From Narcine bancroftii (Eukaryota): a DNA stretch of 64,000 nucleotides. The DNA lies in NCBI RefSeq assembly GCF_036971445.1, contig NC_091471.1, forward strand, positions 341,620,001-341,684,000, read 5' to 3'. A program made the position numbers and the translations under genes. This document shows positions 1-64,000 of this stretch, piece after piece (positions within the stretch are counted from its first letter, which is position 1; each line of letters begins with the position of its first letter). The notes below the pieces were generated by a model, which saw only the letters and a list, made by a program, of their open reading frames with translations, did no database searches and was not told the DNA's origin.

Positions 1-117
1 ATCAATATTAGATTGGTAAATTTGCCTTGGTTGGGCCTCTCTTTATTTTTTTATATGGATCTTGATGTGTGATTTTTTTAAAAATTGTTTTGATTAAAAC
101 TTGCTTACTTTAAAAAT

Positions 118-593
118 CCTCTTTGGCTTGGCTTCGCAGACGAAGATTTATGGAGGGGTAATGTCCACGTCAGCTGCAGGCTCGTTTGTGGCTGACAATT
201 CCGATGCGGGACAGGCAGACACGGTTGCAGCGGTTGCAAGGGAAAATTGGTGGGTTGGGGTTGGGTGTTGGGTTTTTCCTCCTTTGTCTTTTGTCAGTGA
301 GTAGTATATCCAACTGCATGAAAACCAACAAGGTCAGGTCAGATACAGCAATGAGCTCTCTGAACCCTCCTCCATTAACAATGGCGTGAAGCAAGGCTGC
401 GTTCTCGCACCAACCCTCTTTTCAATCTTCTTCAGCATGATGGTGAAACAAGCCATGAAAGACCTCAACAATGAAGACGCTGTTTACATCCGGTACCGCA
501 CGGATGGCAGTCTCTTCAATCTGAGGTGCCTGCAAGCTCACACCAAGACACAAGAGCAACTCGTCCGTGAACTACTCTTTGCAGACGACGAAC
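118..593 (-). mobile_element. RTE-clade LINE, 5'-truncated with an inverted RT segment
   Basis: 118-301 is the RTE 3' end on minus (CNRCNRVCLSRIGIVSHKRAC, tail gaagccaagccaaag). About 305-590 is an RT fragment on plus (KQGCVLAPTLF...LLFADD). 12-bp TSD tactttaaaaat at 106-117 and 594-605. Confidence 0.85.
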
Positions 594-1166
594 TACTTTA
601 AAAATGAAAAAGTGGAAAAATAGGTATGTATTTTTGATGGAGTTCTTTGAATGACTGGCAACCTGTCAGCATCAGATGTTTTTTGGATGGTGTTGTTTTA
701 TAATGGAGAACATTAGTTCCATAACAAATGTGTTGTTTACTTTAAGCGTGCAGAGTTGCTCAAGTACGGGAGGCTTAGATAGCTTTAAAAGGGGAGCATT
801 GGTTTCAAAACAAAGAGTGAAGACATCAAGGTGTGATTGACCATTCAAGAAATTAATATATCTGAAAACACCTTAAGTTGGAAACAGTCTGAATGATGGA
901 ATGGAGCTGAAACATGAAAGGGAGAGAAATGAATAAAAAGGCTAGTTCAGAAAGAATCCATGAGCAATTTGGCATAAGCTAGAGAAGGTCAAGCATATCC
1001 ATGATCGTGTCCATTCACCTTTCCTTGTGTTATCTACATTTCTCATTTATATCAATTTAAACATGTTTGTGGCAATTACAGAAGGTTTAACCATCATCAA
1101 ACATGAAATATTCTGCACCACAAGAAAATACAGTGGATTTGAAATTCTAAAACAGAATTTTGGAAG

Positions 1167-4100
1167 CAGGGCCAGTTTTAAGCCTATTTGACCAATTTGA
1201 TCAAATTGGGCCCCACGCCTCAAGGGGGCCCCGCGCACGTGTTTGAGACCAGGCCTTGAGCAGAGAACACTGTGACGGACTTCGTTTAAACTGGTAAGAA
1301 AATAGTAATACTATAGGCCTTATAAACTGAGGGATTTGTCATTGAACTTGTGAAGTTATTGCCTTTAATGGATCGTATTATCTCAGTGAAATATTTTTAG
1401 GAAATATGTCTTTGATTCAACTACTGGCTATAGGTCTCCTTTGTCTCCCTAGCCAAAAATGTCATGTTTCATATTCTTATTATTATCAAGATCAAAACAG
1501 GGTATAGGCTAATCAATAAGAGAACTTGTACTTTAATATGAGATTGAGATAGCGTCATGTAGGCCTAGGACCGAGCCTATAGCCTAGGCTTAAGCAGTTA
1601 GCCTGAACGTCAATAGCCTAGACCTAAGCGTAGAATTTCTGACAAGGTTAGCAATCGTAGATGGAATTGGTGAGGATATTCGGGTCTTGTATAGATGAAT
1701 AACCTCGAAGTTAGGTTAGTTTACGTTGATCTTTACTAGGCTAGGTCACTGTGGGGGTTATAGCCTACATCTTTACGAGCTGGTTTACAAGGTTATTCAG
1801 CTATAGGGGCATGTACTGTACATCTTGGGCTAATTCATCTTTACAAGATCCAGATATTCTTAGCAAGGTTGCCTCTGTCATTGTTTCATAATTTTGCAGT
1901 GGTTTGATTTAGTATCAACATAGTACTACGGTACTGTTACTAACTATGCTATTGCACTGCTAGGGCTTAATATAGTCTATTTCATCAGGTGATTTGGAAC
2001 AGGTGCAGTTTAGCTTGACCATGCGGAAATTGTTTTCTTCGGGGACGAATTTCATCCATTACACCCATCAGTTTTTCCGCTGATTTTCTAGCCAAATATC
2101 TAGCGACAAACTAGCGCTAGATATTTGACTAGAAAATCAACTAAATAAAATGGCAAAATTAAAGTGTGTCTCCCCATTCTGGAATGTAACCTTAACTAAC
2201 TAACCTAACCTAACTAACCAAACCGTTACTAAAAAAGGGCAATTCTTACCTTATTCGAAGTTGTCGTCGTTCAACAAATCCAGAATCGGTCGCTCGTTTT
2301 GCTGTTCTATGGCGTTCACAAGTTAAGAGTTGGGTGTGTTGTTCCAAGGTCAGCAGCTGACGTAGAAACAACGTAAAGCTAACGAGCAAAATGACGTGGG
2401 ATTGACGTTGGTTTCATACGTTGTACCAACGACGACGACAACATTGTTCCACTGTTGGAACAACGTAGACAGGTTATAACAAATTGCTAACGTCAATTTT
2501 TTTGTGTACTTTTAAGTCTAAACATTTTAAAACATACTTCTTTTACCTTTTTTAGCTTAAAAATACAGCCCAGAGAATTAGCATCATAAAATTTATAGGT
2601 CATTTTACATGCAAGCACAAGCAGAGATAGAGACAAAGGGCGCAAGTATTTAAGCGGCAACCAGAAACGAGCACTGGCCAAGGCTAAGGTAGCTGAAAAT
2701 GAAAAACATAGAGGTGCTATCACAAAATTCCTTGTCACTCCATCTTTGAAGTGCCCATGTACTGAGGATGAAGAAAACAAAAACAATTCAGAAAATGACA
2801 ATACAGCCTTGAGTCCAATTACAGTTGATGAATACAAAGATGAAATTGATAACAAGTTAGAAAAAGATGACGCACCTGTGAATCAAATTGAAGACAATCT
2901 CAATACACCAGAACACGGGGCCAAAGCGGAAAGACCAAGCCCAAACATCACGCAATGATGGATCATCCATGAGTACAATTGTAATTAACATTTATGATGA
3001 CCCAGCCAACTGGCCAGCATACATAAATCAAAATGTAAGAGATTATTTAACAATGAAAGGTCCCCCATTCCAGTGAACAACTTTCCACGAAATGGAAAAG
3101 GAATTTTTTTTTTCAAAGTTTCACTGTAAGAGAAAACTTTCAAATGGGGAGTGTGTTGAAAGACCTTGGATTATATACTCAGTCTGCTGATAGAATTTAT
3201 TGCTTTTATTGTAAACTTTTTAGTAAGAACACAACCAGTGCATTATCAACAAGTGGATTCAACAACTGGTCTAATCTTCATACAAGGTTGTGTGAGCATG
3301 AAAATTCTAAAAACCATTTGGAAGCCACATGGAATTTCTGGGAGTTACACCAAAGACTTTGTAGGGGACAGACAATTGACAAAGAACTTGAAATAATCGT
3401 CAATGAACATGCAAAGCACTGGCAGCAAGTATTCAAAAGGCTCGTAGCAATAGCGCAGTTTCTTGCTGAGAGAAATCTAGCATTTAGAGGAACAGAGGAA
3501 AAAGTTGGTAATGAGAGTGTACACAATGGAAAAGTCTTGTTGAGCTGTTTGGAAAGTTTGACCCTGTTCTTGAAGCACAGGAGAAGATTTATATAAAACA
3601 TTATTAAACACATTGAAGGAATTAAATTTAGAGGTGAAGGACATTAGAGGCCAAAGCTATGATAACGGTAGCAACATGAAAGGTCACACATCTGGAGTAC
3701 AAGCATGACTGTTAAAGGATAATTCAAGAGCTTTTTTTGAACCCTGTGCATGTCACAACTATAACCTTTTACTCGGAGATGTAGCCAAGTGTTGTCCAGA
3801 TGCTATAACATTTTTTTGGATCTTGCAAGGATCTACATATTGTTCTCAGCATCAACTAAGAGGTGGGCAGTTTTTAACAAACATGTACCCGGGTTATCAG
3901 TGAAACCCTTAAGCAACACAAGATGGGAGTGTCGGATTGATAGTGTTAAAGCCATTCGTTTTCAGGTTGGAGAAGTGTATGATGCACTTGTGGAAATATC
4001 AGAGCCCAAGGTAAAAGCAGAAGCTGAATCTTTAGCAAACCAGCTAAAAGACTACAAATTTTTAGAGTCTTTGATATTTTGGCATGAAGTACTTTTTAAA

Positions 4101-5121
4101 GTTAAATATGTAAGCAAGGAACTATAAGGTGAAACAAAGGACATTGATGAAGGCTTGGAGTCATTTGAAAAACTATTATCATGGCTAAGAATTTATAGAG
4201 AGGGCAGTTTTAATGATGTCCTAATAGGTGCAAATGAATTGGCTGAAGCTGTTGAATTACCACTGGAGTTTAGACAATTTCAAGAAAAAAAACTACGTAG
4301 AAGGAAGAGAATGTGAGACAAAAGATCAAGCTTTAGATGATCCAAAAGAAGCATACAGAGCTACAGTGCTAGACAAAGCTATTCAATCTTTAGAGCCTAG
4401 ATTTAAGCAGCTTAAAAGCCATGTAAAATTATTTGGACTTTTAAACAACTTTCAGAGCTTACAAAAGGCGGAAATAAGGAAACACACAGCAGACCTTGAA
4501 GCAGCTCTAACTGACACCTTACTAAAACTGAGCACTGATGGAGGGGTAATTTCTGAAACAACTAAAGATGTGGATGGCCATCTGTTGGACGAAGAACTTG
4601 AAAACTTTTCTTCCCTTCAGTGTCATTAAGCCTCAAGCTCTGTTTGAATACCTGGTAGTAAACAATGGATTCACAGCATTTCCTAATGTTTTTATTGCTT
4701 TGAGGATTTACTTAACAATGCCCATAACAGTCACATCGGGCAAAATAAGTTTTTCCAAACTAAAACTGATTGAAACATACTTACTGTCAACAATTTCACA
4801 AGAGAAACTAGACAATTTGGCGATGCTATCTATAGAAAATGATATTACTAAAACCATTGACTTTGAAATTATTTTGAAAGATTTTGCAAATAAAAAAGCC
4901 AGAAAATCTGTTTCTAAAAGACGTGCATAAACAGTATGTCTGTAATTGTCTTAACTTGTATTAAAAAATTAAAACCTTCATATTGTCTTTCATTATTTAA
5001 TGCTTTTTGGCTAAGACTGTCATACGACACAAAATATAAAACATCAATTTTGACTTTTGTAGAGTAGAGGCCCCGCTATCAATTTTCTAATTGGGCCCCG
5101 CAATTCCTAGCACCGGCCCTG
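1167..5121 (+). mobile_element. hAT DNA transposon (Tip100/ZMYM1-like), decayed autonomous copy
   Basis: TIRs cagggccag / ccggccctg, subterminal gggcccc motifs, 8-bp TSD tttggaag (1159-1166) / gttggaag (5122-5129), internal transposase remnants. Confidence 0.9.
2609..4930 (+). pseudogene. hAT transposase pseudogene (TTF-type zinc finger, DUF4371-like core, hATC dimerisation domain)
   Basis: Fragments in several frames: RKYLSGNQKR, DDPANWP, IYCFYCKLF, GFNNW, HENSKNH, LAFRG, GQSYDNGSNMKG, PCACHNYNL, LSNTRW, FPNVFIALRIYLTMPIT, SFSKLKLI, LAMLSIE. Many frameshifts and stops. Confidence 0.9.
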
Positions 5122-6424
5122 GTTGGAAGCACCTGAGGAAATGGCATTATTAACACTGTTCCCCTCCTGGAAGCTGATGCCTGACCTGCTGAGCATTTCC
5201 AGCACATTTCGATTCTATTCAGTTGAAAAATTTACAAAACTGAAAAGAGAAGCTTTTCATTTTCAATGGGCAAAGAGCCAAAGCAAAAAGAATTTTCCTG
5301 GCATTTAAGAGTTAAAGACAGTTGCAATGCATCGAATATCCAATGTGACAAGAAAAAAGTTTTTAAATTTTACCATTGTGATAACTTGAATTTGCCTCAG
5401 TATGCAAAGCATGCACTTATGCTTTGCATGTGTTGCCTATTCCTTTTAACACTTCTCCAGATGATGCAGATGAAATAGTATCCTCTGTAGGATTCCAGAC
5501 TGCCATATTAAAACAATTACTCTTTAACCTTGGCAGATTATGGAATTTATCAGAGAGAGGGTAGAATGCATTTGATATGACATACAAGCGACTTCCAGCT
5601 TTGTAGATGTTTTTAAACAAGTCCAAAGTGCCATGTGACTCTGTGCTGCTTTCTAGTGAGAATATATATAGCCCAGGAGCAATTGCCACAGTTCCAGCCA
5701 GCAATACTCAGAATTGTTTTTCACAATTTTCCCTCTGTCTGTGATTGGCTCGTGTGAGCTTGCTGTTCATGAAGGAGCGTGGATTGAAAATTTCACTAAA
5801 CACAGACTTCCGATGCTTGCATTGACTTGACCTTCAGTGAGTGGTGGTGGGCAGTTAAGTAGCTGACAAAAATGTGGAGACCCCAAGAATGTCTCCATCC
5901 TTCAGGCTTGGCGAGCCATGCCCACCTCCAAATGAATTATTATGCCCCCCCCCCACCCAGTTGCAGCACTAGCGTCACCAGGGGGGTTGAGGAGCATGCC
6001 AGGTGATGTCATCAGATGGTGTGTCGCCAAAATGAATCGTGGTTTCGTCTCCACGCGCTATAGGAATGTGCGTTGTCTGAAACACCAGAGGGAGGGGAAA
6101 GTGCGGCTGGATGATGGAAGGAGGAGGTCCATGGCAGGTATGATGAGTGAGTTCTTGAACGGCAGTTTGTTAACCCCCATGGTTAACTTAATGCCCCCCC
6201 GATTAGATCTCTTCTGATGCCAACTATGCCATCCTTAATGATGTCTTTCAAAGACAGGACAGAAGCGTTAAAGCCATACTGAAGAAGAAGGCCCTGTGTC
6301 AACTGTTACTGATAATAAAATATCAGACAAGAAAGAACAAAACAACTTGTAATGAATAAAACATGAACTCTTTCATTTTTAACAAGTCAGGCATGTAGCA
6401 AACCTGAGAAAATTAATGGGGAGA

Positions 6425-6820
6425 ACATTTCTAGAATGTTGCCTGGACTTCAGGAATTGAGTTACAGGGAAAGATTAAACAGGTTAGGACTTCAATCCCT
6501 GCCTCATAGAAGAATGAGGGGAGATTTGATAGAGGTATTTAAAATTAAGATTGAAGATAGGCAGTGCAAATGTAGATAGGCATTTTTCCACTGAGGGTAG
6601 GTGAAGTTTGAGAGTGTAAGGGGAAAAGTTTAGAGAGTTGTGGAATGTGGAACAAGCTGAATTTTAACATTTAATAAGAATTTGGACAGGTACGTGCATA
6701 GGAGAGGTATAGAAGCTATGGATTGGGTGCAGGTCAGTGGGACTAGGTAAAAAAATTGTTTTGGCACAAACTAGAAGACCAAAGGGGCCTGCTTCTGTAC
6801 TGTAATGTTCTATGGTTCTC
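6425..6820 (+). mobile_element. CR1-clade LINE 3' end
   Basis: RMLPGLQELSYRERLNRLGL and RMRGDLIEVFKI motifs, then a CR1-type 3' UTR ending gggcctgcttctgtactgtaatgttctatggttc. Confidence 0.8.
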
Positions 6821-7509
6821 TGTTGAATGCTTGTGGTTATAATCTTATGAAATTAATTTGTACAAAATTTATTATGCAAGGTGCACCAAGATTACCTTGT
6901 TACACAACAACAGGTTATTTTGCAGGTAATGATCCTGCTAAGTCTCTGGGAGTAACCTTAATGCAATGTATGGCAGCAAATCAACAACATGAGCACGTCA
7001 GTAAAAGCAATATATGCCCATGTAGAAGAGAGTTATTTGTACTTGTATATGGATGAAAGAATAAGTATCTCAACAGAAGAAGATTCACAATGGAAAGTGA
7101 TCACTAATCTCTGGGGGAAGATCTTGTACAGAGTGCCTAGTCAGCAAATCAACAGGGAATACTTAATAGTTGATGTTTTATTTTAACATACATAACATTG
7201 CAAAAAGAAGAGATTGCCGCTGAGATTACACTGAGGCTGAGGCAAACTATGGGAGCCAATTTGTTCACACATAACCAAGAACGTTATCTCATTATTGCAG
7301 TCTGCCGCTAAGAGTTCCCATTCATCAGAGCTTTCTGATCATATGGGGGGTAGTTCGGAATGAGGAGCTGGATTGTGGAGGGGGCCGTGTAGTTGCAGGA
7401 GTGCAGGAGGTAAGTCCGCAGACAATGTCTCTAAAGGGACTCTGTCTTGCTTCTCTTTCTTTTATTGGTAGGGGCATTGCGCGAGTGGCTTCTCTGACAA
7501 ATTGTGTGT

Positions 7510-9775
7510 ATTCTGTGCATGACAATAGAGGAATCAACGATGCCTCCCTTCCAGACAGACTGAACATCTTCTATGCACGGTTCGATGAGAAGAACAGGCT
7601 GACGACAAAGAAAACTCTGTGTCCCCCTGATGAAAAGGCCCCCTGCCTAGCCGTGGCTGAGGTGAGGAGAACTCTATCCAAGGTGAACTCACACAATGTG
7701 ATGGGACCAGATAACATACCCGGTCAGGTTCTGAAGGACTGCGCAGATCAACTGACAAGAGGGCCTTACAGACATCTTCAACACCTCACTACAGTCTCCA
7801 TTATCCCTGCGGGTTTAAAGACAGCCACCATCATCCCAGTACCAAAGAGGCTAACAGTAACAGGCCTCAATGACCACTGCACCATGTCACTGACCTTCAC
7901 CATTATGAAGTGATGAAGAATGGGTCAGGCTGCTATTCATTGACTTCAGCTCGGTGTTTAATATGATCATTCCCCAGAGGCAGATGGACTCAACAACCCT
8001 CTCTGCTACTGGATTCTGGACTGCAGAATGTAAGCACCGTCACGCTGAGCACTTGAACACCTCAGGGCTATGTGCTTAGCTTATTCCTGTTCATGCTACT
8101 GGCCCACGACTGCAATGCCAGATCCAGCTCCAACTGAGTCACCAAGTTTCCAGATGACACAACAATAATTGGCCTCATCAGCAACAATGATGAGTTGCAC
8201 TTCAGAGAGTAGGTAGAAATTCTTCTGATGTTGTGCAAGAATAACAACCTTAATCTTGCGGACAAGACAAAGGTGATGATTGTGAATTTCAGGAGGACCA
8301 GGAATGACCAACCTCCACTGCACATTAATAATTCAGGAATAGAGAGAGTAGAGAGCATAAAGTTTAACTCGTGACCTGTCTTGACACACAACATCTCCTC
8401 AATTGTCAGGAAAATGCAACAGTGACTGCACTTTCTGAGAAAATTGAGGTGGGGAAGGCTACCATCCACCATCCTGTCAAGTTTCTGCAGGAGTTCTATC
8501 GAGAGAATCTCGGCTGGCTGCATCACAGTGAGGTATGGTCGCTTGTGGAGCATTGGAATGGAGGTTAATCCACAGGATCATAAGAGCGACAGAGAGGCTC
8601 ATTGGAGTCTCCCCCTCCCCCATCGACATGATCTACCTGCATTGTTGTTTGAAGAGGCTGCACAACATCATTGAGCACCCTACACACAGCATCTTTCAGC
8701 AACTCCTGGGAAAGACATACAGATGTATCCGAGCCAGAATCACGAGACTGAGAATCAGCTTCTTGACATGGGCAGTCAGACTGCAGAGCAACTGAATGAA
8801 CTACTCATACTAACCCTCCGAACTCTACTATTTATGAAATCATATTTATTTATTTTTATATATGCATTATAGATCTTTGGCTTGGCTTCGCGGACAAAGA
8901 TTTATGGAGGGGGTAAATGTCCACATCAGCTGCAGGCTCGTTTGTGGCTGACAAGTCCGATGCGGGACAGGCAGACACTGTTGCAGGGGAAAATTGGTTG
9001 GTTGGGGTTGGGTGTTGGGTTTTTCCTCCTTTGCCTTTTGTCAGTGAGGTGGGCTCTGCGGTCTTCTTCAAAGGAGGTTGCTGCCCGCCAAACTGTGAGG
9101 CGCCAAGATGCACGGTTTGAGGCGATATCAGCCCACTGGCGGTGGTCAATGTGGCAGGCACCAAGAGATTTCTTTAGGCAGTCCTTGTACCTCTTCTTTG
9201 GTGCACCTCTGTCACGGTGGCCAGTGGAGAGCTCGCCATATAACATGATCTTGGGAAGGCGATGTCCTCCATTCTGGAGACATGACCCACCCAGTGCAGC
9301 TGGATCTTCAGCAGCGTGGACTCGATGCTGTCGGCCTCTGCCATCTCGAGTACTTCGACGTAAGGGATGAAGGCGCTCCAATGAATGTTGAGGATGGAGT
9401 GGAGACAACGCTGGTGGAAGCGTTCTAGGAGCCGTAGGTGATGCCGGTAGAGGACCCATGATTCGGAGCCGAACAGGAGTGTGGGTATGATAACGGCTCT
9501 GTATACGCTTATCTTTGTGAGGTTTTTCAGTTGGTTGTTTTTCCAGACTCTTTTGTGTAGTCTTCCAAAGGCGCTATTTACCTTGGCGAGTCTGTTGTCT
9601 ATCTCGTTGTTTTTTATATATGCATTATAGATACTGCTTATGTATCATTTGTATATGCATTATGTCTGGTTGTTTGCTTGCACATTTTTTTTTGCACCAA
9701 AGTCCGGAGAACACTGCTTTGTCGGGTTGTATTTGTGCAATCGGATATTAATAAACTTGAACTTAAATCTTGAAT
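7510..9775 (+). mobile_element. Rex1/Babar-type LINE remnant, interrupted by an RTE at 8875-9610
   Basis: LPDRLNIFYARFD, GPDNIPGQVLKDCADQL, KTATIIPVPK, KFPDDTTIIGLI. 3' tail aataaacttgaacttaaatcttgaa. Confidence 0.8.
8875..9610 (-). mobile_element. RTE LINE, 5'-truncated
   Basis: ORF C-terminus (RLPKIMLYGELSTGHRDRGAPKKRYKD...LSRIGLVSHKRAC). About 22-bp TSD tttttatatatgcattatagat at 8853-8874 and 9611-9632. Confidence 0.92.
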
Positions 9776-10105
9776 AGGCAAGATGAAGGTCTTGGAAGCC
9801 ACAACAACTGTAGTAATTGGTGATGATTTGAGTAAGAATCTGAGAATCTATTGTCATCTACATAAGTTCAATGAATAGATGTGTCAGCATAATTACTTAC
9901 TGAAGCCACAATGCAATACACCAAAAATAATAGCATAAATTAAAGTACCACAATATACCATTTGATAGAAAAAAGAGATGATCAAAATAAAAGGATAAAT
10001 ATTCACAGTTGCAGTTAGTCCAAAAAAAGTGAAGAATCAAAAAATGATTGGAAAGAGTGATCTGTCTCTATCACTGAGGGGAAATTTCTTCCATATTGTT
10101 GATAT

Positions 10106-10924
10106 CTTTGGCTTGGCTTCACGGACGAAGATTTATGGAGGGGTATGTCCACGTCTGCTGCAGGCTCGTTGCTGACTGACAAGTCCGATGTGGGACAGGC
10201 AGGCACAGTTGCAACGGTTGCAAGGGAAAATTGGTGGGTTGGGGTTGGGTGTTGGGTTTTTCCTCCTTTGTCTTTTGTCAGTGAGGTGGGCTCTTCGGTG
10301 GTCTTCTTCCAAGGAGGTTGCTGCCCGCCGAACTGTGAGGCGCCAAGATGCACGGTTGGAGGCGAGATCAGCCCACTGGCGGTGGTCAATGTGGCAGGCA
10401 CCAAGAGATTTCTTTAAGCAGTCCTTGTACCTCTTCTGTAGTGCACCTCTGTCTCGGTGGCCAGTGGAGAGCTCGCCATAGAACACGATCTTGGGAAGGC
10501 AGTGGTCCTCCATTCTGGAGACGTGACCCACCCAGCGCAGTTGGGTCTTCAGCAGCATGGATTCGATGTTTGCGGACTCTGCCATCTCGAGTACTTCGAT
10601 GTTGGTGATGAAGTCATTCCAATGAATGTTGAGGATGGAGCGGAGACAGCGCTGATGGAAGCGTTCTAGGAGCCGTAGGTGATGCCGGTAGAGGACCCAT
10701 GATTCGGAGCTGAACAGGAGCGTGGGTATGACAAAGGCTCTGTACACGCTGATCTTTGTGTGTTTCTTCAGGTGATTGTTTTTCCAGTCTCTTTTGTGTA
10801 GTCTTCCAAAGGTGCTATTTGCCTTGGTGAGTCTGTAGTCTATCTCTTTGTCGATCCTTGCATCAAATGAAATGGTGCAGCCCCCCCCACATCTCCATCG
10901 GGCACACAGAACTCAAAACAGTCA
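10106..10924 (-). mobile_element. RTE LINE with a short 5' inversion
   Basis: 204-aa ORF (YRAFVIPTLLFSSESW, LERFHQRCLRSIL, QLRWVGHV). Inverted PPHISIGHTELKTV segment at 10881-10924. TSD tgttgatat at 10097-10105 and 10925-10933. Confidence 0.92.
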
Positions 10925-11051
10925 TGTTGATATACATATTAAAAAAAACACATTTATTGAAAGTGAGAGCAATGTTGCTCTGTTAAGTGCACACTTAATG
11001 TTCCATTACCTTGAAAAGTAATTCAAATGTTTTTATTCAAAATTTTATCGT

Positions 11052-13305
11052 TTTTTTTTTGAATATTTTATTTTAATTTTCACAGACTGACCAAATCCAA
11101 TAAAACAAAGGCATTCATGTACATATGCATACCCAAAGACTGTATTTGTCCCAACCTGCCCCACCACCCACCACCGTGAATACATTCCACAAGCTTATCT
11201 CAATCCCACTCATCATGGGGCACATAGCCCCTCTCAAGACCTGTAATAAAAAGAAATCACAATGGCAATGCCATTCAAAGAAAACACTAAAAAGTAAAGA
11301 AAACTAAGGCCCTGAAAAGAAAAGGGCAGGTATGTTGTCCACGCCAAATCCTATTTCTGTAATCACACCTCTGGCTGTTCTGGGATAATTTAACCTATCC
11401 ATCTATCAATCTATGTAAGGTTGCCATACTCTCCCAAATGTGTCATGTTTCCCCCATAAGTTATATGTGATTTCCTACAGAGGAACACCACTCTGCATTT
11501 CCCTATTCCATCATGTGGTATTTAGCTGGCAGTCAGACCTCCATACACTTCCTGGCTACCACCAAAGTGGCCTTCACAAATGAAATTTGGAATTTAGTCA
11601 GTCTGAACTGTACTTCTCCAATATCCTCCCAAAAGGAACAGCTCCGGGTCCTGTGGAAAATCAATTCTTGTAATTTTTCTTTTAGAATATCCCCTAGGTC
11701 TTCCAAAAATGTCTCACCTTTGAGCACAGCCAGGTAGAGTGGACGAAAGTTCTCACCTCCACACCACACCTAAAACATACTTATGAAATCTCAGATTTTG
11801 ATCTGTGTAGTTCCTGAGGTATAAGGTACAACTGGTGCAGGAAGTTATACTGCACCATCCTGTATCTGATGTTGACAACCCTTGTCACACTATCCAGACA
11901 CAGGTCCTGCCACCATTTGTCATTCATTGTTGTACCCAAGTCCGACCTTTGTAGGCCTGGCTTTGGATCCTCATTTTGGAATATGCAATATATCTTAGAA
12001 ATAAATTTACACACATTCCTCTTTTGAATTAGAATCTCCATGTCATTACTTTCAAGCAGGGTCATTGCTGGTCCTAATTTTTCCCTCATAGAAGATCTTA
12101 TTTGCAGATAGAAGAATAATGTTCTGTTGGACAAATTATTCTTGTTCTCTGAAAACCCCATGATACATTCTGCCGCCCCCCCCCCACCCTTGTAACAATT
12201 CTTGATACACCTGATCTCCCTTTGACACCAGGTGTCCAGGATCTTATTACTCAGAGTCAAGGGTATTAAATTATTCTAAGTCAGGGGCATTTTGGGGGAT
12301 ATCCCCACCTTCCATCCAATACCTTGTTTTATCTTTTTCCACATCTGAAGTACATGTTTTATGATGGGGTTATCTATTTACTTTAAGAGTAGTTTTACAT
12401 CCCATTTATAAATAAATTCTTCAGCTATCTCTTCACCTAATGAATGCAATCCAATCTTTGTCCACACTGGGGCCACCCTCCATCAAAGAGTAAGGTGATA
12501 AATCTTGCTTGGGCAGCCCAATAATACATTTTAAAGCCAGGTAATTTTAAACTCCCTAATTTATAATCCCATGTTAACTTTTTCATGGAAATTCTAGCCA
12601 CTTTCCCATTCCACATAAATTTCCTGACACACTCATTAAGCACCTCAAAAAAAAAATAAGGCAATGCAATGGCTAAGGATTGGAAAAGATATTGGAGCCT
12701 TGGCATCATCTTCATTTTGACACCGTTGTCTCTGCCCATCAATGTAATGGGCAGAGTCCTCCATCTGACCAGGTCTTCCTCAACCTTCCCGAGTAAAGGG
12801 ATATAATTAAGCTTATACAAATTACGTAAATCCTTATCTACTCTGACCCCCAAGTATTTTCTGGCTTACCTCAGCCACTCAAACTATTGTCACATTGATT
12901 CTGATTGTAATCCCTATTTGTCAGAGGCACAGTCACGCTCTTATCCAAATTTGCTCTGTACCCAAGGAAAACACTGGAGATATCTGCCTGTTTGTAATAA
13001 TTTCGGCTCAAGGTTTATGGTAAAGAGCCTTAATCCAATTGTCCGAATCCAGTCCGAATTTCTCCAGCACCTTGAACAGAAAATCCCACTCCAGTCTGTC
13101 AAAGGCCTTCTCCGCATACAAAGCGACAGCCACTCCTGGGTCCGCCCTTGACTGTGCTAGATGTGCAGCACTTAGCAGACTAGCTATGCTATTTGCCGAT
13201 TTTCTACAAACCCCACCTGTTCTTTTAGTAATTGTTATCTAGTGAACCACCACCAATATATTAAGCATCAACAATTTTCTTTTTGTCAACTACATCCATG
13301 TTTGA
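11052..13305 (-). mobile_element. L1-clade LINE (fish-type) ORF2 remnant with 3' UTR
   Basis: LYKLNYIPLL, PRLQYLFQSL, KMYYWAAQ, QYNFLHQLY and AFDRLEW-like motifs. T-rich tail at about 11052-11080. Confidence 0.8.
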
Positions 13306-13699
13306 AATTGGTCTTGGAGAGTTGTCACAACAAAATATGAGCTTTTATGATTTTTTTGGTGTCTGAAATTAAATGGAAAACTGAGAAATCTTCCTGAAGC
13401 TATCAGAATTTATCTGTAATATTTAAAAATATATATTAAAAATTCTCTACTCCATCAAATTTATTTCTTCAAACTGACAGTAATTCAATGATTTGGACAC
13501 AAGATACGATGGAGTTATGACACCGCTTAGTGGATATACACTGCAGGACAGCATGGCATGACTGGTTTACATAGCAAGTTTCCATAATAAATATACACGT
13601 AACTATAATTATCGAATTTTCAGTATTAAGTTGCAGATATTTAAAGGACAAAATCAAAATTGAAATGACCTCTATTGGCTTCTGAATGATATGAAAGCA

Positions 13700-14920
13700 T
13701 TTCAATCCATCATGCTGCCTGAATTCTACATTGGCCTGAAACTCAAGGTAGGGAAATGATGTGCCTCCTGCACTGGGTCATGCGTCATCTTCCATTTGCG
13801 TTGATTGATCCTTGACCTTCATGGAATCTGTTGAGGGCTGGTCACTGCCTTCAAGTGAGGCTTAGACCAAGGGAGATGCAGCGGAGTCAGTGAGGTGTGG
13901 TTGCGTAGCGGTTAGCGCAGCACCTTTGCAGTGTCAGCGATCAGGACCGGGGTTCAAATCCCATGCAGTCTGTAAGATGTTTGTATGTTGTCCCCGTGTC
14001 AGCATGAGTTTTCCTTGAGGGCTCCACTTTCCTTCCACCATTCAAAATGTACCGGGGGCGTAAATTGGGCAGCATGGACTCATGGGCCGAAATGGCCTGT
14101 TATTGTGTTGTATGCCTAAATAAAAAATTGCTCCCTCCATAAGATTTGTCCACAGTTACTTCCATCTGGATCTGTTTCCTTGATTGGGATATTGGCTGCT
14201 CTTTCCGAGACCAGTTATTTTAAATGTGATCATATTTGAGAATGATTAGATTGGTTCTGATTATAAATTGTTCTATCCTGCAGAAGATGTTGGAATTGTG
14301 ATGTATGGTGCGTGGTAACAATGAACCGTAGGATTTCCGTCACCAGCTGCATGGAAGCATTTTCCGCACATCTTGTGATCTTCGTTCTAAAGACCCCAAG
14401 GCAGTGCAATGCACATGGACCATTGCTGGGTCTGCCTTTTTGTTTGGTTGCACTCCCCTATGATGCCCCAGCATGATTCTGGATCACATGAGCAGTATAA
14501 TGGCCTCAGCAGAGATGAGTGTAAAATGTGTCTGCCCTGAAGATGTGGAAACTTGTTCTAAACATTGACCCTGTGGTGGACTGATAGTGAGTGTTCATTT
14601 TCAGCTGGTTTTGTCACCAAGAGAGACGAAGATGTTGGGAATGTTCAAATATCGCATACCAGATGTTTCTTGTATGTTTCAGTATCAGGCTCTTCATACA
14701 GGCAACGAAGATTCTGTTAAGGCAGTCCCACTGTTCATCTGCCTCTGAGCAAGTTTTATGAAGTGATGGAAATTCTCCAGACACACATGGGAGAAGATTT
14801 AACATTACCCTTTGGGTTTCATCTGACGGATCTGTTTCCTCCCCTGTTATGGAAAAACACAAATTGAATTCCACTGATTTCCATTATGACCATACAATGT
14901 ATTTCACTGGATTACCATCC
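13700..14920 (-). mobile_element. Old, highly decayed Gypsy (Mag-like) gag-protease remnant, interrupted by a SINE
   Basis: Degenerate motifs in order: WKSVEFNLCFSITG...DETQRVML, ETYKKHL, RIMLG, CGKC, SYGGS, EDDA*P. Weak similarity only. Confidence 0.4.
13893..14128 (+). mobile_element. tRNA-derived SINE (V-SINE/HE1-like, CR1-type tail)
   Basis: A box gcgtagcggttagcgc, B box ggttcaaatcc, V-domain-like tttgtatgttgtccccgtg, tail gggccgaaatggcctgtt with A-rich end. Confidence 0.8.
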
Positions 14921-15008
14921 AGGCAGTAGACAAAAAATATACCTTGGGTTTTTTTTTATGCACCAATGTTTCTTGTTTGCCTGATCATTTGTGATTTTAA
15001 GTGTGTAG

Positions 15009-15372
15009 TGTAAGGTAAAAACATCATGAGATGGGACCGGAGAAGGAGTCACCCAGTACTAAGGAGTAACAGAATGCAGATGTGACCTTGTACACTCAAG
15101 ATAAGCTTTGCACTAACAAGAATGATGAGCAGCAGACTAACAGAGAAGGGTAGCAACAGTTTATTCATTGGACAATGTCATGGTATGATAATTTACTAAG
15201 TACGTATCCTGAGGTATAAAAAAACACCATTTTGCTGATAACGGCAGAATGCATTCTCCGACTAACTTTGTTAGTCGCAAGTGTTACAATCCGGTAATAA
15301 AGAACAAAGAACCCTGATTTCGACTCAGTCTGGTGTTTGTCTCACTCATTCATGAACAAAGCACACCTAACA
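15009..15372 (+). mobile_element. Solo LTR (364 bp)
   Basis: Ends tgtaagg...cctaaca, 4-bp TSD gtag (15005-15008, 15373-15376), TATA-like gtataaaa near 15214, AATAAA near 15296. Confidence 0.85.
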
Positions 15373-15613
15373 GTAGTGAGAGGACTTTGTTTGTATCAGA
15401 TTGTGTCATTGGCTCCCACTTGAAAGTGTAATGCTAAAAGCTTAAAAGTGAGGTCAGTGGAAGGCAGGTACAAGCAAGCGAACAAAAACAAATGTGTGTT
15501 TAGTGTACCTGGTTTAAAAAGAATCTTGATTAACAAGGACCTGTTGAGCCTTGTCTGTCAAGTTTCAGCGGTGTAAGTCAACGAGGCTGAGGAATGACAA
15601 GGCAGTTGAGGTG

Positions 15614-15752
15614 ATAATAGACAATAGACAATCGGAGCTGGAGTAGGCCCGTCGAGCCAGCACCGCCATTTTACAGATCATGGCTGATCACTACCATCAG
15701 TACCCCTTTCCAGCCTTATCCCCATAACCCTTAACTCCTTTGCCCACTAGGA
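15614..15752 (-). mobile_element. CR1 LINE extreme 3' end
   Basis: Reverse strand reads ...gatcagccatgatc...gctcgacgggcctactcc and ends in a (ctattgt)n tail. Confidence 0.7.
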
Positions 15753-16021
15753 AACAAATTGTACTTGAATCTGGAAGTTCTTATCTTCAAGCTCATGCAT
15801 CTTTTGCCTCATGAATGGGGTAGACAATAGAGAATAAGCTCAATGATGTGTCTTCCTGGTTCATCACCGTCTGCATTAAAACATTTCTTCCTAATTTAAG
15901 GCACGATGGTTCAGTACGTCTTTTGAGATGGTGACACCTGAGTGCAGGTAAACATTTCCCTGTATCCATCCTATCAAGCACAATAATAATTTCAATGAGA
16001 TGTCTGAATAATGGCCCATGG

Positions 16022-16254
16022 CACTGTCCCCTCTAAACTGTGCGCGTATGTGCGTGCACACTCGTTTCATAACTGGTGCACAAAGAAAATTAATGTGTGG
16101 ACAAAAGATTAGTTACCTAAAATAATATCTTGAAACAATTTTGAGTTTACTTTTGTACAAGCATTCAGTAAGCACATACTTTTGTCACAGGAAAAAAAAT
16201 TGGCACCGTAAGATTTTTGCATACACTGACGACTAAATATTAAAGGGAACATTG
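16022..16254. mobile_element. Putative hAT-type MITE
   Basis: Imperfect TIRs cactgtcccctctaa / ttaaagggaacattg. No clean 8-bp TSD. Confidence 0.45.
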
Positions 16255-16894
16255 CTTACCGCTATCAACAACCTTACTTTGTACTGAATATATCTTGAAT
16301 AATGATGTCTTTATGGAACAATTTACGAAATTTATACAAAAAGAAAGATGTAACTCTCTGTTAGTTAGCCCATGGATATGATAGCATGGTTCATGTGACA
16401 ATTAATTATAAAGGCCATAACTTATCTGGTTACTAAAATGGACAACAGAGCTGACACAAAATTGGCACCACATCAGTCATATCTTAAGGATTTGTTGATA
16501 TGGTGTAGAACTCTTCCAAATTGGCAAATAAAACTCAAGTCAAATGTAATATCAGTGTGTATTGATGATGAAGTCATAGCTTTATGTTTTTGATAAAACT
16601 ATTTTTTAGACAAACCCCATTATTATTAAGCAAGTTAAAATTAGTTGATAAGTGTCTTCAGATGTTTTAGTATCTTGAATGCATGACATAAAAGACAATG
16701 ATTCCACTGCAAAACTAAGAACCAATGAAAACAGATACAGCTAACAAACTGGATATTTTCATATTCCTATTCATAATCTCCATTAGAAATAAATTATGGC
16801 CGCAAAGTGCACATCAAGCAAACACAATCCAGGACACAAAAAGTTATGGGAAATAGTTAAGACAAATATGAAAGTTGAGCTGAATAAGAAAATC

Positions 16895-17790
16895 TACAGA
16901 TGCTGTGATTGTAGTTATAAAATGATAGAGAAACTCAGCAGGTCATGTAGCATTCTTTATGTAACAAAGATAAATATACAAAACCAATAAATCGGACCAA
17001 AGCCCTTCGTCAAAGTATGGGCGAAATGCAGGCAGGTGTTTGAATAATGGGAGAGGGGTAGGGGGAGAAGAACAGGTGAGAGGTCATAGATGGATAAGGG
17101 TGGAAGAGCACAAGAAAAGAGATGAAATGTGATGGGGGCAGGGATAGCTCTCTGAATGGAGAGAGAGGGAGTGGAGACCTGGAGGAAAGAAGACAGAAGG
17201 ATGGGGAAAGGGGGGAGATGGGGGAGGGGCCTAATGGAAGTTGGAGATCTTGCTGTTAATGCCAGAGGTTAATAGAGAGTGTCTGAATGGAAATTTATGT
17301 GTTGCTCCTCCATTTTGTGGGTGGCTTTGGTTTGGCAGTGCATGAGGCCAAGGACAGGCATGTCGGTGTAAGAGAATTTGTCGGTGTAAGAGAATTTAAA
17401 TATTTGGTCACTGGGAGTTCCCTGTCATTGCTGTGGACAGAGCGAAGGCACTCAGCGAAACAATTTCCCACTCTGTGACCAGTCTCTCCGATGGAGAGAA
17501 AGCCATAATGGGAGCACAGGATGCAGTAGGTGAGCCTCATAGATTCACAAGTTAAGTGTTGCTCCACTTGGAAGGACTATTTGCGACCCCCCACATTGTG
17601 GTGAGGGAGGAGTAGCCTTTTCTGCAATAACAGGGGTACCCTCCCCCACCATTTTATTCAGCCACCTGTCTGCATTTTGCTCAGACCTTCATGAAGGGCT
17701 TAGGCCCGTAAAGTTGGTTACATATTGTAATCTTTCCTCCATAAAGATTGCTTAGATGGGAACACTTGGATTTTTTTTGTATATTTTGCA
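16895..17790 (-). mobile_element. Penelope-like element remnant (GIY-YIG domain and inverted pseudo-LTRs)
   Basis: LTYCILCSHYGFLSIGETGHRVGNCFAECLRS (GIY-YIG) at 17295-17567. pLTR on minus at about 16895-17040 and an inverted copy on plus at about 17650-17790. Confidence 0.8.
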
Positions 17791-18548
17791 GTCATGTTTT
17801 ACATGTTGTCTGTTTGCTGTATGAGTAATATTTGTCTTTGTTGCATTATCACGGATCTCCTATAACAAACCCATGAACCATTGGTCAGCAGTGGACTACA
17901 AATTGAGAACTACTGGTTAACATTGGTTAACATGCTGGATAAAAAAAGATTGCACTTGAAATCATCATCCTGAGACTCGTGGTGCCCCCTACTGATCTGA
18001 AATGAGATGGACTACCACTTCTGTTGAAGCCACTGCTATGCTATCAAATTGAAATTTAGTTTCTCTGTTGCCCATACAGATGAGAACTGCTAAGTTTGTT
18101 TTGCACAAAGGTATGTTTGCTGGGCTTGGCAATCAGTTCTCTTTTTTTTTGTTATCACAGAAAGGCAGCAGGCTGGCAGATCATTGAAGCATATCCCATC
18201 TCAATAATATCCTCTCTCAATTCCTCCATTGCTATCGCATTTGCTCCCAGGATGACGTCTTCCATTCCAGATCATCCATTATGTCCACCTTCTTCAAGGT
18301 ATGTGGTTTCCCATCTATCACTATCTACTTAGCCCACAACCCACATCTCCTCTATTTCCCGCACATCCGCCCTTGGATGCCACAAGGACCACCCCTCCAG
18401 TCTCTGTATCCAACATATTACCCTCCATAATCCCACTACCAGGCACATATTTTCTCTTTCTCCCCCCCTCTCCATCTTCCGCAGGGATCACTATCTCTGT
18501 GACTCACTCATCTATTTCCACCAATCGCCCCCTTGACACTTATCCCTG

Positions 18549-21221
18549 TGTAGCTTAGATTGATGGGCACTACCAGTTGCCCCAATAACCACAAGGACAA
18601 AGAATGAGGCGACGATAGGCTATATTGTACAGAAGACTTGAGCTGGCCCAGATCCAAACTAGGGAAGTGCAGGGAAGGGAGAGATGGCTCGAACTTTATG
18701 GCTTAGGCCACAGGGGAGGAGTCCAGGGGAGAGTGTCATCAGGGGGTTGGCCAGCCCGTGCCTTTACCAACCAATGACCATATACAAACCATATACAAAC
18801 CATATCATTACATAGATAAAAGCTCACACTCGACTGGAGGGAGAACTAATGCTTTTATTAGCTTACAACACAAGTAGGGGTCATGAACACGTTTCAGATG
18901 GGTTCTGGGATTAGGCGGGAAACCAGGGCTATATACGGGCTCCCGGGGGAAGGAGCTGGGAGGCGGGACCAGTTATCAGTACAGGACACTTCCAGTGAAT
19001 GCCAGTTCATTACATTCACCCCTTCCTTCAGAATTAAGGATCTGTGGATGAAGAGAACAAGGATCAGAAGCTGGTAATAGACACAGAAGAGAAATGTTTA
19101 TAATACTATTTACAGATTCAGGCGGTCCGGAGGTCCGGAGATCCTCGTGGAGCACCTTAGTACCAGGGTGCCTTGGGACCCACTAGGGGTCCCTCAATAA
19201 GAGAAAAACCCCAGGCATCTCCTCAAAGCCTTTGTGGTTCCAGGGAGGGGAAGCTCTAACAGGGGTTGCATCCGATTAGGATCTGGGCCAATGATGTCAT
19301 TCTCCATCACGTAGCCGAGGAGAGCCAGTCGTGGAGTCCTGAATACTCACTTCTCAGAATTGTAAGTGAGATTCAGGGCTCTCGCCATGTGGAGAAAACT
19401 CTGGAGATTGGGCATCATGGTCTTCCACAGTGTGGGCACAGATGGTGACATTGTTGAGGTTGGGGAAGGTAGCCTTTAACCTGTACTCGTCCACCATCCC
19501 ATCCATCTGCTGCTGGAAAATAGACACCCCATTGATAGTACTGAAAGTGACCCTCCGGAACTTTCAGCCTCAAATACTGTGTGCGGGCGGTCCTCAGAAT
19601 GGATTGGCAGCTGGTGATAGGCAGCTTTCAGGTCGATGTTCAAATACACCTGATACTGTGCGATATCGTTCACCATATCCGAAATGCAAGGGAGGGGGTA
19701 TGCATCTAGGAGTGTGTATCTGTTAATTGTTTGGCTATAGTCAATCATTAATCTGGACCTATTTTCCCCCTTTACTACCACCACTTATGCTCTCCACAGG
19801 GTGGTTCTGGGTTCGATGATCCCCTCCACCAGCAGGCACTGGGTCTCCGTCTTTATAAACTCCCTTTCTGCCACACTGTACCTCCTGCTCTTGGCGGCGA
19901 TGGGCTTACAGTCGGCAAACAGATTTGGGAACAGAGGGGGAGGGTCCATGTTCAGCGTGGAGAGGCTGCAAGTGGGTCCTGGTTTTGAGCGCCCCCCCAT
20001 TCCGAACCGTTAGCAGGGGAAAGGGACCAGAAAACTCCAAGGTCACAGTTTTAAGGTGACACAGGAAGTCCAGACCCAAAAATACTGGAGCACACAATTC
20101 ATCTAAAATGTACATGCAAAATTTACAAAATTCCCCCCCCCCTCCAAATGACAGATGAACTCGACAATGTTTCTGTACATGTGCCGAATGGGACTGGGAT
20201 GCTTGGAATATTCGGTAATTAGAGGGATATATTTTTAAGTTATATTTTTGGACAGTCCGTGAGTCTATGAAACTTTCTGTGGAGCCTGTGTCAATCAGGC
20301 ACTTGGTCGAATGTCTATTTACCTTCACTGACACCATTGAGTTGCCGAGCTGGTGAGGACCATTCTCATCGAGGACCAGCAATGCCAGGTTGCCAGAGAC
20401 ACTGTGTTCTTTTCTTGAATGGCCCCCTCCATCCTGAGTTGACCTGTGCAGGTAAGATGGTGTCAACCTTGTGGTGCAACAAGATGGCCGTCCTCCTTCC
20501 TCCTTCCTCCTCTGATGATGTCACTGAATTCAAAATCAGGCCACTGCAAGATGGCCACTGAGCTTTCTCGTGCCATTTCCGTAGGCGATGGGTTGTGTAG
20601 CAGGCAGTCTTGGGTGAGTCTGACGCAGATGGCTTGGGGCTGGAATCAGATCCAGGAGTGGTACAGGCCATGGACTTCCCTGGACATCCCTTTGAGCGGC
20701 AGATCCTCACCCAATGTCCTTTCTTCCCACAGCTGGAGGACGCTGAGTCTTTGGTTGGGCAATGGAATGGGAGTGCTGTCCCTTGCCACAGAAAAAGCAC
20801 TCCTGGGCTCGGGAAGCGGCAGCCATTAGAGTGTAGGGTAAGCCGGTGCCTCGCTATGACCTTGTTTGATGCCTTCGTGCAGCGGCCCCATATGTAGGGC
20901 AGTCTCGGTTGACTGCGCGCCGCTTCGTCCCTACCCTTGAGATGAGCACCAACCTCCAGAGCTTGTCTCTTTGGAAGACGTCCCTGGTCGTGTTCAGGTA
21001 GGCCTGGAAGCAGTCTAGCCAATATATGAACTCTTCAGCTGTGTCGGGGACTGGGAGTCTATTAGCTGCCAACTGTGCTTGAGTAACTCCTCCATCCTTG
21101 TTTGTAAGCTAATAAAATTGTAGCATTGATAAAAGCTCACACTCAACTGGATGGAGAACAAATGCTTCATGAACAGGCTTCAAAGGGGTTCTGGGAAACC
21201 AGAATTATATACGCGACTACA
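18549..21221 (-). mobile_element. Gypsy LTR retrotransposon, internally deleted
   Basis: tgtag...ctaca ends, 5-bp TSD ccctg. 3' LTR 18549-19014, PPT 19015-19029, internally deleted 5' LTR 21119-21221. Gag (AEEFIYWLDCF; CGKKGHWVRIC), protease LIDTGS, RT LDAYPLP / IDLKAAYHQL, C-terminus LRCSTRISGPPDRLNL. RNase H and most of integrase are missing. Confidence 0.9.
18561..18812. mobile_element. Solo LTR nested in the Gypsy 3' LTR
   Basis: tga...taca ends, 5-bp TSD tagat (18556-18560, 18813-18817). Removing it restores collinearity with the LTR at 21119. Confidence 0.85.
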
Positions 21222-22634
21222 CCCTGTGAATGCAAGAAATGCTACACTTGCACCAACACCTCTCTCACCACAATTCGGGGACCCAAACAGTCCTTCCAAG
21301 TGAAGCAATACTTCCACTTGTAAATTTGCAGGGGTGATCCACTGTATCCGATATTCCTGTTGTGGCCTCTTGTACATCGGGGAGACAGGACACAGACTGG
21401 GAGATCATTTCATGAGCACCTTTTCAGGGTCTGTTGCAATAGCAGGGATCTCCCAGTGGCCAACCATTTCAGTTCCGTGGTCCACTCCCTTGCTGACGCA
21501 TCTGTCCATGGTCTCGTGCACTGCCAAACCAAGGCCACCTGCAAATTTCATTTTGGCAGAATTAATATTCCACCTGTGCACATACAACCACATGAAGTTA
21601 ACATTGACTTCTTTGGTTTCTGTTAGGTCTCTTTTTCCTTCTATCTCTTTTCATCCACTCCCCATCTCCTTACCTCCCAATTTTTAAAATCTTTACTGTC
21701 CTACCCATATCCACCTCTTGCCTCAACCATTTTATGCAAGCACCTACCTGCTTTTTGCTCAGACCTTGATAAAGGGATCAGGTCTGAAAGGTAGGTTACT
21801 TATCTTTGCTCCATAAAAAATGCTGTGAACCACTGAGTTTCTCCTGCACTTTAGTATATTGTACTACAATCACAGAATCTGCAGACTTTTTTTGTATAAC
21901 TCCTAATTCCATTGAGCTATCAGCCCATTAAGTGATGAGTTTTGTAATTCGTATGTAAAGCCACACTTATAGTAATAAGGAGGCATTTTACAAATTTGTT
22001 CTGCGATAGAAACTTAAAGTTCTCTTGCATGTAATCTGACCCAGAAAATAATCACAGCCAGAAGTGAGATATGAAATAACGTTCTCATTTTTTCAGAGTT
22101 TATCTAATCAGTTTTGTCTTTGAATTCCCATTGCTGTTAAAGACAAATTTCATTCTTAATTTTCTTCAATATCAACATTAAAGCCTGTTTTTTGAAAAAT
22201 AATGTTGCAGGTAAATTTCAGAATTTTTTTGATATATAACATAGGCCCCCTCCGAGCTGAATAATAGTTTCTTGTAACGTCTTTGACCTTTTACATCTGG
22301 CATTGATAAATGATAGATGCTTAGGAGTTTGGCAGGACTACACATACAGAACAAAAGCAAGATGAAAATGCAAAAAAAAACATTTTGTCACCATTGCACC
22401 CGACAATTCGGAGCATTGTTGATTCAGGTTTGGGGCAAGTACGGGTATGTGTGGTCAGCTTCAGTGGTTTCCATGCACATGATGGTCTGAAGAACTTGTT
22501 GATTTACTGGATGACTCTACATTTCATTTTAAATAATTTAATTTTTTTGCACAAAAGCTATTTGTATTGCATTAATCCTCAGAATAATATTTCTTAACCA
22601 TTGCAGGCAAACTACCTGCTTTGAATTAGTTAAA

Positions 22635-22870
22635 AAACAAAATTGGAGAAACTCAGCAGGTGGAATTTATATAGCAAAAGGCAAAGATACATCATCAACA
22701 TTTTGGGCTTGAGCCTATCATCAAAGTTGGGCACACCTTGATGTGAGGCTCAAACCTGAAATCTGGATCATGCATCTTTAACATTGCAATATAAAAGACA
22801 CAGTTTGACCTGCTGAGTTTCTCCAGCTTTGTTTTTTCACTTCACCCACAACAACGGCAAACTTTAGATT
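22635..22870. mobile_element. Palindromic Penelope-derived mini-element (two inverted pLTRs)
   Basis: ggagaaactcagcaggt...acctgctgagtttctcc inverted arms with back-to-back hammerhead-like motifs at the centre. Confidence 0.7.
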
Positions 22871-24008
22871 TGAATTAGTACTTTCCAATAAATGTAAACA
22901 GTATATGGTCATTTGTCTTGTTATTCCTGCTAATTTTATATTAAGGACAATACAAAAACATTTCAAAAAAGAGAAAAGCAAATATTTATTGCACCTTCTC
23001 TTTGAGCTTTCCACCAAACCGAATTGGAACACTGACTGAGATGTATAGTGATTGAAAAGTTCTGAAAGTTCAAGAGGTAAAATTATTTAAATGAGAAAAT
23101 TTGACATCCTCCCTGCACAGTGAGATATCAATGTGTCTTCACATACAAAAGAGTATGTCAATAAGATAACGCGATTTTACATCTATCAAAATCCTTCAAG
23201 TAATTCTGTACTGTCATTCGGTGTATTTTTTTAACATTAAGTTTGAATTAAATACTGCACATTTTCTCATATCTACTGATGGCATCAAACCTTCAGACAA
23301 GGTAAATTGCAGGTACTTTTCTAAAGTGGAAGACTGACTCTCACTGCAGGGATAATTCCTCAGGTCTGGTGCTCTTTACTTTTCATCAATGGTTCACCAC
23401 ATACAAGAAGCAGTACAGAAGTCAACAACGACTTGCATGATGGTTTTATGATTGATGAGTGAGCATCAGCATGCCTAGAGGTCAAATTTCTCTTCACCGA
23501 TGAGCTTGAACCTAAAACTAAAAGTTCCAGAATTATATATATATCAAGTGTGTGCAGACTTTTCCAAGTTTACTTTATCAATAAATGAAAGAGTTGATTC
23601 AGGATCCTCACAGAGCTCTGGTTAGTAAGGATAAAGTCATAACCAATTTGTTCTATTTGGAGCATTTCTACAGATGAAGAAATGATTGCCACATCAATGG
23701 GCTGCCTGCCATGACAGTTACCAGAATTGTGGGATACTATTGGGAAAATGTGCAAATATAAACCTCAATTAATCATAGCATATTCAAAGGAAAACACTTG
23801 GCTATCTTCCTAAGATGACTGATCAAGCTCCTGCAATTTGACCTTAAAACTAAAATAAAACACCATCTTGATTATTAACTATAACGAAGAATATCTTCTA
23901 AACACATGGGCTTGATGCCAGGCAATTGTTGATGCAATGCAATGTTCTTGTACATCACCTGGAGAGGTGTTGACTCGTGATGTTTTGCAGCTCCATTACA
24001 CAAAAATG

Positions 24009-24459
24009 CATCAAATCCACGCTGCTAAAGATCCAACTGTGCTGGATAGGTCACGTCTCCAGAATGGAGGACCATCACCTTCCCAAGATCGTGTTATATG
24101 GCGAGCTCTCCACTGGCCACCAAGACAGAGGTGCACCAAAGAAGAGGTACAAGGACTGCCTAAAGAAATTTCTTGGTGTCTGCCACATTGACCACCACCA
24201 GTGGGCTGATATCGCCTCAAACCGTGCATCTTGGTGCCTCACAGTTCGGCGGGCAGCAACCTCCTTTGAAGAAGACCGCAGAGCCCACCTCACAAACAAA
24301 AGACAAAGGAGGAAAAACCCAACACCCAACCCCCAACCCACCAATTTTCCCTTGCAACCACTGCAACCGTGTCTGCCTGTCCCGCATCGGACTTGTCAGC
24401 TGACGTGGGCATTTACCCCTCCATAAATCTTCGTCCGCGAAGCCAAGCCAAAGAAGAAG
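24009..24459 (+). mobile_element. RTE LINE 3' fragment
   Basis: STLLKIQLCWIGHVSRMEDHHLPKIVLYGEL. TSD acacaaaaatg at 23998-24008 and 24460-24470. Confidence 0.92.
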
Positions 24460-25184
24460 ACACAAAAATGTATCATATCATTAAAAAAAAAACAAAATTC
24501 AACACCTTAATACTAGAGGTGTACAAGGATGGAAGATTAAGTTGTCCAAACTTGACTTGATCATGGAAACTCCAAACCCTAGGATCAAGGTTAAAGACCT
24601 TAATAAAGTAAGCCACTGCTAAAATTCATTTTACTCTTGGTGTGAGTTTTCAGTAATGGGATTCCTCTGAGCTTTCTTCCCAGACTAAGCTAAGTCATTA
24701 GATACAAGCAAGATGGTGCCTCAGTAATAATATTATCATGAGTAAGTTTCAATGGAAAGAGTGGCACTGAATTTAAAAAGGTAATTAGTTGACATAATCC
24801 AATATGTACACAATGTCAGGATATCTTTAAAAGCAAATAATGTTCAAGGAATTTGGATGGCGTAAAATATATAAAGCAATTTGATTTTTTTTATTTTTGT
24901 AGGCTGTCACTTTGATATGCTTTACAGATTTGATAACGATTTGCTCTTACCTGGGCTTCAAAACAAAAATTGCCTCTGAGTAAAATGTGGGATCTAGAAA
25001 TTGAGAACTTATTAAAAGGCACAGTGAAAAGGAAAATTTAGGACCTAAGAAATCTGTCACACGAGGAAGGTTTCCATCTGATGTTTGCCACAGAGGATAG
25101 GGTCTATTCTTCAGATCATGGCTGTACCAATGGCTTAAGGTGTTCAGAACATGTTTAGAAGGCAACTTTATATAAATGGGTAAT

Positions 25185-25990
25185 TCAACTGGAAATGGTA
25201 CAGAAAAGATTCATGAGGATGTACTGGGACTGATGGGCTTGATTTGTTAAGAGATCCTGGATAGGCTGGGACTTTTGTTCATGGAGCACAGAAGGGTGAG
25301 CAGGGACCTTGCAGAGGGATATAAAATAAAGAGCAGCACAGATTGTCTTTTTCACAGTGTCGTGTAGTACAAAGCTAGGAGGCTTAAATTTAAGGTGAGA
25401 GAGGAAAATTTAGAAGGGACCTGAGGGGAAATTTTTTCATACAGAGTGTGGTAGGTATGTGGAGCAAGGTGCCAGCAGGAGTGCTGGAGGCAGCTACATT
25501 TACGTTGTTTAAAAGGCATTTGGACAGATACATGGACAGGAAAGGTTTAGAGGGATATGGGACAACCAGATACAGATGAAACCATCTTAGGTAGACGACT
25601 TAGTCAACATGGAGATGTTTGGTCAAAGAGCCTATTTCCAAGCTGTAGAATCCTATTATTCAATGTAAGATCATAAAAAATCTTGACAGGGTGATATTGA
25701 GACATTTTCTTCCTGTGAGCGAATGTCGCACCAAACAGTGACCCTCCAGTGAGACAGAAATGGGGTGATATTTTTTCTTCTCAGGTGATCGTAAGTCTTA
25801 GGAGATCTTTTCCTCAAAGAGCATTGGAGGCAGTGTCTTTAAATATGTTTAAAGTAGAGGTAGATGGAGACTTTTGAATGGTGAAAGGTGAACAAGAATG
25901 TGAAGTTGAAGTTGCAGTCAGATTAGCCATGAACTTATCGGATGTCGGAGAAGAATTAAGCACCCGTGACTTCCCCTTGTTCCTTTTTTC
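25185..25990 (+). mobile_element. Two consecutive decayed CR1 3' fragments
   Basis: LEMVQKRFMRM and LDRLGL-like motifs. CR1 3' UTR to about 25640, then a second UTR with gattagccatga. Confidence 0.65.
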
Positions 25991-26059
25991 TGAATTTGTA
26001 TCATGTTCTCCTCCAGAAAAACGAAAGAACTCAGAAATGTAAATGAATTTGACATGTCC

Positions 26060-26560
26060 CCAGTGTTCCCTACCAAGTTTTAGAGATGCACCATAGAACG
26101 TATCCTGTTCAGGTTCATGACAACTTGATACAGGAACTGCTCTTTCTAAGAATGCAAGTGACTATAGGGAGTTGTGAACACAGCGCAGGCTATTAAGCAA
26201 ACCAGCCTGTCCTCTATCAATTCAATCAACACTTCCTGCTGCGTCGGAAAAACAGCCAACCTAATAAAGGACCACTCCCACCCCAAATATACTTTCTGCT
26301 CCTATCTCACATCAGGAAGAAGGAGCTTGAATTTAAGAATGTGTATCACTCAATTCAAGGACAGCTTTTTTTTTTACTCTCAAGTTAACCTCCAACAAGC
26401 AAATGTCGATCTCTCATTCTCACAACATTACTTTAATGTGTAACAGTATATTCTGCACTTTTCTATGTGTTGTAATGTTGTATGAGTTGACTTACTTGAA
26501 AAACAGACAAAACAATGTTTTCTCTACAGCATATCTCTGTGCGTGTGCTGATGCACAACT
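26060..26560 (+). mobile_element. Rex1/Babar 3' remnant
   Basis: IKDHSHP and SGRR...FKDSFF motifs. Confidence 0.6.
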
Positions 26561-26917
26561 CAATTCCATTTAATTCAAATGACAATGAAAAGCAATTCGA
26601 TTTCAGTCAAGATGGCATCAGCTTGTACAGTATTATGATTCCATGCTACTGCAACGATTAGAAAGGATAACAAAAAATAAAGTCAGGCAGCATCTGTGGA
26701 GAGGGAAACAGAGTGAGCATTTCAGGTGGATGCTACATCGACAGAATAAGAAAAAGTTAAAAATCAAATTAATTTTTAATTGCAAAGTTGTTGGTGAAAG
26801 AGTGGAAACAAAGAGTGTTGCAATGGGAGTTGAGAAAGGGTGGAGAAAATTTGTCAATCAAAGGTGATTTGTCTGGTTACAAATCAAAGGAGGTGAATGT
26901 GACAAGTGGAAAGAACA

Positions 26918-29660
26918 TTTATTTTGGAGTATTTTATTTTTGATTTTCACAAACTCAACAAACTATAAACAAATCAACTTTATATATGTATTTGTGTGTA
27001 TATGTGTATGTTGTATATATAATATACAACACACACATAAATACACATGATATCTGCAACATCTTTGCAAGTAGGGAGAATTAATCAAACTGTGTGCCAA
27101 TATAATTCAAATGAGGATTTCATATTTTAACAATGTGCCATAATTCTTCCTTATATTGTAAGTGATCTTCTCTAGGGGAATGCAACTCTGCATTTCCATA
27201 TTCCATTGTCAGATGGTTAACTGGGAGTTGGAATTCCATGAAACCACTATATACTTCCTGGCTACAGCTAAGGCAAAGGAGGAAAAACCCAACACCCAAC
27301 CCCAACCAACCAATTTTCCCTTGCAACCGCTGCAATCGTGTCTGCCTGTCCCGCATCGGACTGGTCAGCCACAAACGAGCCTGCAGCTGACGTGGACTTT
27401 TTTTTACCCCCTCCATAAATCTTCGTCCGCGAAGCCAAGCCAAAGAGAACAGCTAAGGTGACCTTCACAAAAGAAATTTGGTGTTTTGATAACTTAAAAC
27501 TCATGTTCCTAATGTCTCCCAAAAGATACACTTATGTTTCTTGTGGAAAATCCACTTTTGAAATTTTCTTAAGAATGTCCCCCAAATTCAACCCAAAAAG
27601 GCCTTCCCTTTGTACATAGCCAGGTGGAGTGGACGAAAGCTCCAACCTCCACACCACATCTAAAGCATATTTCTGAAAAATCAGATTTTGATTTATGTAA
27701 TTTTTGTGGTGTGAGGTGTAGCTGATGTAAGAAATTATATTGCATCAATTTATATCTGGTATAATGATTCCAGTCATTCTGTTCATTACATAGGTCTTGC
27801 CACCACTCTTCGTTAATTTTTGTATTTAATTTTGACTCCCATCTCTCCCTAGATCTATGTAAGTTTGTTTTTGGACTTTGGAATAAGTAATACATTCTAG
27901 ATATAAATTTATATACATTCCCCTGTCAAATAAGAATCTCCATGTTGTTGCATCTAGGTAAAATCATATCTGGTACTAATTTTCCCCTTAAGAAGATTTT
28001 AGTTGCAGACAGCAGAATAATGTTCTAGTAGACAAATCATATTTATTTCTTAATTGTTCAAATGTCATACACTACCTTTACGTATAACAATCTTTGATAT
28101 ATCTGATACATTTCTGGCACCAGATGTCCAGGATCTCATTACCCATAGTCAAACCTATTGAGTTATTTTGGGTCAAAGGCATTTTTGGAGATATCCCAAT
28201 TTTTAATCCAATACATCAATTTATTTTTTCAAAATTTGTAGTTTATGTTTTAGTATAGGGTTATTTGATTTCTTTGAAATTAATTTAGTATTCCATTTGT
28301 AAATAAATTCTCCTGCTCTCTTTTTCATCTATCAACTATAACCCAAATTGTGCCCAAGGCGGGATAGTTGGTTCATCAAAAAATGATGCAATAAACTTGG
28401 CCTGTGCTGCCCGATAATATATATTTTTAAAATTGTGTTATTTTAGTCCTCCAAGTTATAATCCCACATTAATTTCTTCATGGAGAATCTCGCCACCTCA
28501 TCATTCTATAGGAACTTCCTAACACCTTGGTTAATTACCTTAAAAAAAGTTCTGTGGTAATGAAATGGGCAATGATTGAAAAAGATACTAAAGTCTTGGC
28601 ATCACCTTCATTTTGATGTAGTTAACCCTACCTATCAAAGTTTTAGGCAGAGCTCTCCATCTAGCTAGATCGTCTCCCAATCTCCAGAGCAAGGGGAGGT
28701 AATTAAGTTTGAACAAATTACATAAATGTTTATCTACTTTTAAACTATTTTATTCCTTCTTCTGGCCACCTGAATTGACAATCTTGTCTATAATCCCCAT
28801 TTGTTAAAGGTATATTTTCACTTTTATCCAAATTCACTTTATAACCCAAAACATTCCCATAATATTCCAGTGTGGTCCTTAACATAGTCACAACTTTCCC
28901 GGTCTGTCAAATATATTAATACATCAGCAGCAAAAAGATTGCTTTTATGATCCATCTGGTCCACCTTGAACCTCTTTATGTCTGGATCCCATCAAATGGT
29001 TTCCACCAGTGGTTCTATTGCCAGTATGAACAGAGCTGGGGATAATGGGCAGCCCTGTCTACTGGACCCATTCAATGGAAAAATTGGAGACATCTGTCCA
29101 CTTGTAAAAATGTTAGCTTGGGGTTTATGATAAAGTGTCTTCGCCCAATTAATGAATCTTTGGCCCAATCCAAATTTCTCTAGTACCTTGAAAAAATGTC
29201 CCATTTCAATCTGCTGAAGACCTTCTCCTCATCTAGAGCCATGGCCACTCCCAGATCCAGTCCCACTTGTGCTAAATGTATTAAAAAAAACAATCTAGTT
29301 ATGTTGTTTGTTGATTGTCTTCTTTCAACAAATCCAGTTTGATCTGGATTTGTAAATTTTGCTAGATATTTTGCCAATCCATAGCTAATGTTTTAGCAAT
29401 AATTTTATAATCCGTATTTATTAAAGAGATTGGTCTATAGGAGGCAAGATTTAAGGGATCCTTGTCTCTTTTTTTGGGATTACCATGATGGTAGGTTTTG
29501 TGAAAGATTCTGGGAGAATATGTGTCTCCGCCACTTGATCCACCGCCTTCATAAGAAGGGGCATTAGAATATCTTCTTCATAGAATTCAGCAGGGAAACC
29601 ATCCTCCCCCAGTGATTTTCCAGCTTGTAAAAAGCTCAAAGTCCTGTAATCTCTTCATTT
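26918..29660 (-). mobile_element. L1-clade ORF2 remnant (RT to CCHC)
   Basis: GEDGFPAEFY, PISLINTDYKI, DQTGFV, SSRQGCPLSPALFILAIEPL, CFRCG...HSTWLC. Confidence 0.85.
27274..27448 (+). mobile_element. RTE 3' fragment nested in L1
   Basis: Same RTE 3' end as other copies. TSD acagctaagg at 27264-27273 and 27449-27458. Confidence 0.9.
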
Positions 29661-29924
29661 GAGAGAGATTTAAATTCGATAACTCTAATGAATGTAAGAG
29701 GTGGAAGTGGAAAGAATATTAAAACATTATGGAAATATGATCTCTAAACAGCATGGATTTTAGAAAATATTAAGTACAATGGAAAATGTTATAAATAGTC
29801 CTCAGTTCAGGCAGCGTCTGCGAAGTAAGAAAATAAATGTTAAATGATAATGACTGTGCATCAGAATTCACCAGTTCTGATAGAAACATAATTTGCTGGA
29901 TATGTTAAACTATGGATGTAATAT

Positions 29925-30056
29925 GAAAGACATTTGGACAATCATATCCAGGGGAAAGGTTTGACAAGTGTGACTAGCTTAGATGGACAACTTGGTCAGC
30001 ATGAACAAGTTAGACTGAAGGGCCTGTTCCATACTGTACAGCTCTATGACTCTAAA
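29925..30056 (+). mobile_element. CR1 3' tail
   Basis: cttggtcagcatgaacaagtt...gaagggcctgtt...ctctatgactct. Confidence 0.7.
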
Positions 30057-30059
30057 TTT

Positions 30060-30850
30060 AGCATCGAGTCCTGAGAGCGTTAAGATGACTCGTTTGAAGT
30101 TGAGATGCTGATCCTCAAATCTTTATTAAACTTTGTTGGACTGGTTTAAGGGCAGGAAGGTTGGGTTGGAATGTTAAGGAGAATTAAGTGTTGGGCAACT
30201 AAAAGATCAGTAAAAACACACAGAAATGCTGGAGGAGCTCAGTCGGTCTTGCAGCGCCCACAGGAAGTAAAGATAGATTACCAATATTTCAGTCCTGAGC
30301 CCTTTCCTTTGGGCGCTGCGAGACCGGCTGATCTCCTTCAGCATTTCTGTGTGTTTGTACTACAATCACAGTGTCTGCAGACTTCCAAGTTTCACTCAAC
30401 TAAAATATCAGGGCAGCTCAGCAGACTAAATGGAGGTCTTCTGCAAATCTAATCTGCAACTGGCTTCTCCAAGTAGCAGATACCACATTGTGAGCACTAA
30501 ATGTCCACTGCCAAATTGAAAAATAAAAACAGATGGGTCATCATTGTCACTTTGAATAAAAGTTTGGGCTCTTGGATGTTAGGAAAAGAAACTATTTTTT
30601 TTAAAAAGGCAAGCTTTACATCTCCTGTAGTTGAATGGAAATGCGCTGTGAGAATGGGAGCGGGTTTTGGTGGAGGTAAGGACCAAACCCGAGAACCTTT
30701 TTGGAATGCTGTGAGAGGTGAGAGAGGGAAATGCGGCCAGTTGGATATGGAAGAAATAATATCCCTTAAAATATGGAAACTGCATGGAAAATTCCAGCCT
30801 CGCACAGGGTAGGAGGAGAGGCAGATTGAGTGAAGTGGAACATCGACAAT
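30060..30850 (-). mobile_element. Old Penelope remnant containing a palindromic mini-element (30211-30396)
   Basis: Degenerate similarity to the Penelope at 17200-17600. The mini-element is flanked by a 15-bp TSD caactaaaa(g/t)atcag (30196-30210, 30397-30411). Confidence 0.6.
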
Positions 30851-32046
30851 GATGCCTCCCTTCCTGACAGGTTGAATACATTCTACGCAGGGTCCAGTGA
30901 GAAAAATGAGGTGAAAGCCTTGTCTTCCCCAGGATGGTGATGGCAGCTGAAACATTAAAAGCATTTAAGAGATTCTTAGACAGGCACGTGCATGAAGGAA
31001 AAATAGAGGGTTACAGGGTAGGGTGGGTTTAATACTTTTTTAGGGATATATGGGTCAACATAACATCGAGGGCCAAAGGGCCTGTATTGTGTGGTTGCGT
31101 TCTATGTTCTAGTTCCCATGAAGAACAGGCATGCTTCATAGCTGTGGCTAAAGGAAGGAGGATTCTATCTGGAGTGAAGCCACACAAGGTAGCAGGACCA
31201 GATAACATACCTGGATACTGAAGGACATTTTCAACATTTCACTGTAGCACTCCACTGTTCCCACAGGTTTCAAGGCACCCATCATAATCCTGCTGCCCAA
31301 GGAAGTGACGGTGAAGCAACTGGTCTAAATGACCTCGGCTCAGTGGCACTGATTATGAAGCACTTTGAGCGGCAGGTGATGAAACGCATCAAAGCGCACC
31401 TCCCAGCAACACTGCCTGTTGTCCAAACTGGTCTATGGATGATACATAGCCATGACCCTCCACTCTGTCCTGACCCGTCCAAGAGAACAATGTCGACAAA
31501 ACAAAGGAGATGAGCGTGGTTTTCAGAAGGATGAAGGTCAACCATTCTTCATTACACATCAATGGTCCTGTCATGGAGAGAGTGGAGAGCACATACTTCC
31601 TTGGCATGTTTAGAAAGGGTGACCTATCCTGGTCCAACAACATCTCCTCATTAGTCAGGAAGGTGCAGCAGTGCCTACACTTCCTAAGGAGATTGAAGAT
31701 GGCAATGGTGCCGGCCCCCATCTAGACAGGAGAACAATTGTGAGTGTCATGTCTGGATGCATCATTACATGGTGTGACTGACAGCTGGAAAGCATCAGTG
31801 GTATAGCAGCATCAAGATCAGGTCTGCCAGGATGCTGACTAGCTTCCTCACTCAGGCAGTGAGATTGAGTATCTTGTAACTGAGCAAATTATCCCAAAAA
31901 TATTTATTTTAAATTCTGTCTTCATGTATATTTCTAACTATTCTGTGCTGTGTATTGTATGTGAACTGTGGTCTGCAGAAGCACTGTTTCATCAGGTTGT
32001 ATGTGTACAGTCCGTTGTTAATAGAGTTAAACTTGCATCTGAACTT
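30850..32046 (+). mobile_element. Rex1/Babar remnant with a nested CR1 tail (about 30945-31111)
   Basis: gatgcctcccttcctgacagg, GPDNIPG, LHINGPVMERVESTYFLG, QQCLHFLRRLK. Confidence 0.75.
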
Positions 32047-33454
32047 GAAGTGTGTTGAGAGCTTTGTCAAATATGGTGAAGAGGAAACTGTGGTTGGGGT
32101 GGGGGGGTGGGGGGGGGGGGTTAAGAAGTGAGCAGGCAATTCTTCAGAAAAGGTAGAAACTGCTGGAGGTTTGATGATTCCATCAGAAAATTCTGCAATT
32201 AAACCTAAATATCATCTGAAAGGCTACCAAATCTATGAATGTTGGGTAGTGGGGGGGGGGGGGGAGGGGGGAGTTGCTTTGTTAGTCTACCAAGTGTTTC
32301 TGAATTTTCTGAATTATTACCCTGCTGTCCTTTTGGGGAGTTTGTCTGTGGGCAGATAAGCAGCTAATCCTTCGATCAACATTTTTGTTCTCATTTGTAT
32401 TGAACCAGTCTGCTGCAGGTATGCAGAGTCTGAAACATTCACAAAGCCTATTTGCAAGAAGACAACCTGATGCAGAACAGCAACAATATTTTAAGAACAA
32501 ACTTATCAGAGGTTTATGCTCATGCAACAAAACAGTGTGTGGTCTGTTTAGTTCTCATTTAATTTGCTTATTTGAATGACTTCATAGTCTATCAGGCTGC
32601 AATTCACAAACAATGTTACATTCTCCTTTCCCAGAAACATGAAATTCCAACAATCCTTTAGGAATGATAATGTTTAAGCAAATATTGCTTGTTATATTTT
32701 GAAATTGCCCAAGATAAATGAGATGTTTCTACAAAGGCTGTCCATTTTTCATTGAAGTTGAATTATTGTTTGGTTTGGGTGGAGATTAATAGTTACATTG
32801 GCTTTAGGAATCAGATAAAAACTATGAGTGCTCGTGTTACAGTGAGGAAACTTCATATAGTAGTGCCACTCACTGGTGATGATGGAGATTTATAACCAAT
32901 GAAATTTTATACATTTAGATCCTAACTGGTTTCTAACTGAGTAGGCGCTTCGTTATCAGCGTCTGCCATTCAGACCTTCTTTCTGGAATTAGCTTCCCTT
33001 TCCTTGCTTAAATATCTTCCTTCAGCTACCTTTCAGTCCTCAATACTAGCTCACCAGTTCTTCTGTCCCTTTACCTTGCTGAATATTTTTTCATTTCCCT
33101 TTGCTGCTTATCATTGAATGCTTTGCATTATCCACCTGCACACTAATAAAAACATATTTAAACAAAAGCATTGAATTTGATAACTTAGCTGTCAAATATG
33201 GTAAATCTAAAATTGCGCCTAATTTTGAAATGCAACAATATTCCGACAGTAGGAATTATTTCTGTGGAAATAAGTCAACGATAATGCCACCAATATTCGA
33301 AGCCTTAAAAGTGATTAATTATGCTGGTTGTACTTTTGCCTAAAACTGTAAACTGGTCACATGTGTGTGGGACTGATTGTCAATTGTGTCTCAATACAAC
33401 ATCTGCAAGTTCGAAAATGCATTCACAAACTGATTAGTAAAATTGTCAATAGAG

Positions 33455-34865
33455 GGTGACAGTAACATGCCTTAATGATTACTGCCCTGTTACGCTAACC
33501 TCCAACATTATGAAACGTATCAAGCATCTGGTGATGGAACGCATCAAAGCACACCTCCAAGGGACACCAGACCCATTTCAATTCAACTATTCTACTGATT
33601 ATACTGTAACATTGTCCCTTCACTCCGTCCTGACAGGCTTCTATTCATTGACTACAGCTTGCTGTTTAATACGATCATACCCCAGAGGCTGGTGGAGACA
33701 TTGTCCTCTCCAGGACTCAACACCCTTCTCTGTAACTGGATCCTGGACTTCCGAATAGAAAGACCACAGTCTGTCCAAGTCGGCAGCAGAACGTAGAGCA
33801 CCATCACACTGATCACATCAGGGTTGTGTGTTCAGCCCATTCCTGTTCACACTACTGATTCAGGACTGCAGTGTCAGATCCAAATCCAACAGAGTCATCA
33901 GGTTTGCAGGTGACACCACAGTAATTGGCCTCATGAGCAACAACGATGAGTTGCACTACAGAGAAGAGGTGAAAAATCTTATGATGTGGTGTGAGAATAA
34001 CAACCTGAGTCTCAATGTAGACAAGACTAAGGAGATGATCGCAAACTTCAGAAGGATCAGGAATGAGCACCACACATTAATAATTCGGTAGAGGAGGGAG
34101 TAGAGAGCACCAATTCCTCAAAGTTCACTGACATCACCTATCCTGCACGCACTTCTCCTCACTTGGAAGGCTCAACAGTGACTGCACTTTCTGAAAAGTC
34201 TGAAGAGGGCAAGACTACTAGCCACCATCATGTCAATTTTCCATAGAAACTCTATTGAGAGCGTCCTGGCTGGCTACGTCACAGTATTGGCTTGGTTTCT
34301 CCAGAGCATTGGATTAGTGGCAGAGAGAATCACTGGGGTCTCTCTTTCCATCACATGATCTACCGGAATCATTGCCTGAAGAGGGCACACAAAATCATTG
34401 ATGACCCTGCACACATCTTTCAGCTACCCCCCGTCGGAAAAGAGATACAGGATTATCAGATCCAGTACCACCAGACTGAGGAACAGCTTCTTTCCACAGG
34501 CCGTGAGACTGCTGAACTACTAAATTTAGCGGCTCACACTAATCCTCCAAGACTCTACTATTTATTAAACAAAGGAGGAAAAACCCAACACCCAACCCCA
34601 ACCCTGCAACCGCTGCAACCGTGTCTGCCTGTCCCGCATCGGACTTGTCAGCCACAAACGAGCCTGCAGCTGACGTGGACTTTTACCCCCTCCATAAATC
34701 TTCGTCCGTGAAGCCAAGCCAGAGATTTATTTATTTAAATATGTGTCATTTGTCTGTATGCGTGATATGTCTGGTTACACGTTGGCATGTTTTGCACTGA
34801 GGACTGGAGAATGCTGTTTTATCAGCTTGTACTTGTGCAAATGGGTGATGAATGAACTTGAATAT
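33455..34865 (+). mobile_element. Rex1/Babar LINE remnant with an RTE fragment in its 3' UTR
   Basis: LNDYCPVTLTSNIMK, DPFQF, FSPFLFTL, RFAGDTTVIGL, LSLNVDKTKEMI. RTE 3' end at about 34568-34724. Confidence 0.82.
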
Positions 34866-35431
34866 AATGCATTCAAGAATCAACTGTTTTTGTCATTCAG
34901 GAGAAATGGGACTTTTTTTAAATAGGGGATAGACGCATGGATGTTTAAGTAGATTTAAAAGTTTCCCCTCAAATTTCCCTGTGTTTCTGTGGTGCTGAAC
35001 TGACCTTAAATGCAGTACTTGTTGAAGTTAGTTCGAATTTTGCAAATCTGATGAATTGGTCAGTGATGTATGGGGCTTAGGAGCTCAACATAATAGAAGA
35101 GAGAAGTTTCCCAGCACTTTTCCCTGTGCAGTCGCAGGAGATGCAACGCTTATTCTATCACTGATCTGTATTTGATTTATCCAATGTGGAGGAGACCACG
35201 CTGTGGATACCCCATGCAGAATACTACATTGGAAAGTGTGTAAATAACCACTGTTTTTGCTTTCATCTGGGAAGGTATTTGTGTCCCAAAATTGTGGGAT
35301 GGGAAGAACTGAATGAATCGATGTTGCATCTCCTACAATTGCACGGGAAAAGTGTTGAGAGATGAGTAGGAATGGAAACGCATATGAAAGTCACAAAAGA
35401 GGCAATCCCAATAGAATCTTTATGGAGGTGG

Positions 35432-38400
35432 TGTCATGATAATGAATATGTATGAGATGTACCGGAAGTCACGTGGTATGAGAGAGAGATAAGAGCACAA
35501 GCAGGAGAACAAAGGAAACTGGAAAATAAAGACCCTGAGAAGTTTACCTGATAAAACTTGTGTTTAATGTTTTATTAACTTCTCATTTCGGGCCACAAAT
35601 GTGACATTGGCGACGAGGATGAAAGAAGCTTGAAGAAAATTAAAGACTAAACAAGATTACAGAGTATTACAGAGAACTTCAAGGTGATAAGAATTTTCTC
35701 TTTGACTCAGTACTTTTGGGGCTGGAATATTTCCTCATGGCTGGGGCAGACGGTGACTTTCTAACACATAGTGGTATTGCTCATTTTGACCCAACGGGTG
35801 ATGCAAGCACTGTAAGTGTGAAGTGGAACACATGGCTGGAAGAATTTGAACCCTACGCCGACAGTCGTGGCCTATTTCTAGATACCGGTACGGTTGAACA
35901 AAAAGCGCAGAGAAGGGCGTTACTTCTTTGCACTGCTGGACCTGCAGTTCGGGAAACATTTAAGACACTTTTGAATACTGGAAGAAAGGATGAGTACCGG
36001 AAAGCGGTAGATGCATTAAATGCACACTATGTAGTGACACCGAATGCTACATTTCAACGCCATTTGTTTCGGAGAACGAGACAAGAAGATGGCCAGACAG
36101 TTGCTCAGTACGTGACGAGACTACGCCAGCTAGCTGTTGGATGCAATTACATGCCAGCTGATTTGGACAGCCAATTATTGGATCAAGTCGTACAGCACTG
36201 CAGATCAGATAAACTCAGAAGACGTCTACTGGAAAGAGGGAGTGAGTTGGAACTCACCGATGCTTTAACCATTGCTGCTGCATTAGAGGCTGTTGAAGGG
36301 CAATTTCATACCATGACCCTGAAAGACAACTCAAGCCAGCAAAGTAAGAGGCTCTCACATCGCCATAACCAGCCAAGATATACGTCGACACAGGACGTGG
36401 AGTGTTATCGATGTGGAAACCGATGTCACTTTGGAAAAGACCCATATTGCCCGGCCAAAGGCAAAGTTTGCAGAAAGTGTGGAGGTAAGGACCACTTTGC
36501 AAAGAAGTGCAAAAGCAAGTCCAATGCAGACCAGAAGAGGAAGAGTACAACTTCCAAAGGCAAAGCCTGGGGGAAAGGAAAGTATCCTGGAAAGAAAGAT
36601 ACCATTCGCCAGATAGACAGTGACGATGATGATACCCAGGAGGAACAGAGTTGTTACCAATTTATGTTGAATGATATACATCATGAGAAGGTCCCAGTGA
36701 TCATTGGTGGAGTGACAGTGCAGGTCATTGTAGACTCAGGCAGTGACAGTAATGTGATTGATCAACATTTATGGGAGAAGTTGAAAAGGAAAAAGATCAT
36801 CTGTACCTCAAAGAAGTGTTCCAAGAAACTGTATCCATACAGAGCAACCAAGCCATTGCAGACCATTGGATGTTTTACTGCAACTGTTGAAGCTGGAGAT
36901 AAGTACACCGAAGCAGAGTTTATGGTCATAGAAGAGAGGGGAGAACCATTGCTGAGTAGAAGCACAGTGCAAGACCTGGCAATACTTCATATTGGAGCTT
37001 GTGTCAATTCAATTCAGTCATACGAGGATATGAAGCAAGAATTCCCCGCAGTCTTCCAAGGAGTAGGAAAGCTGAAAGGTCGACAATTGAAGCTAGCGGT
37101 AGATGAAACGGTCAAACCCAAGGCACAACTAATGCGCCGAACTCCGTTTGGACTTCGTGGGAAAGTCGAAGCCAAAATTAAAGAATTGATCGAACAAGAC
37201 ATTATTGAACCGGTGGAACATTCGACACAATGGGTCAGTCCCGTAGTGATTGTGCCCAAACCAAAGGGTGACATAAGACTATGTGTTGACATGAGAATGG
37301 CCAATGAAGCTATAATTAGAGAACGACACCCTATACCAACAGTGGAGGAAGTACTTCAAGAAATAACTACCAGCAAGGTATTCTCAAAAATTGATCTGAA
37401 ATGGGGCTATCATCAATTAGAGCTGGATCCAGGTTCCCGAGATGTAACGACATTTGTGACTCACTGTGGATTGTATCGTTACAAGAGACTATCATTTGGA
37501 ATTAATGCAGCTTTGGAGATCTACCAGTATGAAATCCATCGAGTGATTCAAGGCATTCCTGGAGTTGCCAACATTTCTGACGACATCATAGTCCATGCAC
37601 CAACGAAGGAAGAGCATGACAAACGGTTGAGGCGTGTACTATCTAGGTTACAGGAGGCAGGCCTTACCGTGAATGGAAACAAGTGCCAGTTCGGTGTGTC
37701 AGAAATGGACTTCATGGGACGCAGACTTACACGGGAAGGACTAAACCAAGCAGAGGCCAAGGTGAAAGCTATTGCAGAGGCACGTGCACCTCAGAACGCA
37801 ACAGAGGTGAGGAGTTTCCTGGGATTGGTTAATTTTTGTGCAAAGTTCATTCCTAATTTCGCTACAGTGGCAGAACCACTAAGGAAACTAACCAGGAAAG
37901 GTGTACCATTTCATTTTGGATCTGAGCAGAAGAAAGCATTCACAGCGCTGAAGCAAAGCCTGACAGATGCAAAAACTCTTGGATATTACGATCCGGCGGC
38001 ATCAACCAAAGTCATAGCGGATGCCAGCCCGGTTGGTTTAGGAGCTGTGTTGGTCCAGATGCAAGATGGAAGACCAAGAATCATTGCCTATGCCAGCAGA
38101 TCGTTATCAGATGTGGAAAGAAGATACTCTCAGACAGAGAAAGAAGCACTCGGACTTGTATGGGCTTGTGAGAGGTTCCATGCATATTTATACGGCATTG
38201 AATTTGAACTCATCACAGATCATAAGCCATTAGAGGTGATCTATGCACCTAGATCCAAACCATGTGCCAGAATAGAGAGATGGGTACTCAGACTACAACC
38301 CTACAAATATAAAGTAATCCACATTGCAGGGAAAGCAAACATTGCAGATCCGCTGTCCAGATTGGTGAAGGATGGTGGTCCACAATCCAAGTCAGAATTG

Positions 38401-40185
38401 GGAACAGAAACAGAGAGCTTTGTACGCTTCGTAGCTATTCAGTCGACACCGAAAGCTGTGACTACGAAGGAGGTCGAGAGAGAATCCGAACGTGATCCAG
38501 AACTCATGGAAGTAAGAGAATGCATACAGAGTGGACAATGGGACAAGTGTACTCACAAGGCTTACATTCCCATTAGAGACGAACTTTGTTGCATCGGACA
38601 GTGTGTATTAAGAGGTTTCAGATTGGTGATACCGCAAAGATTGAGACCGAAGATCGTATCCTTAGCGCATGAAGGACACCTAGGCATTGTTGGTACCAAG
38701 CAAAACCTCAGAACCAAGGTATGGTGGCCAGGTTGTGATAAAGACGCAGAAATTTGTTAAAACTTGTCACGGATGTCAAATCACATGTAGGAGTAATCCG
38801 CCAGCACCGATCCGGAGTACGCAACTCCCGACAGGACCATGGATCAACGTAGCTGTTGATTTTCTTGGACCTTTACCGACGGGTGAATCAATTATGGTAG
38901 TGATAGATTACTACAACAGATACTATGAGTACGTGGTGTTGAAGTCCACAACCACTGAAAAAACAATACAAGCATTAGCAGAGATATTCGCAAGATATGG
39001 ATTACCTGTTACATTATACTCTGACAATGGTCCACAATTCATTTCAGAGACATTTGCGGAATGCATGAGGACCACAGGTATCCACCATCATAAAGTAACT
39101 CTGAAATGGCCGCAAGCCAATGGAGAAATAGAGAGACAAAATCAGTCCATTGAAAAACGATTGAGGATTGCACACGCAGAAGGACAAAATTAGCGAGAAG
39201 CATTGCTATCTTATGTGGGTGTCTATCGAGCAACGCCTCATGCAACCACTGGAAAAAGTCCTGCAGAAGCATTTTTTGGGAGAAAAATCCGCACAAAAAT
39301 GGCAGAAATAAAGAAAATCCGAGACGACCAGGAGATGAGGGACCACGATGCTGAAAAGAAAGGTGCAGCAAAGCGGTACACAGATTCGAAACGTGGAGCC
39401 AAGTACTCAGACATCATGCCAGGAGATAATGTTCTAGTGAGGCATGAAACTGGTGGTAAGCTAGACACACCTTATTACCATCAACCCTATACTGTCGTAT
39501 CCAGAAGTGGCAGTATGGTGACAGTCAAGTCTCCGACTGGAGTCCTGTATAAGAGAAATGTATCAGGTGTAAAAAGGTACCAGTCCAGAGATACATTGAG
39601 CGAAGAGGTTGAAAGGCCAATATGAGATGCTGAAACTGAGAGACCTGATGATGTTCCAGAGGCAGTTACCAGCACTCCTGATGAAGTGACTAGAGCGACA
39701 GAAACACCCGAAGCCGTGGCGAGCAGTATTTCCGACGCCGAGAGTGAACAACCGAGAAGCGACGACAATATCGCAGGCAGGCCGAAACGAAACCGGAAAG
39801 CGCCCAAACGATACGAAGACTTTGTGCCATAGTTTTAATAAGAACTTTAGGACAGTATTTTAATCTTATATCGTAAAGTGCATGTATGAGTGCTGTAGGA
39901 AGTAAATTTTATGTAGTTGAGTTATAATATTACCATTAGTTACAATGCTTGTAGGTTTCCGAGGGATATTGATAAGTGAAGGTAAAGTTTATTTCTGATT
40001 AAAGGAGGGATGTCATGATAATGAATATGTATGAGATGTACCGGAAGTCACGTGGTATGAGAGAGAGATAAGAGCACAAGCAGGAGAACAAAGGAAACTG
40101 GAAAATAAAGCCACTGAGAAGTTTACCTGATAAAACTTGTGTTTAATGTTTTATTAACTTCACATTTCGGGCCACAAATGTGACA
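35432..40185 (+). mobile_element. Full-length Gypsy/Ty3 (Mag-like) LTR retrotransposon
   Basis: 175-bp LTRs 35432-35606 and 40011-40185 (tgtca...tgaca, 3 differences by eye), 5-bp TSD ggtgg. PBS tggcgacgaggatg at 35608 is complementary to the tRNA-Ser(GCT) 3' end. PPT aaaggaggga at 40001-40010. Confidence 0.97.
35737..39832 (+). pseudogene. gag-pol polyprotein (Gag, PR, RT, RNase H, IN) with three lesions
   Basis: Two zinc knuckles (CYRCGNRCH, CRKCGGKDHFAKKC), PR IVDSGS, RT KIDLKWGYHQ / ISDD, RNase H ADASPVGLG / TEKEAL / TDHKPL, IN HEGH..CHGC with D(AVDFLG) D(SDNG) E(GEIER). Frameshift near 38750, stops at 39191-39193 and 39623-39625, frame continues to RPKRNRKAPKRYEDFVP*. Confidence 0.95.
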
Positions 40186-40755
40186 GGTGGTAGAAGTTGT
40201 GAAGGGTATAGTGGCAAGTGGCTTAGAAGGTGAAGTTGAGGGAAACTCTACTTTAACTGGCCTGAAGAAAAGGCGTGTGATTGCAGAAATGAAGAAAATG
40301 TGCTTCTATATGCCACATCAACTTGTTTGGTCTCACCTTTTTGCAGATATTCTCTTATTTCTGTACAACACTTCTTCACCTTCCCTTTTCCATGATTTTT
40401 TTTTCTCCTTTTCAATTTTGATAAAGCAATTTGGACCAGTAGCATTAATTCTGCTTTCTTTCCACAAATGCCGTCAAAACTACTGAGTACTTCCAGGACA
40501 ATCAGTTTTTATTTCATACTTCCATCATCTGAAGTTCTTTTCTTATATTTTCCTTTAACAGGATGTGAATACTTGTTTAATATGGGTAGTGTATGTTGTT
40601 TATTGGAAGCATGACCACATCGTTTGATCAGGATTAAATGAAATGGATTCACAATATTAGATTGATATTCAGGATTTGAGAACATCACCATCACAGACCA
40701 GTGATACATTTCACAACTGCATCTTAGCATTTTATCTTGTTAATACCCTTTCCTT

Positions 40756-40803
40756 TTTTACCCCCTCCATAAATCTTCGTCCGCGAAGCCAAGCCAAAGA
40801 AAG
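40756..40803 (+). mobile_element. Ultra-short RTE 3' insertion
   Basis: ccccctccataaatcttcgtccgcgaagccaagccaaag with TSD accc(t/c)ttcctt at 40745-40755 and 40804-40814. Confidence 0.85.
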
Positions 40804-43800
40804 ACCCCTTCCTTAAAGATTAAACCCTTGATGATGAAAATTGTGTTTGAGCAGCTGAAAGTTGCAGCTGGACTCTGCACTTATATTTTATGACAATGGT
40901 TTGTACTGTATTTGTGAAAAGTCAGAGAATAAAAAGTTTGCAATTGTCTCCTTCCTTTCACTGCTGTCTTCAGGTGACAGTGACAGAGCTGCTTGATTCT
41001 GGTCTATCACTCTCCAAGCCAATACTGTTTCAAAATGGGTAAAAAATAAATAGCATTTAATGTATTACAATTATGTGACAACAAATCAATTTTATGTGCC
41101 CTTCGCATTGGAATTTTCTTGCCATAAAGAAAGAAACTAATTTGCTGTCTATCTTCATGTTCTTTTATTTGTTATATTTGGGTTGCGAGAATGATAGGAA
41201 AATAGATAGAAGAATGTTACTGAATAATTTTGAGCGCGAGTCGAAATGCCAATTGTGAAACTTGCTGAAGCCAGTCAACAAAACCCAGAAATGGGTCTTA
41301 TCAGCTTTAAACTGAACGACTCCTGATGTCTGGTGCCTCTCCACAGCAAACTGGTCCATTCAAAAAATGGATTGATGAGCTACTGTCTCAATGTATCTCG
41401 AAGGATGGGAGTGCATTGAGAAAGTGGACAGGCAACAGTGAGAAGGTGAGAATAGAGTGTTGGATAAGATATGCATTGGAGCTACAGCTGTTTGGGAAAG
41501 CATTCAAGATCCAAGAACAATAATTTTCTTCTTTAAGCATTTGAAGTAGAATTTAAAACCAACTATACCTGAACTCTGAACCTTAATTCCAATCCACTCC
41601 ATGCTCTGTGAGCTCCAAATTCAGCTTAAGATTTAGGTACCAATGTTTATGGGAGCCAGTGTGGTCTTAGGGTTGCATCAGATGTGGATAAAGTATTGGC
41701 TTGGCACAATAATGAACAAAACATCCTTAAGGCACCTTGGGTGACAATGGTATTAGCGTCCTTTTGTACAGGTAATTTATTGAAGTACAGTTATCATCTA
41801 TCTTTCGCTGGCCAGTTGTGGAGCATAGAGAACAAGTTTGAGAAAATTTCTTCCCCTAGCGATCTCACTTTAGCACCCATTCCATGTTGAACGCTGAACA
41901 GCCTCAAATGCCCCATCAAGAGAATTGTATCATTTTCAATTCATGCCTCCTCTCTCATAATATTTGATAATGATTATTAGCAAGTCAAACATCCCATTTT
42001 TTTCTTCAAATGTTTGTATAAGATGATGTTCCTTGAATTAGCGTGGGATAGTTCTCTCAGGGTCTTGTGCACCACCAAAAACAGATTATCTGCTCACTTG
42101 TTTCTTTGCTGTTTGTGAGAGGTCACTCTTTGGAAAGTGGGTGTCTGGAGTTGCTGGACTCTGAAAGTCTTTTATTGGCTCTGAAATGTTTGGCAAATTA
42201 TGAGTGCAGGAAGAAGCTCAATAAATGTAAACTGTCTTTCTTGAAATCTGAAGGCTTTCCGACTAACATCTCAGGTTCAAGTACAGAGGAACTGCGGCTG
42301 AGTTCCACAACAGGTTGAGGCATTGCGAGAGGTCTGCAGGCTTCTCTTTCCCAATTCTGCAACAAATGAACCACAGTCAATCTATTCGTGTGACCCTAAA
42401 TGTGAGACTGGGACATGCCATACCTTGACAGCTAATGTCTGCAGCATTAAATGCTTCTGGCACAAAATATCACCCAAATCTGACTATAAAATATCACCCA
42501 AAACCTCACATGAAGTCAAAGCAGAACCTATTATAAACAACACAGATACAATTGGATCTGTTTCCCTCTTGGAGCTGTGATGTCATCCGTTCTCTTTATA
42601 TTGGATTAACTGTCTGGCAATCTCTTCCAAGCCTCCATGTGTCCGTCCTGGCTATGAATAACTTGCATACTACGATTAAAGTTTAGGATTTAGTCTTGGC
42701 AGTCCAAAGCCCATATCTTTAAATTTAGGAATAAAATTTATTGTCTATTCCCATTAGGCACATTAATGTGAAACCAAAACTTTTTTACTTGGTTTAATTG
42801 GAGAATTTGTTGAAATGATTGTTGCTAACGAATTGCATGATGACTGACAAATGCAGTTATTTTAGTTAAAATTTCCAATTGGTTTATAGCACTTATTTAA
42901 GTTGTAACAGGGCCGAAGTAATCGCTCAAATGAGGAAATTGCAAAGAGCCTGAATACAACTTTATGCCAAGAAAGAGTTCTTTTTTTCTTAAGCACCAAA
43001 ATAAAAGTTAGCTTGTATTTTATTAAAAGCTGTGTACGTTAAAGTGGTGCTGGATTGTCAAATGGATATTGAGAAGTATTATTGGGCAGAACTGGCTGAA
43101 GTGAGATTGGTAAATGGTGGGTGCTTGATGCAACAGTACTGAAACCCCTCTGGACAAGATATGGCTGTGTGGTGTCACTATTCACCCTTGAACTTCAGAT
43201 TTCTGGACTTACTGCAGTCCACCCCCACCCTCACTCTGCTGTGATAACTCTTGGGAGAGTGGGGAATATGGGCATGTTTGGTTGCTTACCAGAGTGCCAT
43301 TCGACATAGCAGGGAAATTATTTTGAAAATGGCACTGAAGTCTAAAAGATGAAGGAAACACAAAAGAAAAAATGCTGGAAATTCTTCTCATTCAGGGAAA
43401 GCAAAATACAAAAGCAGTGAGCAGTTTAGGCTGAAGACGTGTGAAAGTGAGAAAACTTTTTCATGCTCTAAAGGGGGTATCGAATATAGAGTGGGGGAGT
43501 CATAGAATGAAGAAACGATCTCTGATGGGGTGAGGCCTGAGGTGATGCCAAAGTTGTTGTGTAATTGTGATTAAAAATTTGTCTGATTGAGAGATTAATA
43601 AGGGATTTTAGAAAGAGAGAGAAGAAGAAAGGGAAATAAACGAATAAACAAAATCTGAGAATTGCAGGTCAGGGCAGTTGCTAAAATCCAAAACCAAAGG
43701 GAGAATGATCCAACAGATTGAGCATATCTGTCGAAAGGGATGAGCTGAGTTAAGGAAAACTCTGCAGCAGAACCTGTCTCCTAGAGACTAAACTATAAAA

Positions 43801-44459
43801 TGTGGCAAATATTTCTTAATCATTAAAATTTTAATATGAACTTTGACTTCCCTTCAATATTTTAATTTTCACCAAGTCCCTTTCTAGTAGAAACCCTGGA
43901 AGTGACAAGGACAAATTAGAAAGCAATTCATCCTACAGAATTCTGAATATAATCCTGAGCCAAAATATTTGAATATTTGACAGATCATATTCTGTTGTCC
44001 CATATAAATTAACAAGGAAATAATGAAATCAGAAATCCAACAGTGTGCTTATAATCTAGTATAAACACAATTTTGCATCAATGATGTTGAGGGAATGTTG
44101 ATGGCAATAATTTACCATTCTTTTCTTGTCATTGCTAATGAAGTAAAACAAATTTTTATGGTTGGTTTGGATATTACAAATTGACAAAAGTTGCATTCAT
44201 GATTCCATTTGCTTTATTTGCTTTTTTTGCAGGACATTTTTTATTGCATAACAGGCCTTTACAAGACCATTCTAAGTAACAATACAGTCCTTCGTTGAAT
44301 AGAATTATTGGCCCATTTCTGAATGACCCCAATAAGACCTGACGGTTTCTTGGAGAGGCCAACTTCATAATGATACATGCCTGGGTAGATTCAACTTCTG
44401 TCTTGATGATTCCCCTTATTCCCCTTCTCTGAAGTCACTCAGAGAAGCTTTGTAACTTG

Positions 44460-45110
44460 AGGAACCCTTGATTCCTGAGGGACACTGGTAAATACTCCCT
44501 CACAGAAACTGCTGCTAATACTAACCCTCCTCAAGAACTCCAGCTCAAACTGGAAACATTTGGCAGATCAGGTAGCATCAGTGGAAAGAGGAGCAGAGTT
44601 AGTATTTTCATTTGAAGACTCTTTATTAGAACTGATCACCAGAAGAAAATCACTACTAACAATGAGAAACTTTGAGGGAATTCTTGCCCATGGAAACTAT
44701 TGGTAATACAGGTGTACATCTCAGGAAACCCTGCTGAGAACAACACACTCTGAATGGAACCCTGTTTGTTCTGCTAGCACTCCAAGGGAACTCCTGCTGT
44801 TACTGGCTCATTGCCCAAACACTCCTGCTAATATCAATACATTCCAAGTGAGCAGTGGCTAATGTCGATACGCTCCTGGAAAATTCCTGCTCAAAATAAC
44901 TTATCCAAAGCAAATCTCTACCGCTAGTCACATATTCCAAGGAAATCTCTGCAAATTTCAATACATTTTATGGGAATTTATGCCCATACATACACTCTTC
45001 AAGGTACCTATGACGATATCAATCTGTTTGGACAGAATCCTTGCTAATTCTGATTCCTATCAAGGGATCCCCTGCTAAAACAGATACATTCCTAGACAAT
45101 CCTTGCTGCT
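44460..45110. repeat. Degenerate 31-bp minisatellite
   Basis: Unit approximately ctgctaatatcaatacattccaaggaaatcc, starting at 44825, 44856, 44887, 44918, 44949, 44980, 45010, 45041, 45072 and 45103. Weaker copies lie upstream. Confidence 0.7.
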
Positions 45111-45444
45111 GTAATCAACAATTAACAGCAAATTTATTTTCTAATTTCTTAAGAATAAATATCAATTGCTCAAAATAGCCTGTGTTCGCAATGATCAGAG
45201 TACATTTTTTACATACATTGTTGCATGGCGCACTCAACTAATGAGTCTCCAAAACAGAGTAATGTGTTAAGACTATCAAGGAACTGTACTGCCTGCTCAC
45301 AAGTAGGCAGAAATCCGATGATCTTATGACTGCTGCAATATCCCCTTGTCTCACTTGCATCTGCCTCTACCATCCAGTATCCCACTGCAGTCTCTCCAGG
45401 CCAGAGCTTAATTCTGCAAAAAGAGTATAGAACTGGCAGCACTC

Positions 45445-45446
<2 letters not shown>

Positions 45447-45506
<60 letters not shown>
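45447..45506. repeat. (GA)n microsatellite
   Basis: About 30 perfect GA units. Confidence 0.98.
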
Positions 45507-45509
<3 letters not shown>

Positions 45510-46214
45510 TTGAAATGCTAGTGACAGAAAATAACATTTTATAGAGTCAGGACTCATTTCCAAATTAAACACTCAAGTGACAAGAAGATGAATATGCGGT
45601 CATAAACACAGGCTCTAATTTTAGACAAAATTCTTCATAAACGATGTGGATTTACAAAAATGTGAAAATTCTTTTGTGATGCCTCATGAAATACTATTCA
45701 TGTAATTCTTGGTTCTGTCAAACGACAGGGATTTTGTTTGTAAGCAAGTCTGATTTAATAAGGTCATGGACCATATGGTCCTGATTATCCTGCTTTTCAA
45801 ATATAAAATAGAGAATCAAAAATTTTTCCAGCTTGAGCAACATTTTTCACAAAGGTATAAAAGCAGCAAAAAGCGTAAACTGAGATTCCACACAATATGA
45901 GAAGATAATGAAACTTGATCTTGAATGTCCAAAATGCATAAACGTAAACTTCCACATACCAAGGTTTCATTTAAATCAGAACAAAGGAAGAGTTGTAACA
46001 ATTTATTCAAAACAATGAGAAGAGAATTTAATCACATCACAATTATCTCACTGTGCATTAAGAGCAGAATTACCGTACATTTATTAATTTAACCCATTTC
46101 TTTGTGTCAATGCATACTTGCTACGTTTTTCATTCATTTTGATCCAATTTCATGCAAATGGAACTATGACAAACTACAGGGCAGAACACAGACCTGAAAA
46201 AAACAAGAGCAGTC

Positions 46215-46500
46215 TAAAATTAAATCAAATCGAGGAGGTACAGGAGCCTGAAGACACATAGTCAATGTTACAAAAATGGCGTCTTTCCTCTCCTCAGATT
46301 TCTGGACAGACAATGAAACTCTGGACACTTTGTCACTTTTTCATTTTTTTTGAACTACTTGTTTATTTATGTCTTTATTTATTTTTAAATTGTATTTCCG
46401 CAATTGCCATTTTATAATAAAATTGGCACCTTGTTCTGCACCATACTGTTGCTGCAAAACAACAAATGTTTATGACAATAATTCGGATTCTAAAGGTATA
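46215..46500 (+). mobile_element. Rex1/Babar-type 3' tail
   Basis: ggaggtacaggagcctgaagacac...gctgcaaaacaacaaat...gacaataattcggattc. Confidence 0.55.
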
Positions 46501-46769
46501 AAAGTCTGAAGTCTGGCATGTCTTGGTTCAAGTACAGTTTTTTTTTCCAAACAGCTGCCAGGCTCCTAAACTTCTCTGAACTACCATAACCGTAAATTAC
46601 TACAGGATCAGTCAAAGATCTGTCTGCATTATTGAAACATCACTTTTTTTTGGAAACTGTGAATATTTCTTTTCATATTGATTATCTTTTTGACTCATGG
46701 CATATTGTGAAAAATACTAATTTATAGTAAATTGTGGTTGGTGTATCTTATGTGTATCTTATGTGTGAC

Positions 46770-46980
46770 ATAAGATACATACATACATACATTAAATTCT
46801 TTAACTTTTGTCTACCGTATGGCAGACAGAGAGTTGCCACTTTGTCCAGCACCCCTCACAGAAACCTACAGCACCTGGCGTTCCAACTGGTCTCCCCTCC
46901 AAGTACTGACTAGTCCTGGGCCTGCTTAGCTTCCAAGATCAGACAGTCCCTGGTATATTCAGGCTATTAGGTACTTATGC
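46770..46980 (-). mobile_element. 5S rRNA-derived SINE (SINE3-type)
   Basis: 46980-46862 aligns full length (about 119 nt) to 5S rRNA: gtctgatcttggaagctaagcagg (box A), tcagtacttggaggggagacc (box C), ggtgctgtagg. A non-5S body and an (atgt)n tail follow. Confidence 0.8.
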
Positions 46981-47039
46981 ATATAATAGTACCCTCTCAT
47001 ACTCATCATTTAGGTAGATTTGCACGCTACTCACGTGGT

Positions 47040-47760
47040 TTAAATTAATCAGGCAAGGTGTTGGGAAGTATAGAAACAGTACAACAGGTGGGGAAACAGT
47101 CTCAAATGTAGAGGATTCATGAGAAAATCCAGTGGGTAGAGTATATAGATGCAGGTTGGGGAGTATGGGAGGAATGGCAGTCTCATTCACATTGACTTTA
47201 GTGGAAGGAGCCTCACAGGCAAGACAGATGAGTTTAGAGCAGGAATCAGCACTTGGAATTATGACACCATCATGAAAAAGGGGTCGATGGAAGAGGAGGA
47301 TTGGCATCTTAATGATCCTGGATATTTACATTTCAAAATTGACAGAGATGGATGCAAAAGAGGAGAATGAGTTGCACCTGTGGCAGGGAGAATGTAATGG
47401 GAGTTCTGAGAGATGATATCCTGGAGGGAACATCCAATGAGGCAATATGAGTAGAATTTAGGAATAAGAGAGGACCGTCACTTTGCTGACATTGTTCCAT
47501 GGGCCTCGCACCATCAACAAGAATGAGAAGAACATACATGATAGGCAAGCAAATCACAAGAAGCTGTAAGATCAATAGGATTAAAGCTGTGGGATATTTT
47601 AACTTTCCCAATTATGGACTGGTTTTGCCTTTGTGCAAAGAGCTCAGATGGGGCAGAATTTGTTAAGTGTAAAGGAATGTTTTCTATTTCTTCATCAAGA
47701 TCATTAATATAGATGTACTGGAATGGTCCTGGAGGCCATTCCACAAATAGCTTGAGGAAT
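47040..47760 (+). mobile_element. Old CR1 endonuclease remnant plus an inverted RT fragment
   Basis: ISTWNYD, DWHLNDPGY, KIDRDG, GYFNFP-like motifs. YIYINDLDE on minus near 47690-47740. Confidence 0.6.
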
Positions 47761-49452
47761 TTTGTTCTGCAAACCTGATATATATTGTGGCTGTTAGCTC
47801 AGTCTTTATAATATTTGTATAAACTAGGCCAATAGTTAAATCCTTGGGTCACTGACTTTACATTTACCACATCCAGGTGCTTTCACAGAGTTCTTCCATT
47901 ATCTTACTCATTTTACAACTGAGTGTGACACTGTACACAATTTTAGTTGGTGAACAATTCACAGAGTTCAATGAAATGGCTTTATATTTTCATTCAGATA
48001 CACATCTGTTCATGTATTCATACATTCACTTTAAAAGAGGTTCTTCCAGTACAGATCTAGCAATATCCATCAATGTGATGGGGAAGTCTCCTTTGACTAT
48101 CTATAGAATAAATCATTTGTTTTTCTTAACCAGACATCAAGAGAACAGATTTTAGATGTATCATTTGTCAAATATCTTCTTAACTATCCAGCAGTTGGGC
48201 ATTGTATTCTCTCCTCCGGCAATATAAGTGCTTCACTAAATTTTTAATTGTGCTGAGAGTTTGTGTTTCCCTCAGCCTCTCTGTTCTTCTGTACTCTCCT
48301 TTGTTTTCGGACTGGAGGTGCCCAGATTGGTGCTGTGTCTCATCAGAAGTCAAGCCACGTACCTTCTGGTTGCTCACTGTGCCATTGGGAGCTAGAGTAT
48401 TGCAGTGTCTGACCCCAGCCATTCAGTAATCCAGCCCAAATGTTCTCAGAGTAGCTAGCCTATGGAGTGGCAAGAGTACTAAAGCTGAGAAAAATTAGAG
48501 TTCTTATTCAGGGATTCCAGGTGGGGCCATTCAGAGGTAGGCAGCAGTAAATTTGGTTACCATTACCTGTATAATTATTTACCCAAAATATCAGCCAATG
48601 AGGTGGAGGAATTGTGGGAAAACAACAAAATGAAGTCAGACAATTGGCCCAAATATTTAAAAAAATTGAAAAGTTTTTTTCAGTTTCCTGTTTGTTCCCG
48701 ACTTGATTTAAAAACCCTGCAGATAGTTCTCAGGCCTGCCCTTTTTTGGGGATGGAGGATATTTATGAAGCTACTCTGCCCTCTCATTTCAAAAACAACA
48801 CAGCTGAGAGGAAAAAACCAAGAGTTTCCACATCAATCATCTCTAAAGCAGTCGGCTCACGTGAGTGGTGGTCATGTGATTTTTTTTCTCTCCTGCAACC
48901 CTTCATTCCAACGATAGGCAAGCGATGTAAATTCTGTTGTGGGAATCCAGGCTGCTGAACTTAGGCACAACTTCAGCGAACTCACCAAGCAATGCCCAAG
49001 TGGGTGAGGAGTGGGAGGATAATGCCCTGCATAGATAGCAGATCCTGTGTATAGTTTATCATGAATATCTTGAAGCTCTTCCTCTCCATACTATTCACAG
49101 ATTTTTTTCTTTCTAATATCATCAGTAATTCCAAATTTTGTCGTCGTCCCTTTTCCAAAGATGATGCAAAATGCACATCTGCTGACATGAAGTTTGATGT
49201 GGTTGTCACCATGTTAAAAGAATGCATAAACATTATAACTGCACTGCACATAATGAACATTACTATTTATTCCTAATTTTTTTTCATTATGGCTCAACTT
49301 CCACAGAATCTCATTAGTGAGATGTTAGAATGCACTGTCTCCTTGGCAGCGCAGAGTCAGCTGGCAAGCTAACTTGTTTACAGACACAACGTACCGGGGG
49401 ACCCAAACAATGGACTACATGGCAAATGCAAAAATACATTCTGGCTAGTACT

Positions 49453-50208
49453 CAGTGGTGGATTAACCATTAGGCTGAATAAGCTTAAGCCTAGGGGCCC
49501 AGAAGGGAGGGGGGAAACCAAAAACAAAATAAAACGGTTTAATCGAGTGTACACATGAGTATTTTGGATGATATTTCAGTACTTTTGCATATTTTTTTGT
49601 CAAATCTCGAAAATTGCAAAAACTATTTTATTTTCTAAGTTAGGCTTCAAACATAGAAACATTTATAATTAATGCTTTTAGGACTTCATACTGCAGCCAC
49701 AAGATCGTGTTTACCATGACGACATTTTATTACATCATGAGTTGACGTTAACCTGCGCTTATACTGGTTAAAGACAGGGAGTGAAGCCTATTGGAACATG
49801 AATGCCAGTATTGTGAAATCTATGAAATATGATGGCAAACAGAAACGTTACTTTAGTAAGTCCACGTTTTACCCGCTCCCTTAAAAATGGCGAGAAAATC
49901 AGAATTTGGCTGTGCACAGGTAAGGCATTCTGTTTTAAATGCAAACTGTTTTCAGGTGAAAACCATGCTTGATTACTCTTCAATACCAGTCAGAACATGA
50001 TTACATGAATTCTGGAAAGGGTGGTTGTTAAAATTAAATTTTTTGCTTATACAAGTAGCACATTATACATAGTCGAATGATATTTTATTTAACATAACTT
50101 AACCCCACTTTATTCTATTCAACAAAGGGTGGGCGGGGGGGGGCAAGGTAAGGGGGATCCTTACTAAATCTTAGCCTAGGGGCCTGGGTGGTAATTAATC
50201 TGCCATTG
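49453..50208. mobile_element. Non-autonomous hAT (Tip100-like) element
   Basis: TIRs cagtggtggattaa / ttaatctgccattg, subterminal gcctaggggcc at both ends, 8-bp TSD ctagtact / ctggtact. Confidence 0.85.
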
Positions 50209-51367
50209 CTGGTACTCACACAATTGCAGCAACTGTGCTTCCAGGTGGTTCACTCTTGTTGCCAGTATAAACTGTGGCCAGAAAGCCTTTGATGTATGTG
50301 ATTTATAATTAGATAATTCTACACCAAGTGGAATACTCATTGTTTTGTTTCTTATTACATCCTACATAATGGAAGTGCTTAGAATTTTATGGAGTTTTCA
50401 AGAGGAATTTTATTTTTTTGTTGAATATTTTATTTATAGTCTTTCAAATTTGAACTCCAACAGTTTAAAACTTTATCATTTTCAGTAGTCACAAATCTAT
50501 ACTGATTGCAACTTATTTTTATCCAATCTCTGCAAGGTTTTTCTATCTAGTCCAAGTTTTCAAGAGGAAATTGATACTGAATTCCCTGAAAAGCACTCAC
50601 ATGTGAAAATAAAACAATGGCATGGCCATCGTTAGCAAATTATACCCTAAACCAAATTGATCCATTGTTGATGTTTTCCTTGCAGATTACACACCTTTTT
50701 GCTGATATTTCCCTCACCTCCACAGCTCATCTTTCTTTCGGAGATGAAGGGGTGACAGAACTGTGACAACTTCTGACACAAAACTGAGGCGATCCGCCTT
50801 TGTATTTTACATTTCATTCACCTTGCAACACTGCATGGTTTACCCCAGGTCCTCTGCTTGTGTGACTTGAATTCATTGTTGCCCATGCTGTCGCTGCACA
50901 CCATTTCTTACGCTGATGTTCTGTGCTCACCAAAGTTCCTTCTCAAATAAATGGGTAATTTCCAAGGCCTGTAGAATGGTTTGGCTTGAGTGTTATGAAC
51001 CTTCCTACTGTGCATTTCCATTTATTCCACATACAAAATCAGTGAGTGATCCATAAACTTACAAAAGTTGAAATGCACATGTCAGAGCAACTATATTTAT
51101 CACAAGTTGGAACCACCCCCCTGTGGCCATGATTGTTCATCCTTATCTATGAGGTTGAAATGCTTTTAACTTCTCTTTTACTTGTTTAAAAGGAACAGAG
51201 ATCTGACTATCTTCACTTCCCTTTCAATAATGTTAGTCATCCAAAAGAAACATTTCCATCCTTTCAAGTAGCCATTTAAAGGGCTACTGCACCTTTGTTC
51301 TAAATAGCTTTCTCTGGTAAACAATTAAAATGTAATCTGAGTCTGATTCACTCATGACCAGTCAAAA

Positions 51368-52055
51368 AAAAAGCAATGCTGGAGAAACTCAGCAGGTCAA
51401 AGCGGTGTACTATATATAGCAAAGGTAAAGATACAGAACCCAATCTCAAGCCCAAAGTATTGGAGATATAACACTTTGATGAAGGGCTCAAGCCCAAAGC
51501 ATTAGTTCTGTGTCCACGCTGCTGAAGATCCAGCTGCGCTGGATGGGTCACGTCTCCAGAATGGAGGACCATCGCCTTCCCAAGATCGTATTATATGGCG
51601 AGCTCTCCACTGGCCACCGTGACAGAGGTGCACCAAAGAAAAGGTACAAGGACTGCCTAAAGAAATCTCTTGGTGCCTGCCACATTGACCACCGCCAGTG
51701 GGCTGATATCGCCTCAAACCGTGCATCTTGGCGCCTCACAGTTTGGCGGGCAGCAACCTCCTTTGAAGAAGACCGCAGAGCCCACCTCACTGACAAAAGG
51801 CAAAGGAGGAAAAACCCAACACCCAACCCCAACCAAGCAATTTTCCCCTGCAGCCGCTGCAACCGTGTCTGCCTGTCCCGCATCGGACTTGTCAGCCACA
51901 AACGAGCCTGCAGCTGACGTGGACTTTTACCCCCTCCATAAATCTTCGTCCGCGAAGCCAAGCCAAAGTAATAGAGTACACTGCTTTGACCTGCTGAGTT
52001 TCTCCAGCAATGTATTTTTGCATCAATCACGGTGTCTGCAGACTTTCGTGTTTTA
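51368..52055. mobile_element. Palindromic Penelope mini-element with an RTE insertion (about 51511-51968, plus strand)
   Basis: Inverted arms gctggagaaactcagcaggtcaaagc / gctttgacctgctgagtttctccagc, flanking duplication actcatgac, 135-aa RTE C-terminal ORF inside. Confidence 0.8.
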
Positions 52056-52147
52056 CTCATGACGAATTAAAACCCTCTCTGGGCCTAGGTTCATGTGCTG
52101 AACCCAGACTGACCTTTGGTGTAAATATTATCAAATCAGACTTACGC

Positions 52148-55015
52148 TTTTTTTTTAAACTTTATTTAAAATTTTATAACATATAGGATTACATTTTAAA
52201 AAAATAAGAATAAAATAATAAAATTACAATACAATATCAGTAATCTAAATAAACTATACCCTCCCCAATAATTATTACACATTAATAACCCAACTCAAAT
52301 TAGTCCAACACCCCCTCCCCCCCCCCAGAATAAAGAGTGAAGAATTAATAAAGTTAATAATATATGTGAGGAAAAAAAACCCACTTACAAAAAAAAACAA
52401 AAACATAACCGATTAAAATATTAACAAAAAGAAAATTAATTAATACTAAGATATCAGACTTAAAAAACATATTTAAATCAAACTTAAATGAATATATTTA
52501 ACAAACGGAGTTAAGATGAAACATATATTTAACTCAAACTTAATATAAAAAATTAGTAAATTTAGTAACATTATCTATCAAAAATTCTTAAACAATAATC
52601 AATTCTTAAAAAAAAATTGTAACATGAACAAAAAGATGAAAAAAACTTTCTCTATAGAGATAAACCTTCACCAAATATCAACTAACTTCACATCTATCAT
52701 CATATTAGTCACATAAACCACCATCTTAAAACAAAATTCAAACCTCATTAAGCATTGTACAATTCAATTTTAGTACTCTTCCACCATTTTTCCCTTTTAC
52801 TCTTGAATAGTTATCCAATAAAAGCTCCAATACCACATTTAAATATCCCCAATCATTACGTTAAAATTCAGATATCCAAATAATAAAAACACATCTACAA
52901 CGAAATCTATATCTTCAACAAATGGAGCATAAACCACAAACAAAATTCAAGCCTCATTAAGAATTGTACAATTCAATTTATAACTTTCACCATTATTCCC
53001 TTCGTTCTATAACTAAAATAGCAAAATAATATACACCAGAATTACCACTCCTTTCACCTTAAAGTTAAAGAAAAAATATAAAAAAAACATCCATCCCATT
53101 CACATTTAAATTTCAGATATTCCTTATCTACTGAATAAACTTTACAAAAAAAAAACCACATAAATTTTTAGTTTTTTAAATAATCAAATACTTTCTTATG
53201 CTTTTTTTAATATATTTAAACAAAAATATTCCCTTCACTCTTTAATCTAATAATACAAAAAAAAGGAAAAAAAAACGGGTAGGAGGTTAAAAATACCCCC
53301 TCCCGTCTAAACCGCGCAATGCGATAACTCCGAAAAAAAATGGGTGTGAGATAACTCACACGTAGCAGATGACTTTCAGGAAATAGTGCCTATCCAGTTC
53401 TCTCCCCCAACTCTCACTTCATCTCAAACTAACATCATCATTATTTAATATCCCTTTTTAAAAAAAAACTAGAAAAAAAAGACAACTCTTCTTTTAATCA
53501 GCTCCAACTGCCGAGTCACCATTACAACCATTCCTTCTTGGAGCACGTTCTTTTCTTCCATCTCTTGTCTCCTTAGAGATCGTGGCGGACTATGTCTGTT
53601 GAAACTGAGTAATTGGCAGCTCTTGAGCAAATGCTATAGCTTCCTTTGGAGAATCAAAGAACTTTGGTTGGCAACCATCTTGAAAAACCAAAACAGCTGG
53701 ATATCTAAAGGTTGCCTTGTAACCTTTCTTCCACAACAACTCTTTAGCAGGATTGAATTCCCGTCATTGGAACATAACTTCTTGACTCAAATCCGCATAG
53801 AAGAAAACTCAATTATTTTGAATCATCAAGGGTGATTTTCTCTGTTGTGCATTTCTAATAGCCACTCATAAAATTATTTCTCTGTCATAATAATTCAAGC
53901 AACGAACCAAAACAGGTCTTGGACTTTGACCTGAAATAGGTCTTCTACGCAAGGCTCTGTGAGCACGTTCCAGTATTATACCTTCTGGGAAATGTTCTTG
54001 ACCCAACTCCTGCGGAATCCATTCAGTAAAAAATTTTCTTGGGTCTGGTCCCTCCATACCTTCCGGCAAACCAATAATCTTTATATTGTTCCATCTGGAT
54101 TGGTTTTCCAAATAATCAATCTTTTTCACCAAATTTTTATTTTGAGTTTGTAAGTCTTCGACCATTTTGGTCACATCAAAAACTTAATCCCGTATTTCGT
54201 CTATATCTTCTTCACACAAATTAAATTTATCTCTCACTTCAAGCTTAAAAGCTCCAAACTCAGCCATCTGTTGAGAATGCATTTTCACCAAAGTATTAAA
54301 CCTAATACCAAGTTCAGTCATAATCTTGAATAATCCCTGCATTGTATAAGATAATTTAGATTCAAGATTCACAAAAATCTTTTCAATTGGAAGAGATTTT
54401 GGCTCAACAGATTCCTGCTTCTTCTCCAAAGGATCTTCTATTCCTTCCTTCATTCTGGTTGCCTTCCTTGTAGTATGACTGCGTGTGGAAACCCCAGCCA
54501 CAGCCTCTCCAGCAATGACTGGAGGACGCTGGCCGGGGTTTTCCCCAGTACATAATGTATTAAATTCTCCCAGTACATCAAGTTGTATAGGTTCTTGTAT
54601 CTCAAGAGATGCAGTTTGCAGCGCCACCTCTACAGTTGACAAATGCCTTTGAGTAACTCTTTGTTCTAAAGGCTGTTTGGCGCCCTCTTTAGGGGGCTTT
54701 ACCGATGTAACATAGAGCTCTACATCCGAACACTGTACCTTTCTCCTGGGATCCATTTCACGCTGAGTCCCGGTGTCTTTCCTGTAGATAGGCTCCAAAA
54801 CTTGAACTTTTGGAAAATGTAGTTTTTTGATGATCTGTTGTCGTTTTTTTTGCTCTTTTCCACCAATTGTACCATCATAAGTTAAATTAACAGCACTGAA
54901 GTTATCTAAACTTTTAAAGAATTTTAACGGGCATTTCTAGACAAAACAATAAGATAGAGTCAGGAGAGGACTGGAAGTCACGTCTGATCCTTACGCCATC
55001 TTGCCACGCCCCCCC
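52148..55015 (-). mobile_element. ORF1-only L1 derivative (HAL1-like), full length
   Basis: 5' end gggggggcgtggcaagatggcg, L1 ORF1, about 1.35 kb of non-coding 3' region with a G-tract, AATAAA and poly(A). 15-bp TSD aaatcagacttac(g/a)c at 52133-52147 and 55016-55030. No ORF2 motifs. Confidence 0.85.
53500..54934 (-). pseudogene. L1 ORF1p (coiled coil, RRM, CTD; transposase_22-like), decayed
   Basis: KIDYLENQSRWNNIKIIGLPEG, LERAHRAL, PRPVLVRCLNY, FYADLS, FRYPA. In-frame stops at 54184-54186, 53866-53868 and further downstream. Start codon uncertain. Confidence 0.85.
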
Positions 55016-56659
55016 AAATCAGACTTACACTTGAACAGAATCCTGTATTAAGGCCACAGAACGCATCCAATTTATCCAGCATTGCACAAACCCTGAACAT
55101 GGCAAAATCTTAAACCCTTGCCCTGTGCAAAACCCTTCAGCATGTTTCTTTCTTTTCCTCCTTTTCTTCCAACCAAGCTCTCCAGATCTGTCTCAGAAGC
55201 ATCCTGAATCCAAATCACTCTTTGCAGTTCTTTCTGATCCATTCAGTTTTCCCTCATGTTGAAGGAAACTGCCCCCCTGTGCCTGAAGAGACATAAAATA
55301 CCTAACTGGCTCAGCTTTACTCAACCTAACCTGATGCTGATACATAAAGTTGGCCTAGGGTCAGGTTCTAAACCATATTTAACGTGTCTGTGACTGGAAT
55401 GTCATTTTGCATTGTTCACCACTTCAACAATTACTTGGCTGAAACATTTATTTACTGGTGCCACTATTTTCTTTTCGCTGTGAACCCAAATCTCCACTTC
55501 AGTCTTGCTGCAATTAATCATGAGATTCACAAATTCACCAGTGCAGTCAAGTAGCAACTCATTGCCTTTCAGGACATTGTCACTTTAATGATTGTTCATT
55601 AACATAATATCCATGTGCTCAGTTGTTTCTCTGACAAGGCTTATCATGGAAGGTACAGATTTATACACAGCAGACAAGGTGACATTGGCTGTCTTGTTCA
55701 AGATATTCAGCCTGACTCTCTCTGAAACCTAATAGTCGGCCAGAGAGCGGTTGACTTTATTACATAATCCTTAAAGAGGAAGCAGCCTTAAGATGACATT
55801 CATTATTTACAACTAATATTAGTTCATCTACATTATGCATCATGGGTTTCTGATGTTCTTTTACTCTCCCAGTGATGTACTCAAGGTTTAGCCTAGATTA
55901 TTTGTGTTGGTCTTGATTCTTCTGATGGAAGTTGGTGCTTCAAAAAGCTACATTTTGTTTTTCTCCCTTTTAGTTCTTAAATATTATGCTATGAATGTAA
56001 TTCTGCTGATATTTTCAATGATCATTACTCCATAATTTGACCAGATCTGCAGCTGGGATTTGAAATCTCTGTCTCTCCACCTTCCTCTCTGCATTGAAGA
56101 CCCGCCTCTTCAAAATCCACCTCTTTGATTACACTTTTGATAACCAGTCCTAGCTTATCTTTATATGACTCTTAGGTAAAGCACATTAGAACTTGTTATC
56201 ATGTTAAAGACAGAACTTAAATGCAAGCTGTAGTTATTGACGGGAATATTCATCTGGAGAAAATCAGTCCCTGGTTATATAGAACTTTAAATTTGCTTTT
56301 GATTATTGCATTTAAAAAAACTTTTAAAGCAAGTTGTTGATAGCAAAATTTAGAATTTTTGATGATTAATTTCATTCAGCCTATCCTGGCTATAGAGCAG
56401 AAATTGACCAGCAAACCAAGATGGCCCTGTGTTTAACTTTGTCAGCTTTGTTGAAATGCTGGAAGAATTTAAACCAAGTACAGTGTGTGGACAAGAAAGC
56501 ATGTGTCTGGGAACTGGGTGACCTGGATTTATTTTGTTCAAAGTTCAAATGTATTGTCAGAACACCTACATGGCATCACATGAGATCCTTTTTTCCCCTA
56601 CGGGCCAGGCAGAATTTTAAAGAAAGAAACATAAACAAATTGACAGTGAAATTACAGAA

Positions 56660-57060
56660 ATATAAATATTTAGGCCCGAAACATCAGTTACATATCTTTA
56701 CCTCCTATGGACACTTCAAGACCTGTTGAGTTCCTCCAGCATTTTGTGTTTTTACTATAATCACAACGTCTGCAGACTTTCGTGTTTCACTCTGTTTGAG
56801 TTTGTTGTTCAGGAGTCTGATGGTGGAGGGGTAGCAACTATTCCTGAACCTGGTGGTGTGAGTCTTGTAGCAGCTATACCTCCTTCAAAATGCCAGCAGC
56901 GAGAACAGAGCATGTCCTGCCTGTGTGATGTGGAGCCTTGATAATTGCTTCTGCTCTCCGAAGGCAGCATTCCCTGTATATGTTCACAATGATGGGGAGA
57001 GTTTTGCCTGTGATTATACTGAACCTTGTCCACTATCTTCTTCTAGGACTTTTTGCTCAG
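56660..57060. mobile_element. Penelope pLTR arm (plus, about 56660-56792) followed by a Rex1/Babar 3' fragment (minus)
   Basis: ggcccgaaacatcag...gacctgttgagttcctccagc, then gttcaggagtctgatgg...cctgaacctggtggtg. Confidence 0.6.
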
Positions 57061-58875
57061 AGGTATTGGTGTCCCCATACCCAGGCGAAATTGGGTGCTG
57101 TAATTAAGAATTGTTATCCTGCTGGAGAATGTTGAATGTTGCAGTTCTGTTGAGATAATTTGGGGATTTCCACAATGGAAATTAAGTTTAGAACAAATGA
57201 AAATCCTACTGGAGTGACATGATGGATAAGTGTCCCAGAAATGGGAACAATGTTTTCTAGTTAAATAGATTTTCAGATGCTCACAGTCCTATTTTGTTTG
57301 AAGTAGAGTAAAGAAATTTCCAAGATGCTACAAAGTTCAATGACTACTTGTATGACATCTGTTAAAGTATGGTTTGTTCCAAATGGACAAGTGAGTTAAA
57401 GAATTGTTAGGGTCACTATCGTACATGTGGTAAAATCATAATCAAACCAAACATGCAAAGCATTTATTTTCAGTTACATTCATCTGGATGTCTCAAGCAC
57501 CTCCCCTGAAACAAACATTGATAAAATGGTCCTGTAGCAGTGTTATTCTGAAAGATTGCCCTGGGCAGATTAACTCTGCTGTTCTCTTCAATTCCGGGCA
57601 AGAGCTTTATCTCTGCTCATCATCTTTCCTTATATTTATTTTAGCATTCCAACACAAAATGTTTGAACTTTGGCACATATTGGCATCAAGCATCTGAATT
57701 CTAGAACTCTGATACACCTTATCTGCATCAATCACTCCTCCTAAATTTAACCTGGGAGTACTTAACAAATTACTAATGTGCTCTGAGCATAATTAGTTAT
57801 CTTCTTACAGAAACCAGAACCCAAATGAAGCCAAAACAGTATATAATGTCTCTAATAGTCAAAAAGAAATATTGCGTCTTGCATTCAACAGAGAAAATTA
57901 GGCAAACGCACAGAAGACCCACACAAACTGTTGCTTTTAGACATGTTAAGAATCAATCTTATTTAACTTCATGGTATTTGGAAACAAGATGCATCATTAT
58001 TTTCTGTTTAAGACATAATTTTTCCAGACATTGCTGTTACAATTAAAAATACAAAATGCTTCAAAATAATGTATTAAGTTCCATTTTGTCATGAAGCAAA
58101 CATTTAAAACATTCATGGATGAAAATTCTGGATTTATAATGTAAGCAAATTAATTGCAAAGGAATGGTTATAAACCATCCAAGTATCTATTAAAGAAAGA
58201 ATAATGTTAAAGGTTTTCACCAGTATAACCAATCTAATAAATTTCTTACAGATCTAATGTAGCTTTCATTATTGCACTGTACATCTGATTTTGTTGGGAT
58301 ATTTGAGTCAATCCAGAACATATTAAAAACAACCAGCTGAAGGAGCTCACATTTCTTCTGGTAGAAATGAAACTCAACAGGCTAAGCTCAAGTTGTTGAC
58401 CAGTTGTGCTGTCGATATGACCAGCCTATTACTGGGCATTGTGGAACTTGCGTCTGACCATGCAAATACATCCAATGTTACCTCACCTTCCCATCCGATG
58501 CAAAATTGTAAGCTCTGTGAATATGGGGGACTGCATCAAAATTTGAGTTCATATTGGCTAAATCTGAAAATATCAGTGTCTCAAGAGTGGAGCAGTTTGA
58601 AGGACATGATGAGCTCAGCAGAACCGAGATTCTGATGGAAACTGATTGAACTAAGGCGGGGGTTTCCAAATGTATTAGGTTCTGAGACATACAAAAAAAA
58701 ATATAAGGAGTCACGGGTTAAACATTATTAAGGTCGGCTGTTTTCAACTAGTTATGCTGCAAGAAAAACTGTTTTTAGACCAGAAAACCCCTGTGCCATC
58801 TAAGATTAATTTTCTTGCAAAATTACTATGCAATCCTGCTGAACAGCTTAAATGTTGACATTACAGTTGTTTATT

Positions 58876-60149
58876 TTATTTTTTTTTTTATTTTTTATTT
58901 TTCACACCATAAATCACAATAGCCATGATATACACTTTTTCTTTTCCACACATTTACAGTGACTTTTTCTCCCTCCCCCTCCCTCCTCCCAAGCCACCCC
59001 CCCATCCCCCCCCCCTCATCCATTTTAGTTATACAATCTAGGTTGCATTAATTCAGTTAGACAATGTTGTCATTCAACAAAAATACACCAGAAATTCTAC
59101 TGAGTCCATTCTTTTCTTTTCTTCTCCTTCCATCAACTTAGGTAATGTTTGTTCCCGGTAGGTTTTCGCTATTGTATTTAATGTAAGGCTCCCATACTTG
59201 TTCGAATATTTCAATATTATTTCTTAAACTATATGTTATTTTTTCTAATGGAATACATTTATTCATTTCTATATACCATTGTTGTATTTTCAAATTATCT
59301 TCCAATTTCCAGGTTGACATAATACATTTTTTTGCTACGGCTAGGGCTATCTTAACAAATCTTTTTTGTGCATCCTCCAAGTCAATTCCAAATTCTTTAT
59401 TTTTTATGTTACTTAGGAGAAAGATCTCTGGATTCTTTGGTATATTGTTTTCTGTTATTTTATTTAATATCTGATTGAGATCATCCCAAAATTTTTCTAC
59501 TCTCTCACATGTCCAGATTGCATGAATTGTTGTTCCCCTTTCTTTTTTACATCGAAAACATCTATCAGATACTGTTGGGTCCCATTTATTTAACTTTTGC
59601 GGTGTAATGTATAGTCTGTGTAACCAATTATATTGTATCATACGCAGCCTCGTATTTATTGTATTTCTCATCGTTCCAGAGCATAACTTCTCCCATGTTT
59701 CCTTTTTTATCTTTATATTTAAATCTTGTTCCCATTTTTGTTTAGTTTTACCATTTGTTTCCTCATTTTCCTTTTCTTGCAGTTTAATATACATATTTTT
59801 TATAAATCTTTTGATTAACATTGTATCTGTAATCACATATTCAAGGTTACTTCCCTCTGGTAAACTCAAGTTGCTTCCTAATTTATCTTTCAAGTAGGAT
59901 CTCAGTTGGTAATATGCCAGCGCTGTATCTCCCATTATATTGTACTTATCTCTCATTTGTTCAAAGGATAAGAATCTACTTCCTGAAAAACAATTTTCTA
60001 TTCTTTTAATCCCTTTTTTTTCCCATTTTCTAAAGGCAAGGTTGTCTATTGTAAAAGGGAGTAGCTTATTTTGCGTCAATATTAGTTTTGGTATTTGGTA
60101 ATTTATTTTATTTCTTTCTACATGAATCTTCTTCCATATATTGAGGAGT
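58876..60149 (-). mobile_element. Young L1-clade LINE, 5'-truncated
   Basis: Uninterrupted 313-aa ORF2 C-terminus with CCHC (CFRCKKERGTTIHAIWTC), G-rich 3' UTR, A-rich tail. 17-bp TSD cattacagttgtttatt at 58859-58875 and 60150-60166. Confidence 0.93.
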
Positions 60150-60980
60150 CATTACAGTTGTTTATTGATGTGCTCTCATATTCCAGAGATATTTCTGTAT
60201 CTGCTGCTCTTAAGTGAATAGAATAAAACTCTTTCAAACTCTCATTCAAAAAGCAGTGCAAAATAAAAAAAGCTGGGTGCAAAACAAGAACAAGAGAAAA
60301 GATCAAGGGATAAGACAGTTCCCACAACTTTCAGTGACTATAGCTCATGGCCCAAGTGTCTACTTAATGATTATGATGCAATGTGTAAATCTGCAGATAC
60401 TATAGGTTGTTAAAGTGAACAGACTCATAGTAAATCAAATACACTACCCCTTGACGTCTGTGAAAAAAGTATTCATTTTCCCACCCTATTTAAAATTTTC
60501 AGGGCTCCCTTGCTATTTTCCATCTTTTCTGTTCCATATTTAATCAATTGAGTTAAACATTTTTTTTAACTGAGGTAAACATTTTCACAGATGGTCGAGT
60601 AGCTGTTCAGAATGACAGCAACATCTAACTAAGAAGTTCAATGTTAAAACAGTGTAATTTATTGTTTGAAACCATGTTCTAACAAGCCACTTAAAAATAG
60701 TTAACCGGCCAAGCTGGGCCGTAGTTTGGCCGCCGCTAAACTAAGGGATTCTGTGAAGAGGCAAAAAAAATTGCAACATGATGTGGTCCTTGCCACTGGG
60801 TAAATCTGAAGAGTTGCGCAACCTTAGACTCAGAAACATTAAAAATTAACAAATAAATTCAGTAGTGAATTCAGGCAAGAATTAAGATGTGGAACTTTCC
60901 ATTGTATGGAGTAGTTGAATAGCACAGATAAATTTAGGAGGAAGGTGGATAAGAACAGGAGAGAGAAAGGGTTAGAAGTA

Positions 60981-61380
60981 CAGGTAGTCCCCAACTTATG
61001 ACCATAATGGGAACCGAATGATTGGTTATAACTCAGATTGGTCATAAGTCGGATTTGCTCCACCACGTATGCCTGAGAACATGCAACATTCAACAAATGA
61101 ACCTTTAATGGAGGCCTTGGATGGCCGTGGGAGTGGGGAACAGGGACCTCGGGCTGCCAGGGGGAACAGGAACCTCGGGCGGCAGTGGGGAATGGGGACC
61201 TCAGGCTGCCACTGGTAAAAGTGAACTTCAGGCTGTCACAGGGAGCGGGAAGTTCGGGTTGCCGGCAAGAGCTGAGATCACTGTAGACAGCACTTTTAAT
61301 ACAAAATGTATACTTGTTCAGTAGTTGTGCAAGATGCAGGTGGACGTAATTCGTGTAGGTCAGAAATTGAGGACTGCCTG
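60981..61380. mobile_element. Tc1/mariner (Tigger/pogo-like) MITE
   Basis: 23-bp imperfect TIRs caggtagtccccaacttatgacc / ggtcagaaattgaggactgcctg, left TA target, internal GC-rich tandem units of about 24 bp at 61130-61270. Confidence 0.75.
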
Positions 61381-61459
61381 TTTATTGCGGTTGGGTGAGA
61401 TGATGTTGGGAGGGAGGAGGTGTTATGCAGTGCAGACACCAAAATAGTCTCAAGGGCTG

Positions 61460-61691
61460 TGTAGAGCACGTCGAAAGAATCAAAGGCTGGTTGATCCAAA
61501 CCAAAGCTTTTATTAACTAGAAGACTGGAGTGTATCACATGTAGGTTGACCAGTCCAGAATGACCTGATCTGGCTAGGAGCAACCCTTGAAGACCTGCCA
61601 GTAGGCGTGGCTATGCACTCAGCCGATCACAGTCATCTTAAACTGCGATCTGTACATATACACATCGGGTGATAGAATCCATACTATCACA
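61460..61691 (-). mobile_element. Solo LTR (232 bp)
   Basis: tgt...aca ends, 5-bp TSD ggctg (61455-61459, 61692-61696), AATAAA on minus. Confidence 0.85.
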
Positions 61692-62224
61692 GGCTGTTTT
61701 TGCGCTTTGTATCCTGAAGAGCAGAGGAGGTCTGTGCAAGAGTTAATGTTGTGCCCAATGGTCACAGAATCTGTACAGAGCTCTAAAGAAAATACTAAAG
61801 ATTACCCATCCCAAAAACTGAGTCCCATACCAAGTCATTTGGCCAAACATGCCCTGTCACAAATTGTTTCTTCTCTCAATTGGATGTAATTGCACTTTCT
61901 GTGCCAAACAAAACACTTACTGTAACAGCGTCATTGATTGCTAATCATGGCTATGCACCAGCAGGGCATACTTCTCTGTCTGTTGGCACCTTTTTTTTGA
62001 CAGGCTTTCTCATCAAGCATCCTTGCAATACAACGAACTGCATAATGTAAACTCATTGGCTCAGAGACACAAATGCAAACATTGAGACTTTAACATTAAT
62101 GTTGCTGTTTACGTTAACACTATTCACATCGATACTATGTAAATCCCCAATTTTGTTTATGTCTAATTTGGGTCATTGCGGGGTTTACATGTTTTGGCAA
62201 TTGCTTTATGCACTTGAGGGAAAA

Positions 62225-62309
62225 TAATGTTAGCATAGCGGTCAGTGCAAGGCAATTACAGCGCCAGTGACCCGGGTTCAAATCTGGTGCTATTTTTAAG
62301 GAATATATA
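62225..62309 (+). mobile_element. tRNA-SINE head, truncated by a putative LTR
   Basis: tagcatagcggtcagtgca (A box) and gacccgggttcaaatc (B box). Confidence 0.65.
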
Positions 62310-62976
62310 ATGTTACAGGGCCAGAGGACCCCAAAGCCCAGCAGCAATATAAATTCACCAAAACAAATGGTTACTTAAACAAAAGTTACTTTTAATTTTC
62401 TTTAAACATAAAAACAGGATCAAACTTTAACTTATTACTATTAACTTAACCTTACTTAATCCCCTTCTAATTCTAAGCACACGTGTATGCAATGTGTATA
62501 AGTTCAGAAAAGTTCTTTGATTCACAGTCCAATTTCACTTCTCACTCCTCGAAGTTCACCGGTACCAGGCAATACTTATACTATGCTCAGAATTTAACAT
62601 TTATGAACTTTCACCAAGCTCTGGTATTTAAATGGTTACCACACAGGAAGGTTCTTGCCAGTTTCAAAGAGAAATTTGTTGCTCGTTAGACACACACAAA
62701 CTGATTCCCTCCGATTAGCCACTTCAGTGTCTTGCCGAAGAAACTTGCTCCATCAGAGTTTTTCAAATGATAACCTCTTCTTTCAGGCCACCACAAAGTT
62801 CCTCTTGTTTCCCTTATTTCAGAAGAAACCCTCTAGCCAGCAATTTCCTCTTGTAAGGACTGCAAGGGTTTTCAAGAGGCTGAACTCAGAACTCATAACC
62901 CATCTTCAAAATGGGGTTTACAACAAACCTGTCAGCCTCCAAAAGCGACCACAGAACTCTTCACTCTCTCTCCCTC

Positions 62977-63041
<65 letters not shown>

Positions 63042-63416
63042 TTCTCTCCCCCCCCCCCAAAGAATCACCTGTTTTTTTCTCTCTCTGTTTGCAAACCCAC
63101 ATGACTCCTCTTAGAACAGCAAAATGCAACCAGACAGATGGCTGGCACCGGAATCATGGCCATCTATTGCTTTTAAAGATAATAGTCCATTTATTCCTCA
63201 ACATTAGTCCAATTAACACCTACTTGTGAAGCCTCATAGGCATTCTTCAAAGTTCCTATAAAGTCACTGTGGACATGAGGTCTTTGCTTATGCATAGCTC
63301 TTGCATTTCAAATGAGATGTCTTTTGTGAAATGTTACAGTGTGTTTGTGACCCCCCACAATCTATCTCTTTTAAAGACATAGAAGCCAAGCCAAAGAAAG
63401 AATATAACCCATAACA
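62310..63416. mobile_element. Putative long LTR (about 1.1 kb) containing a (CT)n tract and a 20-bp RTE tail
   Basis: Starts tgttac, likely ends cccataaca, and interrupts a SINE. No matching TSD found. Confidence 0.45.
62964..63039. repeat. (CT)n microsatellite
   Basis: Near-perfect CT run. Confidence 0.95.
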
Positions 63417-63539
63417 CAGCCTTGAGGCAATCTGCCCTGGATACCACATCAGCAAGATTATCACGTCACCTGCTTTGCACCTCCTCAGTCCCATGGTCCC
63501 CACTGAAGGAAAAGTAGTTGAGAGATTAGAGAAGGACAA

Positions 63540-64000
63540 GGATAGATCCTTGGGGATGACCAGAATGATGTCGGAGGAGAAAGAAATCTCATTGATGGCT
63601 GCACTAGCTGTGTTTCAATGGTTGAGAATTAAGTGAGTTAAGTGATGTCCTGTCTAACTGGACAGTGGTGGAGAGGTTAAGGTAGTCAATCAGGTCACAG
63701 GCTGAACACAAGTTACCTTGGCTGTTATCCTGCAAGCTTTTTCACATGTCACAAATGACAATTTTGGTCTGGTGATAGGGTCAGAGGGAGTGAAACATTG
63801 ATCTTTTGGATCAATATCAGGAAATGACAGTACAAATTCAAGGAATTTGGAGGAGAAAAAGCTTCTTGTAAAAATAAGTACAAAAGTGGAGTCTCTACAA
63901 GACCCAGATTTGTTCCTTCTGGGAGGTATTAGTGAAGTACAGTCCAGATTATCCAAATGCCAAATTCAATTTGTGAAGATCGCTTTGTCAGTATCCAGGA
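63540..64000 (-). mobile_element. Possible very old Penelope N-terminal/RT remnant
   Basis: Degenerate resemblance to the FTP...LxF..C and D.IN.LN...NL..E..A......I.I.PxD pattern that precedes Penelope RT. Confidence 0.3.

What the first reader, a model, noticed from the sequence alone, without database searches (positions are those of the whole stretch)
18853..21118. Gypsy element with no tRNA PBS: the primer site is complementary to its own LTR (candidate self-priming system)
Seen: directly after the 5' LTR on the minus strand there is no TGG-type PBS. Instead ttttattagcttacaa (21117-21102) is a perfect 16-nt reverse complement of an LTR segment preserved in the 3' LTR at 18853-18868, extendable by acaag across one indel. 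That segment includes the AATAAA signal and lies about 60 nt downstream of the TATA-like tatata. The gag ATG follows within about 25 nt. Known: Tf1/sushi-type elements self-prime using a PBS that pairs with the first bases of their transcript. Inference: here the pairing target is the poly(A)-signal region, so one hairpin could both supply a tRNA-independent primer and mask the 5' LTR poly(A) site.
Basis: partly seen in the sequence, partly recalled or inferred. Interest (0 to 1): 0.72.

Follow-up and report, generated by a model that had tools for sequence, protein, structure and literature searches.

The report
Retrotransposons primed by poly(A)-signal hairpin
This broken jumping gene in a ray-like genome belongs to a widespread animal group whose primer site pairs with the poly(A)-signal stretch of its own end repeat instead of carrying the usual tRNA signature, so these elements likely start copying themselves with a piece of their own RNA.

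Summary
The 16-nt match is real (longest in 3,000 shuffles: 12). This copy cannot form the hairpin, because its 5' LTR has lost the target in a 27-nt deletion. Its family keeps the target, and 21 of 32 copies pair over at least 12 bp.

The trait is clade-wide. In 30 representatives (8 from this genome, 22 from metagenome contigs), each primer site pairs with its own LTR: mean 14.0 bp versus 5.8 bp for other LTRs, and 0 of 50,000 permutations reached this. A solo LTR nested in this copy belongs to a further family with the same pairing. The helix always ends in TAAA, which is AATAAA or ATTAAA in 24 of 30. Three outgroup elements have TGG-type sites and no pairing. None of 38 polyproteins has a chromodomain.

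tRNA-independent self-priming is likely (about 0.85) but inferred. Promoter-like motifs suggest the helix lies 30-40 nt inside the transcript rather than at its 5' end as in Tf1, but no start site was mapped. Masking of the poly(A) signal is untested.

I found no paper on this in 9 searches; key Tf1/sushi papers and Repbase were unavailable. This scan noted the same trait six times on other DNA.

The parts
21222..21226 (-). 5-bp target-site duplication, upstream copy (CAGGG)
   Evidence: same 5-mer at 18548-18544
21119..21221 (-). 5' LTR, 103 bp, TG...CA. Three deletions relative to the 3' LTR; a 27-nt one (between 21168 and 21167) removes the pairing target and its AATAAA
21102..21117 (-). 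Primer-binding-site position, 1 nt after the LTR's CA; no TGG; 16-nt complement of the LTR target
20369..21095 (-). Decayed gag from the ATG at 21095; weak zinc-knuckle match (Pfam E 0.012)
19909..20520 (-). Open frame holding the aspartic protease (PF13975, E 2e-07)
19200..19784 (-). Broken reverse transcriptase (PF00078, E 1.4e-05 for 19479-19784). Most of RNase H and integrase is missing: the element spans 2.7 kb including a 0.25-kb insert, against about 4.4 kb for a longer family copy. The lower bound is approximate
19015..19029 (-). Polypurine tract
18813..19014 (-). 3' LTR, main part
18930..18935 (-). TATA-like TATATA in the 3' LTR, starting 67 nt before the target
18853..18868 (-). Pairing target in the 3' LTR, ending in AATAAAA
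18561..18812 (-). Nested solo LTR of another family with the same pairing (family F), inserted near the end of the 3' LTR with a 5-bp duplication (18817-18813 and 18560-18556)
18549..18555 (-). Last 7 bases of the 3' LTR, ending in CA
18544..18548 (-). 5-bp target-site duplication, downstream copy (CAGGG)

Best explanation
This is a decayed copy from a chromodomain-less Ty3/Gypsy clade whose primer-binding site pairs over about 14 bases with a segment of its own LTR ending at the poly(A)-signal position, and which likely primes reverse transcription with that piece of its own RNA. Shown: the pairing, its covariation across families, its fixed register (the arm starts about 1 nt after the LTR's CA; the helix closes on TAAA; the loop is 21-68 nt), and its absence in three TGG-type relatives. 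Inferred, by analogy with Tf1: the 5' LTR target folds onto the primer site, the element's RNase H cuts just 3' of UAAA(A), and reverse transcriptase extends that end through the loop. The short strong-stop DNA would then jump to the roughly 20 nt between AAUAAA and the poly(A) site in the 3' LTR. Inferred and weaker: the helix lies about 30-40 nt downstream of the start site rather than at the cap. Also inferred and weaker: it hides the 5' AAUAAA, while the 3' LTR, with no primer site behind it, leaves the signal free.
For: Covariation: 30 representatives give a cognate helix of mean 14.0 bp (range 9-18; 28 of 30 at least 12) against 5.84 bp for non-cognate pairs. Only 20 of 870 non-cognate pairs reach 12, all between relatives with similar targets; 0 of 50,000 permutations reached the observed sum. 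Unsupervised search upstream of gag in metagenome loci: 26 of 34 testable starts give at least 12 bp and 30 of 34 give at least 9 bp, with the arm right behind the LTR's CA (includes redundant copies). Two-sided changes appear between close families: A versus A2, B versus D, L121 versus L123. Genome-wide junction pattern: 5,386 matches against 1,247 for the reversed control; 20 of the first 30 extend to at least 11 bp, beyond the 7 bp built into the pattern. Blind check: the nested LTR family F gave a 14-bp helix in L270, and L284 and L286 show the same arm with one change each. Controls: three TGG-type elements pair with their own LTR over only 4 bp and fall outside the self-pairing clade in an RT tree (FastTree support 0.83). 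No complement longer than 4 nt to 27 host tRNA sequences of 10 amino-acid types. Promoter-like motifs: TATA at -59 to -70 from the helix start in four ray representatives, TTAAAG with an Inr-like TCATTC at -38/-39 in three others, and none of 13 TATA hits at -22 to -35.
Against: No primer, cut site, start site or poly(A) site was observed. Only 10 of 30 LTRs have any TATA hit, so the start-site inference is weak outside the ray families. Six of 30 helices end on non-canonical GTTAAA or TTTAAA, and one further relative (L129) pairs on a target ending GATGAA. The 30 representatives are not independent, and the metagenome arms were chosen by their longest helix. The tRNA set is incomplete: it lacked the partner of the TGG-type controls. 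The tree has only five outgroup rows and no named reference clade. In 4 of 34 metagenome starts no positioned helix was found.
Confidence: 0.6

Rival explanations
1. Plain Tf1-type self-priming: transcription would start at the first base of the target, so the primer is simply the first 13-18 nt of the RNA, and the poly(A) signal lies in it only because R is short.
For: Tf1 uses its first 11 bases, cut by RNase H (PMC7175516, passages). The helix length is narrow (9-18 bp), as expected if the primer is short and is copied into the primer site. Twenty of 30 LTRs have no TATA hit at all.
Against: None of 13 TATA hits lies 22-35 nt before the helix, and the ray families point to a start about 30-40 nt upstream. 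Most helices begin on T or C, which are uncommon start bases (base preference recalled).
Confidence: 0.2
2. Self-priming by the 3' LTR copy: the target near the RNA's 3' end would pair with the primer site, circularising the RNA, and would be cut or trimmed back to UAAA to give the primer.
For: The target lies in both LTRs and ends at the poly(A)-signal position, near the RNA's 3' end. Sequence alone cannot tell which copy pairs. In L165, L144 and L203 the loop is only 21-24 nt.
Against: The local hairpin is the predicted minimum-energy fold in nearly all 30 representatives and would form first during transcription. Tf1 primes from the 5' end.
Confidence: 0.1
3. The helix would only regulate RNA processing, masking the 5' poly(A) signal, while priming uses some other, unidentified RNA or site.
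For: 24 of 30 helices cover AATAAA or ATTAAA. Retroviral poly(A) hairpins are a precedent (recalled).
Against: The arm starts 1 nt after the LTR's CA, exactly where minus-strand synthesis must begin to regenerate the LTR end. No TGG site exists. The helix is kept when the hexamer is non-canonical.
Confidence: 0.07
4. A host tRNA fragment or other small RNA would prime, and the LTR match would be incidental.
For: Half-tRNA priming is reported for Copia lineages (PMC6317226, passages). My tRNA set is incomplete.
Against: Nine representatives in one genome carry several different primer sites, each matched by its own LTR. Best tRNA match was 4 nt. No Rfam match overlapped the primer site or the target.
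Confidence: 0.03

Closest known systems
Tf1/Tf2 (Schizosaccharomyces pombe), Tj1 (S. japonicus) and the Tf1/sushi group
   Same: Ty3/Gypsy element with no tRNA site; the sequence just after the 5' LTR is complementary to a segment of the LTR (PMC7175516, PMC4600332, PMC5341516; passages).
   Different: No chromodomain in 0 of 38 polyproteins. RT motif is YLDN, YMDN or YIDN in 99 of 120 relatives. The helix is about 14 bp rather than 11 and ends on the poly(A)-signal position. It is probably internal rather than the first bases of the RNA (unmapped). Hosts are sharks, rays, cnidarians and a nematode.
Plant Tcn1 chromoviruses and TAR (Houba, Osr-1) Copia elements
   Same: Self-priming predicted from at least 10 bp of complementarity between the post-LTR sequence and the LTR (PMC6317226, passages), which is the same kind of evidence as here.
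   Different: Different hosts and lineages. The passages read make no link to the poly(A) signal.
Dictyostelid Skipper and fungal GalEa elements
   Same: No canonical tRNA site, and unusual priming suspected (PMC5006619, PMC6934838; passages).
   Different: Skipper has a polypyrimidine tract and no LTR complement. GalEa has an internal hairpin that does not involve the LTR.
HIV-1 poly(A) hairpin (recalled, no call)
   Same: A helix hides AAUAAA in the 5' LTR.
   Different: There the partner strand lies inside the LTR and priming uses a tRNA. Here the partner is the primer site itself, which exists only behind the 5' LTR.

Membership tests
Ty3/Gypsy LTR retrotransposons | TG...CA LTRs, target-site duplication, polypurine tract | tested here: met
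   5-bp duplications and a PPT in the window copy and in family copies
Ty3/Gypsy LTR retrotransposons | Domain order gag-PR-RT-RNase H-IN | tested here: met
   Best solved-structure match of a relative (P0032) is Ty3 Gag-Pol, E 3e-55
Tf1/sushi group | No tRNA primer site; post-LTR sequence complementary to own LTR | tested here: met
Tf1/sushi group | Chromodomain at the end of integrase (chromovirus) | tested here: not met
   0 of 38 full-length polyproteins match a chromodomain family at E 0.01; none listed among 120 relatives
Tf1/sushi group | Target is the first bases of the transcript | tested here: inconclusive
   Motif spacing suggests an internal position; the available runs were contigs and cannot show starts
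Tf1/sushi group | RT groups with Tf1/sushi in a tree | not testable with these tools
   No named reference RT sequences were obtainable; the tree has only unnamed outgroups
Tf1/sushi group | RNase H cuts the RNA duplex to release the primer | not testable with these tools
   Needs biochemistry
tRNA-primed Gypsy elements | TGG-type site complementary to a tRNA 3' end | tested here: not met
   No TGG in the family copies or the 30 representatives. At most 4 nt match to a partial set of 27 tRNAs
Named animal Gypsy clades (Mag A/B/C, CsRN1, Cigr-1, Tor2, MolGy1-16) | Placement in RT/RNase H tree with the reference elements | not testable with these tools
   Two marker motifs were not found in the readable supplements of PMC6238403 and PMC8556966 (four files not searched)

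The most novel reading that the evidence does not exclude
A large animal Gypsy clade evolved self-priming independently of Tf1/sushi and uses a different design. The primer is cut from inside the transcript exactly at the poly(A) signal. One helix then supplies the primer, silences the 5' poly(A) site, and fixes the strand-transfer region as the signal-to-tail distance, whatever the transcription start.
Probability: 0.35. Interest if true: 0.8.

Novelty: new variant of a known kind. Interest (0 to 1): 0.62.

Why it matters
In the papers read, self-priming is demonstrated for Tf1 and tied in animals to the Tf1/sushi chromoviruses. A chromodomain-less clade spanning sharks, rays, cnidarians and a nematode would probably be a further origin. 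It has thousands of junctions in this genome alone. Such elements would be expected to escape silencing by tRNA fragments that target primer sites (abstract of PMC7472051, search listing). They would also be missed by annotation tools that demand a TGG site. If the primer is internal and cut at the poly(A) signal, it is a new way to couple priming with RNA 3'-end control. Young families make this directly testable on native RNA.

Tried and rejected
Mini-LTR idea: a pattern search gave 6,672 matches that looked like 80-bp LTRs starting 16 nt before the target. The flanks showed the motif is internal to a full-length LTR. Rejected; the family only added another compensated variant.

Second helix between the loop and the gag start (U5:AUG type): cognate -10.1 versus non-cognate -10.8 kcal/mol, 18,433 of 20,000 permutations as good. 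Rejected.

Conserved stem next to the helix: longer than the shuffled mean in 19 of 30, seen mostly in metagenome families and not in ray families B and D. Not claimed.

Sequencing runs: no holder on record as RNA was listed. Four contig sets from one study could show neither start nor poly(A) site.

Protein searches with decayed pieces found nothing. The Atlas gave only integrase C-terminal look-alikes. Rfam gave three chance-level hits, none at the site.

Five primary papers (Levin 1995; Lin and Levin 1997 and 1998; Esnault and Levin 2015; Atwood-Moore 2006) were not held. Scripts 60 and 64 ended in errors and were rerun; the motif census printed in 64 is valid.

Full report
Observation. Minus-strand 21117-21102 is a 16 of 16 reverse complement of the 3' LTR segment 18868-18853, and 3,000 shuffles of the LTR never exceeded 12. 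The element runs from 21221 to 18549 on the minus strand between 5-bp duplications. It has a 103-bp 5' LTR, decayed gag, protease and RT, little of RNase H or integrase, a polypurine tract, and a 3' LTR interrupted by a 252-bp solo LTR of another family. The 5' LTR has lost the target in a 27-nt deletion, so this copy cannot form the local hairpin.

Family in the genome. The genome is 3.3 Gb. The closest named proteins are from cartilaginous fishes, the best at 97% to an electric-ray protein for family B. The LTR and the primer-site region each gave over a thousand first-look candidates, of which 40 were scored. Among 32 copies with LTR-primer junctions, 21 pair with their own 5' LTR over at least 12 contiguous bp and 23 over at least 10; the rest carry point changes or truncations. 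None has a TGG site. Of 24 longer loci examined, self-comparison showed LTR pairs in 14. These belong to further families (A2, A3, B, C), with D and E found later; they have different LTRs and correspondingly changed primer sites. Family B includes copies with 92-100% identical LTRs, so it is young. A junction pattern had 5,386 matches against 1,247 for its reversed control. Of the first 30 matches, 20 pair over at least 11 bp, 7 are decayed junctions with 7-10 bp, and 3 are chance. The nested solo LTR served as a blind test. Of 20 loci of its family, three had a primer site behind the LTR: one a perfect 14-bp complement and two with one change each.

Other organisms. RT relatives come from sharks and rays (75-81% for other species), cnidarians (64-65%), the nematode Trichuris suis (60%) and many metagenome records. 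Three collection scans gave 94 loci. A gag start was located 38 times and 34 had enough upstream DNA. An unsupervised search found a helix of at least 12 bp in 26 of 34, and of at least 9 bp directly behind the LTR's CA in 30 of 34. The four misses were L130, L156, L167 and a second start in L179. These counts include redundant copies. I reduced them to 22 representatives and added 8 from this genome. The cognate helix averaged 14.0 bp (range 9-18) and the non-cognate 5.84 bp. The own LTR was best or tied in 30 of 30 and strictly best in 25, and 0 of 50,000 permutations reached the observed sum. The rows are not independent and the metagenome arms were selected by helix length, so the permutation value overstates certainty. 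The cross-family specificity does not depend on that selection.

Fixed geometry. In all 30 the helix closes on TAAA(A): AATAAA 16, ATTAAA 8, GTTAAA 5, TTTAAA 1. The loop is 21-68 nt. The next bases are G/A-C-C in 20 of 30. The TGG-type outgroup L204 has AATAAAGCCT in its LTR without pairing, which suggests this position is the ordinary LTR poly(A) signal recruited into the helix. Against a strict masking role: six helices cover non-canonical hexamers, two of them with a free canonical hexamer in the loop, and L129 pairs on a target ending GATGAA.

Clade. In a 49-row RT tree the self-pairing elements, the named proteins and five loci without a scored helix form one group (FastTree support 0.83), apart from three TGG-type elements and two other outgroups. 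L203, L226 and L243 were left out for lack of a long RT segment. The three TGG-type elements pair with their own LTR over only 4 bp. No chromodomain was found in 38 polyproteins, and 99 of 120 relatives carry N at the last position of the RT YxDD motif. I could not place the clade against named references.

tRNA. The 27 distinct host tRNA sequences of 10 amino-acid types give at most 4 nt of complement. The set is incomplete: it also missed the partner of the TGG-type controls. The stronger argument is that different sites within one genome each follow their own LTR.

Where the primer comes from. Tf1 uses its first 11 bases, cut by RNase H (PMC7175516, passages). Here TATA-like boxes lie 59-70 nt before the helix in four ray representatives. 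Families B and D show TTAAAG with an Inr-like motif 38-39 nt before it, and none of 13 TATA hits lies 22-35 nt before it. This points to an internal primer, but only 10 of 30 LTRs have a TATA hit and no start was mapped, because the runs were contigs.

Mechanism. Shown: pairing, covariation, register and clade distribution. Inferred: a cut 3' of UAAA(A), extension through the loop, transfer via the signal-to-tail stretch, and masking of the 5' signal. Self-priming in some form has about 0.85-0.9 of my belief, of which the internal 5'-LTR version has 0.6. If the plus strand copies the retained primer, as the title of a Tf1 paper suggests (Atwood-Moore 2006, seen only as a reference title), LTR changes would be written into the primer site automatically. 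That would explain the covariation; it is an inference.

Literature. Nine searches showed no paper describing this trait in a chromodomain-less animal Gypsy clade. I saw passages of PMC6934838, PMC6317226, PMC3601003, PMC5006619, PMC7175516, PMC5341516, PMC4600332, PMC6238403 and PMC2864245, and searched supplements of PMC6238403 and PMC8556966 (four files unreadable or not fetched, which may hold clade sequences). Five primary Tf1 papers were not held; I did not look up Butler 2001, and Repbase is not searchable, so prior description cannot be excluded. This scan's own notes report the same trait six times in other genomes and not elsewhere in this genome. They are unchecked and not counted as evidence; my reading was recorded before that call.

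Verdict. A real, clade-wide self-pairing primer site and a new variant of a known kind: it works like Tf1 but fails the chromodomain test for the Tf1/sushi group. The window copy itself is a dead and poor example. Interest 0.62.

Noticed in passing
window 18561-18812 (-): Solo LTR of a second family with the same pairing, nested in the last bases of the 3' LTR with its own 5-bp duplication; 2,832 first-look candidates in the genome.
   Followed up: yes
P0001-P0120: The RT catalytic motif ends in N instead of D (YLDN, YMDN, YIDN) in 99 of 120 relatives. One paper search for YLDN with 'retrotransposon' gave one unrelated hit. How such an RT binds its metals is unexplained.
   Followed up: partly
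window about 21227-21690 and 16950-18548: The Gypsy element appears to sit inside a Penelope-like repeat; a frame at 21304-21687 resembles a GIY-YIG endonuclease by eye (recalled motif, not scanned). Related pieces at 16949-17752 form inverted repeats.
   Followed up: no
window 8870-10912, 23974-24454, 27120-27452: Several copies of the 3' part of an RTE-like LINE, 86-98% alike, in both orientations; the family label is from memory.
   Followed up: no
window 11437-12963 and 27132-28846: Two older copies, about 75% alike, of another LINE-like repeat 15.9 kb apart.
   Followed up: no
L108, family A3 LTR: The AATAAAAGC of the LTR also has a 9-bp complement further along the same LTR, an alternative poly(A) hairpin possible in both LTRs (seen sequences); not general across families.
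   Followed up: no
L196-L205, L208: Animal-type Gypsy elements lie in contigs filed as bacterial metagenome-assembled genomes, probably host DNA contamination.
   Followed up: no
L129: A divergent relative pairs its primer site with an LTR segment ending GATGAA (14 bp) rather than TAAA.
   Followed up: partly
G000:C1:22692130-22692481: Two family D LTR-primer junctions face each other within about 350 bp, an inverted arrangement.
   Followed up: no
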